Assembly (NCBI GenBank): GCA_025594325.1
Contig: JANHCV010000005.1
Coordinates: 496,001-560,000, forward strand
From: Blastocladiella emersonii ATCC 22665
Lineage: Eukaryota > Fungi > Blastocladiomycota
DNA length: 64,000 bases
Reading direction: 5' to 3'
In this document: piece by piece, positions 1-64,000 of the stretch
Layout of the letters: every line of letters starts with the position of its first letter
How positions within the stretch are numbered: the stretch's first letter is position 1
Program-made: the position numbers and the translations under genes
The notes under the pieces: generated by a model
Database searches by the model: none
Told to the model about the DNA's origin: nothing
What the model saw: the letters and a program-made list of their open reading frames with translations, nothing else

Positions 1-1688
1 GTGACGTGGTCATTAGTGTGGTTTTGTGGAAATAGTCGAGGCTTACTTACCGCTGGCATGAGGTATGCGGCCGTGAACGCAGCAGGCATCGCGACGACTG
101 GAGGGGGTGAATGCACTGACCGAGGGGCCAACCAAAAAGAGAACCACAATTGCTCCACCGCCAAGGAGAGTGATTATGTGCAACGCCCCATCCGAACTTA
201 GGGCGGTGCTCATGGCCAGAATAGAGACAGTAATTGCCGCTGCAGCCAGATTGCGCGATAGTTCCAAAGCTGTGGGTGCCCATGGGTCAAATTCAGCAGC
301 ATGGGTTTGTTCGCACAAGTGAGCATCGTTCCACGAGGCAGTAATCGAAATCTTGAGTGATTATGGAGGATATAATAGAATAACCGGACTTCCGGCGAGG
401 CAAAGAAAAATCCCGCCACCACCAAGCAAAAAAGCAACGGCCACTAATGTGGAGCTTGACATGTGAACAAGCTTGACCAACAGCGCAGTACCCACGATAC
501 TCGCTGCACCAACCATAGCCTGCACAATTTCAAGACCCGCATTGCAGTCAACGAGTGGGGAGAGCATTCTGCTGGCGTGGGGCATAGGGAAATCAAGGGC
601 CAATTCGCGTGCAATAAAAGCGGAAAGGTGAAAAGGAAGAGAGGACAGCCATAAGACGAGCTCGAGCACATGCCTTCATTTTGTACTCAGCAGTAAGCCA
701 ATAGCCAAGTGGCATTATTGTCAGGAGTTGGCTGCTGAGTTTCTCCCACCTGAAATTTGCCTCAAGCCGGCGTAATGGTTCATCAAAACATTCTGTTTTT
801 CACGTGATGGTTCATTTCGTGCTCCATCCCCTGTCTCCAACGTCAGTCTCCAACTTCTGACTGACCAGCTCCAACTTTCTGGCCCTTGGGCTCCAGTCAC
901 TCCCCGCATCGTCAACTCCTGCATTAAATGCAAATTCGTCCGTCAAAAAATAATGAGGGTTCTTTGTGCTCGAATTCGTGTGTGCGGAACGCTTGTCGCG
1001 CGAGCTTGAGCTACTGAGTGACTGCGCCACCCGCTGCGCCACACAACTGTGTCAATATGCTCTGGCCCCCTTGCACGGACTTTCCTGCTCCAGCTCCAGC
1101 TTCAGCTCCAGCTCCAACTTCTTCTTACCCTAGTCCTGGGACCTGTGCCTTCTGATTTGCAAGAATCATGTTACTCCCAGGCAGCGATGTTACTCCCAGG
1201 CAGCGAACCCCTCTTGTGGCTGATCGTACCATACATGTCGCAAACGGTGATGTCAAGTAGCTTCAGAACAGTGAACTTCAAGGCGGCCGCACACAGCCCA
1301 AGAACGCGCCCAGAAACTGGCCGACTGCACAAGCGAACCTACGTGAACGCGTTGCGCCACTTGGTCACTGTGGCGCATCCTGAAACAGTTCATTGATTTG
1401 ATCACTGGTACACCGTCCCTGGCTCTCAGCGAGCCGGCCGGCACATTTCCGTACAACATCACTGCTCGCTTGCTAGAGGACGCTGCAACAATCAAAATGT
1501 GGATGTGGATGTGGACGTGGGCGAAGCGGGCGGCGGCGGCGGCGCAGTGGATGTGGGCGACTTCACTTCGGGCAGGAGGCAACGGAGTTTGATGGGTGGG
1601 GACCGACTGCAGCACGGGCATATGTTGAGGAAGCGGCAACAAACGCGACGTGGAAAGCTTCCTGCGAGCGGGAAATGCAAGAGTGAGC

Positions 1689-2021
1689 TCAACGAATCAA
1701 GCTTGCAGATGAAGAGGTTTGACTGTACTCGTTCGTCGCACCAACGACGTTGACGAGTAATTTGAAGCCCCAGCGGCCAAGACGCGCGAGCGATTTGATG
1801 GCCGAGATGACGCCCAAAATGAGAAGGACCGTGAGGACGACCATGTTTGTGTCGTCAATCGCCCATGTCACAAACTGCGGCAGAAACATCACGCACTTGA
1901 TTCTAGCAACCAAGAAAGGGATGATGATATTGGCGGGAAGGAATGCGATGGCCAGAACCAAAAGCACTGCGAGAACACGCGCCAACGCATGAACGAAGTG
2001 CAAGCGGGCGTTCGGAACGGG
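1689..2021 (-). pseudogene. 3' part of a split small membrane-protein gene (PVPNARLHF...SSSASLIR*)
   Basis: Hydrophobic ORF tail that begins at the 5-bp target site CCCGT (2017-2021, minus strand) and joins in frame to the ORF start at 3388-3536. Confidence 0.65.
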
Positions 2022-2775
2022 CGGGTAGAGGTCGCGGAGGTTTCGGAGGAAGGTGGCTGGGTCTTGGCAGTTGCCGCGGGTTGGGTGGCGGTAGTTGATG
2101 CGGGTGCTCTCGATGTCGGTGCGCAGCTGCTTGTCGACGCTGGTGGTCGACGCGGCGGGAGCGGCTGGCGAGGCGGCGGCCGGCGCGGCCGGGGGCGCCT
2201 CAGCGGGCAGCATGTCGACGGCGAGGTTGATGATGTTGTTGTAGCGCGAGTGCGCGGCGATGAGCGCGTCCAGCGCCTTGGCGGCCTGGGCCTGCAGCTT
2301 GGGCGGGTGGGTGGCCGACGTGCCGTTGCCCTGGGACGGCGCGGGTTGCGCGGCGGCGTCGATGGCGGCCGAGCAGGCAGCGAATTGCTCACCGAGTAGC
2401 TGGCGCAGCTCGGCGGCGCGCGCGCGTGCGGCGGGCACGGCCTGGGGGTCCTTGGCCGCGGTGCTGCAGGTGCCGGGGAGCGCGGAGATGTCGCTGCAGA
2501 GCGCCGGCGAGATGATGAAGGTGGGGTTCGAGGCCATGTGGAAAACTACTTGAAAAAAATGTTGATGCCGACAGAAGGAGGCGGGAGACAAGTAGTCAGG
2601 GATGTCTATTCCTGCCTTCGGCCCCGAACCCAAGACGGGGAGAGGGGAGAATGGATAACAAAGCAGGGCGCGCCGCAGCGGGGTGCGGAAGCGCGGGAGC
2701 GAGGGATTGCGGGCGGCTCACGCGAGATCAGATGATTGATCACCGCGGTCGTGGCCACATGAACGACACGCAACA
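2022..2775 (-). mobile_element. Truncated inverted copy of the Ty3/Gypsy element (5' LTR, leader and gag N-terminus, 754 bp)
   Basis: Reverse complement of 3537-4290, with an identical gag translation up to LRDLYP; the only difference I found is one LTR base (2689 vs 3623). Confidence 0.95.
2560..2775 (-). repeat. LTR (216 bp) of the truncated copy
   Basis: TGTTG...CAACA termini on the minus strand; matches the LTRs at 3537 and 8673. Confidence 0.95.
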
Positions 2776-3387
2776 AAGAGCGTTAGACTTGTCACTCGGA
2801 CTCACTGCGATGGCAGCTAGTCGCTGGACCTCAACCAGAGCGCTGCTGCGCGACAAAGCGATGGCGACACGGACTGCAGTGAGACCGAAAGAAGACGGCG
2901 ATGCCGTATATATCTGGGCAGTCTGCGCAGGCGTTCGCTGAGCGGGTCCGCAGCGCTCATCTCGACCAGCGACCGTTCCACCACGGGTCCATGCATCGCG
3001 GCTACCTTGATTGTCACGCGACGGCAAGAAGCAGACGCCTTCATAGGCGGTGATGGGAGATTCACGCTCAAGTCCTGCTCGTGACCGCAGAAGGGAGTGC
3101 GGGCCAGAGGTGCTGCGGCAAGGGTGAGTTGAACGGCGCGTCGGCGCGATGCGTCTGGGAGTCACCGCAGCCATTCCCATGCGCCCATCTGACGCGCGTG
3201 AGTTCGCTCCGGCCGCGCGCGCTTTTGCGCAGATCCTCGCTCTCCACATCAGCTGTGGAATTACTCTGCGCACTCAACGCACCATGCAACTTATGGAATT
3301 GGACTCGGTGATCTCAAAGTCTCTCTAAGCCAGCACCCCCGCGCTTCCGCTCGCAAGCTCACCCGACTCCAGTCCGCGCACCCAATC

Positions 3388-3536
3388 ATGCCCGTGCCAA
3401 ATGCTCCCGTGGGCTACGCCCTCAACCCTGAAATTTTGCAGTGCATGCGCGACATGCAAAAAAAATGGGTCATTGCCTTGCGCAACCCCAACTACAGGGC
3501 TGTCAACATTCGATTTGTACACCCAAACGTGCCCGT
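3388..3536 (+). pseudogene. 5' part of the split membrane-protein gene (MPVPNAPVG...HPNV-PV)
   Basis: ATG at 3388; codon 49 starts at the CCCGT target site (3532-3536) immediately before the LTR. Confidence 0.6.
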
Positions 3537-3752
3537 TGTTGCGTGTCGTTCATGTGGCCACGACCGCGGTGATCAATCATCTGATCTCGCGTGAGCCGCC
3601 CGCAATCCCTCGCTCCCGCGCTGCCGCACCCCGCTGCGGCGCGCCCTGCTTTGTTATCCATTCTCCCCTCTCCCCGTCTTGGGTTCGGGGCCGAAGGCAG
3701 GAATAGACATCCCTGACTACTTGTCTCCCGCCTCCTTCTGTCGGCATCAACA
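3537..3752 (+). repeat. 5' LTR
   Basis: TGTTG...CAACA; differs from the 3' LTR at one position (T3622 vs C8758). Confidence 0.95.
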
Positions 3753-3767
3753 TTTTTTTCAAGTAGT
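3753..3767 (+). promoter_or_regulatory. Non-tRNA primer-binding site candidate (TTTTTTT-CAAGTAGT)
   Basis: Directly follows the 5' LTR; lacks the TGG of tRNA PBSs; 3760-3767 is the reverse complement of LTR positions 3716-3723 and 8852-8859. Confidence 0.6.
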
Positions 3768-3774
3768 TTTCCAC

Positions 3775-5138
3775 ATGGCCTCGAACCCCACCTTCATCAT
3801 CTCGCCGGCGCTCTGCAGCGACATCTCCGCGCTCCCCGGCACCTGCAGCACCGCGGCCAAGGACCCCCAGGCCGTGCCCGCCGCACGCGCGCGCGCCGCC
3901 GAGCTGCGCCAGCTACTCGGTGAGCAATTCGCTGCCTGCTCGGCCGCCATCGACGCCGCCGCGCAACCCGCGCCGTCCCAGGGCAACGGCACGTCGGCCA
4001 CCCACCCGCCCAAGCTGCAGGCCCAGGCCGCCAAGGCGCTGGACGCGCTCATCGCCGCGCACTCGCGCTACAACAACATCATCAACCTCGCCGTCGACAT
4101 GCTGCCCGCTGAGGCGCCCCCGGCCGCGCCGGCCGCCGCCTCGCCAGCCGCTCCCGCCGCGTCGACCACCAGCGTCGACAAGCAGCTGCGCACCGACATC
4201 GAGAGCACCCGCATCAACTACCGCCACCCAACCCGCGGCAACTGCCAAGACCCAGCCACCTTCCTCCGAAACCTCCGCGACCTCTACCCGCTGCACAACC
4301 TGTACAAGCTGCTCAACGCCGCCACCACCACCGTCAGCCACGACGCCCAGGTCGTGTACAAGTCGATGGTCCGCGAGGGCGCCGGTCTTGAGGAGCACCA
4401 GCTGATCGCCCACTTCTTTGACCACATGGACCGCGCCGCCATCGTCCGCTACCTCGACCTCTTGTTCCCCGCCACTCTGGGCCTCACCCTCGAGCGCCAC
4501 CGCGTTGTGTTTGTCCGGCGTCTCCGCAAGGGGGGTTGCCTGGATCCCACCGGCCACCTGCCTCCCGCGCTCCTCTCCTCGTTCCTCAACTCGGTCAAGG
4601 GCATCAAGGACAACGTCTACAACGCCCTCTGCCACACGCTCGGCACCGCCACCTCCAAGCGCACCCCGCTCACGCTTGTCAACCTCATTGGCCCCCACGG
4701 CTACGTCCAGATCGCCTCGCGCAGCAAGGCGCCCGCTGGCAACGCTGGCGACGCCTCGTCCGCCGTGCCGGCCGCGCGCACAAGGACAAGGACAAGAACA
4801 AGAACAACAACAACTACAACAACAACAACAACAACAACTACAACAACTACAACAACAAGAACAACAACAACTACAACAACCACCGCGGCGGCGGTGCCCA
4901 CGACAAGAACGGCCACTACAACAAGGGCAAGGCCGGCCATGATGACCGCGCGTCCCGCGACGCCCCGCGCGCGCTTCTCGCCGTGCCCGACGACCGCCAT
5001 GATTGTGACCGTGGTGGCAGCGACGAGCGTCAGCGCTCGCGCTCCCGCTCCGCTGTGCGCGAGCGCGCCCCGCGCAACTACCACGCGGCCGTGGCGCCCA
5101 TCTGGCCCGCGGGTCTTGAGACCAAGTTTGGCAGATGA
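3775..5138 (+). pseudogene. gag-like ORF with a probable frameshift near 4750-4780
   Basis: ATG at 3775 just after the PBS. G/C-ending codon usage moves to the KDKDKNKNNN... frame after about 4780, which ends at 5138. Confidence 0.7.
4781..4881 (+). repeat. (AAC)n-rich microsatellite inside gag
   Basis: Run of AAC/AAG/TAC triplets, reading as poly-Asn or poly-Thr depending on frame. Confidence 0.9.
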
Positions 5139-5559
5139 CCTCGAGCGCTCCCGCTCCAAGTTCGTCTCCTCGCCTGCCCGCGCGGTCAACAGCATTCCCC
5201 GCCCCCAGCCCCTGCTCGCCCACCACCTCCGTTGTCCTCGCCCTCCTGCCGGCGTCCGCCACCAGCCTGTTCGCGCACCTGCTTGACAAGTTCTACCACA
5301 TCATTGTTGGCTCCCGCCTCGGCCCCACCTCGGCCCGCGCTGCCACCGTCACCCACAACGATCCCCTTTGCGGCCGCCTCGGTCCCGTCGCGCATTTCGC
5401 CGCCCCCGCCCGCTCTGGTGCGCGCTGTGAGCACGACGGCGCCGGTGTGGTCGACCCCGACTGGCTGGGCACGCCCGCATTTTTGTGACCTGGGCATGCG
5501 CGTCCATCTGCGACCTGTACATGGCGCTTGTCGCTCACAATAATAATATCTCTGACCTC

Positions 5560-5874
5560 ATCATTCCGGCTCTATCCAGCCCGATGTCGTCTTTGCGCGC
5601 TCGTTCGGCTGCGGCGAACCGCACGCCCATTCGCAGCGAGCCTTCTCAGTGCTACCCGGCGTTCCTGACCGTGCGTGCAGACCTGTTCCTCGACGACATC
5701 ATTCCGGCTCTATCCAGCCCGATGTTGTCTTCGCGCGCTCGTTTGGCTGCGGTGAACCGCACGCCCGTTCGCAGCGAGCCTTCTCAGTGCTACCCGGCGT
5801 TCCTGACCGTGCGTGCAGACCTGTTCCTTGACAACATCATTCCGGCTCTATCCAGCCCGATGTCGTCGTCGCGC
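5560..5874 (+). repeat. 138-bp (46-codon) tandem repeat, about 2.3 copies, at the RT N-terminus
   Basis: ATCATTCCGGCTCTATCCAGCCCGATG recurs at 5560, 5698 and 5836. Confidence 0.95.
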
Positions 5875-6885
5875 GGCCCGTTTGGCATCAAGACCCTCTC
5901 GGCGCAGTTCCGGGCCGTCATGTCCAACATCTTCCACGACATGCCATTCGTGCGCGTCTTCATTGACGATCTCGTCATCTTCTCGGCCTTGGTCAAGGAG
6001 CACACGCAGCACCTCGTCCTCGTTGTCTACCATCTCACGCGGTGGAACCCCCGCCTCAACCCCGCCAAGTGCTTCTTCTACTGCGCACGCATGCACCTGC
6101 TCAGCCACGTCGTCTTGGCCGAGGGCGTGCAGCCCGCCAAGGCCAAGGTCGTCTCGATCCGCAACTGGCCGCGCCCAACGTCTGGCAACCAGGTCCAGAA
6201 GTTCCTCAGCCTCGTCAACTACCTGCGCGCCTACATCCCGCTCGCCGCGGTCCTCATGCACCCGCTCGACGCGCTGCGCAACCTCAAGCGCATCGACCTC
6301 GACGTCCGCAACGTGTGGACCGACGAGTGCGAGCAGGCGTTCCTCGCCTTAAAGGCCGCCGTCGCCGCCGCCGCCGCCCCATGTCTCGCGCCGCCTGATT
6401 TCTCCAAGCCGTTCTTCGTCGCTACCAACGCCTCAAACGTCCGTCTCGGCGCCGTCCTGTTCCAGGGTAGCCGCGAGTCCCCGCGCTACATCTCGTTTGC
6501 CTCTCGCTCTCTGCAGCCCGCCAAGCAGAACTACTCGGCCACCAAGCGCGAGCTCCTCGGCATCGTCTTCGCGCTCACTCGCTTCTTCTACTACCTCCAC
6601 GGCCGCCGTTTCGCGTTGTTCACGGACCACGCGGCGCTCACCCACATGTTCACGCAGAAGCGCCTGTCACCCATCCTCGAAAACTGGCTTGACACGCTGC
6701 TCTCCCTCTCGTTCTTGGTCACGCACCTCCCCAGCGTCCTGAACGTGCTGCCCGACATCCTGTCGCGCCTGTATAATACCGACGCCCGTGCCCATCTCGT
6801 CGCCATCAACCGCGCCGGCCGTTGTCCTGTATCGCGTTCCCCCCGTGGGCGCCCGCTGGTGGGGGGGGGTCCCTCCGGATCCTCT

Positions 6886-7266
6886 CCCGCGCCGTCTCTC
6901 CCCGAGTGTGCCCTCGGCGACGGCGAGCTCGAGCAGCTCATGACGCACAATCTCTCCCTCGCGGAGAATTGTGCTCAACACTTTTTCCTCGCGCCGGCCT
7001 CGCTCCTGCCCGCGGAGCGGGCCCGCGCTTTTGCTGCCGCACCCACCCATGGGGGCAGCTCTTCTTCAACACCCGCGCCGTCTCTCCCCGAGTGTGCCCT
7101 CGGCGACGGCGAGCTCGAGCAGCTCATGACGCACGATCTCTCCCTTGCGGAGAATCGTGCTCGACACTTCTTCCTCGCGCCGGCCTCGCTCCCGCCCGCG
7201 GAGCGGGCCCGCGCTTTCGCTGCCGCACCCACCCATGGGGGCAGCTCTTCTTCAACACCTGCGCCC
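6886..7266 (+). repeat. 186-bp (62-codon) tandem duplication between RNase H and integrase
   Basis: PAPSLPECALGDGELEQLMTH... unit starts at 6886 and 7072, with a partial third start at 7258. Confidence 0.95.
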
Positions 7267-8660
7267 GCCGTGCACGCCCGCGTCGTCGCCGCCGCACCCG
7301 CCCCCGAGGGTAGCGCGCCGCGGCCCGAGTTCTCGCCCATCGGCACCATCCCGCCCGCGCAGCGCCTCAACACGGCGCCCGTTCCGCGTGACCAGCGCGA
7401 CCAAATCATCCGCGACTTGCACGACTGGGGGCCACTCGGGTCCCGCGGCCACACAGCAGCAGCTCGTCGTCCTCGGCCACGAATGGCCTGGCATGCTCGC
7501 CGACTGCCAGCGCGTCATTGCTGGTTGCATCCCGTGCGCGCGGTTCTTGGCCACGCGGCAGGGTTTCCACCCGATGCGCTCGATTGAGGCGCTGCTGCCG
7601 CTCGACCACCTGTCCATGGACTGCATGCAGCTGCCCATCTCGCCCGACGGATACACGCACGTGCTCGTGATCATCAACATCTGCACCCGGTTCGCGTGGC
7701 TACACCCGATCCGCTCCGCGTCTGCTGGCGAGGTCGCCACCTGCTTCCTGGCCACGTGCTTCCAGTTCGGTTTCCCGCGCATCATCCAGTCCGACAACGG
7801 CCCCGAGTTCGCCAACCAGATCATCGCCTCGCTCGCCGACATGGCCGGCATCGACTGCCGCCTCGTGTCGCCGTACCACCCGCAGGCCAATGGCGCCTCG
7901 GAGCGTCTCGTTCGCTCGGTCAAGGAGATGCTGCTCCCCTCGCTCAACGGGCAGCTCAACCGCTGGCCCGCCATGGTCCCGGCCATCCAGTACGCCTACA
8001 ACACGCGCGCGCACGCGCGCCACGGCTCGACGCCCTTCTCGCTCATGTTCGCGCGTCCCGCCAACGCGCTCCGCGACTACCGCGCGCAGCCGCCCCTCCG
8101 CGACATGACCAAGCAGGAGCAGCTCGCTCACCTCAAGCTCATGACCGAGTCCATCTACCCCGCGCACCACCTGCGCCTCATCCAGCCCGAGTCGGCGCCT
8201 TTGGGCGAATCGGACACCATGCGCAACATCCTCCGTCATCGCCGGCGCGAACGGCGAGCGCGAGTACCTGGTCCGCTGGTCCGATCGCTCCGCCAAGAAC
8301 TCGTGGATCCCCGCCAGCAGCTTCGACACCGCCGGCGCCATCAACAACTACCACAAGAAGATCTCGGCCAACACCTGGCTCGAGCGCCAGCGTTCGCTGC
8401 AGCGTCTCGCCCCCAAGGTCGCCACGTCTTCCCCTGTGCCCGCTCCACGCCAAGATCCTGCTCCTCGCCAAGTCTCGGCCGACAAGTCGCAGTTCTCGGT
8501 CACGCAGTCCTCAGCCGCCTCATCGCCCGCCCGCGCCAACCCGAAGCGCGCGCGCTCACCCTCGCCCGACCCGCCGTCGTCCATCACGCGCAGCTGGTCC
8601 GGTCGCCAGCTCAAGAACGCGGTGCACCAAGGGTTCGTCAAGTCGCTCAGGTCACGGTCT

Positions 8661-8672
8661 GGGGGGAGGTGA
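8661..8672 (+). promoter_or_regulatory. Polypurine tract
   Basis: GGGGGGAGGTGA immediately before the 3' LTR. Confidence 0.85.
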
Positions 8673-8888
8673 TGTTGCGTGTCGTTCATGTGGCCACGAC
8701 CGCGGTGATCAATCATCTGATCTCGCGTGAGCCGCCCGCAATCCCTCGCTCCCGCGCCGCCGCACCCCGCTGCGGCGCGCCCTGCTTTGTTATCCATTCT
8801 CCCCTCTCCCCGTCTTGGGTTCGGGGCCGAAGGCAGGAATAGACATCCCTGACTACTTGTCTCCCGCCTCCTTCTGTCGGCATCAACA
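8673..8888 (+). repeat. 3' LTR
   Basis: TGTTG...CAACA, followed by CTCTT (8889-8893). Confidence 0.95.
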
Positions 8889-9468
8889 CTCTTGTCGCAC
8901 GAGCGGCACATGGATCAATCGCCTCGCACGAGAAGCACATGGATCTAATGCCAACTTCGCGTCGTTCGTGTTGCGCGGGTCGAAGGCGCAAGTTGATGCG
9001 GCGATCCACTGTTGGTGGTCTGGGCCGATCGCGGGATGTGAGGCCTTGCGGTCGACCATGAACCGTAGTGTGGCCACTACGCAGCTCATAACAAGCGAGA
9101 CGACGAAGAGATGTCCAACCTAGGGCTACGAGGAACGGACCTGTTCCTCGCCACGATCCCGCGCAGCCCCGGCCGTGGAACTCGCCGACCACACAGATTG
9201 TTGCCGAGGCCAAGTCGAGGGCTAAAGCCCTCTATTTTTCCCTAGGTGACGCGCCCGGTAGGAGCGTGACGTGTCTCCCTGGCCCACGTGCGTCACCCAC
9301 GTGTTTCACGGGATATAACCAACGCGCCCGAGTCTCCCACCCTCAAGCTCTCTCGCCTGCAGTCAATCGTGATAGTAACAAAAAAAAATCAAATATTGTG
9401 AATGAGAGGACAGCAACAACAAAAGAGGGAAACCGAGGAAGTGGAGAGAGGAACACGACGTCGTTCAG

Positions 9469-10010
9469 TTAACTGCGGCCGCCGCGGCGGCGGCGGCGCT
9501 TGGGGACCGCCTCAAACTCGTCCTCGTCGACGTCACCGCCCTCTTCGGCGGACATGGCGGCCGTGCGCTTGGGCGCGTCAGCGGGAACGGCCGTGGCCGA
9601 CGCGACCTCGCGATCCGTCGTGCCCGCCTCCTTGATGATGGGCGCCGCGAGCGCGACTGTCGCACTTAAAGTCGACGGCGACGGCGACGCGGCTGACGAG
9701 CCGACCGGCGGCCCGGCGGGCTGTACGGCGGTCGAGAGCGTCGAGGTCGACGACGACGAGGCGACGGTCGCGTCGACCTGCGAACGGCGGGCTGCACGGC
9801 GGTCGAGGACGACACAACGACGCGTTGGTGATCTGCGGTGCAGCGGTCTGCACGGCCGTCGTCGAGGAGGACGACGAGGCGACGCCGTCGTTGAGCTCGC
9901 GCAGGATCCCCGCCATGCGCGTCGTGAACTTGGGGTCCGAGTCGCCCTCCTTGTCGGGCACGTCAAACACGAACCGCGGCTGGCGCACGGGCGAGGACAG
10001 CGTCAGCCCC
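9469..10010 (-). pseudogene. 3' fragment of an unidentified gene (..PRFVFDVPDK...EDEFEAVPKRRRRRGGRS*)
   Basis: Strong G/C-ending codon bias on the minus strand, stop at 9469, 3'-UTR-like pyrimidine tract beyond it; no recognisable 5' end. Confidence 0.4.
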
Positions 10011-10047
10011 GAGCGCCGCCATGCCCACGGTGACAACGAGGTGGTAG

Positions 10048-12262
10048 GGCAAGGAATCTGCAGCGAAGCGCAAGCGGTTCCTCGTCATGAAGGCTGCGGA
10101 CTCGCTCAACAACTTTGACCACGCGACTCGCGGCAAGGAGTGGACGGAGGCGGAGCAGCGCACCAAGCACACGCCCGCGTACGCGAGCCTCGCGCTGGTT
10201 TCGCTCAAGTTCAACCTGAACAAGGAGCAGCACCGCGCGTTCGTGCACTTCATCATGCCGCTCATCGCCTAGTTCATCGGCGGCGACAGCGGTATCGCCG
10301 AGGCCGCCGCGTCATCGGATCCAGGCGCGCTCGCGTCAGGCCGCGGCCGGCCAAACGCACCAGCTCTCGCCTCGCTTCCGCCCATGAGCAAGGATCGCTC
10401 GCCGATCATTCTCACCGGCTCGGGCGGCACGGGCAAGTCGCGCGTCATTGACGCGATCCGGTACTTTCTCGCGTCCTGGAACCGCGAAAAGTGCATGATG
10501 GTCGTGGCCATGACGGGCATTGCGGCCGCCAACATTGGCGTTACCACCATCCACGCCGCGTTCCAGCTCTCGCTCAAGGGGGAGACTCTCAGCCCCGACA
10601 TCAAGCGCCTCCGCACCGACTCGGCTGTCGCCAGCGCGTGGCAAGGACGTCACGCCGTGACCATCGACGAGTTCTCCATGTGCGACGCAGCTGCTCGGAC
10701 GGGTCGACGCGAGCCTTCGCGACCTGCGTCGGTGCGACGAGCCGTTTGGCGGCTGCATTGTCATGCTCGCCGGCGACCATTTGCAGCTTCGACCAGTGAA
10801 CGGCACGGCGCTGTTCCAGCTACCCGAGGTGCTCGACAATGCGCCAGACTCGTTCTTCGAGCGGCTGCTCGCGTACGACACCACGGGCGCGAAAAAAAAA
10901 AAACAAAAGCACTCGGGCCAGCTCGCGTACTGGCGTGCGCGACGTGTCGTTCGACTCGTGCGCAGCAACCGGTTCGTCAACGGCCCATCACGGGGCAGGT
11001 GTCTCGACGCGTTCCGCCTCGACAAGGTCCCCGACGAGCTGCGCCGCCTGCTCGACTCGCGCACGACCGCTCGCCTGCGCCAGTCGAGCGACGACCAGGG
11101 CAACAACGAGCTCAAGAAGATCCGCCAGACGCGCGGGCTCACAGTCATTGCGCCCGACAACTACACGCGTCACACCTTCAACCTGCTGTACACGCGGCTC
11201 GCCGCTGCGGTCCCAGAACGCGTCGTGTTTCAGATCAAGGCCAGCATCACGCGCAAGAAGGAGCGAAACGGCGCAACCGTCCGCCTCCCGATTGGCGAAA
11301 GGGACCTGTTCCGTCTCGCCGAGGAGCCCCACTCGATCACTCGTTTGCCAACCATCCTCGAGGTCTTTGTCGGCATGGAAGTGCGCGTCAAGGTCAACCA
11401 GTGCGTCGAGAAGGGGTGCGCGAATGGCGCTATCGGCGTCGTGCACCACATCGACTGGTTTCCGGGCACGACGTTTACCGAGGCCGGCTCGCGCATGTAC
11501 CGCCCATCGCGGGAGCCACATACTGTGTGGATCGACCTGCCCGACGCGCCGCCTGGCCCTCGGTTTCCTGGCATGCCGGCCGATTGGCCAGACACGGTCA
11601 TCCCGCTCGCCGTGCACTCGGACGACTTTCTCTACAAGGAGGGCGGTATGACGTCGCGCGAGCGAACCGAACTCAAGACACCCGAGTCCAGCGCACTGTG
11701 CGCCAAGATGGTCAAGAACGTCGATACTCACAAGCAGTACAAGGACCACGAAAAGGTCAAGATCAAGCAGTTCCCAATCGTGCCCGCCTTTGCGATGACG
11801 GTGCACGGGGTCCAAGGCGTGACCAAGAACGCCATCATCTTGACGGATCCGTGCCCAGCTGGCTCGTCTGGATCCATCAACGGGTCGTCGCTGTACGTTG
11901 CGCTCTCGCGGCTCCGCGAGAGCGCGTTTCTGTGGGTTCTCCATCCGATCCCGGACAGCGTGTACGACGCCATGGTCCCTGATCCGCAGGCCGTGGCCGA
12001 AGACTTGCGGCTCCAGGCGCTAGACGTGTTGACTGAGGGCGCGTTCGCTCACGGACAAACCGTTGCGCACAACCACCCCCGAGCCGCGGAGCTCTTTTGC
12101 CACGCGATGCAAGAGCACCGCCAGATCAAGAGCGACAAGGAGGCGAAGCAGAAGGCGCGCGACCCAGAGTACTCAAGGCGGTATCGCGAGCGTAAGCGCG
12201 AGCAGAAGCGCGCTCCAGAACTGCATGAGCAGCGGCGGAGCAAGAGGCTTCGCGAGATTTAG
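10048..12262 (+). pseudogene. PIF1-family SF1B DNA helicase, disrupted
   Basis: Motifs LNKEQHRAF, GSGGTGKS, AMTGIAAANIGVTTIH, DEFSM, PFGG, GDHLQLRPV, QFPIVPAFAMTVH..QG, LYVALSR. In-frame TAG at 10270-10272 and a frameshift near 10690. Confidence 0.9.
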
Positions 12263-12667
12263 TGTAAGATTTCATTTGTAGTGTAATAAAGTATGCTTAG
12301 CTGCTTTCAATTCTTTTGGTGTGTGATGGGAACAGAGATGCGACTCCATAATGACGCGCGACTGTCAGCGGTACAAAACCTCCCGCGTGTGCCGTGCTCC
12401 AACGTGGCGGAGGGCTTTAGCCCTCGATAGAAGACCAGACGCGAAGCGTCTCGGTGTTTCAAGTAAAATCTAGTTCGCGGTGCCGGCAGTACTGGGATCA
12501 TGATGGAGAACTTGATCGCCGTGATCGGCGACGTGCTCACGCGGTGCGGCTCGAAGGCGAAACGTCTGCGGGATGACCGCCGCGACCGACCACGCCTTCC
12601 CGCCCTCCCCTCTCGCCTTCTCCCTCAGCAACCCCGCTTCTGCAACGTAACCTGCTGAAACGCAACC

Positions 12668-13845
12668 ATGTCACTGCTCCGAAACGTCTGCGCCGCCTTT
12701 GAGCGCTTTGCGCCGCTGCGCCTCGCCGAGACGTCGTGGGACAACGTCGGCGTGCTGCTCGAGGGTACCACGGCGACCCTGCGGCTTCCTAAACTACGAC
12801 AACGACAAGGCGCTGACTCCACTGTGTTGCTAGCCCCGTACCCGCGCGAGGCCACCAACAAGGTCTTCCTCACCATCGACCTGACGCCGCAGGTCCTTGA
12901 CGAGGCGCTCGCCCACGACGACCTTGGCGGTACGGATCCCGCTTCCTGCTCACGCCCCTCCCACGCTGGTTCTCATTCGTCTTTCGCGGCTCTAGTCATC
13001 ATCGCGTACCACCCGACCATCTTCCGGTTCGTCTCGCCTTTTCCGCTCTCGCGAGAACAGCGACACTGACCGCGCCCCCTCGCACGCACACATTTAGCGG
13101 CTGGAAGCGCCTCAACCTCGCGACCGGGCCCAACCCGAACCCCGAGGCCGTCAAGCAGGAGATGATCCTCAAGCTCGCCGCCAAGGGCGTCTCGCTCTTC
13201 TGCCCACACACGGCGCTCGACAGCACTACCGGCGGGAGTACGAGTCTCCTCTTCACGTCCCGGCCTCGCTACGCACACACTCACTCGACTTGCCCGGTAT
13301 AGTCAACGACTGGCTCGCGTCGGGCCTCACCTCGCTCGGCGTCCAGTCCGTCACGCCGATCGTGCCGACGGCCGACTCGACGCCCGCCGCGCTGCAGGGC
13401 CAGGGCCGCATCGTGACGCTCGCGTCGCCCAAGCCGCTCGCCGACGTGGTCGCCGCGATCAAGAAGCACCTGCAGCTCCCGCACGGTACGTCCTCTACCC
13501 TTCAACCTCCACCTCCCCCCACACCACTAACAGCCCCCTCCCGTAGTCCGCGTCGCGACGTCGCCAACCGCGCACCTCGTCTCGACCATCGCCATGTGCG
13601 CGGGGTCGGGCATCTCGGTGCTGTCGCAGGCCAAGTCGCAGCCGGACGTGTACTGGACGGGCGAAATGAGCCACCACGACGTGCTGGCGGCGGTGCAGAG
13701 CCGCACTCACGTGGTGCTGTGCGAGCACACCAACACGGAGCGCGGGTTCCTCGCCGCGGTCCTGCGCGACCGCCTGCGCAAGGAGATCCCGGGCATCGAG
13801 GTCGTGGTGAGTAAGGTCGACGCGGACCCGCTCCTCGTGCAGTAA
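12668..13845 (+). CDS. NIF3: NIF3-like protein (GTP cyclohydrolase 1 type 2 family), multi-exon
   Basis: Motifs AETSWDNVGVLL, TIDLT, AYHP.IF, HTALD, MCAGSG, TGEMSHH, EHTNTERGFL; GT-AG introns. Confidence 0.93.
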
Positions 13846-13902
13846 GCGGGAGAACGAGAGGGTGATATACACGTGTATTGGCTGGTCACAGGAAGAGGGA
13901 AA

Positions 13903-15623
13903 CTACTGCTGCGTGGGAGTGGAGGCGGGCTTGGGCTTCAGGTCAAAGATGACGGGCTTCCGCAGCCCCGCGGCAATGGTCGACTCGGGTCCGGGCGTAT
14001 GCGGCGTGCCGGCCACAGCCTTGGACGCGTTCGTGTCGGCCGCCTGCTGCTTCTTCTCCTCGGCGTTGGTGGCCGAGATGCTAAACACACAGCGGACAGA
14101 GTTAGCATCGATCGATTCCACGTCACCCTCGCCATCTCGCACGATACGCACTTGCGCAGCAGATCGAACCGGGGCAGAATGCGGCTGGCAATGTACACGT
14201 CGCCGGGCCCCGTGAGCTCGACGAGCTCCTCCTGGCCGAGCGCCCAGTACTGGACCTTGGACCGCGCGCGCTTGGCGACCCCGCGCAGCGTCACGCCCAG
14301 GTCGCCCGCCATCTCGCGGAACACCTGCACCGTGCGCACCCACGGCGTCACCTGCCCCGACAGCGTCGGCGCTACGGCGGCGGTGCCGTCGCTGTCGGTC
14401 ACAGGGGCGGTGGTGGTGGTCGCGACCGCCAAAGAGGACTCGGAACCCACCGCCGCGGTGCCCTTACCCGTCGCGACGTCCGCGGGCACGGCCTCGGGCG
14501 TCATGCCCGTGTCCCACGCGATGAGGTACTTGGGGCTGATGCGGTACGTTTCTCCGGCGGCGAGGACGAGGCGGTAGAGCCCGCCGTACGTGGTGATAGC
14601 GAGCTTGCCCTTGCCCGCGGCGCGGTAGTGGACGATCCCCGTGTCGGTGGTCAGGGACAGGTTGCCGAGGCGCATGCCGAGCGAGACCCCACCCGTCGAC
14701 GCGAGGTACGCGTGGCGGCGGACGTAGTACTCGGCGGACCCGTCCATGTCGAGGACGGCGACGTCTCCGATGCCCTTGGGCGCGATCAGCACGTCGCCCG
14801 ACTCGGCGCGCGGCGTCGAGAAGACCTGGAAGAAGAACGGGCCGCCCTGCAGCGCGCGCATTGCCGAGTGGAACGGGCCGCCCGACGCCGACACGAACGT
14901 CGTGATGTTCGCCGACTGGCCCACGTTCGTCCCCTTCTGCGCGTACACCTTGGTGCCCGGAGGTATGCTCGCGACCAGCATCGCGCCCAGACCCGCGCTC
15001 ACGACCGAGAACTCGGGCGACTGCTGCCGCTGCACCACGGCCTGCACCGCCGCGTTGCCCGCCGTCGCGGCGGTCGTGTCGGCGTGCTCAATCGTCACCT
15101 ATTCCGGGGGGAAGAGATCAGCACCCGTGTGCCTACACGGGGTCCCGGTCTGGCGTACCACGGTCGGCGCATCCCCGGCCTTACCCGCATCGACAGCCGC
15201 GGGCGTGATACTCGCGATCCCGGCGACGTGCGCGTCGGTCCCGGCCACCGCGTCGGCGGCACTCCGGATCGCCGGCTGCACGCGGGCGAGCGACGACCAG
15301 AACCCGTCGCGGATCGACTGCGCGGTCGCGGCGGCGCGGCGCGCGTTGAGCCAGTCGAGCGCCGACTGTCCGGCCGCGGGCGCAGCTTCGGGCGCAGCTT
15401 GCTGCTGGTTGGCAGTGTTGCCGGACAGCGACACGGTGCCTGTCGCGCCGGCCGCGGGCGTCGTGGCGGCAGCGGCGGCAGCGGCGGGCTTGGGGGCGCC
15501 GGCCTGCGACAGCTCGGCGGCGAGCGGGCGCGCGGCGTGGAAGGCGCGGGCCGCCGCGACCGAAGCCGCGGGGGCGGCGAGGCGCCGTTGCATCAGGTTG
15601 GACGTGCGCAGCATGAGCGCCAT
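13903..15623 (-). CDS. AIM24: Mitochondrial AIM24-family protein
   Basis: Presequence-like N-terminus; AIM24-like body (RALQGGPFFFQVF, YVRRHAYLAS, GKGKLAITTYGG, GPGDVYIASR); introns 15099-15158 and 14081-14151. Confidence 0.85.
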
Positions 15624-15782
15624 GGCGTGGGTGAGGGAGATCACGGCTGGCTGGTCGGGGCGACCTCAAGGAGAGTTGAGGGATCGCCGCGCCTGCCACC
15701 CGTTTCAGCCGTCACTCGCACATGTGCTCCGCGTCTCCTGTGGTGGTGTGCAAAGGTATGGTATATTGTGCGTGAGCGCGTG

Positions 15783-17795
15783 CTAGAACGCGGCCAGCTC
15801 GTCGGCGTCGTCCGTGACGGGCAGCTTCGCGACGGCGCGCACCGCCGACGACGGCGGGCGGCACGGCGTGACGGGTTTCCGCGTGGTGCTGGACAGCGGC
15901 GTCGTGGGGGTCGCGACGCGCCAGATCTTGCGGCTGCTTCTGCTGCCTTCGGGGGTCGCGGTGGTCGACGGGCGCGAGCGTTTCTGCGGGGCTGGCAAGA
16001 GCAGCTCGTCCTCGAGGTCCAGGTCGAGGAGGTCGCACTTTTCGCGGGCACGGCGCACAGGGCGGGACGGGGTCGCGCGGTGCGGGGTTGCTGGGACGGC
16101 AGCGGGCGCGGTCTTGGGCCGTGGTTGTGGTTTCCTACCCGCAGTAGAGGCGTGAGTTACCAAAGAACCACTCGCAACAGGGACCCCTCGCACGTACCGC
16201 CGCGGTATCGGCACCACCGTCACAAGCTCGTCCTCCTCGACCTTCCTCTCGACCACCAGCGGACTCTCAAACCGCACCTTCAGCCCCACCCTCGGCCCCC
16301 GCGCCGCCTCGTCCGCCTCCACCAAGTCCATCTCGAGGTCCGTGAGCCACTGCGACAGCGCGAGCGCGGTCATCCCGGCACGCCGGTCCTCGCCAATCGC
16401 GTCGTCCAAGAGGTACCGCACGATCGGAAGCGTGTGCGCGTCGAGCCCGTGCGCCTGCTGCAGGTGCCGTGCGACGCGGACCCACGCCGTCGGGTGCGAC
16501 GCGCGGTACAGGGGCGCGAGGTCCGGGAACGGCGCGCGGAGAGCGCGTAAGGCTGAGAGCGACGTGTGTGGGCGGAAGTCGGGCCAGGTGAGACATAGAA
16601 GCACGAGGGTGGCCGGGTATACGGCGGCAAGCAGGCGCGAGTTCGCGGACTTGTTGGCGAGGACCCGCGCAAGCGATGAGTCAAGCTGACGCAGGGTGGC
16701 GACCTGGAAAGCGCACGCCGTTGGCTCCTGCCCGTGCGTCGTCAGGACGCCGACCAAGATCTCGGCAAACGCGGCCATGTGCAGGTGCGGGCAGTCCGCG
16801 GCCGGCATGAGGGCAAGGAAGCGTGCGAACGCGGTGCCGGCGTACACGAGGGCGGCCGCGGGATGCGTATCAGCGAGGTGCTTGGCAAGCTGCACGAAAG
16901 TCACGCGCTCAAGGTACGCCGCGTCGTCAAACGACTCCGCAAGCTTCGCCGCGCACGCGAGCGGGCACCCGAGATCGATAGCGAACGCGAACGCCGAAGT
17001 GAGAAAGTCGAGCGACAGCGCCGCCGGCTCCGCGACTGCGGCCGCGAACAGGCAGCGGAACTGGTACGCGCACCGCTGCTCGGCGCACACGTGCATGAGA
17101 CCGAGAAGCGCGGTCGGAGCGTGCACGTTTTCGATACAAAGCTTCGTGCCGTGCTGAAGAAGAATCAGGCTCCGGTACTGCAGCGGGAGCTCCTGGTACA
17201 GGTCCTCGAGAGACTCGCCGTCCGCGTTGCTGTTACAGCCGGCAAAGAGATCGCCTGCGGCAAACGCCGCGAGTTTCGAAAGCGCAAGCGGGCCGGATGT
17301 TGGGCGAGTGCGAGAAGTCCGCCACGTGCGCGTCACCAGCTCACGGTACCCGTCGTGGACCGACTGGACCGTGGGCTGCAGGTCGGCCGGAACGCGGCAC
17401 CCGCGCTGCGTCGAAGCTGCGCTACCCGAGACCACGCTGAGAAGCTGGAACGTCGGCGTCGACTCGGGCGTACGCATGGGCGGTGGCAGCTCGGGCGGCG
17501 TCAGTGAGCGTTTTGAGCGAAGCGTCCTCTGTGATGCTGGTTCGGGCCCCGATTGGGTGGCACCAGTGCCAAGCTGGTTCGTGGGAATGTGTCGGCGCGG
17601 CGTGAACGGGTCGAGCATCTCGCGCAGGGCGGAGGGCGCAGACTCGGTCGCGCGCTTGAAGTGCGCGAGCTTGCCGGTCAGCGGGCGCAACATGCGGCTC
17701 AGTTTGGGCGTCGAGATGACGATGGGCGGGGTCGGCGGGACCGTGGCGCGGGCGGCGGGCCGCATAGGCGTGCGGAAGCATGCGTCGTCGGTCAT
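15783..17795 (-). CDS. Hypothetical protein (about 650-670 aa) with a helical middle region
   Basis: Long ORF with host codon bias; probable start MTDDACF; possible in-frame intron near 16140-16200. Confidence 0.6.
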   Translation of the reverse strand: MTDDACFRTPMRPAARATVPPTPPIVISTPKLSRMLRPLTGKLAHFKRATESAPSALREMLDPFTPRRHIPTNQLGTGATQSGPEPASQRTLRSKRSLTPPELPPPMRTPESTPTFQLLSVVSGSAASTQRGCRVPADLQPTVQSVHDGYRELVTRTWRTSRTRPTSGPLALSKLAAFAAGDLFAGCNSNADGESLEDLYQELPLQYRSLILLQHGTKLCIENVHAPTALLGLMHVCAEQRCAYQFRCLFAAAVAEPAALSLDFLTSAFAFAIDLGCPLACAAKLAESFDDAAYLERVTFVQLAKHLADTHPAAALVYAGTAFARFLALMPAADCPHLHMAAFAEILVGVLTTHGQEPTACAFQVATLRQLDSSLARVLANKSANSRLLAAVYPATLVLLCLTWPDFRPHTSLSALRALRAPFPDLAPLYRASHPTAWVRVARHLQQAHGLDAHTLPIVRYLLDDAIGEDRRAGMTALALSQWLTDLEMDLVEADEAARGPRVGLKVRFESPLVVERKVEEDELVTVVPIPRRYVRGVPVASGSLVTHASTAGRKPQPRPKTAPAAVPATPHRATPSRPVRRAREKCDLLDLDLEDELLLPAPQKRSRPSTTATPEGSRSSRKIWRVATPTTPLSSTTRKPVTPCRPPSSAVRAVAKLPVTDDADELAAF

Positions 17796-18418
17796 CGTGG
17801 ATGCAAGCGGGCTGGGTATCTCGGGGCGATGAGAGCGTGGAGTGCGAGACGTTTGCGATGAGTCTACGGGCTGCGATACATTGCAATGGGCGAGGTGTGA
17901 AGACTCGGCGAGAGAGGGGGCGGGCGCAACGAGATCGGCACGCCCGTGGTGTCTCACCTCGGCCATCAGGTGACGGAAACGCGTCTCGCACTTGGCGACG
18001 CGTCTCGCGCCCTTTTTTTCTTGTCCGCGCGCACACGCCGGCGCGCATGCATTATCACGCACGCCAGCTCACCGCGGAGGGGATACGAGCAATGCTGGTC
18101 GACGACCTGCCTGCCCATGACCCTCGCGAGCGTGCCGTCGTCCTCCACACGCACGCCCCGACTCCTGATCGACTCTTGGGCCCCGCACAGTCTCCCTCCA
18201 CCATCTCTACCGCACCCGCCGCCGTGCGGGTGTTCTGCGCTCCACGTCCCCATGATACTCGCATGCAGCCACCGTGGTCGTCGATGATAACTTGCCACAA
18301 CTCGGCGCAACAACACCCCCGCGCTCGACGGTCGCTGCACTGCTGCTGCCCGACCCGTCGATATCTACTCGCACTCGCCACTGGGTGTCTCCCATTGTGA
18401 AACTCCACACACTCTACT

Positions 18419-19727
18419 ATGAACGGCAACGGCGGCCTCCACTTCCACCTGAGCGGGACCAGCATCCGACTCGGCGACCGCAACGGCGGCGGTGGCGCTG
18501 CCGCCACGGATGGCCGCGGTCCCGCCGCTGCACCTCGCGCCGGCTGCGCTGCCGGCGGAGCGAGCACACGCACCCGCGCGCCACCACCACCCCCACCACG
18601 ATCCTCGGCCAAACCCGACCCGCCGTCGCCCGACGACCGGCCGCGGTTCGATGCCGACTACCACAAGAACCCGGCGCGCGTCGCGTGGATCACGCCCGAG
18701 TTCCCGACTCGCCACCGGCTACCTCGCGCCGGTAGCGGCAGCGGGGCCAACGGCAGCGGCAGCGACCTGTCGTCCGCGGCGCCGCCGGCCGCTGAACCTG
18801 CCGCCGTGACGCACCCGCCCGCGCCGCCGCCATCACACCACCGGCACCACCACCATCACCACCACGCCGCCAAGGACGATGCGCCGCTCCCGACGCCGCC
18901 GTACTCGCCCATCTACGATGCGGGCGCGGGCGACACGCTCGACTCGCCGTCGTCCTCATCCTCGTCGGGATCCGACCCCGCACCGCCGCGGCCCGCGGCG
19001 GCCAAGCGCCCACCCGCGCGCGCGCCGTACTACGACTGGAAGCACCTCAAGCAGCAGACGCACCGGCGAAATACGGAGCAGTGGGCCATGGAGACGATCG
19101 TGATCCGGCGGCTGCGGTACCTGGTCGACCACCTCGACGAGCTCAACGGCGAGCATGTCCCGCTGCTCTCGTCGCTCGAGACGAGGTATGATGCCGCGCG
19201 TCCGCCCTCCCCGCAACGCTAACGCCCGATCTCTCCGTAGCGGCGTCTCGCCCGCGCAGATCCAGCAATACTTCCCGTACGTGCACTCGGTGCACGACCT
19301 GAAAGTGCACCTGACGGCCCTCCTCGCCGAGCGGCACCCGCACGCCGAGGCGCCGTACATCGACGGGTCGCGCCCGCCGCGGTCGCTGACGGAGCGCGAC
19401 CCCGCCAAGCACGTCCCCGACTACCCTCCCGGAAAGCCGTCGATCGCGCGCCGCCAGTACGGCCACACGCAGCCGCTCGTCACCCCGCTCGCCGTCCTCA
19501 AGATCGTCGAGCAGTTCCACCCCGTCGCACAGGCTGTGGCTACGGCGAACGGACCTGTCCCGCAGCCCCAGCCGCCGCCGCCGCCGAGGCAGGGTGGAGG
19601 GACGCGGTCCAAGGCGCGACCGCCGGACGCTGCAGCCGCGGCCGCGGTGGGGGTAGCGGCGACGGCGAGGGGACCGGGCAAGTCGGCGAGGTCGGTGGCG
19701 GTCCCGGGAGGAGGAGCAAGGCCATAG
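18419..19727 (+). CDS. Hypothetical Pro/His-rich protein, one intron near 19186-19240
   Basis: ORFs 18419-19222 and 19155-19727 can be joined by a GT-AG intron; host codon bias. Confidence 0.6.
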
Positions 19728-19842
19728 CCCGCCGCGTGCGCGTCGTGGGGGGTTCAGATAAGAAAAAAAGTATTGATTGCATTGTACAAACCGCTCGTCG
19801 CCGATATGAGATGATGATGATGATGATGATGGTAAACCCGAG

Positions 19843-20746
19843 CTACTGGCCCTTACCCTCGTCCTCGGACGAGTCGGACTCTTCCTCTTCGCTCTCATGC
19901 TTAATCCCGAGCCGTTCCGAGAGCGACTGGGGCTTCGGCCCTGCCCGCCCCGCAGCTGGCGCCGCCGCGCGGCGTGGTTCCGGCGCAGGTGGTGCGGGCG
20001 CAGGCGCGCGAGCGGCAGGCGCCCGTGGTGGTGGTGGCGGGAGCGGCGGACTGGTCGCGCGGCGCGCGGTGCTCTGCGGCGACGGGTCGTACAGGCCCTC
20101 CTCGTCGTCCGACAGATCGGTGCCGCGCGAATACGGCGTCGACGCGTCCACGTCCATGTCATCGGCGCCGCCGTTGGTGGTGTGCGTCGCGTGTCCGTTC
20201 GCGGCAGCCGGCGCGGATACAGGCGAAACGGCGCGCCGGTGCGCGTGCCGCAGCGCGATGCGCTCGATGGTGAAGATCTACCCATGACTGCAGGTCAGCA
20301 ACGCGCGCGAGAGGATGGGCGGGAGGGCGAGGCGGCGCACCTGGCTCGCCGGGTCGTAGATCAACACGCATTCCGAGTCGACGGGTTCCGGGTTGCCCGA
20401 GCTCACGTACCGCTCGCGGCTGCCGGTATCGCCCTACATCCACACGCAACCGCGTGAGTTCCCGTCGCGGCAAGTGCGAGAAGGAGCATGCGGCGCACCG
20501 AGGTGACGACGACCGACGCATCCGCCAGCCCGTTCCCGCCCATCTCGAGGTCAATGTCGGCCGGGTTGGTTGCCGGGACTAGAAACCGTGGCCGTCAGCG
20601 TTCCATCCTCGCGACATCGCATCAACCGCCTGCCTACCATCGACGATTTCAACGCCCGGCGCGCCCCGCAGGAACGAGCGCCCGACGGTAAAGGTGAATG
20701 CCCTGCTGGTGGCTTTTCCTTTCTCTGCCATGGAGAGTTGTTGCAT
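19843..20746 (-). CDS. EAF (ELL-associated factor)-like transcription elongation protein, multi-exon
   Basis: Spliced reading gives VGRSF... and ECVLIYDPASQ/IFTIERI, resembling the EAF domain; acidic C-terminus. Confidence 0.65.
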
Positions 20747-21028
20747 CGAGTCCGCCCGCAGCGGAGGTTTGCGGGGACAGGGAGAGAGGACGAGGGGACT
20801 CGAGGAAAACGAAGGCAGGCCGGCGAACGAGAAGAAAAGGGAGACGGTCAGCTGACGAACGTGATGTCTCGCACTCTTCCGCGACGCGTCGCGCACCCGG
20901 TGCGAGACACCGGGGACCGGTTGCCTTGTTCGGCCAAAGCGCTTTTCTCAACGCGACGAGCGCGCGTTGCTTCTCCTCCCTCCCCCTCAAATCATAGAAG
21001 AACTAGATAGATAGACTAGACCGATACC

Positions 21029-21748
21029 ATGAAGCTCCTGCCTTTGCTCCTCCTCGCGCTCGCCCTCGCGACCACCGCGCACGCCGCGCCCGCGCGCACG
21101 GGCCCCATTGCGACCAAGTCGGACCCGCCCGTCGTGACCGACCAGTCCCCTCCCCCGGCGCAGCCGCCCGTCGACCAGCTGATCCACTTCAAGTCGTACG
21201 AGTGGCACCGGACGCGGTCGGGCACTCCGCTCATCTCGCTCGACGTGCCGGGCCAGCGCGCCGTCGCGCACGCGCTCGCCGTCTTCACGCTGCACAACGA
21301 CCTCGAGATGGCGCTCGAGGTCAATGCGCTCTCGCTCAATGGCGCGGTCGTCGTGCCCAGCGACAACGCCGCCGTGCCGCTCCCATTCGCCGCCGGCCGC
21401 ATCGACCGCACGCTGCCGCGCATCCTGCCCAAGACCGAGGCCGAGATCGCGGTGCCCGTCAACATCACGTTGCCGCTCGACGCGGGGGCGCCGCTCGTCG
21501 CCGCGATGCGCGTGTGGTGCGCGCCGCCGACGCGCGAGGCGGGCGAGCTCATCAACGACGCCGCGGCGGGAGCGGACCCCGCGGTCCCGGCGCCACCCGG
21601 CTTCGCCACGGTGTGGTCGGGCACCGCGACGCTGACGGCGTACCCGGGTAACTTCCTGGGCATCGACATCCCGCTGGTCCAGGAGAAGCCGATCGCGGGC
21701 GTGCGCCTGACGCTGCCGTGTCCCGCGCTCGTGGATCTGCTGCAGTAA
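21029..21748 (+). CDS. Secreted protein, 239 aa, beta-rich domain of unknown function
   Basis: Clear signal peptide MKLLPLLLLALALATTAHA; intronless ORF. Confidence 0.8.
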   Translation: MKLLPLLLLALALATTAHAAPARTGPIATKSDPPVVTDQSPPPAQPPVDQLIHFKSYEWHRTRSGTPLISLDVPGQRAVAHALAVFTLHNDLEMALEVNALSLNGAVVVPSDNAAVPLPFAAGRIDRTLPRILPKTEAEIAVPVNITLPLDAGAPLVAAMRVWCAPPTREAGELINDAAAGADPAVPAPPGFATVWSGTATLTAYPGNFLGIDIPLVQEKPIAGVRLTLPCPALVDLLQ

Positions 21749-21781
21749 CCGAGAAAATATATATACCACACTGTGCCGTTT

Positions 21782-24700
21782 TCAAATGGCGTGGTCGAGC
21801 GCGTTGGTCTCGTCAAACAGGTCCCCGAAATCGGGCTCGTCGTCGCCGCCGCCCGCGCCACCGGCGCCGCCCGCCTGCGGCGCGATCATCACCTTATTGA
21901 CCATGGCCACGGCCGTCGACTTCTGGATGCGCCCGGCCTCGCCGACCGCCACGCTCGTGATGTGCGCGAACAGGGACTTGATGGCTCGCTCGCGGTCGCC
22001 CTCGGTGTGCAGCTGCGGCCACGTCTGGTGGAACAGCTACAGTGGTGCAAAAGTGTGAGCTGCCAGCCAGGATCGCGTTCACGGATGTCAGCATACCATG
22101 AGCGCCTGCTGCGGGACACCCTCAGCGGCGAGCATCTGGAGCGTGTCGTTGGCAAACTCGGACGCGAGAAGAATCACAAGCGCGCCGCTGATCATGCCGA
22201 GCACGATATCGTACGCGTCCGCGTGCACCGGGCTCCGCAGCGCGGGGAGGACGCCGCGCACGACAAACGACGCGAGGATCGGGATCCGCGTCGCGCGTGC
22301 TTCCGCCGCGGCCGTACCCGGCGGCGCAAAGTGCGGGAGCAGCGCCTTGATGGTGATCATGGACTTGGTCACGGCGCTGGGCTCGCCCCACTTGCACGCG
22401 GCCGTGAGCAGCGAAAGGACGGCCTCGTGGAGCGTGGCGTCCCCAAACACGGCCTCGGCGAGCCCGTTCTCGACGCGCCGCTTGCGGCCCTGCACGAACC
22501 ACGACGCCAGCATGTCGAGGGCGCCGACGCTCAGCGCGCGGAGCTGCCGGTCGTGGACGATTTCGGCCGACAGCGCCGCACCCGTCCCAGATTCATCCTC
22601 GTCGTCGTCGCTGCCACCGCCCTCCTCCTCCTCGACATCCGCCGCGGTACGCCACTGTCCGTCGGCGCCGGTCGCGAGGGCGTTGGCGGCCCACTCGCGG
22701 TCGAGGCGCGCAATGAGGAACCGGCACAGCGCCGGGATCACGGGGAGCAGGACCGCGGGCCGCGCGGCGTCGGGGCAGTTGGACACGAGCGGCTCGACAA
22801 AGCACCGCAGGACCGCCGTCAGGTGCCGCGACTCGACCGTGTCGAGGTTCGCGAACACGGTGCGGATGATGTGCGCGGCCACGTCCGGGATCTGGTAGAA
22901 GGCCGGCCGCAGCAGGTGGCCCAGCAGCGTGTACGCGTTCGGCTTGAGCTGCTCGACCCACATCTGCACCTTGAGCTTGGCCTTTTCGGCGTCGGCCGTC
23001 GGGGGCGCGGTGGGGTTGGCGGCCGCGGCAGCCGAGTCCTCGGATTCCTTGGCTACAAGATGCGCGCAGTCGTGGTCAGCCGCCATTCACATCCCCCGAA
23101 AGAACAATCGTACTCTGGAGATACGCCGTCTTGATATACACGGGGACGTCCTGGAGCATCTTGACGAGCGGGTTGGTCTGGGCAAGCCCGGGGTCCGTGA
23201 GGGCGTGCGCGCACTGGACGATCTGCATGACGCACGCGGCCACCTGCGGCACGTACACGTCGAGCACGTCCGGGTAGCTACTCGCCGCCGCGCGCTTCAT
23301 GCCGGCGTTGAGCGTGACCATGGGCAGCATGATGCGCGACCGCATCTCGCGGTTCGCAGGGACCGCCGGGTCGCACAGGCGGATGAGCGCCGCGGGGTCG
23401 GGTAGGGCGGCGGCGACGTCGGCGCAGAACCCCGAGAGGATCGGGTCGAACAACGCGCGGGTACGCGCGGCGCGGTCGGCGGGGTTAGGCAGCTGCGCCG
23501 TGTGCAGGATGGCGACGAGTTGGCACTCGACGACGTGGCACACCTCGGGGAGCGGGAGCGCGGTAGCGGCGCGGTGGATCTCGTCGGCGAGCGCGAACAC
23601 GAGGTCGGGGACCGCCGTCGCGATGCGCGCCATCTGCGCGAGCAGCGTGTACCGAGCGCCGCGCGACGGCGTCGAGTACGTGATGATGGTCTCGAGCAGC
23701 GGGAGGAGCAGCTGCATCTCGCCGCCGATCGCGCCGACGCACGCGGACGCCGTGCGCACGAGCGACGCGAGCGTGTCGTCCTGGCGCGCGTCGGCCGCGG
23801 CGCGCACCCGCGTCAGCAGGTGCTGGTACAGCTGCAGCAGCGAGACGGGGTCCTTGAGCAGCTCGCTCGACGACGCCTCGATCATGGCCTGCGCGCCCGC
23901 GACGTGGGTTCCCGCCACGAGTTGCGTCAGCAGCCACTGCGCGCTCTGCATCGGGCTCATGCCCGCGACGAGCTTGACGACCGTCTTGGTGTGCGCCTTG
24001 AGCGACGCCAGCGCGCGGCTGCGCGTCTTGCGGTTCGGGAACTCTTCGTACGGCGGCGGCTACGTCAAAAAGCGTCAGTGAAGATGTCCCGGGGAAACGC
24101 AAACGAAAGTAACGAACCCGCTCGAACGTGAGAATCGCCTTCTCGAGAACGCGCGGCAGCGCGTCGAGGATCGGCTCGGACTGCTTGAGGTACGGGTGCT
24201 TGAGCGCCGTGAGCCAGAACGAGACGATCGACGTGGAGAGGGTGACGGACGGGTGCTGCTGGAGCTCGAGGAGCGCCGAGATGTACTCGGGCATAGCGCG
24301 AGGGAGCCACGCCGTGTTGGTCTTGCCGCACACCTGGCGGGTGCCGACCTCGACGATCGCCTGGACGAGCAGCTTCATGGTGTCGAACGCCTCGGCGTCG
24401 CCCTGGTCGAGCGAGTACAGGCACTGCACGACGGGCGTCACGAGCCCGCCGTCGACAAACGGCTCGAACATGAGCTGCGCCTCGCCGGGCTGCGGGTAGT
24501 TGCGGTGGCACACGAGGAACAGGACCTCGGCCGCGGCGTACCGCAGCGCGGAGGACGAGGCCGCCGCGAGCAGCTGCGCCAGCCCGACGAGCAGGTTCGA
24601 CTGCGCCAGGAGCTCGGACGACACCCACGAGACCATGGTGGCGAGCGCGCGCAGAGCCGCGACGCCCATGTGCACGTCGGCGGGGGTCGCGGCGAACCCG

Positions 24701-25585
24701 GCGCTGACGAACGGCTGCAGCTGGGTCACGGCGACGAGGTACCACCCGAGCCGGCCCTGCTCGCCGGGCACGTACTCGACGACCTTGACGGCGTTGCGGA
24801 ACGGCTGCAGGTCCCGGTGCACCTGCTTGGCGTACGCCTCGTCCGTCAGCACGATCGAGCTCAGCGCCTTCATCAGCACGCGCTTGCGCGACACGACCAC
24901 CTCGTCTGAGAAGTCCACGTCGTAGATGTCCTCGCACAGCGCGGTCAGCGTCATGAACACGAGTTCGCGGTGGATCAGCTACACGACTCGCGCTCGTTAG
25001 CAGCCGGCCTGTCGCACGATAGCGACCCCGCGGTACCGATCCAGTGAACATGCGCGTGAGCAGCGCATTGAGGTCCCACGGCTGCGGCCACTCGCGCTTA
25101 GCGACCTCGACGAGGATGGTGGCGAGCTTGGACTTGATGGGGTTCGAGTCGGACGGCGCGAGCCCCTCGGTGACGAGCTGCTCGAGGCTGCCGACGAACG
25201 CCGAGCCGGCCTCTGGCGGCATCTGCGCCCACTGGTACCGCGCGACGAACTCGAGGCACTTGAGGCCAAAGAAGCGGACCTCGTCCGGGTGACCGGCGCC
25301 CGCGGGCGCCAGCGCCATGCCGACGGCCGGCGCGTCGCCCGACTGGGTCACTTTGTTGAGGTACTACGCCGAAGGCGTGGTTAGGCGGTGCGCAGGCGGG
25401 AGTTGGGTGGAGGACAGTACCTCATAGGTCTGCAGTCGCTCGGCCTGCGAGGCGGTCGGGCTGAGCTGGACCCGGATCGCTTGGATGATTTCGCCCAGGA
25501 CTGGAGGTGCAGACGCGCAGGTCAGCGTGGGCGATGCATTGCTTTAAGTTACATGGTGAGCCAAACCGTTGCCGGGGAGGGTCAT
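21782..25585 (-). CDS. MSN5: Exportin-5/Msn5-like karyopherin, multi-exon
   Basis: EVRFFGLKCLE, IKSKLATILVEVAKREWPQ.W (Xpo1/importin-beta N-terminal region); long HEAT-like exons; stop at 21782. Start codon approximate. Confidence 0.85.
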
Positions 25586-25704
25586 GGTGGTGAAGGTTGC
25601 TGGATGGAGAGCGGCGACGGTGATCGACGCGGCGAGCGTGATGTGACGCACAAGAACGTTTTGTACAGAATCGTCTATCGCACAGCCAGCCAAAAACTCA
25701 TCGT

Positions 25705-26889
25705 CTACTCCTCCTTGATCTTGAGGTCCTCGACGAGCTCGTCCTTTTCGGGCTCGACGGGGTTCCAGATCGGGCGCCACTTGTCGACGGACTTGATCCA
25801 CGCGACCGACTCGTCGAGGGCCTGGTCAAGGGTGAGCAGCGGGCGGTAGCCGAGGCGCGCCTTGGCCTTGGAGCAGTCGAAGGTGCGGGCCGCCGTGGCG
25901 AGGCGCATGCGGAAGGGCGTGAAGAGGATGTCGATCTTGACGACGGGGCTGATGAGCCACACGAAAAAGGACGCGACGTAGGCGAGCCCCATCATGAGCC
26001 AGCGCGGCAGGTGCACGGACCCGGCGCGGGCGATCCGCGGGTCGGTGGGCGGCAGCAGCTTGTGCATGAGGCGCACGGGGAAGTCCCAGAAGGGGATCGG
26101 GTCGTCGTTGGTGACGAAGAAGGCCTCGCCGTCGACGCCCGAGCCCTTGGCGAGCTTGGCGGCGGCGAGCAGGTGCGCGACGGCCACGTTCTCGACGTAG
26201 GTGAAGTCGAACATGTTCTTGCCGTCGCCGACGACCAGGTGCGACTTGGAGGCGACCACCTCCATCATGCCGGGCAGCTGCTGGCCGTCGCGCGGGCCAA
26301 AGATGCCCGAGGGCCGGACCGCGCACGTCAGCAGCGAGCCGCCGTTGGTCGTGGGCAGGTTGTTGGACTTGAGCACGAGGTCCTCGGCGGCGGCCTTGGT
26401 CTCGGTGTAGGCGTCGAGCGGGGTCTCGCAGTACAGCGCGTCCTCGTTGATGTTGCTCACGTCGGCGCCGTTGAACACGACCGAGGCCGACGACGTATAG
26501 ACGAACTTGGCGACGCCCGCGGCGAGGCACGCCTGGATCAGCGTCTTGGTGCCGTCGACGTTGACGCTCCAGTAGAAGGGGCGGCCGCGGCCGTGCGGCG
26601 GCGACGCCGTGTGAATCACGCAGGTGATGCCGTGCGCCGACAGCGTGCGGACCAGGAACTCGTGGTCGAGCAGCGACCCGATGTGGTACACGACGCCCTC
26701 GCGGTCCGGGAACCGCTGCTGCAGATCCAGCACGTGCACGGGCGCGCGCTTGTCTTCCGGCAGGGCGGCGCGCGCCTCGAGCAGATACTCGACAATGTGC
26801 GAGCCCAGGAAGCCGTCGCCGCCCACGACCAGGACCGTGTCGTCGATGCGGATCTGGCGGACGGCCGCCTTGGCGGGAGGTGCGACCAT
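25705..26889 (-). CDS. ERG26: Sterol-4-alpha-carboxylate 3-dehydrogenase (NSDHL/Erg26), 394 aa
   Basis: VVGGDGFLGSHIV Rossmann motif, YTSSASVVF, YTETKA (YxxxK), RPSGIFGPRD, FDFTYVENVA. Confidence 0.93.
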   Translation of the reverse strand: MVAPPAKAAVRQIRIDDTVLVVGGDGFLGSHIVEYLLEARAALPEDKRAPVHVLDLQQRFPDREGVVYHIGSLLDHEFLVRTLSAHGITCVIHTASPPHGRGRPFYWSVNVDGTKTLIQACLAAGVAKFVYTSSASVVFNGADVSNINEDALYCETPLDAYTETKAAAEDLVLKSNNLPTTNGGSLLTCAVRPSGIFGPRDGQQLPGMMEVVASKSHLVVGDGKNMFDFTYVENVAVAHLLAAAKLAKGSGVDGEAFFVTNDDPIPFWDFPVRLMHKLLPPTDPRIARAGSVHLPRWLMMGLAYVASFFVWLISPVVKIDILFTPFRMRLATAARTFDCSKAKARLGYRPLLTLDQALDESVAWIKSVDKWRPIWNPVEPEKDELVEDLKIKEE

Positions 26890-27194
26890 GGTGGTGTTGA
26901 TGCGTTGGCTACGTTTACTTTGGGGGCAGGGAAGGGGGAGAGGGAGAGGGAGAGGGGGGGAAGGCAAACGCGACGCCCAGGAAGAGGCGGAGCGCGGCGG
27001 CAGCCGGCCGACGTGTCGCGCACGCGGGTCACGCGACGTCTGGGAACCGCTCCCCTTTCCTGTTCGCCACCGGCTGCGCAAGAAGCAAGGAGCAAACGAC
27101 GCGTCGGCGCGGCCGCCCGCTCTCCCCGAAACCCATCCGCGCAACACACCCCTCCCCGCGCCCACCCCCCTCCCCCCACTCCCCGCACTTCAAC

Positions 27195-29131
27195 ATGGAC
27201 GCCCAGGTCAACATGGATCTCGACAGCATCATCGCCGCCAACAAGGCGTCGCGGTCGGCCGGCGCCGGCTCCGGGTCCGGGTCGCGCTCGGGCCGCGGCC
27301 GCCGCGGCGGCAACGGCGGCAACTCCAACGCCAACGACGCGCCCAAGAACTCGGGCCGTGGCGGCGACCGCGAGCGCGACCGCCCCGCGCGCGGCGGCAA
27401 CCGCGACCGCGACGCCCCCTCGTCTGCGCCCGCCCGCTCGGGCCCGCTCACCACCGGCTCCACCAAGATCTCGGTCGCCAACCTCGACCCCAACGTGACC
27501 GAGAGCGACCTCGAGGTGCGTCCTTTTCTTCGTTTCGGGGGAGGTGATTGACTCGATTCGCAGCGGCTGACCCAAATTTCCACCGCCAGCTCCTCTTCAA
27601 CCGCGTCGGCCGCGTCAAGCGCGTCCAGCTCTTCTTCGACCGCAACGGCCGCTCGCAGGGCACGGCCCAGGTCGTGTACGCGTCCAAGCCCGACGCGGCG
27701 GCTGCCATTGCCCAGTACAACGGCGTCACGCTCGACGGTACGCTCGGCTCACGCCGCTAGCTCCCCCTCAACCAACCCATCGACCACCTACCTCGCCTCT
27801 TCCACCGTCGCCGTCATCGTTGCCGCGTCGGGTCTGCCCCAAGGTTTTCCGGTCTCTCCGTCGTGCTGCACCTGCCGCACGCGTCTCGGCCCTCGGTGTC
27901 TCTACACCCGAGCGGTCCTCCTCGTCGTCCACCTGTGCCACTCGCGGTCGATGCGTGGATGTGCGCGCCCCTGCCCGCTCTTCGGAGCCCAGTGCACTGG
28001 CCGCCGCTGCCCGCTGACACCTCACGATCCTTGGCTGGTGGACCTGTGCTCTGGGTCCCGTACGCGGGGCCTCCCCCGTGTGTGGTTCCTGTCCCCGTCT
28101 TCGTCTCCGCTGCCGTACCCGCTTGCTGTCGTTGTTGCCGCGCGCTCGCTGTCGATGCCGGTGGGTCTCCGCCGGGCCGTGGTGCTGGGGGTCACCGGCC
28201 CGCCGCGGAGCTCGACACACGCGCGGTGCTCCTCGCCGTGCTCGCGCGGCTGCGGTCATGGCCTATGGGTCGGGTCGGCGCGAGTGACGAGCGATTCTCG
28301 GGGTCCGTCCTGACGGGTTCGGCGGTCCGGTCGTGGGCCGTCCGGCCTCCCGCTCCGCTGTTCTCGTCACGGACGTGGCCCGTCCTTTGCGTTCCGATTG
28401 GATTGGCGTTCCGGCTCGGCGCGCAGTGTGTTCGACTCGACTCGACTCGGTGATCAAGCTGCGCGTGTGGTGGCCTCGTGTGGACCGCGCGTGCCTCGGT
28501 CAAGTGTCCTCGGCGGTCGACGGCTGCCTCGTGTGGTGGTCCATCATCCCCCTCCCCCCTTTGTCGACTCCACACCTGCGTTTCGTCCATGTACTCATCG
28601 TCCCACCCACGCTCGCCCGTCCTCCATCCCCCCCCCTCGCTCGGTCAACCTCGGTTCCGGTCGTCCCAGGTCGCGCCATGCGCATCGAGCTCGTCGTCGC
28701 TGCCAGCGCCCTCGACAAGACCATCGTGACCGCGGCTGCTCCTGCGTACGCTTCCTGCCTCGATCGCCCACCCCTCGCTCCGATGCTCACGCGCGCGCTC
28801 GTCCTCGTTCAGTCCCCGTCGTGGTGGCGGTGACCGCGACCGCAACAACAACAACAACCGCGACCGCGACTCGCGCCCGGCGCCGTCCGCACCCAAGGAG
28901 GGCAGCGGCCGCCGTCGCACTGGCCGCCCGGGCCGCTCGGGCAAGTCGGCGGACAAGCCCGCCAAGGAGGCGCCCAAGTCGGCCACGGACCTCGACAGCG
29001 AGCTGATGGCGTACATGAGCGGTGCCGCGGTACGTCTCACCTGCTTGAGGGCTCTCGGAGTCTTGGTTGCTCACACTTGCTCTCCCCTTCCTTCGTAGGC
29101 TGCCGGCGGCGACGCCATGCAGACCGACTAA
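27195..29131 (+). CDS. YRA1: mRNA export adaptor Yra1/ALY (THOC4) with RRM, 4 introns
   Basis: N-box MDLDSII; RRM KISVANLDPNVTESDLE/LLF...GRSQGTAQVVY...YNGVTLD/GRAMRIE; C-box KSATDLDSELMAYM. Confidence 0.92.
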
Positions 29132-29418
29132 GCGCGACGACGGCCAAGGAGGCCTCGAACGGCCATGGGTTCCCGCCACGCCGTGCTCCTCGCGCGGTGC
29201 ACCACCACCATCATCCTCAACCAACCTCTATGCAATATCTTTATTCTACACCCTCTCTCGCTCTCGCTCTCCCTTCTCTCGTCGCGCGCGCGGGTCGCGT
29301 CCGCTGTTGGTCCCTGGCCAGTTCGACCTCCCTCCCCCCTCTCCCTCTCCCTGTGGTTTTGACTCGACAATGATATCTTCCGAATGCACATGCACACCCC
29401 CTCCCGCCCTCCCTCACA

Positions 29419-29916
29419 CTACCACTTGAGCTTGAGCGACGCGCCGAAATACGTGCGCAGCGTGTCCTCGGTCACGTCGATGATCCGCGCGCGCACCGTA
29501 TCGCGGCCGAGCCGCGTATACGCGGCCCACCGGTGGCACCCGCCCACCGCGAAGTAGTAGTGCGCCTCGGCGCCCGTCTCCGGGTGCACGCGCTCCAGGT
29601 GCATCACCTCGATCGGCGTCATCTCCACGCCCGCATCGAGCTTGGCCATGAAGTCGCATACTTTTGCGTCGTCCAGCACGCTCGGGATCGGGCGGCGGAT
29701 CACGGACAGCGGGATGTCGTAGATCTCGGTCGAGGTTGTGAAGACGGACTTGGACAGGTCCTCGTCCGGCGCGGCGGCGGCGGCGGGGGTGGGGGTGGGG
29801 GTGGCCGTGGGCGGCGAGGTGGTGGTCGGGGTCGTCGTGGACATGGTGCGAACGACGTTGGTGGTGGTGGTTCGAAGCAAGAGTCGGGTTGTGGCAGCGG
29901 CGGCCCAGCGTTGCAT
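29419..29916 (-). CDS. SRX1: Sulfiredoxin
   Basis: IPLSVIRRPIPSVLD, TPIEV, YFAVGGCHRWAAY (GGCHR active site). Confidence 0.92.
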   Translation of the reverse strand: MQRWAAAATTRLLLRTTTTNVVRTMSTTTPTTTSPPTATPTPTPAAAAAPDEDLSKSVFTTSTEIYDIPLSVIRRPIPSVLDDAKVCDFMAKLDAGVEMTPIEVMHLERVHPETGAEAHYYFAVGGCHRWAAYTRLGRDTVRARIIDVTEDTLRTYFGASLKLKW

Positions 29917-30159
29917 GGTTGATGTGCGGGAGAGGGAGGACGTAGGACGACAATCGTGGAGGCATCGGCGTGCACTCGGAGGCGACCTGACAAATCGGCC
30001 GGCCGGCCCGCTGAGCCACACCGACGACCTGACCGACGACCGCGCCGAGCCACGCGCGTCGTGTCTCGCACCGCGCGTCTCCACTGTTCCTCGACGCGTC
30101 GTTGACGCGCTCCTTCTTCTCTCGCCCTCCCCACCTCGAGCAACCTCACATCCGTAACC

Positions 30160-31915
30160 ATGTCACAAATCAAATGCATCCGGTTCCACCCAGCCAAGCC
30201 GGCCATCTACGTCGACTACGCGACGCCGGGCAAGCCCGTGCCGGTGCACCGGCGGCGGCGGATCCCTGTGCGCGACCTGACGTCGGCCAAACTCGCGTCC
30301 ACCGCAGGCGGGGCCGAAGTCTCGGTTGAGAAGGTCGCGCGGTCACTGCTATTGCGCCACGCCGACGTCCTGATGCCGCTCGGCCAGGCCAAGGTCGAGG
30401 CCATCGTGCGCCGGATCCAGGAGATCCGCGCGCCGCCGCCCGGGTCACCGGCGCCGTCGATGGCGGGGAAGGCGGAAGGGGGGAAGGTGAATGTCAAAGA
30501 CCTCCTCGCGGCGGCGCGCGCGGGTAGGGAGGCGGGGCTGGCGGCAACAGCGGTGGTGGAGCCGGGCGATCTCGACCTGAACAAGATCGAGTACGCTTGA
30601 ATCAGTGTGTGGTGTGCGCGGACCTTGAACTGACGCGAGCGCGGTGTAGCGAGACCGAGCTGCGCAAGATCAAGGGCGCCATGGAGGTCCAGTTCGAGCA
30701 GATCCGGATCAAGCCAACCGACCCGCGGTTCGTGTACGACAAGCGGGTACGTCTGCTGGCGACGGGCAGCTTGAAAGCGCGTAACTAACACGCACTCGCG
30801 CATTCTAGGTCGACTTTGGAGCGAGCGACAGCGGCAAGGAAGATAACGACTGGGACAGCGACGGCGACGAGGACGCGCAGAGTGTCGCGTCGTCTCGCGC
30901 GGCGTCGCCGGCCGTACTCGCCACAGCCGCGCATCAAGCGTCGGCGCCGGCGGCGACTGCGCCCGCACCGCCAACGCTCGCTCCAAGCAGCCCGATCCTC
31001 GACGCCCTGGCCGTGATCCAGCCGCGCGACGAGCCTGTGCTCTCACTCGACACGGCGCCCGCCCCTCCCGCGCCCACCGCTGCGGTCCCGCTTCCCGCAC
31101 CCTCGTCGCTCCCGAGCCTTCCGCCGCTCTCCGCCCTGTCGCCCCTCACGGCGCCGAGCCCGTTCAAGTCCACCCCGCCGTCGACCCTGAACCCGTACAG
31201 CGGCCTCGTCGACGACGCCGACGCAGACGACGGCGGCTCGACGAGCAACGTGTCCGAAATCATCGACGAGGACGACGTGTCGTTCCACCTCAGCGAGGCC
31301 GTCTCGGACGCACCCGCGAGCGACGCGTTGCCGCTCCCCGCGTCGCCGCCACCGGCCGCGGCGGTCTCACCAACGGCGCAAGTGCTCGCGGCACCTTCTG
31401 CTGCTGCTGCCGTCGAGCCTGCGCCCGTTATCGTCACGAGCGACCCGCCCCGTGTCGCCGAACCCGCCGCCGCCGCCGCACCTCAGCCGATCCAGACCCT
31501 CGACGCCGAACTGTCGTACTCGGAGGACTTTGACTTTGGCGCGGGCGAGACCGAGTCGAACGTGAGCACGGGCGCGCTCGATGCGTCGCACCGGAGCCGC
31601 GCGACGACGAACGCTGACGACGACGACGACGATGAGTTTGGTGCCGGTGCGACTGCGTCCGAAGACGGCGATGAGGAAGAGGAGGAGTCGGCCGAGGAGT
31701 CGAGCAGCAGCCTGCCACCGCCTCCGCGGCCCCTCATGTCGGCGTTCGGGCTCGCGCCGGCGCCGCCAAGCCCAGCACCGGCGCCGGCCATGTCGCTCCC
31801 GTTCAAGTCGATGCACGACGCGGACGACGATGACGATGACGGCGAGATCGAGGAGGACATCGAGGTCGAGGCGTACGAGTCGGACGCGGCGGGCGGCGAC
31901 GACGACGACTTTTGA
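30160..31915 (+). CDS. CEP19: CEP19-like centrosomal/ciliary protein with a long acidic tail, 2 introns
   Basis: CIRFHPAKPAIYVDY, RRRIPVR, DLNKI/SETELRKIKGAMEVQFE...DPRFVYDKR/VDF...WD match the CEP19 pattern. Confidence 0.75.
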
Positions 31916-32056
31916 TGACGATCCGTATACAGAGGACGGGTTGCATGGTTTTTCATTCGCCGACGTCGTCGTGAGCTGGACGTGAAGGGAGAAGAGGAGG
32001 TCAACAAGAGATCAGCGTCGGCCATCGGTCCCCTCTCTCTCCCTTCAACGACGCAC

Positions 32057-33871
32057 ATGAACGCCATGGAAAGCACAATCAAGAAGCGCAATGTAACCTC
32101 CGCCAAGCGGAACCAGCGGCAAACCGCGGGCGAGGCGGCCCCGCTCGAGATGCCGGCGACCGCAGCCATGGCCGACCTGTGCCTGTCCGACCCCTCCTCT
32201 TCCTCCGCGGCGCCAGCCGTCAGCGGCAGCGACAAGGTCGTGGAGACGATCAGCACCGAGGGCTTCACCGAACACGTCAAGGACTTTGTCCGCGACTCGC
32301 CCTCCGCCCCCGCCGCTGCCGCTGCGCCCGCACCCAGCAGCGCCGCGAGCGCGTGCGTCTCGGCCGACTTCCTGGCGTACATGGAGCACTGCATGCCCGT
32401 CAAGGACGCGACGCCGGCGTTCCGCATCGAGCCGATCCCGGGCAAGGGCCGCGGCGTGATCGCGACGCGCGCGTTCGCCGTCGGCGAGGTGCTGTGGTGC
32501 GAGGACCCCGTTGTCGCGCTGCCGTTCGCCGAGGAGGTCGGAAACATCTGCTCGTGGTGCTTTGCCACGCCGCAGAAGCGCGCGGCGTGTTCGGCGTGCT
32601 CGCGCGTCGTGTATTGCGGTCGCGGTACGATGTCTGGTTGGTGAGAAGTTGGGGGTGTGGGACTGACAGTGGTGCGATTGTAGACTGCCAGCGCAAGGAC
32701 TGGGCCCAGCACAAGCTTGAGTGCGCGCACCTCAAAAAGAAGACGTACCCGAACGTCGTCCGTTTCTTTGCGCGCCTGCTCCGCATGAAGGCCACGGGCG
32801 CGAAGCTCGCGTCGGGGCACGACGCGTGGTCGCTTGTCCGCGAGCTCGCCTCAAGTACGCCCACCCACCTTCTCGCGCCGCGAGACGACCACTCACCCCC
32901 GCCTCCGCGCGCCGTGTAGGCGAACTCAGCACCCAGGAAGCCGAGAGCATGGCGCGCGCGCTCTTCGCGGCGCGCGACCTGGTCAGCGAGGGCGAGTTCC
33001 TGCCGCCGGCCGAGGCCCTGTACTTCATGTCGCAGCTGCAGACCAACGGCATGGCGATCCACCACCTCGACGACATGAAGGGCAAGGCCGAGTCCCTGTT
33101 CCTACTCTCGTCGATCGCCAACCACGACTGCGCCGCGCCCAACGCCGTCACCGTCTTCTCGGGTCGCCGCGTCGCCCTCCGCTGCCTGCGCCCGATCAAG
33201 CCCGGCGACGAGGTCACCATCAACTACACCGAGGTGTGCGCGCCAGAGTACGAGCGGCGCAAGGAGCTTGAGAACTTTCACTTCCTCTGCAAGTGCGACC
33301 TGTGCGTCAAGGAGCGCGCGGAGACGCCGGCTGGGCGGGTCGCGTGTCCGTTGATCCGGACTGTCGCTGGTACGGTTTCCCTCGATGTCTTGCCGCTCTG
33401 TCACTGACGCGTGTTACTTGCTCCGTAGAGTACGACGCTGCGCTCAAGGACCCCGAGCTCGACGAGCGGCTGCTGCAGGAACCGCGGCGCGCTTTGATCG
33501 CCAAGCTCATGGCCAAGGAGAACCCGAACTACGAGTCGATTGCGCGGCTCGCGACGGACCTCGCGGCGACGTACGCCAAGTACCTCGGCGACCAGCACCC
33601 TGTCACGCTCTTCTTCCAGCTGCCGGCGCTCAAGGCCAACGTGCACCTGCTCCCCGAGGACCTGCGCGCCGTCGCGCTCCCCGAGATTACCAAGTTGCGG
33701 CTGCGCGCGAGCGCGCTGCTCGCCGACCTCGTGGCGTGGAAGAAGCACATGCTCGTGTGGGTCGGCGACGAGTCCGAGCTCGAGCACAAGTTCCAGGTCG
33801 GCGAGGTGCTCGTCGGGCTCGAGCAGTACTCGCACTACTTGATCTTTGCGAGCGGGTCTGCTGCGCGATGA
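32057..33871 (+). CDS. SET and MYND domain (SMYD-type) lysine methyltransferase, multi-exon
   Basis: GKGRGVIATR, MYND CxxC...CxxC...YC..CQ..DW..HK.EC, NHDC.PN, EVTINY, post-SET FLCKCDLC. Confidence 0.9.
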
Positions 33872-34224
33872 AGAGGAAATACACGCGTGCTTTGCGCGTT
33901 GCCGATCCTCGCCGCCGAAACGCGTCTCTCACCCGTCACATGATACTGTGACGCGTGGTCGCTGGAATGTCTCGCACCACGCGGCCGCCTGCCTCCCCTC
34001 ATGTCCCCGCTCGCTCGCTCGCCCGCGCCGACCAATCCTCTTTTCTGCGTCTGCGACCGTGCGATCGATTTCATCACTACTCCCCCGCCATGAACGTCGT
34101 TGGAGCGCTGACCTCCATCTCGGAGACCATCTCCTCCTCCATTTTCCAGTCCTCACGAGGTAGCTGCTGCCGATCCGCCGACCCTTCAGTGCACGCAACG
34201 AATCGGATGTAACCGTCCTCCTCC

Positions 34225-36059
34225 ATGTTCTTCCTCGCTCCGCGCAACGTAGAAGACATGCTCGCTGGGCGGCACCGGCGCGCCGTTCAGGGACGGCCGA
34301 CCTTTTTACTGCCCGATGACCTCGTATCCGGTACGTACGCGGCATGGACGCGTCGACGTGGGCGTCACTCTAACACGTGTTGGAAGTGTAGACATCTGCC
34401 TGAACCAGCGCTGCGCGAGCGCGGCCGTCAAGTTCCACGACAAGGTGGTGCTGACCAAGTCGCACCGCGGCACGGGCCCCGCGATGCCGACCTTCACGCG
34501 GCTCGACGAGACCGAGCTGTTCGGCGTGCCCGTCCTGCACACGCTGGCCGTCCTGTTCGTGTTCGCGTGGATCTACGCGACGCTGAGCCATACGCGCCGC
34601 GCCGCGAGCGGGTACCACCGCCGGCAGCTGCCGTGGTCCGCGTTCGCGAAGCGGCACGCTGGCCGGCTCGCCGTCGCGGCCGCGCTGCTCGCGGCCCCCT
34701 ATCTCGGGCCGCACCTCCTCATCCCGCTATACTCGTCCGAGGGCGTGCTCCTCGTCGACACGGCCGAGACGCTCCGGTGCTTGTCCATTTTCGCGGTCCT
34801 GGCCGTCACCCGCCGCGCCGTCGTCCACGGCCTGCGCCGCGCCGTCCACGTCCCGCTGCCGTACCGCGCCCAGGTCGTCACGCAGGTCGCCGAGGCCGTG
34901 CTCAACGGGTGGAGCGCCGCGGGTGCCGCCATCGCGGTGCAGGCGTGTGTGCAGGCCCTGCTCGGCCGCGGGCTACGCGGCGTCGCGGGACTCACGGCGA
35001 TGCGCGCGACTGAGATTGCGCCCGTCCTCGCGGCGTCGCGGTGGACGCCGCCCACGCTCGTCGTGCTCGCGTACGCGGCCGCGGTGCAGAGCGTGCCCCG
35101 CGCGTGGAAGCGGTACCTCGCGTGGCGCGAGCGGTCGCGGCTCGATGACCCCGTGGTACGTTCTTTTGGTTCTTTCGTTGCAGAACACGAACTGACGCGA
35201 GCTCGTGTCGTAGATGGTCACGCCCGACGAGCTCGCGAGCCTAGCGCTCGGGATTCTCTCGTTCCAGTTCCTGTCGGCGACGCAGCCCGCCATCGACCCG
35301 GCCGCGCTGCACATCACGCACGGCGCGTGGACCGGCCTGTTCCTCTCCATGGGCGCGGCGATTGGCGTCGTCGCGCTGCAGGCCGCGCGCTCGTCGCCAC
35401 TCATCCTGTCCGCGCGCACCACGCCCGCCTCGTCGCCCGTGCCCGCTCGCCGCGCGAGTATCCTGCGCAAGGCCAACGATGTGCCCCAGCAGCAACAGAG
35501 CCCGCCGTCGAGCCCGCGCCAGCAGCAGCACCTCCGGTTCCCCGCTCCCGCGATGCACGGCGCGCCGCTCGCCGTGCAGGCCGCGCACCTGCCGCACGCC
35601 GGGATCGACGATTTCGCGCGCCCGCAGTCGCCCACGATGCAGCGCCGCGTGCTCCTCGACCAGCTCGGGTCCGCCAAGACGAGTCCAGTCTCGCCGTCCC
35701 GCGGTGCGATGCTCAGTGGCGGAAACCACCGCGTCCCGTCGCCCATCTCCTCGCCCACACGCACGCGGTTCGCCGGGTTTCCGGGCGCCCTGGGCACCGC
35801 CGAGTCGCGCGACCGCACGCCCAGTGTGCTCGCGGCGGCCGCGGCGGCGGGGCTCAAGGCGTCCGGGTCCGCCGGCAGCACCAGCCCCGTCGCGGGCCGG
35901 TTCCGCGACGCGTCGCCGCAGCGCGCGGTCCTCGCAGATATGATCACGAGCAAGGAGCGCGAGGCGCTCAAGGTGCCCGCGGGCGCGCGGGCGTCGACGG
36001 CGGTCGCGCAGGGGCAGCAGCAGCAGGCGCGCGGGCGGACGGGGTATGCGGGGCGGTGA
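34225..36059 (+). CDS. Multi-pass membrane protein with a Ser/Pro-rich C-terminal tail, function unknown
   Basis: Several hydrophobic segments across ORFs 34316 and 35214, joined by GT-AG introns (near 34330-34390 and 35156-35213). Confidence 0.65.
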
Positions 36060-36385
36060 GTCGAGAGGTGTTGTGTGATCTGAGAGGTTGATATTAGACG
36101 CGGATGCGATCAGTCGCGAAACAGGCCCCTTGGCCTCCCACACCTCAACGTTGGAGGCATCGTCGGGGAGCGAGCTGGTGGTCAACGAGGCGGAAAACGC
36201 AAGGAGGAGGCGCATGTGGCGCATTTGAGGTCACATGCGCTACGCCAACTCTCAGCCACAAGGCCGCCACCGCTTGCTGCCACGGCGACGCTCGCAGGCC
36301 GCGGCCGTCCTCCCCGCGCTGAAGTCTTCCTGCCGACGCTCTTGTTGAATCCCCCTCCGTCACGGAATATCCATAGCCGTAAACA

Positions 36386-37697
36386 ATGGGCGCGTGTCCC
36401 CTTCGCTTGCCGCGCCGCGCGCACGCTCGATTCCGCGAAAACGCGACGAAAATCCACCACCACACCATGAAACGCACATGAACACGCGCACGCCGCACGC
36501 CCGCCGGCGTTACCACGCCCATCCATCCACCTCGCCTCTGTGGAATCGCTGCACGCCGTCACGCCGGTCGTCACGTCGCCACGCTCGCCGGCACTCGAAC
36601 GCCGACCCCGCATACGGCCGCCTCGCCGTCACTACGTCGGACGGCCCGGAACCTCTGGCCGCTCCGGCGGGACGAGCGGATGGTCACTCGTGTCGATGGA
36701 CGCCGGACGGCCGGACGGCCGGGCGGCGCCAACCCGGCCGAACCGCACGGACGTCCGCGTCACGACCGGTCGAACGACCGTCGCATCAACTTGCCGACGT
36801 GCTGCTCTGCGTGTTTTCGTGGTGGTGGAATTCTCGTCGCGACGCCGAATCCTGCGCTGCGTTGTCGCGGGCGCACTCGAAACCCGCTCCTCTGAACCCG
36901 CCGGCTAACGCGCGCCGCCCCGCCCGTCTCCAGGTCGTGTCATTCGCGCGCAGCGTAAGGGTGCCGGTTCGATCTTCCGCGCCCACGTGAAGCACCGCAA
37001 GGGTGCCGCCCAGCTCCGTCCCCTGGACTTTGCTGAGCGCCACGGCTACATCAAGGGTCTCGTCAAGGAGATCATCCACGACCCCGGACGTGGTGCTCCC
37101 CTTGCCCGCGTCGTGTTCCGCGACCCCTACAAGTACAAGCTCCGCGAGAACCTGTTCATCGCCACCGAGGGTCTCCACACCGGCCAGTTCGTGTACTGCG
37201 GCAAGAAGGCCTCGCTCGCCGTCGGCAACGTCCTGCCCCTCTCGACGCTCCCCGAGGGTACCATCGTGTGCAACATTGAGGAGAAGGCCGGCGACCGCGG
37301 CGCCCTCGCCCGTACCTCGGGCAACTACGCCACCATCATCGGCCACAACCACGACGAGGGCATCACCCGCGTCAAGCTGCCCTCGGGCGCCAAGAAGGCC
37401 GTCAAGTCGGCGTGCCGTGCCACCGTCGGCATCGTTGCCGGTGGCGGTCGTATCGACAAGCCCATGCTCAAGGCTGGCCGCGCCTACCACCTCAACAAGG
37501 CCAAGCGCAACCGCTGGCCCAAGACCCGTGGTGTTGCCATGAACCCCGTGGACCACCCCCACGGTGGTGGTAACCACCAGCACATCGGTCACGCCTCGAC
37601 CGTCGCCCGCAACTCGCCCGCCGGTAAGAAGGTCGGTCTCATCGCCGCCCGTCGTACCGGTCTGCTGCGCGGTTCCAAGAAGCTCCAGGAGAAGTAA
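36386..37697 (+). CDS. RPL2: 60S ribosomal protein uL2 (RPL2/RPL8)
   Basis: [15 protein letters not shown]...[10 protein letters not shown]...[21 protein letters not shown]; exon 2 starts at 36934. Exon 1 (ATGG at 36386) is inferred. Confidence 0.95.
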
Positions 37698-38846
37698 AGG
37701 TGCTCGCACCGCTTTACTTCCTCCGCGGGCTGGCACGGCGCGGCCGTCTCGTTGTGGTGTCGCTCTTCGCGTGCTTCCCCACCGCGCGGCAGTCGTATTC
37801 TGGACCACCACGTTCATCGAGGTCAATACAAACACTCTGGAGAACATTTCGAAAATTTTGTCTGCCTGCCTGTCTTCCTTGCGCGAGCTTTCTGCAGCTG
37901 AACGACGACGGGAAGCTGCCGAACTGCCTTCTTATAGGTGTGCATGTTCTGCATCGCGTCGGCTCTCGCATGGCCGCCTGTCAAAGGAAACTTGCTCAAG
38001 GACGGCGGATGGAAGCCCTGCCGAGCCCCGGCCACCGACATGGCCTTCCTCAGGCGGCCGCCGAACGGATTCGCTTCCCGTGCGCGTTCTCTGACCAAAG
38101 GCGGCCAAGTCCCGCGCGACGTTCGAGAGATGAGATGCGAGTGTTCGTTCTGTTGCTGAGCGACGGCAGCGGCGACCATGACGGCGGCCGCGGGAGCTTC
38201 ATGGCCACGGCGGCCTCCGCCGCCGCATCGACCATGGCCCTCGACAAGTTGAGGGGCCGGCCGCGCTGTGATCGCGTTTGCGTTTTCAAAAAACGGCCAG
38301 GGGCGGCGGCTCTTGCCCCGCCACAGTGATCTGCGTGTCATGGGCGTGGCAATAGTTGCGACGCGAAGCCGTCGCACACCCACGCATGCCAACTGTTGGC
38401 CGCTTTGAGTACGAAGGAAGGGGAGGTCTCTCAGGACGCATGATCCAAAGGGCGACTGGCATTCTCGAGGAATAAACTAGCAACATATCGCGGTGACGGG
38501 TCCGCGAGCTGGAGTGCGTCGTCGTCTCGATGGCTCAGGAAAACGATTAATTGGTTCTCCTCATTCGTCTTTCGGAGAGATTCCTATACTGTTTTGAGCA
38601 TCCATGCGATCGAGAGCGACGCGACGCGTTGCGGCAAGTCCATGAGCTAGCAAGGCAGAGTAGGGTGTGAGCGACCAGAGTCGCCGGTGGGGAGGACGGA
38701 GGAGGAGAGGGTGGTCGGTTTTGACGCTGGTCGCTGGTCGGAGCCGACCGACCGTGTTGATCTGACCGCGCGTGACGCGTTGCTGGCCGGTCTCCATCAC
38801 CTCGCTGATCACAGAGTCATTTAAACGTGTGTATTGAATCACTAGC

Positions 38847-40124
38847 TCACGACGAGCTCACTATGGAAGCGGGCAGGAGCGGGTCCGTCTCGCTGGGCAT
38901 CGCCGCCGCGGCCCGACCCGCCTCCGCGTCCGACGCGCGTCGCGGCGACCCGCGAACAGAGAGCGACTTGCGCGGGCGGCCACGGTAGAGCACAAAGTGC
39001 TGCACGAGGAACACGGCGTCGAAGCCGAGACTCAGGAGCGACAAACCACTACACGCGTCGTGGGATGAGTGACGCGTTCGCGTGAGCGGCGTGAGCGTGA
39101 TGGTGACCACGTACAGTTTGGCGGCGTTGCCAAACAGCACGCCGAGGAGCCACGAGCCATCGTCGCCCGACCCACGCGCGAGGAACGCGTCAAGGAACAG
39201 CTGCGCAAGACTCAGCGTGCCGCCCGTTGCGTCGAGCAGGATGTTGTGGATCGACCAGCCCTCGGTCGACTGGTCGCGGATGTTGACCCACATCTAGGTA
39301 GCGGGAGTCGTGTTAGGTGTGAGGTGGCTGTGGAGAGAACACAAACGGACCTGCGGGAGGTACTTGATGAGGCTCATGATGAGCTTCCACGAGCCCAAAA
39401 AGTAGACGAGGTCGAGCGCGCTGCACCCTGGGTCGCGCACCGTCCACCCGAGCATCACCACCGTCGACGCGAGCATGGCCACGATCGTCACCTTGGCGAA
39501 GCGCGACAGCGTGTGGCCGTTACCCTACGCGTTGCGCTACGTCAGTCCGTGGTACGCTGCGTACCCACGAGGGAGAACGTACGGCGTACTGCCGCGCCTG
39601 CACCGCCGTGGCAATCGTGAGCACCCACGCGTGCGCGGCAAAGAACACGTCGTTGGGCGCGACCAGGTTCGACCGCCCGTCGTTGCGCCGGCGGTACTCT
39701 TCCTGGATGGCCGTCGACCAGTAGAAGCCGAGCGTGTAGATCTGCGGGCAACGACGAGAGATGAGCATCTTCGTGTTGTGTCGAACAGTGAAGTCGGCGC
39801 ACCAGGTAGCAGGTGAAGCCGATGACGTTGTACGCGAGAAAGTCCAGCGACAGGCCATCGACGCTGTGATGGGGGGACGCGTGTGAGGGGTGGGCCGCCT
39901 CGGCGCGTCGAGATGGACGGACCTCTTGCGGCGGTAGTTGAGGACCAGCTGCGGGTAGAAGCTCACGGACCACGCCGCAAAGTACGACTAGTGACGGCGA
40001 GCTCACGCGTGAGCGTTCCGATGGGAGAGCGTGACGGTCGTCGTGCTGCACTGACCCATCCGAGGATGCCCGAGATGACGGCGCCGGCGCTCGTTGCGCT
40101 GTGTAGTTCATTTGGTTGTTCCAT
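38847..40124 (-). CDS. Cystinosin/Ers1-like PQ-loop transporter, paralog 1 (6 introns)
   Basis: [55 protein letters not shown]. Confidence 0.88.
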
Positions 40125-40613
40125 GGTTTACGGTGTGGATGAAGGAAGAGCGAGAGCAGCTCGAGGCCATCGGGCGATGGTCGGCTGTCAGTCGCTCGCC
40201 CCGCGATGGCTTGGTCAGCAAGCAACAGCGGTCCCCCGCGCACGCGAGTGGGGCCGCGAGTCGCGACATTGCCGCGTGACCGGCGCTGGCACGCGCAGAG
40301 GGATTATTGGGTCGGTTCCCACCGATCATGCGGTCCCTGCACGCCCTGCTCCGCGTTGGGGGATCGGGACATGATCGAGATCGAGGGCTGAGCCACTCAC
40401 ATGATATCGCGACGCGTCTCGCAAGGTGTCTCGCGCTCAGGAAGGGACGAGCCTCAAAAATAGCGGTGACGGTTCCTGCTATGCATGGCAACCTCTTGGA
40501 GGCACCGGTTTGAGGAGTCCCTAATTTGGTGCCTCCTCACAGCAGAAGGGCGCCCAGGACACCCACGGACAATCCCTTCTTTCTCTCTCCCGCACACACC
40601 CAAAGAACTGCCC

Positions 40614-41849
40614 ATGAATCTACCACGCGAAATCATCGAGCCGATCCTCGCCCACGCGGCTCGTCTATCCGGTCAGTCGCCGGCCGACCTGCGCGCACTG
40701 CTCCACGTCCTGCCGCGCTCGTGTGAGCGCCGCGACCCGCTCGTTCGCGCCCTCCTCCCGCGGCTCCCGCACTGCAGCCTCGACGCGGCCTCCGCCGATG
40801 GTCACGTCGATATCCTTGATCTGTGGCAGCGCCATGGTCTCACGCCTCGCTACTCGCGCGACGCCATGGACCGCGCAAGTGGGAACGGTCACGTCGCCGT
40901 CCTCGCGTGGTGGCGCACGTCGGGGCTGCGCCTCAAGTACTCAAACGCCGCGCTGCGGTGGGCGAGTGCGAACGGACACCTCGACGTGCTGCAGTGGTGG
41001 CGCGACTCGGGCCTGCACCTCAAACACTCGACGAAGGCAATGTGGGCCGCGTCCGTCAACTCGCGCCTTGACGTGCTCAATTGGTGGAAGGTCAGTGGAC
41101 TTCCGCTCCGCTACAACTACCTTCCCGTCGACGACGCGGGCGTACACGGCCTCGTGAGCGTGCTCGACTGGTGGAAGTCGAGCGGGCTGCCGCTCGAGTA
41201 CACATCGCGGTCCGTGAACGGCGCGAGCGCACGCGGCCGCGTCGACGTGCTCGAGTGGTGGAAGGCGAGCGGGTTGCCCATGAAATTGTGCAAGTTCGCC
41301 ATCGAGCAGCCGCTCCGCGACGGCAACTTTGCCGTCGTCGACTGGTGGCTGGCCAGCGGCATCCCGACGGTGCTCAACGCCCGCCTCGCGCTCACGCTGA
41401 CCGCGGCCGAGCTCGCTGGGCGGTTCACGCCGACCGCGAGCTCGCTCGGGCGGATCGACGTGCTCGACTGGCTCGACGCACGCGGGCTGAGCAGCACCCA
41501 GGGCTCGCCGTTCATGCTGGCCAGCCGGTACGGCCAGGTCGCGACGCTCGACTGGTGGCGCGCGTCCACGCACGGCTGCGAGTACACGGAGTGGGCCATG
41601 AACGGCGCGAGCTACGGCGGGTTCAACAACGTGCTCGACTGGTGGGTGCGGTCCGGGCTCGAGCTGAAATACTCTGAGCAAGCCCTGTCCGAGGCCACCG
41701 CGGCGGGCCACGTCCACACGCTCGAGTGGTGGAAGAACAGCGGTCTCCCGATCAAGTTCGACAAGGACGAGATGCTGGCTGCCGCGCGTCGCCACAACAA
41801 GCCCGCGGCGCTCGAGTGGTGGCTCGCCACAGACTTTGCTTCTGCCTGA
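40614..41849 (+). CDS. Ankyrin-like repeat protein (29-aa YS..A...AS.NGH..VL.WW..SG repeats) with an F-box-like N-terminus, 411 aa
   Basis: Intronless ORF starting MNLPREIIEPILAHA; about 10 tandem repeats. Confidence 0.85.
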   Translation: MNLPREIIEPILAHAARLSGQSPADLRALLHVLPRSCERRDPLVRALLPRLPHCSLDAASADGHVDILDLWQRHGLTPRYSRDAMDRASGNGHVAVLAWWRTSGLRLKYSNAALRWASANGHLDVLQWWRDSGLHLKHSTKAMWAASVNSRLDVLNWWKVSGLPLRYNYLPVDDAGVHGLVSVLDWWKSSGLPLEYTSRSVNGASARGRVDVLEWWKASGLPMKLCKFAIEQPLRDGNFAVVDWWLASGIPTVLNARLALTLTAAELAGRFTPTASSLGRIDVLDWLDARGLSSTQGSPFMLASRYGQVATLDWWRASTHGCEYTEWAMNGASYGGFNNVLDWWVRSGLELKYSEQALSEATAAGHVHTLEWWKNSGLPIKFDKDEMLAAARRHNKPAALEWWLATDFASA

Positions 41850-42300
41850 GAAACACGAATATTTGCATAGTTAGTAGTAAAGCTGAAGCATCGATTCACG
41901 GGGCGCGGCGCATGCCTGGAAATGAACACGCGAAGCGGCTTGCCCATCCACGCACCCGTGGCCAACACAACCTGGTTTCTGTGGGCGGGCGTGCTGCGCC
42001 ACTCATCTGAACACGCATCAAGTCGCGTCGAACTGAGCACCTCAAGGTTTTCAACTCCAGTGGGCGTGTCGGAGCGAGTTGATAAGCGACGGCCTGGGGC
42101 GAACGAAAAGTCTACGATGCTGAAAGACCTCTCGTGTAGATGATAACGAGTACGTTTATCTAACCATAAGTTGTAACGCTCGTTTGCACAAACTATGCGA
42201 CACCGGCACCTTCTTCAAAACATAAACCACCGAGCAGGGCTGGCGAGGCGGCGTTGCGCAGTGCGGCTTTGCCCAACTCGTCGATGGCCTCGTTCCTAGT

Positions 42301-43998
42301 TTAATCAAGCTCGACAAGCCCAGTTGGAAGTTGCGACGCTAGAATAATGGCGCCAGCGTTCGTGATGCGGTTCTCCGAAAGGTCCAGGTACCGAAGTGAG
42401 CCACGATCGCGAAGGAGAGGCGCGATCCGACCAAGTGCATTGTCATCCAGGTCAAGACCATCCAGCGACAACATTTCGAGCTCCCGCGGGAGCATCGTGG
42501 CGATGACCGCGCCATCTAGCTGGGACCAGTCCAAGTCAAGATTGTTCCCTAAATTGAGCACCCGTAGCGACTTCGGAAACCGCATCGCAAGGTACGCAAG
42601 CGAGGCAGGATCCAGGCCCGATCCAGCAAGCCCCAATACTTCAAGCGACGCTGAAAGCGAATCCGCCACGGCCTGATGTGCTTGCTGGGATAAATTGTTA
42701 CACGATAAGTCGAGAGACTTGAGTTGACGGATTGCCACTTGGTTTATAATCAAGATCGCGTCCTCGTTGCTCAGCTCGCAGTTTATAATGCGGAGGGCCT
42801 CAATCCCTGGCGGTAGCGCACGAGCCAAAGCCATCGCTATGGGCGTGGAAAGTGGACAGCCTATGAGGTTAAGTTCAATGAGGGATGCAGGAAGATCCAG
42901 CTGCAGGGCGTGTGTGTTACGTGACCCGCTCAGAAAGTCGTTGCGCAATTGCAGCGAGCGGATCCGCGGCGGCAGGTGGACGCTGGCCTCGCAAAACCCA
43001 TGAGAGCTGATGTCGCACGACTGAAGTGCAAGAGAGTGAGTAGTTGGCGGGAGAACGAGTAGAAGATTGACCAGTCCAGCGTCGCCAAGGCTGCAAAGTT
43101 TCAGCTCCAAAGTGTGCATCGTGCTAGGGAGCCTGGCGCAGAGCCCCGTGAGGACACGCGGCATGGTGCGGAGAATATCAATCTTCAAGCGCTCGAGTCG
43201 CGAAGGCCACGAAAATCCGTCAAAATCTGCGAGGGTCGTGCGCTTCGAAAACCAGTAAGCCTCGAGTTCGATGTGAGCTAGAGTACTCGGAAAGCGCAAG
43301 GCGACGAAGCGGGGGACGTCCAGCGTGCAAGCAAAATTGATGGAGAACGACTTGAGGTGCTGGTTTGGACTCGCGAAAGCAGTGTTGAGTGCCGAAATCC
43401 CATCCATGGTGACGATTTGATGCTTGAGTTCGAGCGTGGTCAACTGGCCGCTCGAAATTCCAGCAAGGCTCGAGTTGATTTGTCCGTCAGGAACGAGTGA
43501 CTCGCCAGTCCCCTGTAACCACACGTGCGCACGCGACTAGGTCAGCCGCGGGCAGAAGTTGGCTCGACAAGCGAGTCAAATGCGTACGTATCGAACTCCA
43601 ATCGCAACGGACGCTGAGACACCGAGCATTGGAAAGTCCGCAGGGACGCGCGCCTCGCGGATCCACTCGAGGATGGCAAGCGCGTTATTATTCATGGCAA
43701 CTTCGAGGATATTGCGGTTGAGGATGAGTGGTAGCAGTCCCAATTGTTGACGCCGCTTGAGCACGGCGACGCGGTCGTTGCGAGCCGCAGCCTCAACTGA
43801 GAGGCTCGGCGAGTGCGAGAAGATAGCACGGACAACACGAGGAATGTCGTGCTCACACATGACACGAGCGTATTGAGCAAGGCCTTGGGTGTCGGCGGGG
43901 TCGCCGTGCGCGAAGACGGCGCGGACCAAGATCTCCTCGACAAGCGTAGATATAGCGAGCCTCGGTCCCGTTTCCATAAGTTGCATGGTGTTATTCAT
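42301..43998 (-). CDS. Protein with the ankyrin-family N-terminal domain fused to RNI-like leucine-rich repeats; intron 43513-43586
   Basis: Exon 1 (LVEEILVRA..., SVEAAARNDRVAVL) splices in frame to LRRs (LKSLDLSCNNL, LRYLDLSENRI). Confidence 0.7.
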
Positions 43999-44398
43999 GG
44001 TTTCCGCTCGCAGGGCGGTGAGGGGGCGAGCCGTCAAGCGCGAAGGCGTCGCTGAGCTGGTCGTTGACCCGGCCGGGGCGCCACGCGACCACTCACATGA
44101 TATCGCGGCGCGTCTCTCGGCTCACGTCTCGCCAGTTCCCTCGGTCTCCCCCACGCCTTACGACTGCCCTCCGAGGACGCAATGGTTGCGCGATCGTACT
44201 CTTGACCGCTGGCCTTTTGTTGTGTTTTTTTTTTCTTATAGCCAGCACGAATGCTTCCCGTCAACGCACTTGCTGACCCTCGCCCACCGGAAGCGCCTGG
44301 GCATGGCATAGGGCCCACGGACAAGCTTAAAACAAGTCGAACAGGTTTGGATGCTAACACGCTTTATTCTAATGTACAGGTGGTGGTGGGATCGCTCA

Positions 44399-45455
44399 TC
44401 ATTTGCGAGGGGACGCCGCCTCAACGTCGCCGCCGCGCTTGGCCACGGCCTTCTCGTCGTTGACCTTGGGGCGGAGGCGGCCGCGGTACAGCACAAAGTG
44501 CTGCACGAGGAAGATGGAGTCGAAGGCGAGACTCAGGAGCGACAGACCACTGTTCGGGGCGGGGGGCGAGCAAGGTGAGTGAACGATCGAACGAGAGCGC
44601 GTGCAAGGAAGAAGTAACGTACAGCTTGGTCGTGTTGCCCGAGAACGCGTTGCCGAGCCACCCGGCGCCGTTCTTTCCTCCGCTCGTCGCCTCGAGGTAC
44701 GCGTCGAGGAACAGCTGCGCGAACGAGAGGATGCCGCCCGTCGCGTCAAGCACGATGTTCTCAATGGACCAGCCCTCGGTCGACTTGTCCTTGAAGTTGT
44801 TGTACATCTGCGGGATGTACTTGATGAGCGACATGCACAGCTTGACGGTGCCGAGGAAGTTCATAATGTCGAGGACGCCCTGCGCGGGCCGCTGGACGCG
44901 CCAGATCACGACGACCGTGATCGCGATGAGCACGACGGCGATCACGACGCGCGCGAACTTGGAGATGGTGTGCGTGCGCTCGCGGTACGACAGCGCCTGG
45001 ATGCCCGTGGCCACGGTCAGAACCCATGCGTGCGCGGCGAAAAAGACGTCGTTGGGCGCGACCAGGTTCGCGCGGCCGTCGTTTCGCCGCTTGTACTCGT
45101 CCTGCACCAACGGCCACCATGCGTAGCTGAGCGTGTACGTCTACGTCGCGAAGGAGAGCGTTGTGTCAGCGCCGATCGCGAGGTTGATGAGGATCAACGT
45201 GAGCGTACCGCATAGCACGAGAAACCGATGATGTTGTAGGCGAGAAAGTCGAGCGAGAGGCCCTCGACGCTCTTTCGGCGATAGTTGAGGATGAGCTGCG
45301 GGTAGAAGCTGACGCTCCAAGCGACAAAGTAGGCCTAGAGAACGGTCGGAGGGACAGGGATCGAGTGTGAGCGGGCGGCGATCGCGGGTGGCTCAGCAGC
45401 GTGGCGGCGCGCGTACCCAACCAATGATGGCCGAGATCACAGATCCAGTTGACAT
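44399..45455 (-). CDS. Cystinosin/Ers1-like PQ-loop transporter, paralog 2 (3 introns)
   Basis: Same PQ-loop motifs: [34 protein letters not shown]. Confidence 0.88.
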
Positions 45456-45899
45456 GGTAGTGCGGGTCGCTTGATTCGAGAGGGTCGGGGCGGGCAGAGC
45501 GGGATAGGTCGGCGGTAGAAGCGGGGCCGCGCCGTATTTGTAGGAGGCAGCGTGTCTCCCTGCCCGGGGCAGGTTGTGCCGACCGGGGCCTGCAGCAAGG
45601 GACGACCTGGCCTGACGGCGGGATCGGGCCATGAGTTCATCTCGCTGTCAGCAACCGTGAGCATTGCGTAAGGCTCGGTGAGGATTGCGTGCTCGGCGAC
45701 CAACCGTTTACGTCTAGCTGCCAGCCAGCGGCCGCGTTTCGCTAAATATTCTCGCTGATCTGAAACTCGACGCTCCGGCGCACCGGTCATCACTTCGCGT
45801 CCACCCATCGTTCGTTGCGCGATCCTCCCTCCCTGCGCGCGACCGACTCGAAAGGCGACAAAAATGAAACGATAAATATTCATGAATCACGCAACCGCA

Positions 45900-46796
45900 C
45901 TACATGGAGCTCGCCTTCTTGAGCTCGTCCATGAGCCGGTCGTACTCGGCGGTCCCTGGCGTGCACCCGTAGAGGTGGGCGATGGCGCTGCGGACGTTGG
46001 CCTCGGTCATCTCGGCCTGCGCTCGTGGGCCCCAGACGTTCTCGTGGAGCGGCGTCGACGAGTCGCCGACAAAGATGTTGTTCCCTTGGGCGTTCTTCAT
46101 GACGGTGCGCTTGACGTAGCCCTGCTTGGCGAGGTCCTTCATGAGCACGTCGTAGGTGACGCCGCGCAGCGGGTTGACGCCGTACGCGTCGTCGTCCTCC
46201 TCGACCGCCTCGCCGTCGCCGTCGCGCTGCGTGCCCTGCAGCCCGTCGCGCTTGATGCCGAGCCGGATCAGTTTTGGCGCCAGGTCGTCTAGATGCGGCG
46301 GCGAGCGTGGTTAGTTCCACGGCTTGGACGACGAGTGCGCGCGTGGTGGCGAAGCGAAAACCGTACCGTCACGGATCTTGGAACCGTGGACGTAGATGAT
46401 GGCGAGGACGGAGAAGGCGACGCCGAGCAGCGCGGGGTGGTCGGACATGAGGCCGGCGCGGATGCGCAGGGGCGCGGGAATCGCGTTCTTGAGGATGTAT
46501 ACCTTGCCCGAGGAGGCTAGACGCACACACGGGTCAGTGCAACGTCGCAGATGCGAGCTGAACAGTAACACCGTACACGACTGCAGCTCGACGAGCGTCA
46601 GGCCAAAGTTGCTCTTGAGCACGTCGTTGGTGGCGCCGAGGTAGTGGTTGTACGTGTTGCCCGTGACGCTGGTCTTGTTAAAGACGTGGGTCGTGATGTC
46701 GGCGCGCTTCAGGCCGGACCGCGACGCCTCGCTGAAGAGGGCGAGTCGCACAAAGGCGCGGACCTTGCGCGCGTCCACCTCAATCGTGTCGCCCAT
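45900..46796 (-). CDS. NSE3: Nse3/MAGE-domain subunit of the Smc5/6 complex
   Basis: VRAFVRLALF...LKRADI, FGLTLVEL, KVYILKN, LAIIY, WGPRAQAE (MAGE signature); 2 introns. Confidence 0.8.
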
Positions 46797-47271
46797 GGTG
46801 CAGGCGTATGTCCGAAAAGCGCGTTGCACAGAGATATCGCGAGCGAGGTGCAGCCCCCGGGGTTCATGCGCTTCGTAGACTAGAGTCCAAGACCGCCGCC
46901 GGGCCGGCGAGCGCTCTCAGGAGGCGAGCGGGCCAGCCGCATCAGGTGACGCGGGCTGAACGCGTCTCACGGCAGGGGGACAGTTCCCTTGCTCACGGGG
47001 CCCTCCGTGGCGTGGCGGAAAATGTCTCGCAGCATTTGGCGGCAACGATCGCTCCGATTTCCGCTGCCTTGAGCATAGGTCTCCCTGTCAGTCGAGGTCG
47101 CATGTGGCTGGCGGGCTGCCGGTCAGTCGATTTGGGGAGACCCGGCTGAGCGGGCGGGGACGCGCTGCACACACCACGCACCGCTCGGCGTGCACTTTAA
47201 AGCGCGCGCTTCCCTCGTCTCGTCACGCTGTCCGCACATCGCAAGGACTTGGATGTAACTCGCCGAACAAC

Positions 47272-48993
47272 ATGCCTGTTCCTACGACTACTGGCAACAG
47301 TACCAACGCTGGGTCGGCGACGACCCATCTCAAGACGTCCACGGTACAGCTCGCCGGCGGCAGCACGGCCAAGGCGGGCGGCGGCGACGACGGCAGCAGC
47401 TGGGAGCTGACCGACTCCTCGGGCACGGGCACGGGCACGGGCGGCCGAACCATGTCGACGGCGCCGACGATGAGCGCGTCGCTCGGCAACCTCGACACGG
47501 CGTCGGTCGCGCTGTCCGTCCCACCCGAGCCGGCGGCGGCGGGCGAGCTCAAGGGCCTCCCCGTGGCGCTGTGGCGCGACCGCATCTTCCGGCGGTACTT
47601 TGACGTGGCCAACGACCGGTCGGAGCGTTCGGCGCTGGTCAAGGCGGCCAAGGCGTCGCGCGGCATGTTCGCGGCGGCGGCGGGCGCGCTGTACGCGTCG
47701 CTCCCCTTCGCGTCGCTCAGCTACAACGCAACCAAGAAGGTGTTCACGGACGCGATCCTCAAGAGCGACCGGCCCGACCGCATCGCCAAGGGCCGCCACT
47801 ACGGGTCGATGCTGCGCGTGCTCGACCTGTCGCGCACCGCGCAGGAGTTTGCCGACAAGAAGCTGACGGACGCCAACATCCACCGCGTGCTGACGCTGGC
47901 GGCGAACCTCGAGGAGGTGTCGCTGCCCTTCTCGCGCCGCCCGCTCGAGGTCGCGCAGATGCGCAAGGACCGCGGCGAGGCGCCCATAACGCCGCCCGTC
48001 GCGCGCCGCGCTTCGGTCATCTCGGGCACGGGCGGCGACCCCAACAAGTCGCCGCCCGCCGAGGACCTCGTGTCGCTCGACGCGGCCATCAAGGGCGCGA
48101 CTGAGAACGTGCTGCCCGACGCCAACAAGCCGGGGCTCACGGACCGCATCATCCGGTCCCTGTCGCGCATCGCGGTCACCGGCCACCTGCGCAGCATCAC
48201 GCTCGGCAATATCCACGACTTTTCGGCCGACGCCCCCGAGCACCTGTTTGGGCAGGCGCCCGGGCTGCGCGTGCTCAAGCTGCAGGCGCGGTTCACGCCG
48301 CCCGCGGGCGCGGCCACGGGCACGACCATCGCCGAGGCGCTGGTGCGCACGGGCGCCGTGTTCCGCCTGCGCGAGCTGCACCTGACCGAGGTGCCCATCG
48401 ACGGGCCCGCGTGGTCGGCGCTCATGCACGCGCTCGGCAGCGTCAACCAGCTGCGCGTCCTCGCGCTGTCGGGGATCCAGCTGTCGGACGCGGCGGTGCG
48501 CGTGATCGGTGGCGCACAGGGCGGTCCGGGCCCGGCGCTGCGCGAGCTCAACGTGTCCGTCGAGAACGTGATCGATACGTCGGCGCTCGCGGGCGACGCG
48601 GCGTGGACCGCTGTGCTCGCGGGGTGCCCGCAGCTGCGCGTGCTCGGGCTCTCGCACATGCCGGTCACGGACGCGGCGGTGCGCGCGCTCACGGCGAACG
48701 CGCCGCGCCACCTCAAGTCGCTGTCGGTGGTCGAGGGCGACCTCGCGGACCCGATGACGCTCGCGGCGCTCGTCGCCGAGTGCCCGAAGCTCGCGTGGGT
48801 CGACATCAGCGGGTGCGCGCGCCTGCGCCACAACTCGACGTGGGCGGCCGTGTTCAACCTGCCCGAGTCGGCTAACGAGACCAACGAGGACGGCGAGGAG
48901 CCGTGGTGGATGGCCGACGGCGACGACCTGACCATGGGCGCGCGCCGCCTCCAGGAGGTGCGCGAGTGTGCGGCCAAGCACCGTGCCGCGTAG
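47272..48993 (+). CDS. F-box-like/RNI-like leucine-rich repeat protein
   Basis: LPVALWRDRIF F-box-like segment, then LRRs (LRVLDLS, LRELHL, LRVLALSG, CPQLRVLGLS, CPKLAWVDISGC). Confidence 0.8.
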   Translation: MPVPTTTGNSTNAGSATTHLKTSTVQLAGGSTAKAGGGDDGSSWELTDSSGTGTGTGGRTMSTAPTMSASLGNLDTASVALSVPPEPAAAGELKGLPVALWRDRIFRRYFDVANDRSERSALVKAAKASRGMFAAAAGALYASLPFASLSYNATKKVFTDAILKSDRPDRIAKGRHYGSMLRVLDLSRTAQEFADKKLTDANIHRVLTLAANLEEVSLPFSRRPLEVAQMRKDRGEAPITPPVARRASVISGTGGDPNKSPPAEDLVSLDAAIKGATENVLPDANKPGLTDRIIRSLSRIAVTGHLRSITLGNIHDFSADAPEHLFGQAPGLRVLKLQARFTPPAGAATGTTIAEALVRTGAVFRLRELHLTEVPIDGPAWSALMHALGSVNQLRVLALSGIQLSDAAVRVIGGAQGGPGPALRELNVSVENVIDTSALAGDAAWTAVLAGCPQLRVLGLSHMPVTDAAVRALTANAPRHLKSLSVVEGDLADPMTLAALVAECPKLAWVDISGCARLRHNSTWAAVFNLPESANETNEDGEEPWWMADGDDLTMGARRLQEVRECAAKHRAA

Positions 48994-49371
48994 CATTTGG
49001 CGAAAGATACCAAGAAGATGATTTGTGAGTGATTTGCGTCCATTGTGAATATAAAATCTATCGACTATCATCACGTGCGGGTAGGTAATGCGCGGCTGAC
49101 GCGTTCCGTTCCGCGTGAACGTGTGACCGGAGATCCCATGCCTGCCGCGCGCAGGAGCCGCCCCCAACCCTCCCCCTCACCGCCGCGCGCCCCTCCCTCC
49201 CTCTCCCGCTGCACTCGGCGCATCGTCATTCATCTGTCACTGCGAGCAGATTCACGACTCGCATCGACCCACACCTGCTGCAGCTGCGCCCTTGCTTCGC
49301 ACTCGCTCGCACGCCACCTCTGGGACCACCAGCTCCTGCTACCTCCAACCCTGCACCACACCACCATCACC

Positions 49372-50717
49372 ATGGCCGCGCCGCTCCGCCTGTCGCTGCT
49401 GCTGGCGCTCCTGGCCGTCCTCGCCCAGTCGTCGGACGCGTACCGGTGCGGCTTTGTGGTGCTATCGCGTGCCATCTCTCCCCTCGACTCACACGCTTCG
49501 CTTCACTCCCATGTAGCGTCAAGCTCAACAAGGTGCACGAGACGGGCGAGCAGACGCTGGCGCGCCTGTCGGCGGCGCGCACGTCGGTCGAGCAAAAGTA
49601 CATTTCGACGCGTCTCGGCGCCGTGCACCTCGGCGCGTACACGCCGTTCAAGGGCGCCAAGGGCGACAAGGGCGGCGACCACGACGGCAAGCACCCGATC
49701 CACGGGGTGCCGCTGACCGACTACATGAACGCGCAGTATTTCGCGCAGATCTCGATCGGCACGCCGGGCCAGGAGTTTGCCGTGGTCATGGACACGGGGT
49801 CGTCGAACCTGTGGGTGCCGTCGACGCGGTGCTCGAGCATCGCGTGCTGGCTGCACCGCCGGTTCGACGCGACCAAGTCGTCGACGTTTGTCGAGAACGG
49901 CACCGAGTTTGCGATCCGGTACGGGTCCGGGTCGCTCGAGGGCATCATCTCCACCGACACGGTCACGGTCGGCGACCTCGCCATCGAGAACCAGGACTTT
50001 GGCGAGTCGACCAAGGAGCCCGGAATCGCGTTCGCGCTCGGCAAGTTTGACGGGATCTGGGGCCTCGGCTACGACACCATCTCGGTCAACCACGTCGTGC
50101 CGCCCTTCTACAGCATGATCAACCAGAAGCTCATCGAGAAGCCGCTTTTCTCGTTCTGGATCGGCGACATCAACAAGGACGAGTCTGCCGGCGGAGAGCT
50201 CGTGTTCGGCGAAATCGACCCCGAGCACCACACGGGCCCGATCCACTACGCGCCCGTGGTCCGCAAGGGCTACTGGGAGGTGCGCATGGACAAGCTGACG
50301 CTGGACGGCGAGGAGTTTGCCGACCTCGGCAACGCCACGGCCGCCATCGACACGGGCACCTCGCTGATCGCGGCCCCGCTCAAGGTGGCCGAGGCCATCA
50401 ACGAGCGCCTGGGGGCCAAGAAGAACTTTCTCGGCCAGTACACGCTCGACTGCGAGACGCTCGACTCGCTGCCGACCATCAGCTTCGCGTTCGGCGGCCG
50501 CGACTACCCGCTCGCGCCCACCGACTACGTCCTGCAGGTGTCCGGGTCGCCGATCGGCGGCGGCGGCGGCAAGGCCCAGTGCATCTCCGGGTTCATGGGC
50601 ATCGACATGCCCCCGCAGCTCGGCCAGCTGTGGATCGTCGGCGACGTGTTCCTCCGCAAGTACTTTACCGTGTACGACCTCGGCAACAACCGCGTCGGGT
50701 TTGCCGAGTCGACCTGA
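49372..50717 (+). CDS. PEP4: Vacuolar aspartic protease (proteinase A / cathepsin D-like), 1 intron
   Basis: Signal peptide, DYMNAQYF, two catalytic DTG motifs (DTGSSNLW, DTGTSLI), WIVGDVFLRKY. Confidence 0.95.
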
Positions 50718-50892
50718 GTTCGGGTCGGTGTTCCTCGAGTTGCGCTCGTGAGAAGCGCGTTTTGTCCCTCCTCTCTCCCTCCCTCTTTCCTTGGCCGCCG
50801 CGCGCAGTTCATACATCCTCCCACTTTCTTCTTCACACCGTGTGCGACGAGTTCCTAAGGCGTATATCAAAAATTACAGATGGTCATGCACT

Positions 50893-51744
50893 CTACAGGA
50901 CGTTCCACAGGTCCTCCATGGCGCAGCACAGCTTGCCGCACGCGACGGACGCGGACAGCGGGTACTCGGAGATGCCGATCTTCTCGTCGACAAAGGCGTC
51001 GGCGAAATCGTCGACACCGTGGGCCATGGCGCCGATGAAGACGCACAGCGACTTGTCCTCGGGCAGCGTCGTCACGTAGTTGGACAGTTTGACCGTGTTG
51101 GCGTCGTACGAGAAGCCTAGAGAGAGAGAGGGTGGGCGGGTGTGAGTGAGAGGGTGGGTCGGGAGGGGGAGGGCGAGGAAAAGACGTACAGATCTTGTGG
51201 CAGTTGATGGGCAGGTGGTCGGTGATGGGGTTCTTGATGACCTTGAGCAGGCGCTCCTCGCCGTTGACCGACTTGACCGAGAGCTTGTGCAGCAGCTGGA
51301 CTGTGTGTCGCGTGCGAGTCAGCGAGCGGTCCAACGCAGCGACGAGTAAGAGCAGCACGCACCCATGAGCCCAGCGAACCGCTTGAACGTGCGCGGGATG
51401 CGGACCGACGGGTGGACCTCGATCAACACCCCCTTGGCCGTCGAGATAAAGATCTGCAGCTTACCGGCCTTGTTGAGGGGCGAGTCGAGCAGCGTGAGGA
51501 GGCACTGGTGGGTGATGTCGGGGCGGTAGGTCGAGAAATCGCGGCCGTGCTTCTTGAGCAGGTGCACGTGGTCGTCCGAGTTGAGCAGCTGGTACCGGGC
51601 GTCCTTGTTCTTGCCGATCTTGACCGTCTCGAGAATCGCACCCGACAGGACGACGATCAGGCGCTTGGCGTTCTCCTTCTCGGCCTTGGTCTTGGGCAGT
51701 GTTGGCGCCACGGGGACGCCGGGGGCCGCGGGCTTGCTCTTCAT
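50893..51744 (-). CDS. EMG1: Nep1/Emg1 rRNA pseudouridine methyltransferase, multi-exon
   Basis: [57 protein letters not shown]. Confidence 0.95.
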
Positions 51745-53241
51745 GGTAGTGGTTACGTTGCAGGGACTGTGGGGGTACGTTGCACCGTCGTCGTACAGGT
51801 GTGGCGTATCGATGAGCACGGCCGGACGCGCCGCGGCGGCGTGCAGGGCGAGGCGCGCATTTGACGTCACGTGGGGCGTCGCCAGGGGACCGAACGCGCC
51901 TCGCCTCACCGGGTGGCGCAGTGCGTCCGCCGAGCTTCCTCGCGCCGCGCCGACAGCACTCTGCCGCGGAAAATGGAAGGCTCCGGACGGGAAGACACCT
52001 CACGCAGTATCACCGGCGCGTCATCGTTGCGCACGGACCGTGGGCCACTCGCCATCGGGCGTGGATCATGGCCCGCAATCGGAGTGCCCCGGGCCGCGAG
52101 CCGACCATGGCCGTGCGCGGCCGTAGCCATCGCGACGACGGCGGCGGCCGGGACGACGAACACTTCCTGAGGATGTTGATGCGCGTGCTCGCCATCGCGG
52201 TCGAAACGCAAAGTGACCCAGCAGTGGGCCGGTTTCAGGGCCGAGCGTGCGCGCGGCCAACGAGGGACGCCGGGCGGAGATTGTGTGTGGTTTCTGCCGC
52301 ACGGACGCGCCAGGTTGTTGATTGATGAGGGTTGGAATGTTGCTCGCGAGGCGCTTGCAAGAAGGGATCAGCGGCCATCACGGACGGATTCGAGGGGGGT
52401 GAGGTCGGTGCGGCGGCGGTGGGCGTCGCGGTCCTCCAGTGCCAGCTGCCTCTTCCGGTCCTCCCTCTCCTCGCTGCCTGCGACGGAATCCTCGCAGCGT
52501 GGTCGTTCGCGACCCGTCTTCTATTTACTCGACTCGATCGGCCTGCCCGCGGGCCTCCATCAGATTCCGGCGATCCCGGCGTGTCTGGTGCCGCGCGTCC
52601 TCGCCTGCGCCCTCGCTTGCCCTTGCCGCGGCGACCCGACCGCCCTTCATCGCCGCCCTGCCCCTGCCCGCCCTGCCCTCGAATCCCCGCCCCCTCCTCT
52701 CGGGATCACCGCTCCCCATCACACAACCGCACCTCCACTCGCTGCAACGGACCGCGGCCACGCATCGAACACCGCGACCGCAACGTCCGCGTCCAATCAC
52801 GGAATTCGGGTCTCGCTCGCGTCGGCGCCGCTTGCAACGCTGCTCGTTCGTCGCCCCCTCGCCCAGGTGCGTTCGCGTGAGGCTCTCGTCGTCTTGCTCC
52901 CTCCTCCAACACGACCTCATGGATGACGCAGTCGCAGTGCGACTTGAGGGAGGCGATGGGATGGAGAGGGAGCACGGCGGATTTGACTTTCTTGCCCGGC
53001 TAACGAACGACGACGCCCACCCCGCTCCGCGCCGACCTCGACCCTGCTCTCCCCTCGTGGCATCTAGTCCGCTCGCTTCCTGCTCCGATTCCGGACCACT
53101 CCGGCGTTCCTGCCCGTCCGTTGACCGGCCCGCCGTTCTCCTGCCCGCTTGCGCTTGCCGCTGGCGTTGGCGCTCGCGCGGCTGCCTCGTTTGTCCTCGT
53201 CAAACTCAACCTTCGCCTCGGCCGCCGACCTTCCGCTTCCC

Positions 53242-56200
53242 ATGTCGCTCCCGCCCTCGCACGGCGGGCAGGCGCGCCACCACGCTCCGCCTCCTCCTCC
53301 TCACCCGCAACCGCCGCCGACGTGGGAGTCCACGCTCCGCTACCAGCCCGTCGTCGGCCTCGACCCCGACCACCACTACTCGTCGTCGTCGGCTTCGGCC
53401 CTGCCGTTCCCGCTACCGCACCACCACCAAGCCGCCGCCGCCGCCGACTACGGTGGTGGGATCGCCCGCGCGCACTCGGCCTCCGCTGCTCCCGCCAGCG
53501 CCTCGTCGCTCCCGCGGTCCCGGTCGCGCCCGCGCTCGCCGCACAGCCCGCCGTCCGACTCGTCGTCCACGTACTCGCGCAGCATCTGCGTCAGCGTGAG
53601 CAGCCGCGGGTCGCCCGACGACGACGAGGCGCACCGACACCACCACCATCACCATCGCGACGGCAGCCATCACCGGCATCGCGGCCACGGCCAATCGTCG
53701 CTGAGCCGGACCACCGCCGCCGTCGAAGACGTGGCCGCCGACGTGCACCTCCCGCCGCCCGCGCCGCCGCGCCGATCGCGAAGACGGCGAAGACAATCCG
53801 CCACCACCAGCATCCTGTCGCAGCGGTCCGCCGGGTCGGCTGCGCCCCGCACCTCGTTCTCGCGCCCGTCCAGCACCACGTCGTCCATCCTCTCGTCGCT
53901 CTATCACCATCCGCAGCACTACCACGCCGGTGAAGCCATGAACGGCCACGACGCCCGACGCCCGAGCGTGTCGTCGCTCGGTCCCGAGACACTCGAGGCC
54001 GTGCACTCGGCCAACGCTGCCGCCGCTGCCGCGGGTGACGGCGCGCAGCTGCACCGTCGCCGGTCTGCAGCCTCCTCGACCGCCAGCCGCGCCACTCGCG
54101 CGTACGACGACCAGCAGCGCGCGATGCGGCCCGCCCCAACCGCCGCCGCCGCCGCGCCCGTGCCCAACCCGAACCGCGCGTCGACCGCGTCGCGCAGCCG
54201 GTCGTCGTCGGCCCCGACCACCAACCCGCTGATGCGGTGCCTGCCGTTCCTCCTGTGCAAGCGCCCGCCGCCCGGCCGGTCCGCTGCGCGATCTCGCGCC
54301 ACGGCTGCCGCTGCTGCTGCCGCCGACGCGCCTGCGCACGCCGTCCCGCCCGCCGGTGCGCACTCGCACTCGCTGTCCCGTACCGCGGGGAACCCGCAAC
54401 ACGGCGGGCTCTGGCGCCGCCGCAGCCGGCTCAGCACCATGGTCTCGGCGTACTCGGACGGGAGCAGCGGGGCCGGCGACGACGCGGACGATGAAGCGGG
54501 GCCCGCGCCGATCCCCGAGGAGCCGTACTACGAACCCGCGGCTGCGCGGCCGAGCGCCGACTCGGGCTACTACGCCGCCGGGAACGGCACGGGTATGCCC
54601 CTGCACATCCGGCACCCGCAGGTCCGCCCGCGCGGCGGGTCGCTCAGCGACGTGGCCACGACGCTGTCGCGCGGCCGCGGCGCCAGCGAGGACTCGATGC
54701 ACCGCCCGTCCGTCGACTCGATGCGCGTCTGGGACCCCGCATTCAACGGCACCCCGCCGCTCCAGGATCGTCTCGCTGCGTTCCCGAGTACCACGTCCGT
54801 CGACTCGCTCGCCGCGCTGCCCCGCGGGTACCCGCGCCGCACCGGCGGCGACGCGTTTGGCGCGCGGAATCGGTGGGTCATGGGCGAGGGGGAGGCGGCG
54901 AACGGGTCGTCCACGTCGCTCACGTCGGATGCAGCGCCGTACGTCGCGCCGCCGGCGTCGGTCGTCGTCAACCACTCGATCCCGCGCGCTGGCAGCGTTG
55001 GGCCCGCGGGCCCGCTCGACCCCGAGCCGTCCGAGTGGCCCGCGCGAATCCCGTCCGTCGCTGACCCGGACTCGCCCGCGACGCTGCCCGTCGCCTCCGC
55101 CGACGACTCGGACGTCGACGGCGAGTACATGGCCGCCGCCGGTCCCGACGACGACGCCTCGCGGACCCGCGCCACATCCGTCGCGAGCTCGGGCGTCCCG
55201 CCGACGCCGTGGGCGACGCGCGCGCCGCGCATGCTCCGCAAGAACACGTTCTCGTCGTACCCGAGCGGCGAGGAGATGGTCACGACGGACGAGGACGACG
55301 AGGAGGAGGAGGATTACCTCACCGACGAGTACGACGAGCACGGCGAGCCGCGCAACCGTCGGTACTACACGGCCGGGTACCCCGACGACGAGGTCGTGAC
55401 GACGACCGACGACGAGGGTGACGAGGAGGTGGAGCCTGCGCCAGAACCCGCCCCCGCGCCGACGGCTACCGTAAGCCTCCCGCGCACCACGGTCCCGCGC
55501 CCGCGCACGCACCGCCAGACGTGGCCGAGCCCGCCGCTCGCCGACGGCGCCGCCGCCGCGGTGCAGCCCGCCGCCGCGAGCCAGCAGAAGCACCGGCCGC
55601 ACCCCGAGTCGTGGGCGTCTAACGTGTCCGCCGTCACCGACCCCGCGAGCCACGCCGTCCCCGAACCCCACGCGCGGTCGCCCCGCACGCGCATCTCGGT
55701 CGCCACCACCGCCTCGGGCGTCTCGTCGGTCCCGCCCCCGCCAATCGAGCGCGCACCATCGCCTACGCCCGCGGCTGAGCCGCCGCAACCTGCTCCCCCG
55801 CAGGCGCAGCCGCAGCAGCGGCGCGCGGCCAAGTCGCCGTCGAGCAAGTCTGCCGTGAGCAGCCGGCGCGACCACCCCCACCACCCCGCGCACTCGCGCG
55901 TCCCGCCCGCGCACGAGGAGCCCGCCGACGACCACCTTCCGCGGATCGACCCGGGCGGCGTCGGCAGCCTGTGGGCGGGGGCTTGGCGGCCCGGGTGGAC
56001 CGCGACGCGGTCGTTCGCGCACTCGCTGTTCCAGCTGATCGGGTGCTCGCGCGAGGCGCTCGTCCGCATGTACCCGCTGCTGCGCGCCACGCGCATGACA
56101 CCGCAGCACCTCGCCGTCATGGCCATCTACCTCGCCCGGTTCCTCCTCCTGCGCCGCGCCGAGGGGCATGCGGCTGCAGTTGCAGCGGCGGCGGCGGCGG

Positions 56201-58852
56201 CGGCCGACCCGCGGTCCCCGCCGCTGCGCACGCGTGGCACGATGGGGAGTCTCCGCTGGCGGCTCAACCAGGCGCGCAAGCGGCTCGTGCGGTCGACGAG
56301 TAATGGGGCGTCTGCGAAGCAGATCGTCAAGGCCAAGACCACGCCCGTCCGCCGCGTCAGCGTGCGCTGGAGCAACGCGTCGTCCGTGGCTGCGTCCACC
56401 GCGTCGTCCACGTCGCGCCGGTCCTCGCGCGGCAGCTTTGCCCAGGACGACGCGGACCCGGGGTACGTCGATGTCGACGACCAGTCGTCCCGCTCGGCCT
56501 CGTTTGACGTCGACGATGCAGCGACACCTCAAAGCCCGCTCCCCGCAGCCGAGACGCTCGAGGAGTCATTTGCCGCGGCGTGGGATCTGCTCGCCAAGGA
56601 GCGGCTCCCGCTCGAGCGGCAGCCGTCGACGGCGTCGCTGCGGTCGTCGCCCGCGCACGGCGTCTTCATGCCGCACGCCGAGCGCATCGTGCGCGTCCAG
56701 GTCCGCATGCTCACGGTCGCCACGCTCCTCGCGTGCAAGCAGCTCAACGACCACTCGTTCACCGCCAAGGCCGTCTCGGGCGTCGTCCCGCGCGACTGTA
56801 TCGCGGGCACCGCTGACCTCGTCGCCCTCGAAATGCGCGTCGCCATCGCGCTCGAGTTCGACCTCGCTGTCCGCCGCGTCCACCTGCGGCCGCTCCTCGA
56901 GGCGCTCCTCGCCACGGCCGTCGCGAACCAGGTCCCCGTCCCGTCGCTCTCTCGCTCGTCGACGCATAAGCGCAACACGCCGCGCCTCCGCCACGCGCGC
57001 GCCCTCGCGCGCCAGTCCAGCGGCGGCGGTGCTGGCGGGGAAGCGGCGGACGCGGACGGCGACGACGAGTGGTACGACTCGGTCGACGGCGAGATCACCG
57101 CCACCATCTCCGTGTGCCACCACCTGCTCGGCCTCCTCGACCGCACCGCGGGCGTGCTCGGCGAGATCGACGAGGACGTCGAGCTCCCGTCGCCACCGAC
57201 CGAGGTCCGCAACGACAAGCCCGCCGCGCCATCCCGCCGCGTCCACTCGGACTCGGCTATCTCGGCCACGTCGTCCGAGAACTCGCCGACCGCGGGACCT
57301 GCGAGGCATGAGCCGGTGCCGCTCCGGGTACGTTTTCTTCGCTGCGTCTTTGCTGACAACCCGATCACTAACGCAGCTTCGCCCGCGCCAGGTCGATACC
57401 TCGGCCCGCCCGCCCGTGCACTCGCAGTACCAGAGCCTGGCCGACGAGCTCGCGTCGCCACCCGCCGCGATGCGCCGCGTCGACTCGGCCGCGCACATGA
57501 CGCCGCCCGCGCGGTCGCGCGTGCCGTCGGCGCACCCGCACACACCGCCGCCGGGCCACCCGCTGCTTGTCGACTCGGCCGTCGCGTCGTCGTCGGCGCA
57601 GGAGCTCCTCGCGCACCTGATCGACGCGGCGCCCGCGCTCGACTCGCCGCACTCGCGCCGGTCCAGCATCGCCGTCGTCTCGCCCACGCCGTCGTCGGCG
57701 CGCCATGCTGACTCGGGTCCGCCCGCTGGCAAGTACTTTACCCCGCCGCCGCCCGCGCCGATCGTCGAGAACGTGACGGGCAACGGCGCCGGCGCAGCGA
57801 TGCAGGCGCTCGCGTCGCTCATGACGCTCGCGGATATCAGCCCCGCGAGTCTGCACGAGTCGCTGCACGGCGGGCGACCCGGCGCGGGACCGAGCATCCA
57901 CGACCCGCAGTTCGACTCGGGCTCCGTTCGGTCGCGCCGCGACTCGAATGTCGGTGCCCCGCTTCCGCACTACTTCCAGCACCACCACGGGTCCGAGTCG
58001 GACGGTGCCGCGTCGATGAGCGGGTACGGCCAGCCGCTCCACTTTGCTCCGCAGCCGCAGCCGCCGGTGAGCGGGCCGATGCGCACGCCGCGCCGCCCGA
58101 CGTACGCTACGGGCCCCGTACCCGATGCCGCCGGCGGCCCGCGCCGCGGCTCGCACGTCGGGATGCACGCGCTCGACAGTCTCGCCGCCATGGAGGCCGC
58201 GTACCGGTCGCGCCCGCACACCGCGCAGCCGCCGCCGAGCGCACGGCCGAACTTCGGCCCCGCATCCGCGCCCGCCCAGCGCGCCAGTCTCCCGGCCGGC
58301 CCCGGACTCGCCAACATCATGTCGCCGCGCGCCGCGGCGCTCCACCGCGCGGGCCTGATCAGTCTCAACAACGGCTCCGCGGCGCCACCGCAGCAGCAGC
58401 AGCAGCAGCCGTACTCGGTCGGCCCGTCGCCTCCCCGCGCCATGCCGGTGCGTACCTCGGTCCTCTCGGCGCTCCCGGGCGCGATGCACTGGCCAGGGGT
58501 CGTTGCCGCTCCCGCGCCGCCGCCCGCGCACGCGCACGCGCCCGGGTCCGCGGTTTCCGAATCGAGCGCCGCCAACAGCAGCACTGACACCCCGGCCTCG
58601 CACTCCAACTCCAGGTACACGTACGGCATGATGATCGCGGGCGCGCCAACGTCGGCAGCAGCGGCTGGTCCGGGTAACCACGGCGCGGATCCCGCAACGT
58701 GGGCCGCGCGCAACCGGTGGCTCGCGTCGTCCGCGGCACCCGCGCGCTCACGCAGCGGCGGCGCGAGGTCCTCGCCCAGCACGTCCATCGAGACGCTGGA
58801 TACCGAGTCTCCGCCGTCGCCGTCGCCGTCCGGGCCGCATCGAGATGGATGA
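53242..58852 (+). CDS. Very large (about 1848 aa) low-complexity protein with a Pho80/Pcl-like cyclin box; intron 57328-57391
   Basis: HLAVMAIYLARF and RMLTVATLLACKQLNDHSF...LVALEMRVAIALEFDL resemble the Pcl cyclin fold; continuous ORF with host codon bias. Confidence 0.65.
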
Positions 58853-58953
58853 TGATGACGATGTGTCTGCGAGTTGTACCTGTCGATTTCTCATTCCCTC
58901 CTCCCTCCCTCCCCTACACCATGATACAGAAGCACGCTTTCATTTTTGCTCGC

Positions 58954-59592
58954 TCACCCGCCGTGCGCGCCCGCGAGCCCCGAGTCGGCCCACCACTGGA
59001 CCACGCTGTGCTGGTCCCACCGCTGCGAGTGCACGAGCACGTCGGGTAGCGAGTACCGCAGCTCGAGCCCGCTTGCGAGCCACCAGTCCAGCGCGCGCAA
59101 GTTGAGCCACCAGTCCAGGACGTGAATGTGCCCGTTGCGCGACGCCGCCTTCATCGGCTTCGCGCCGTAGCGCACGGGCAGGCCCGAGTCGCGCCACCAC
59201 TGCAGCACGCGGACGTGGCCCGCCGCGCTCGCGTGCAGCAACGCTGCGGCCGAGTACCGCAGCGCGAGCCCCGACATGCGCCACCACTCGAGCACGGCAA
59301 CGTGCCCGTTCCCGCTCACAAAATCGAGCACGCCCTCGCTGTACGGGACGCGCGGCGCGCCGGGCGCGAGCAGGATCGTGAACGCGCTGACGTGCCCGCG
59401 ACGCGCGGCGTCCAGGAGCGAGAATTGTGGCAGGCAGCGGATCACGGCGCGCGCGAGCTTGTGCCCGTCGTCGTTGTCGCTCTCGGATCGCGGGAGGACA
59501 TGGAGCAGCTGGCTCAAGTTGAGGGCCGACTGGTACGGCAGGCTCGCGGCGCGGATCAGAATGCGTTCGACGATCTCGTATGGAAGATACAT
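58954..59592 (-). CDS. Short paralog of the ankyrin-like family (MYLPYEIVERILIRA...), about 212 aa
   Basis: Same N-terminus and 29-aa WW..SG repeats as 40614-41849. Confidence 0.75.
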   Translation of the reverse strand: MYLPYEIVERILIRAASLPYQSALNLSQLLHVLPRSESDNDDGHKLARAVIRCLPQFSLLDAARRGHVSAFTILLAPGAPRVPYSEGVLDFVSGNGHVAVLEWWRMSGLALRYSAAALLHASAAGHVRVLQWWRDSGLPVRYGAKPMKAASRNGHIHVLDWWLNLRALDWWLASGLELRYSLPDVLVHSQRWDQHSVVQWWADSGLAGAHGG

Positions 59593-59810
59593 TGCACTTT
59601 TGCCTGAGGAGCGCGAGAGAGCGCGGCGAACAGGTGCCAAGGTGGGCGCCGCGCGGTCAGCTGTCCCGAGAGCCAGCCCGAGAGCGCCACTACGCCGGAA
59701 ACCCTCGAGGACTTCACTGATCGGAACGATGATGCCAAGAGGGACGAACAAGAATGACTATTGATTAGACTAGAAACTAACATAAGAACGACTCTGGGCG
59801 CGGCCCGCGC

Positions 59811-61354
59811 CTACAGCCGCGACTGAAGGAACTCTTCAAAGCTCATCGCGGCCACAGCCACCTTCTCGTCCGACTCCTCGTCACCAACCGCCTGATGTGT
59901 CGGCTCTGTCACGCCGCTATCGAGGAACGCGAACACGACCGCCATCACGACCGCGAGCCCGGAAAACACGCCCACGCACGCGAGCATGCCCCAGTGCTCA
60001 AACAGCGCGCCCGCAGCAATCGGGCCGAGCGACAGAGACAGCGCAAACGACATGTGGAAGATGGCGTAAACCTGCCCGGCCGCGTCGCGGTGGTGCGCGT
60101 CAATGTACGCGCCCATGGACGGCAGGGTTGGGGTCAGCGCGACCGTGAACGTCGCGCCCGTCGCGACGAGAATCACGACCGTGAACGCGAGCGAGATCGG
60201 GACGCCGATGAAGGGCGCGACGGCGGCGAACGCCAGGGTGCCGATGACGAGGACGGGGCGCGGCGAGAAGCGGTCACACAGCCAGCCAGCTGAAATGGAG
60301 ATCGGGAGTGATGGGATCAGTGATCGCAGTGCAGCCGGATCTCAAGCGACTGAAATGCGTACCGATTGGGCCAACAATGATACCGGGCACGGCGGGAGCG
60401 AGGAATATGAGCCCGTTGACCGTGACGGACGTGTCGTACTGCGCCGTGAGGTACGGCGGAAGGATGGGCTCGAGTCCAGCGACGAGCAGCCCGAGGACGA
60501 AGACGACGCACGCGTTGAGCCACACGGGCCGCGCACGTATCAGCGTCAGGATCGACGTGCTGCCGCCGCCGGTCTTGATCGCACCGTCCTTGGCCTCGAG
60601 CTGCGCCCGCTTGTACGCCCGGGCAGGCTCGTCGTCGACGAGCAGCCGGAACACGAGACACGCGGCGGCCAGCGCGAGCGCGGCCCAAAACGGCGCCGTC
60701 GGACCGACCTTGCCGTACAGCAGGCCGCCGAGCGCGGGACCGACCATGCCGCCCGCGTTCATTCCCGCGAGCGCGATCCCCATGGCGACGCCGAGCTCCG
60801 AGGTTGGATATACGTCGCCGATGAGCGCGAAACTCAGCGTGAGGTTGCCCGCGGCGGCGACGCCCTGCACGGCGCGGACGAGGAGATAGTGCCAGTACTC
60901 GGTCACCAGCGTGTAGAGGAGTGAGGTCACGGCGAGGATGATCAGGCTGACGACGACGGGAAGCTTGCGCGAGCCAAACTTGTCCGAGACCCGGCCGAAC
61001 AGCGGCGTGGACACGAGCTGGGTGATCGCTGTTGAGGAGCAATGACAGTGAGCGGCGGTTCTAGGAGAGGGTTCCTGATGCAGCGATAATCGTACCAAAG
61101 ATCGAAACGAGCACACCAACCCGCGAGGGGGTGCTGCCGAGCTGGTTGATGGCGATCTCGGGGAGCAGGGGGATCACGGCCGCATCTACGACGCAGCGAC
61201 AGGGACGAGTTAACGACGCGCCGTTTGATCGGAGGTGTGATGTGCACGCACAGACGAACATGTCGGCGAACACGGTCGCCGTGACGAGGATCGTGATCGA
61301 CCGCGGGTGGAAGCGGAGCCACTCGAGCCAGGTCAGCGATTTCTGGGCCATCAT
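59811..61354 (-). CDS. MFS transporter (vesicular amine transporter/SLC18-like), multi-exon
   Basis: GRVSDKFGSRK MFS motif A, about 12 hydrophobic segments, GWLCDRF second repeat. Confidence 0.85.
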
Positions 61355-62149
61355 GGCGTGTACTTGATAGTCAACTGGAGCCCAGCTTGTGGAGAAGGGG
61401 AGACCTAGAGCTTTATACGGAGCTATCCGGTGGCTCGGTTCCGCTCAGTCTGGAAGTGTTCGGCGCCAGGCAGGGCCGGCAAGTGGCGGAGGCGGGTTGA
61501 GTCACCAAGCCCCGCGTCATTCGTACGCGTTGCGCCGCGTCAACGCGGAACGACAATGCGGCTGTGCACCCGGAGAAAACACCGAACACTCGTGATGAAC
61601 CTCCCTAACATGAGCGGTCGATCAAGTGCGTCATGAGATGCGGAAATAAGGGTGAGTGTGATTCGGGCGATGCCGCTTGACTTCAGTCCAAACCCGTTGG
61701 GCTGCAACTGACCGTGTTTCACGCCTCACCGATCGTTTTGCTCGAGCTCGAAGCAATTCAGCCTACGGCTACACCAGAAGTGCTCGCACCTCTGGCTGCA
61801 CTCGAAATCGGGATGAGACACATCGTCATGTGAGTGGCGCAGCGCGTCCTTGGTCGAGCGCGGTTTGTGGAGAACGCTTCACCCTCCGCCCACGCTAAGC
61901 AACTCGAGCTCTGTGAAACGGCGGATCGCTTGGACGTGTGTCCCTCGCGGACGCGGAGGATAGTGGTACCGCAACCGCGGCAGCGCAGCACCTGGAATTT
62001 GCTGGCGGCGAGACTTGCGCGTCGAGTAAGAGCTGGTTATGCAGTTTGACCGTCGCCGACGTTGTTCTGTAACTAAGAAGCTGTGATGCGAGTATAATAT
62101 CCAGTTGCAGGTCGGCGTTCGACATTTGCACGACAGCACGTAGAAGCAA

Positions 62150-62220
62150 GCACGCATGGTTTAATGGTAAAATTCTACCCTCCCAAGGTAGAGCTCCGGG
62201 TTCGATTCCCGGTGCGTGCA
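62150..62220 (+). tRNA. tRNA-Gly (anticodon CCC)
   Basis: Acceptor stem GCACGCA/TGCGTGC plus discriminator A; D-loop TGGTTTAATGGT; anticodon stem CTACC/GGTAG with CCC at 62182-62184; GGTTCGATTCC T-loop; TTTT terminator at 62221. Confidence 0.95.
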
Positions 62221-62229
62221 TTTTGAATT

Positions 62230-62650
62230 ATGTTTTGCCTCAACTGCAGGATGGGGGGCTTGGTCGTGGCGCTCACGAGAATTACGGTTTTGACTCTTTG
62301 GTGTTGCAAACTCGGCGATGCAGGCTTGGTAAACATCTTTCGCGCACTTCCGTCTACTGTTTGTGACCTCAAGTTCACTCAAGCGGGAATCACTGGGCGT
62401 GGGTTTGGCGAAGCAAGCCCGTTTCTTCCGAAGCGACTTCGCAAGCTAGCTTAAGCTGTCATTCAGCATCATCAGAGCGTCGGATACAACAACACCTCAG
62501 CGTTGGGAGCTCCCTGCGACCCTCTCTACCTTGGATCTGACCGGGTGCGCCCTCAGCTTTCCAGAGGCGCGTGCACTTGCCCGCGTTCTCCCACTCAGTA
62601 TCGAGTCGCTCAACCTCCGCTCTTGTCGGCTCAGCAGCGAGAGTGTGGGT
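62230..62650 (+). pseudogene. LRR gene remnant homologous to 42301-43998
   Basis: CKLGDAGLVNIFRALPS..GFGEASPFLPKRLRKL* and LTGCALSFPEARALARVLPLSIESL align with CSLGDAGLVNLLLVLPP and LIGCPLSTPIAMALARALPPGIEAL; contains stops and frameshifts. Confidence 0.75.
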
Positions 62651-63000
62651 GAGTCTAGAAGGAATTGCAGACCTGTGCGAGGGCGCGCCTCCTTGTTCCT
62701 TCAACATGATTTCGTGAATAATCGATTCTGCAATCAGAAATATATCTCCATGTATTTTCCATGCGCTCCCCAGCGATTCGTACTTTTGTTCAGTTCACAT
62801 GCCGGCGACGCGTGCTCATGTGAGTGGCGCAACACGCCAGCTCAAATCAGGCCGCGTTGACCAAGCATACGCAACCCAGCCAGCAGCCTGGCTTCGCGGT
62901 CATTTTCGTGCCGCGCCCCTTGAGGCGAAGCTTCAGGTTTGAGGTTTGGCAACTCATTGGACACATGTGTGACAATTCACGAAGTAAATATTCGTGTTTC

Positions 63001-64000
63001 TCAGGCAGAAGCAAAGTCCGTGGCGAGCCACCACTCGAGCGCCGCGGGCTTGTTGTGGCGACGCGCGGCAGCCAGCATCTCGTCCTTGTCGAACTTGATC
63101 GGGAGACCGCTGTTCTTCCACCACTCGAGCGTGTGGACGTGGCCCGCCGCGGTGGCCTCGGACAGGGCTTGCTCAGAGTATTTCAGCTCGAGCCCGGACC
63201 GCACCCACCAGTCGAGCACGTTGTTGAACCCGCCGTAGCTCGCGCCGTTCATGGCCCACTCCGTGTACTCGCAGCCGTGCGTGGACGCGCGCCACCAGTC
63301 GAGCGTCGCGACCTGGCCGTACCGGCTGGCCAGCATGAACGGCGAGCCCTGGGTGCTGCTCAGCCCGCGTGCGTCGAGCCAGTCGAGCACGTCGATCCGC
63401 CCGAGCGAGCTCGCGGTCGGCGTGAACCGCCCAGCGAGCTCGGCCGCGGTCAGCGTGAGCGCGAGGCGGGCGTTGAGCACCGTCGGGATGCCGCTGGCCA
63501 GCCACCAGTCGACGACGGCAAAGTTGCCGTCGCGGAGCGGCTGCTCGATGGCGAACTTGCACAATTTCATGGGCAACCCGCTCGCCTTCCACCACTCGAG
63601 CACGTCGACGCGGCCGCGTGCGCTCGCGCCGTTCACGGACCGCGATGTGTACTCGAGCGGCAGCCCGCTCGACTTCCACCAGTCGAGCACGCTCACGAGG
63701 CCGTGTACGCCCGCGTCGTCGACGGGAAGGTAGTTGTAGCGGAGCGGAAGTCCACTGACCTTCCACCAATTGAGCACGTCAAGGCGCGAGTTGACGGACG
63801 CGGCCCACATTGCCTTCGTCGAGTGTTTGAGGTGCAGGCCCGAGTCGCGCCACCACTGCAGCACGTCGAGGTGTCCGTTCGCACTCGCCCACCGCAGCGC
63901 GGCGTTTGAGTACTTGAGGCGCAGCCCCGACGTGCGCCACCACGCGAGGACGGCGACGTGACCGTTCCCACTTGCGCGGTCCATGGCGTCGCGCGAGTAG
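63001..64000 (-). CDS. Ankyrin-like repeat gene, second copy (5' end beyond the window edge)
   Basis: Translation identical to the C-terminal part of 40614-41849; nucleotides 62986-64000 appear to be the exact reverse complement of 40850-41864. Confidence 0.9.
   Translation of the reverse strand, partial: YSRDAMDRASGNGHVAVLAWWRTSGLRLKYSNAALRWASANGHLDVLQWWRDSGLHLKHSTKAMWAASVNSRLDVLNWWKVSGLPLRYNYLPVDDAGVHGLVSVLDWWKSSGLPLEYTSRSVNGASARGRVDVLEWWKASGLPMKLCKFAIEQPLRDGNFAVVDWWLASGIPTVLNARLALTLTAAELAGRFTPTASSLGRIDVLDWLDARGLSSTQGSPFMLASRYGQVATLDWWRASTHGCEYTEWAMNGASYGGFNNVLDWWVRSGLELKYSEQALSEATAAGHVHTLEWWKNSGLPIKFDKDEMLAAARRHNKPAALEWWLATDFASA

Follow-up and report, generated by a model that had tools for sequence, protein, structure and literature searches.

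A candidate poly(A)-end self-priming LTR retrotransposon of the chromovirus type in Blastocladiella emersonii

The choice of primer is a defining step in the replication of LTR retroelements. To our knowledge, only a few solutions to this step have been described, namely a full tRNA, a tRNA fragment (half-tRNA), and a Tf1-type 5' self-primer. Self-priming from the 5' end is a known mechanism in the related chromoviruses Tf1, Tf2, and Tj1, by experiment or from sequence (PMC4600332, PMC7175516), and has been predicted for 83% of the plant Tcn1-clade elements (PMC6317226). Two further groups have been described in which a pyrimidine-rich or thymine-rich tract stands where a primer-binding site (PBS) would be sought. 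In the Skipper chromoviruses of dictyostelids and Protostelium, a polypyrimidine stretch after the left LTR, with a characteristic C, replaces the TGG-type PBS (Spaller et al. 2016, PMC5006619). The authors reported no complementary LTR region, thought that the feature was absent from other organisms, and judged a simple poly(A) stretch within the element to be an unlikely self-primer owing to the C in the tract (PMC5006619). SM-Tcn1 of Selaginella (Novikova et al. 2010, PMC2864245), a Tcn1-clade chromovirus, lacks a recognisable PBS, and the stretch from its 5' LTR to gag contains a thymine-rich sequence that is conserved. Its describers reported no LTR complement and left open how the element is primed.

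The window analysed here is a stretch of 64,000 nt from B. emersonii ATCC 22665 (contig JANHCV010000005.1, positions 496,001 to 560,000). A 5.35-kb element of the Ty3/gypsy type spans window positions 3537-8888. Its features, and those of a second copy, are as follows (window coordinates).

3537 to 3752, plus strand: 5' LTR, 216 bp, TGTTG...CAACA, a direct repeat of 8673-8888
3702 to 3707, plus strand: AATAGA, read from the sequence as a candidate poly(A)-signal variant (8838-8843 in the 3' LTR)
3716 to 3723, plus strand: LTR arm ACTACTTG, which may be the 3' end of R (poly(A) site), the 5' end of the transcript, or both
3724 to 3752, plus strand: pyrimidine-rich 29-nt stretch from the arm to the LTR end, the putative U5 if a poly(A) primer is used, as suggested by the layout shared with relatives
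3753 to 3759, plus strand: T7 run directly 3' of the LTR
3760 to 3767, plus strand: leader arm CAAGTAGT, the exact complement of 3716-3723
3775 to 5286, plus strand: first long ORF, presumed gag, beginning 22 nt past the LTR
5485 to 8842, plus strand: pol remnants in two overlapping frames (C-terminal part of RT, RNase H, integrase, weak chromodomain)
8661 to 8672, plus strand: polypurine tract GGGGGGAGGTGA, adjoining the 3' LTR and identical in 14/14 full-length copies
8673 to 8888, plus strand: 3' LTR, TGTTG...CAACA, carrying the arm ACTACTTG at 8852-8859
2005 to 2775, minus strand: second, truncated copy, head-to-head with the first, with a gag fragment down to about 2017
2775 to 2560 (LTR), 2596 to 2589 (LTR arm), 2559 to 2553 (T7), and 2552 to 2545 (leader arm CAAGTAGT), minus strand: parts of the truncated copy

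We classify the element as a Ty3/gypsy LTR retrotransposon of the chromovirus type. The Pfam matches in pol are, in order, RVT_1, RT_RNaseH, Integrase_H2C2, and rve, which corresponds to RT, RNase H, and integrase, and a Pfam search of the first long ORF (3775-5286) gave no match. The top solved-structure match of a sister copy, L031, is Ty3 Gag-Pol (7q5b, E = 3.8e-62). A candidate chromodomain (PF00385) at the C-terminus of the integrase reached 16 bits (E = 0.011), short of the cut-off of 25.1, but spanned profile positions 3-52 of 53; this domain is present in nearly all close homologues. In the window copy, internal tandem duplications occupy 5554-5829 and 6865-7236. CAACA is the exact end of the LTR, because perfect 5-bp target-site duplications (TSDs) flank 12 of the 14 full-length copies of the B. 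emersonii family. A GGGRGGTGA/TGTTG motif, in which the slash marks the junction of polypurine tract and LTR, was also found in relatives. The upstream flank of the truncated copy, CTCTT, is the same as the flank past the 3' LTR of the first copy (8889-8893), which shows an inversion between the two copies that swapped the flanks of the window element. Further Ty3/gypsy families in the same genome have pol identities of 48%, 38%, and 33%.

The leader, which separates the 5' LTR from the gag start codon at 3775, is 22 nt long. An initial annotation of this locus had placed the LTRs, the T-run, the two 8-mers, and AATAGA at coordinates that all agree with the sequence. It had also described the leader as lacking a TGG or tRNA-type PBS, and indeed no TGG precedes the gag ATG; the first one, at 3776, lies within the start codon context. 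The leader arm complements the LTR arm exactly, as had been claimed, and one additional wobble pair is possible (G3715:T3768). By our own calculation, a 22-nt leader would find an 8-mer complement in a 216-nt LTR approximately 0.02-0.05 times by chance. The stem formed by 3716-3723 and 3760-3767 has a free energy of -8.8 kcal/mol (z = -3.5 versus shuffles), and the distance from the end of AATAGA to the end of the LTR arm is 16 nt.

This pairing is conserved within the family. Apart from the 5' LTR of copy L004, the pair of LTR arm and leader arm has been kept in the 19 copies with a leader, which have otherwise drifted. The arm itself is unchanged in 17 of the 18 listed LTRs that are followed by a leader, the exception being the 5' LTR of L004, which reads TCTACTTG. 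The run directly after the LTR is more variable. The seven T's of the initial annotation are present in both window copies and represent the minority form (6/19), as 13 of the 19 genomic copies read TTTTCTT. The C-form is carried by the youngest copies, with identical LTRs in L031, one difference in L032, and two in L034. Grouping of the T7 copies as a single clade was not rejected (p-AU of 0.47), in a star-like tree whose divergence consists mostly of CpG transitions. An alternative register for the C-form, GAAG plus A4 at LTR position -56, was rejected, as it offers only 4 informative nt (p = 0.19) and its position is upstream of the hexamer. Copy L004 is truncated but keeps an intact TSD, and its LTR is fused to a fragment of gag exactly at (G)ACTACTTG.

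One layout is common to eight related chromovirus families, including a young element of Mucor velutinosus. An AATAAA-like hexamer comes first, then an LTR arm (5-8 nt, with its end 13-24 nt past the hexamer), usually an A, and a U5 region ending in CA; T5-10 comes directly after the LTR, and then the complement of the arm. The M. velutinosus element has T6 after the LTR, with the LTR end set by the TSDs ATAAA and CACTG, and it is probably still active because its LTRs are 100% identical. Among the other families, the run is T6 in L110, T8 in L074, T7 in L161, T8 in L077, T6 in L081, T8 in L137, and T7 in L132; L081, L137, and L132 come from circularly assembled metagenome contigs, and their LTR 3' ends are deduced. 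A T-run was also seen in L158, L084, L098, and L082, families without a clear arm. Arm matches in L098 (-230) and L084 (-157) were outside the LTR or discontinuous with the run, and were left uncounted as support. L162, a sister of L074, has no clear T-run at its putative LTR end.

The arms differ from family to family, each matching its own LTR. The pairs of LTR arm and leader arm are ACTACTTG/CAAGTAGT, TCATTTGA/TCAAATGA, TCCTTGA/TCAAGGA, TCGTTA/TAACGA, TCAAAGAA/TTCTTTGA, CAAGTT/AACTTG, GATCTTA/TAAGATC, and AACCGA/TCGGTT. For arms contiguous with the run, the Fisher combined p was 0.0024 over 10 T-run families, with the B. emersonii family entered conservatively in its C-form; family by family, the p-values ranged from 0.01 to 0.8. 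An exact AATAAA ends 13-24 nt before the arm end in 5 of the 8 families against a background of 7.4% (binomial p = 1e-4), and the remaining three have AATAGA, TATAAA, or AATATA at 14-16 nt. The arm is directly followed by an A in 7/8 families, and in most of them by T- or GT-rich sequence. The distance from the start of the TATA box to the arm is 45 nt in L081, 52 nt in the Mucor element, and 64 nt in L077, which places TATA+30 at or past the hexamer and not at the arm in all three.

Based on this layout, minus-strand DNA synthesis in the B. emersonii family is most likely self-primed from the poly(A) 3' end of the RNA, and not from the 5' end as in Tf1, a reading that we hold with a little less than even confidence. 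Cleavage just past the LTR arm (after 8859 in the 3' LTR) and poly(A) addition would give the transcript a 3' end that reads ...ACUACUUG-A(n). The partner of this end would be the T-run and CAAGUAGU in the leader of the same or a co-packaged RNA. Much as RNase H generates the primer of Tf1, cutting or trimming would then shorten the A-tail at the edge of the duplex. Extension would proceed from the last paired A, which faces the first T past the LTR, and the DNA would start exactly at the terminal A of the LTR. As the strong-stop DNA would stay tethered beside the 3' R, a very short R would be enough for the first strand transfer. The layout, its conservation in the family, its recurrence with different arms in distant relatives, the position of the arm relative to the hexamer, and the lack of a tRNA partner are observations; where polyadenylation occurs, that the two sequences pair, that the tail is trimmed, and how reverse transcription proceeds at each step are what we infer.

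The layout fits a 3'-end or poly(A) self-primer better than Tf1-type 5' self-priming, and the former is preferred because the latter leaves the conserved T-run unexplained; as an unpaired spacer, the run has no reason to remain homopolymeric. The end of the LTR arm falls at the position expected of a poly(A) site, and only a primer ending in A's sets its putative 3' OH at the verified LTR boundary. Across the families, the predicted pairing of arm plus A-tail with the leader comprises 12-15 bp with -10.2 to -12.7 kcal/mol, including -12.1 for the C-form, and reaches -15.7 kcal/mol for the T7 form of the B. emersonii family; the arms alone give 5-8 bp and closed hairpins of -1.2 to -6.1 kcal/mol. 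The duplex of ACUACUUG plus A7 described in the initial annotation, 15 nt long with its 3' end exactly at the LTR boundary, would hold for the T7 form, and in most copies, the youngest included, the C would mismatch the A-tail. This A·C mismatch between the poly(A) tail and TTTTCTT is five positions from the primer end and counts against the reading. If the plus strand copies a poly(A) primer, T7 should moreover keep being renewed, and the distribution of T7 and TTTTCTT is compatible with such renewal as well as with simple inheritance. A further point against the model is that poly(A) tails are normally long, which makes a putative trimming or cleavage step necessary. A genome search for retro-copies with the LTR arm plus poly(A), or with poly(A) further downstream in U5, found none. 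On balance, poly(A)-end priming, as first suggested in the initial annotation, gains from the T-run, arm, and hexamer layout of the relatives and loses from the internal C and from the L004 junction at the 8-mer, which hints at a transcript start that the initial annotation itself had counted as contrary to its reading.

Rather unlikely in our view, Tf1-type 5' self-priming is the explanation with an established precedent in related chromoviruses, and it is predicted for most plant Tcn1-clade elements. In this scenario, the transcript would start at ACUACUUG (3716), its 5' end would fold onto CAAGUAGU, and RNase H would cut after the arm. The 8-nt RNA would be extended through the T-run and U5, the T-run would be a mere spacer, and integrase would remove the extra nucleotides. 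The 8-bp stem is part of the minimum-energy fold, and the extra nucleotides have a parallel, as about half of the Tf1 cDNA retains the PBS as a 3' extension and long overhangs past CA are tolerated there (PMC11042837). The geometry is nevertheless unfavourable. The Tf1 PBS abuts the LTR (PMC11042837), whereas the 8 bp begin here after 7 nt, and the element falls outside the published detection criterion, which asks for 10 bp or more beginning 0-5 nt past the LTR (PMC6317226). Self-priming from the 5' end gives no reason for a T-run spacer in 12 related families (the B. emersonii family included), leaves weak stems in three families (arms of 5-6 bp closing loops of 31-91 nt, -1.2 to -2.8 kcal/mol), and is at odds with TATA boxes that are 45-64 nt, not approximately 30 nt, ahead of the arm in three relatives. 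The L004 junction can be read in both directions. It lies exactly at the arm start, as expected if the RNA begins there, and if it records the end of strong-stop DNA, it hints at an RNA that starts at the arm with an R of only 8-9 nt. In such a short-R element the hexamer would be near both ends of R, so the hexamer statistic alone is compatible with the Tf1 type. Priming in cis, however, should remove the arm from the strong-stop DNA, yet the junction includes it.

The same pairing could also serve as a bridge only, with the T-run held by the poly(A) tail and the leader arm by the 3' R, thereby circularising the genomic RNA and helping the first strand transfer, while the actual primer is another RNA such as a fragment of the 5' arm. 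The conserved T-run and the geometry of arm and hexamer are explained as well by such a bridge as by poly(A)-end priming. It is improbable, as it requires a second primer where no tRNA or other genomic complement of the leader was found, and the paired tail would fill the sole place at which synthesis could start at the LTR boundary. We assign a similarly small probability to a Skipper-like polypyrimidine tract that acts independently of LTR pairing, with the complementarity being a U5-leader hairpin (for packaging or translation control) or chance. Skipper itself has the tract without an LTR complement according to its describers (PMC5006619), the arm p-values of single families are unimpressive, and four T-run families have no clear arm; against this stand the combined p for arms contiguous with the run, the tie between the arm and a poly(A)-type hexamer, and the retention of the arm/leader pair in 19 copies that have otherwise drifted. 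Host-derived priming, in which a tRNA, a tRNA half, or another cellular RNA acts at the leader, is what one expects by default of an LTR element, and here it is very improbable indeed. The 22 nt past the LTR contain no TGG, and the arm of each family changes together with the LTR of that family. When the genome was searched for the complement of leader nt 1-16, allowing up to 2 mismatches, it yielded the element copies and three matches at the level of the reversed-pattern control. Among 30 distinct host tRNA sequences (24 anticodon types, a part of the full set), matches were at most 7 nt and none adjoined the LTR, the longest one being at the gag start; the host tRNA complement that would have undermined the initial annotation is thus not among them. 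Based on these two comparisons, tRNA priming was rejected.

Priming from the element's own poly(A)-tailed RNA end is not known to have been described as a start mechanism and stands here as a proposal. The statement in the initial annotation that no similar mechanism was known needs qualifying, as a polypyrimidine tract that replaces the PBS has been published for Skipper (PMC5006619). Somewhat more tentatively than for the B. emersonii family itself, we suggest that a whole chromovirus branch may start its minus strand from its own polyadenylated 3' end. The proposed branch comprises the B. emersonii family, the M. velutinosus element, several families of uncultured eukaryotes, and possibly Skipper and the Tcn1 elements with T-rich leaders. 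Throughout this branch, the place of the PBS may be taken by a T-run joined to the complement of the 5-8 templated bases that immediately precede the tail.

The layout provides a concrete and falsifiable rule for the T-rich or polypyrimidine "non-PBS" class that was left unexplained in the papers of 2010 and 2016, with the order of hexamer, arm at the predicted cleavage site, U5, CA, T-run, and complement of the arm. This rule can be tested in a culturable, named fungus. If the proposal is true, a further mode of LTR priming would exist beside the tRNA, half-tRNA, and Tf1-type modes, and the tracts described in both papers would be explained. Very short R regions would be workable with strong-stop DNA tethered beside R, and an annotation rule would become available for elements that PBS finders now call "no PBS". 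If it is false, the family would self-prime in the Tf1 manner, and its unusual, conserved T spacer would still call for an explanation.

Compared to the known systems, the element is closest to Tf1, Tf2, Tj1, and the Tf1/sushi-Tcn1 group, with which it shares the chromovirus-type Ty3/gypsy organisation, the lack of a tRNA PBS, and a post-LTR sequence that complements a segment of the LTR. In the proposal presented here, it would also share a primer derived from its own RNA, whose end is generated by RNA cleavage at the border of an RNA:RNA duplex. In Tf1, the PBS adjoins the LTR, and the 11 nt to which it pairs are the very first of the mRNA (PMC7175516, PMC11042837). By contrast, the 8 bp of the B. 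emersonii element (5-8 in relatives) begin only past a run of T5-10, the arm is at the predicted poly(A) site and not 30 nt after a TATA box, and the proposed primer is the 3' copy of R plus oligo(A).

Skipper, compared by its description, resembles the element in its post-LTR tract and in the C within it, similar to the TTTTCTT of most B. emersonii copies. It differs in the complement, which is absent from the Skipper LTR as reported and is present here as 8 bp contiguous with the tract. The feature thought to be restricted to the Skipper hosts is found here in fungal (Mucor, Blastocladiella) and uncultured hosts, and a homologue search from an AT-rich relative returned no dictyostelid protein. 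SM-Tcn1, also compared by its published description, shares the chromovirus type, the unrecognisable PBS, and the thymine-rich leader, and differs in that no LTR complement has been reported for it. In Ty3, a bipartite 5'-3' primer-binding site (PMC5371799) likewise yields an initiation complex in which the 5' leader of the genomic RNA meets its 3' end region. There, however, the host tRNA(iMet) is both bridge and primer, whereas in the present proposal the 3' end would prime and no host RNA would be involved. In target-primed reverse transcription of poly(A)-tailed non-LTR elements, pairing between an A-tail and a T-run also positions the start; the T-rich strand is nicked genomic DNA and acts as the primer, and the A-tail is the template. 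In our proposal these roles would be swapped, with the A-tail as the primer and the U-run of the element's own RNA as the template.

The element at window positions 3537-8888 is an LTR retrotransposon of the Ty3/gypsy chromovirus branch. Its internal region codes for RT, followed by RNase H and integrase, and these domains recur in a 1094-aa pol frame of L031, a more intact sister copy in the same genome. The best solved-structure match of L031 is Ty3 Gag-Pol (E = 3.8e-62), and its chromodomain match, which spans the whole profile, lies below threshold (E = 0.011). In L031, the best sister copy, the Pfam RT profile is matched in the C-terminal half only, and the long frame has no protease match. 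The pol of the window copy carries two tandem duplications, at 5554-5829 (138 bp x2) and 6865-7236 (186 bp x2). The closest public proteins are chromovirus polyproteins from metagenomes and Mucoromycota (33-48% identity). The 1705-aa chromovirus polyprotein P0039 from Mucor velutinosus is publicly named '18S rRNA pseudouridine methyltransferase', which looks wrong, and P0001, a eukaryotic chromovirus pol in an Anabaena sp. MDT14b MAG, probably lies on a contaminating contig.

Features of the element and of the neighboring copy, as read in the window
3537-8888, plus strand: LTR retrotransposon, delimited by direct LTR repeats
3537-3752 and 8673-8888, plus strand: LTRs of 216 bp, TGTTG...CAACA
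3702-3707 and 8838-8843, plus strand: AATAGA, in both LTRs
3716-3723 and 8852-8859, plus strand: LTR arm ACTACTTG, exact complement of the leader arm, in both LTRs
3753-3759, plus strand: TTTTTTT (T7), directly 3' of the 5' LTR
3760-3767, plus strand: leader arm CAAGTAGT, adjoining the T-run
3775, plus strand: first ATG of a long ORF, leaving a 22-nt leader without TGG
8661-8672, plus strand: polypurine tract GGGGGGAGGTGA
2775..2560 (LTR), minus strand: second copy, truncated, head-to-head with the first, with the same leader

The coordinates in the initial annotation, including those of T7, both 8-mers, and AATAGA, were all correct. The reported lack of TGG after the 5' LTR holds across the whole leader, and the exact 8-mer complement between LTR and leader recurs in the leader of the second copy.

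In the host genome (32.6 Mb, 21 contigs), the leader is kept in at least 19 copies of the family. Perfect 5-bp TSDs flank 12 of the 14 full-length copies compared (13 fetched copies and the window copy), which places the LTR end exactly at CAACA and makes the T-run the first internal sequence. The window copy itself has two unlike flanks. CTCTT lies beside the 5' LTR of the minus copy (2776-2780) and the 3' LTR of the plus copy (8889-8893), while CCCGT precedes the 5' LTR of the plus copy (3532-3536) and recurs at the end of the minus copy's gag fragment (~2017-2026). The TSDs of the head-to-head copies (2005-8893) are therefore swapped by recombination between a full-length and a gag-truncated copy, with inversion of the intervening segment. 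The genome has other Ty3/gypsy families as well (G000:C20:894186-896171 and many loci at 38% identity), whose long open frames measure 1780, 1286, 1435, and 1662 aa.

Both 8-mers are constant in all copies except for two LTRs: one reads TCTACTTG, and the other, a solo LTR, reads ACTACTCG. Among the 19 leader-bearing copies, 6 have T7 and 13 have TTTTCTT (C-form), so that the seven T's of the initial annotation represent the less common form; the 13 include the youngest copies (LTR differences: L031, 0; L032, 1; L034, 2). Most of the divergence among 17 copies (L001-L017, first 1.8 kb) consists of C>T and G>A transitions, 269 of 309 of which fall at CpG sites, a signature that the family has undergone either methylation and deamination of CpG or a CpG-directed repeat-mutation process. 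These copies show heavy homoplasy and a star-like tree. The C/T site in the T-run is non-CpG, and a single T7 clade is not rejected (p-AU 0.47). Both forms have thus transposed, and this polymorphism does not discriminate between priming mechanisms.

A host RNA is a very improbable primer. When the whole genome was scanned for sequences complementary to leader nt 1-16, with up to 2 mismatches allowed, only element copies and three 2-mismatch matches were found, the level of the reversed-pattern control. Transfer RNA was rejected as primer: none of 30 distinct tRNA sequences (24 anticodon types, fetched tRNA loci) matches the leader over more than 7 nt, and no match adjoins the LTR. Some tRNA genes lie in tandemly repeated blocks with periods of ~6.8 kb (G000:C14:1-18442) and ~7.37 kb (G000:C1:2761-61790). 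The LTR-leader stem occurs within the minimum-energy fold (-8.8 kcal/mol, z = -3.5). With a calculated chance expectation of ~0.02-0.05, the 8-mer complementarity in one family alone is suggestive, not strong.

Relatives were gathered via protein matches and a metagenome scan. From ~85 loci, T-run families were chosen by eye and regex, and the arm and hexamer tests were applied afterwards to the chosen set. Wherever two LTR copies or TSDs fix the LTR end, the T-run directly follows the terminal CA. The same pattern is seen in the circularly assembled contigs L081, L137, L132, L098, and L082, where the LTR end is inferred, and in the linear contigs L084 and L158, each with a single LTR end only. 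In eight families, the bases directly after the T-run complement a family-specific LTR segment.

T-runs, evidence for the LTR end, and arms (LTR arm / leader arm) in the eight families
Window family: ACTACTTG / CAAGTAGT
L110: T6, two LTR ends; TCATTTGA / TCAAATGA
L074 and L161: T8 and T7, two LTR copies each; TCAAAGAA / TTCTTTGA
L077 (old copy): T8, two LTR copies; CAAGTT / AACTTG (3' LTR version)
Mucor velutinosus element: T6, LTRs 100% identical, TSDs ATAAA and CACTG; GATCTTA / TAAGATC
L081: TCCTTGA / TCAAGGA
L137: TCGTTA / TAACGA
L132: AACCGA / TCGGTT

In a permutation test of arm contiguity with the T-run, per-family p values were 0.01-0.8, and the Fisher combined p was 0.0024 over ten T-run families chosen beforehand by eye and regex, with the window family scored as C-form. 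In many relatives (L074 3431-3455, L083, L091-L093, L113, L133, and the Mucor velutinosus locus L163 2098-2122), the LTR starts with a short hairpin, TGTTG(N5-15)CAACA, directly after a conserved GGGRGGTGA polypurine tract; the window family keeps the tract and TGTTG and lacks the hairpin.

The layout tentatively favors priming from the element's own poly(A) end, to which we give somewhat less than an even chance. The RNA 3' end, made up of the arm and poly(A), would pair with the leader across the arm and the T-run, and the last paired A would be extended from the LTR boundary. The conserved, position-specific T-run would suit such a primer, and an exact start at the verified LTR end would be possible only with a primer ending in A. 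The arm also lies at a predicted cleavage site. In the eight families, it ends 13-24 nt 3' of an AATAAA-type hexamer, which is exactly AATAAA in 5/8 against a background of 7.4% (p = 1e-4) and AATAGA, TATAAA, or AATATA in the other three; an A directly follows in 7/8, and then T- or GT-rich sequence in most. The total duplex is nearly constant in length and energy although the arms are short and variable: arm plus A-tail pairs with the leader at -10.2 to -12.7 kcal/mol across families, including the C-form (-12.1), and at -15.7 kcal/mol in the T7 form. Hairpins closed by the arms alone reach -1.2 to -6.1 kcal/mol. Against this reading, the C in most window-family copies would leave one A·C mismatch, and a long tail would require trimming or cutting. 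The interpretation in the initial annotation is thus partly supported by sequence comparison and seems more credible than first expected. A mere hairpin or a Skipper-like mechanism is improbable; a bridge-only role of the tail pairing is given the same low weight.

Tf1-type priming, in which the RNA starts at the arm, folds back, and is cut to an 8-nt primer extended through the T-run, has precedent among related elements and is rather unlikely here. The hexamer statistic alone does not decide against it, because a short-R element has the hexamer near both R ends. The distance from the start of the TATA box to the arm is 45 nt in L081, 52 nt in the Mucor element, and 64 nt in L077. A transcript start at the usual +30 would lie at the hexamer or directly past it, upstream of the arm, which favors poly(A)-end priming. 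One truncated copy bears on both readings.

G000:C19 ~1545425-1545918, minus strand: L004, with full 5' LTR, leader, ~220 nt of gag, LTR positions 179/180-216, and perfect 5-bp TSD CCAGC

This structure is what would result if the first strand transfer had gone astray into gag and a normal plus-strand strong-stop DNA had completed the copy; the RNA would then begin at (G)ACUACUUG, as Tf1-type priming predicts. L004 is a single ambiguous witness, since a later internal deletion would also preserve the TSD. Its arms differ (TCTACTTG in the 5' LTR, ACTACTTG in the 3' LTR fragment), and the very presence of the arm argues against Tf1-type priming, which in cis would have taken it out of the strong-stop DNA. 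L004 is compatible with poly(A)-end priming if R is the 8-9 nt arm only; so short an R could function, since strong-stop DNA synthesized from the 3' end remains tethered beside R.

The PBS of Tf1 starts directly where the LTR ends and pairs with mRNA nt 1-11; a 3' extension of PBS sequence is kept by about half of Tf1 cDNA (PMC11042837; PMC7175516). Tj1 has been interpreted as a Tf1-like self-primer (PMC4600332), and plant Tcn1-clade elements are predicted to be self-primed under a rule that asks for 10 bp or more beginning 0-5 nt after the LTR (PMC6317226). The window element resembles these self-primed elements but lacks the LTR-abutting PBS, one of the features that define Tf1-type elements. 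For SM-Tcn1, Novikova et al. found a conserved T-rich leader and no PBS, and left the mechanism open (PMC2864245). In Skipper, the PBS is replaced by a polypyrimidine tract that contains a characteristic C; Spaller et al. found no LTR complement, thought the feature absent elsewhere, and suggested a novel kind of self-priming (PMC5006619). The polypyrimidine tract is common to Skipper and the window element, whereas the LTR complement is present only in the latter. As to the novelty claimed in the initial annotation, such tracts were thus already known, but full-text searches with incomplete literature coverage found no proposal that the polyadenylated 3' end of an LTR element serves as its primer. 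Neither the recurring layout nor its link to the predicted poly(A) site seems to have an earlier description. If confirmed, this would add a variant to the known forms of self-priming and would account for the tracts that the papers of 2010 and 2016 left unexplained.
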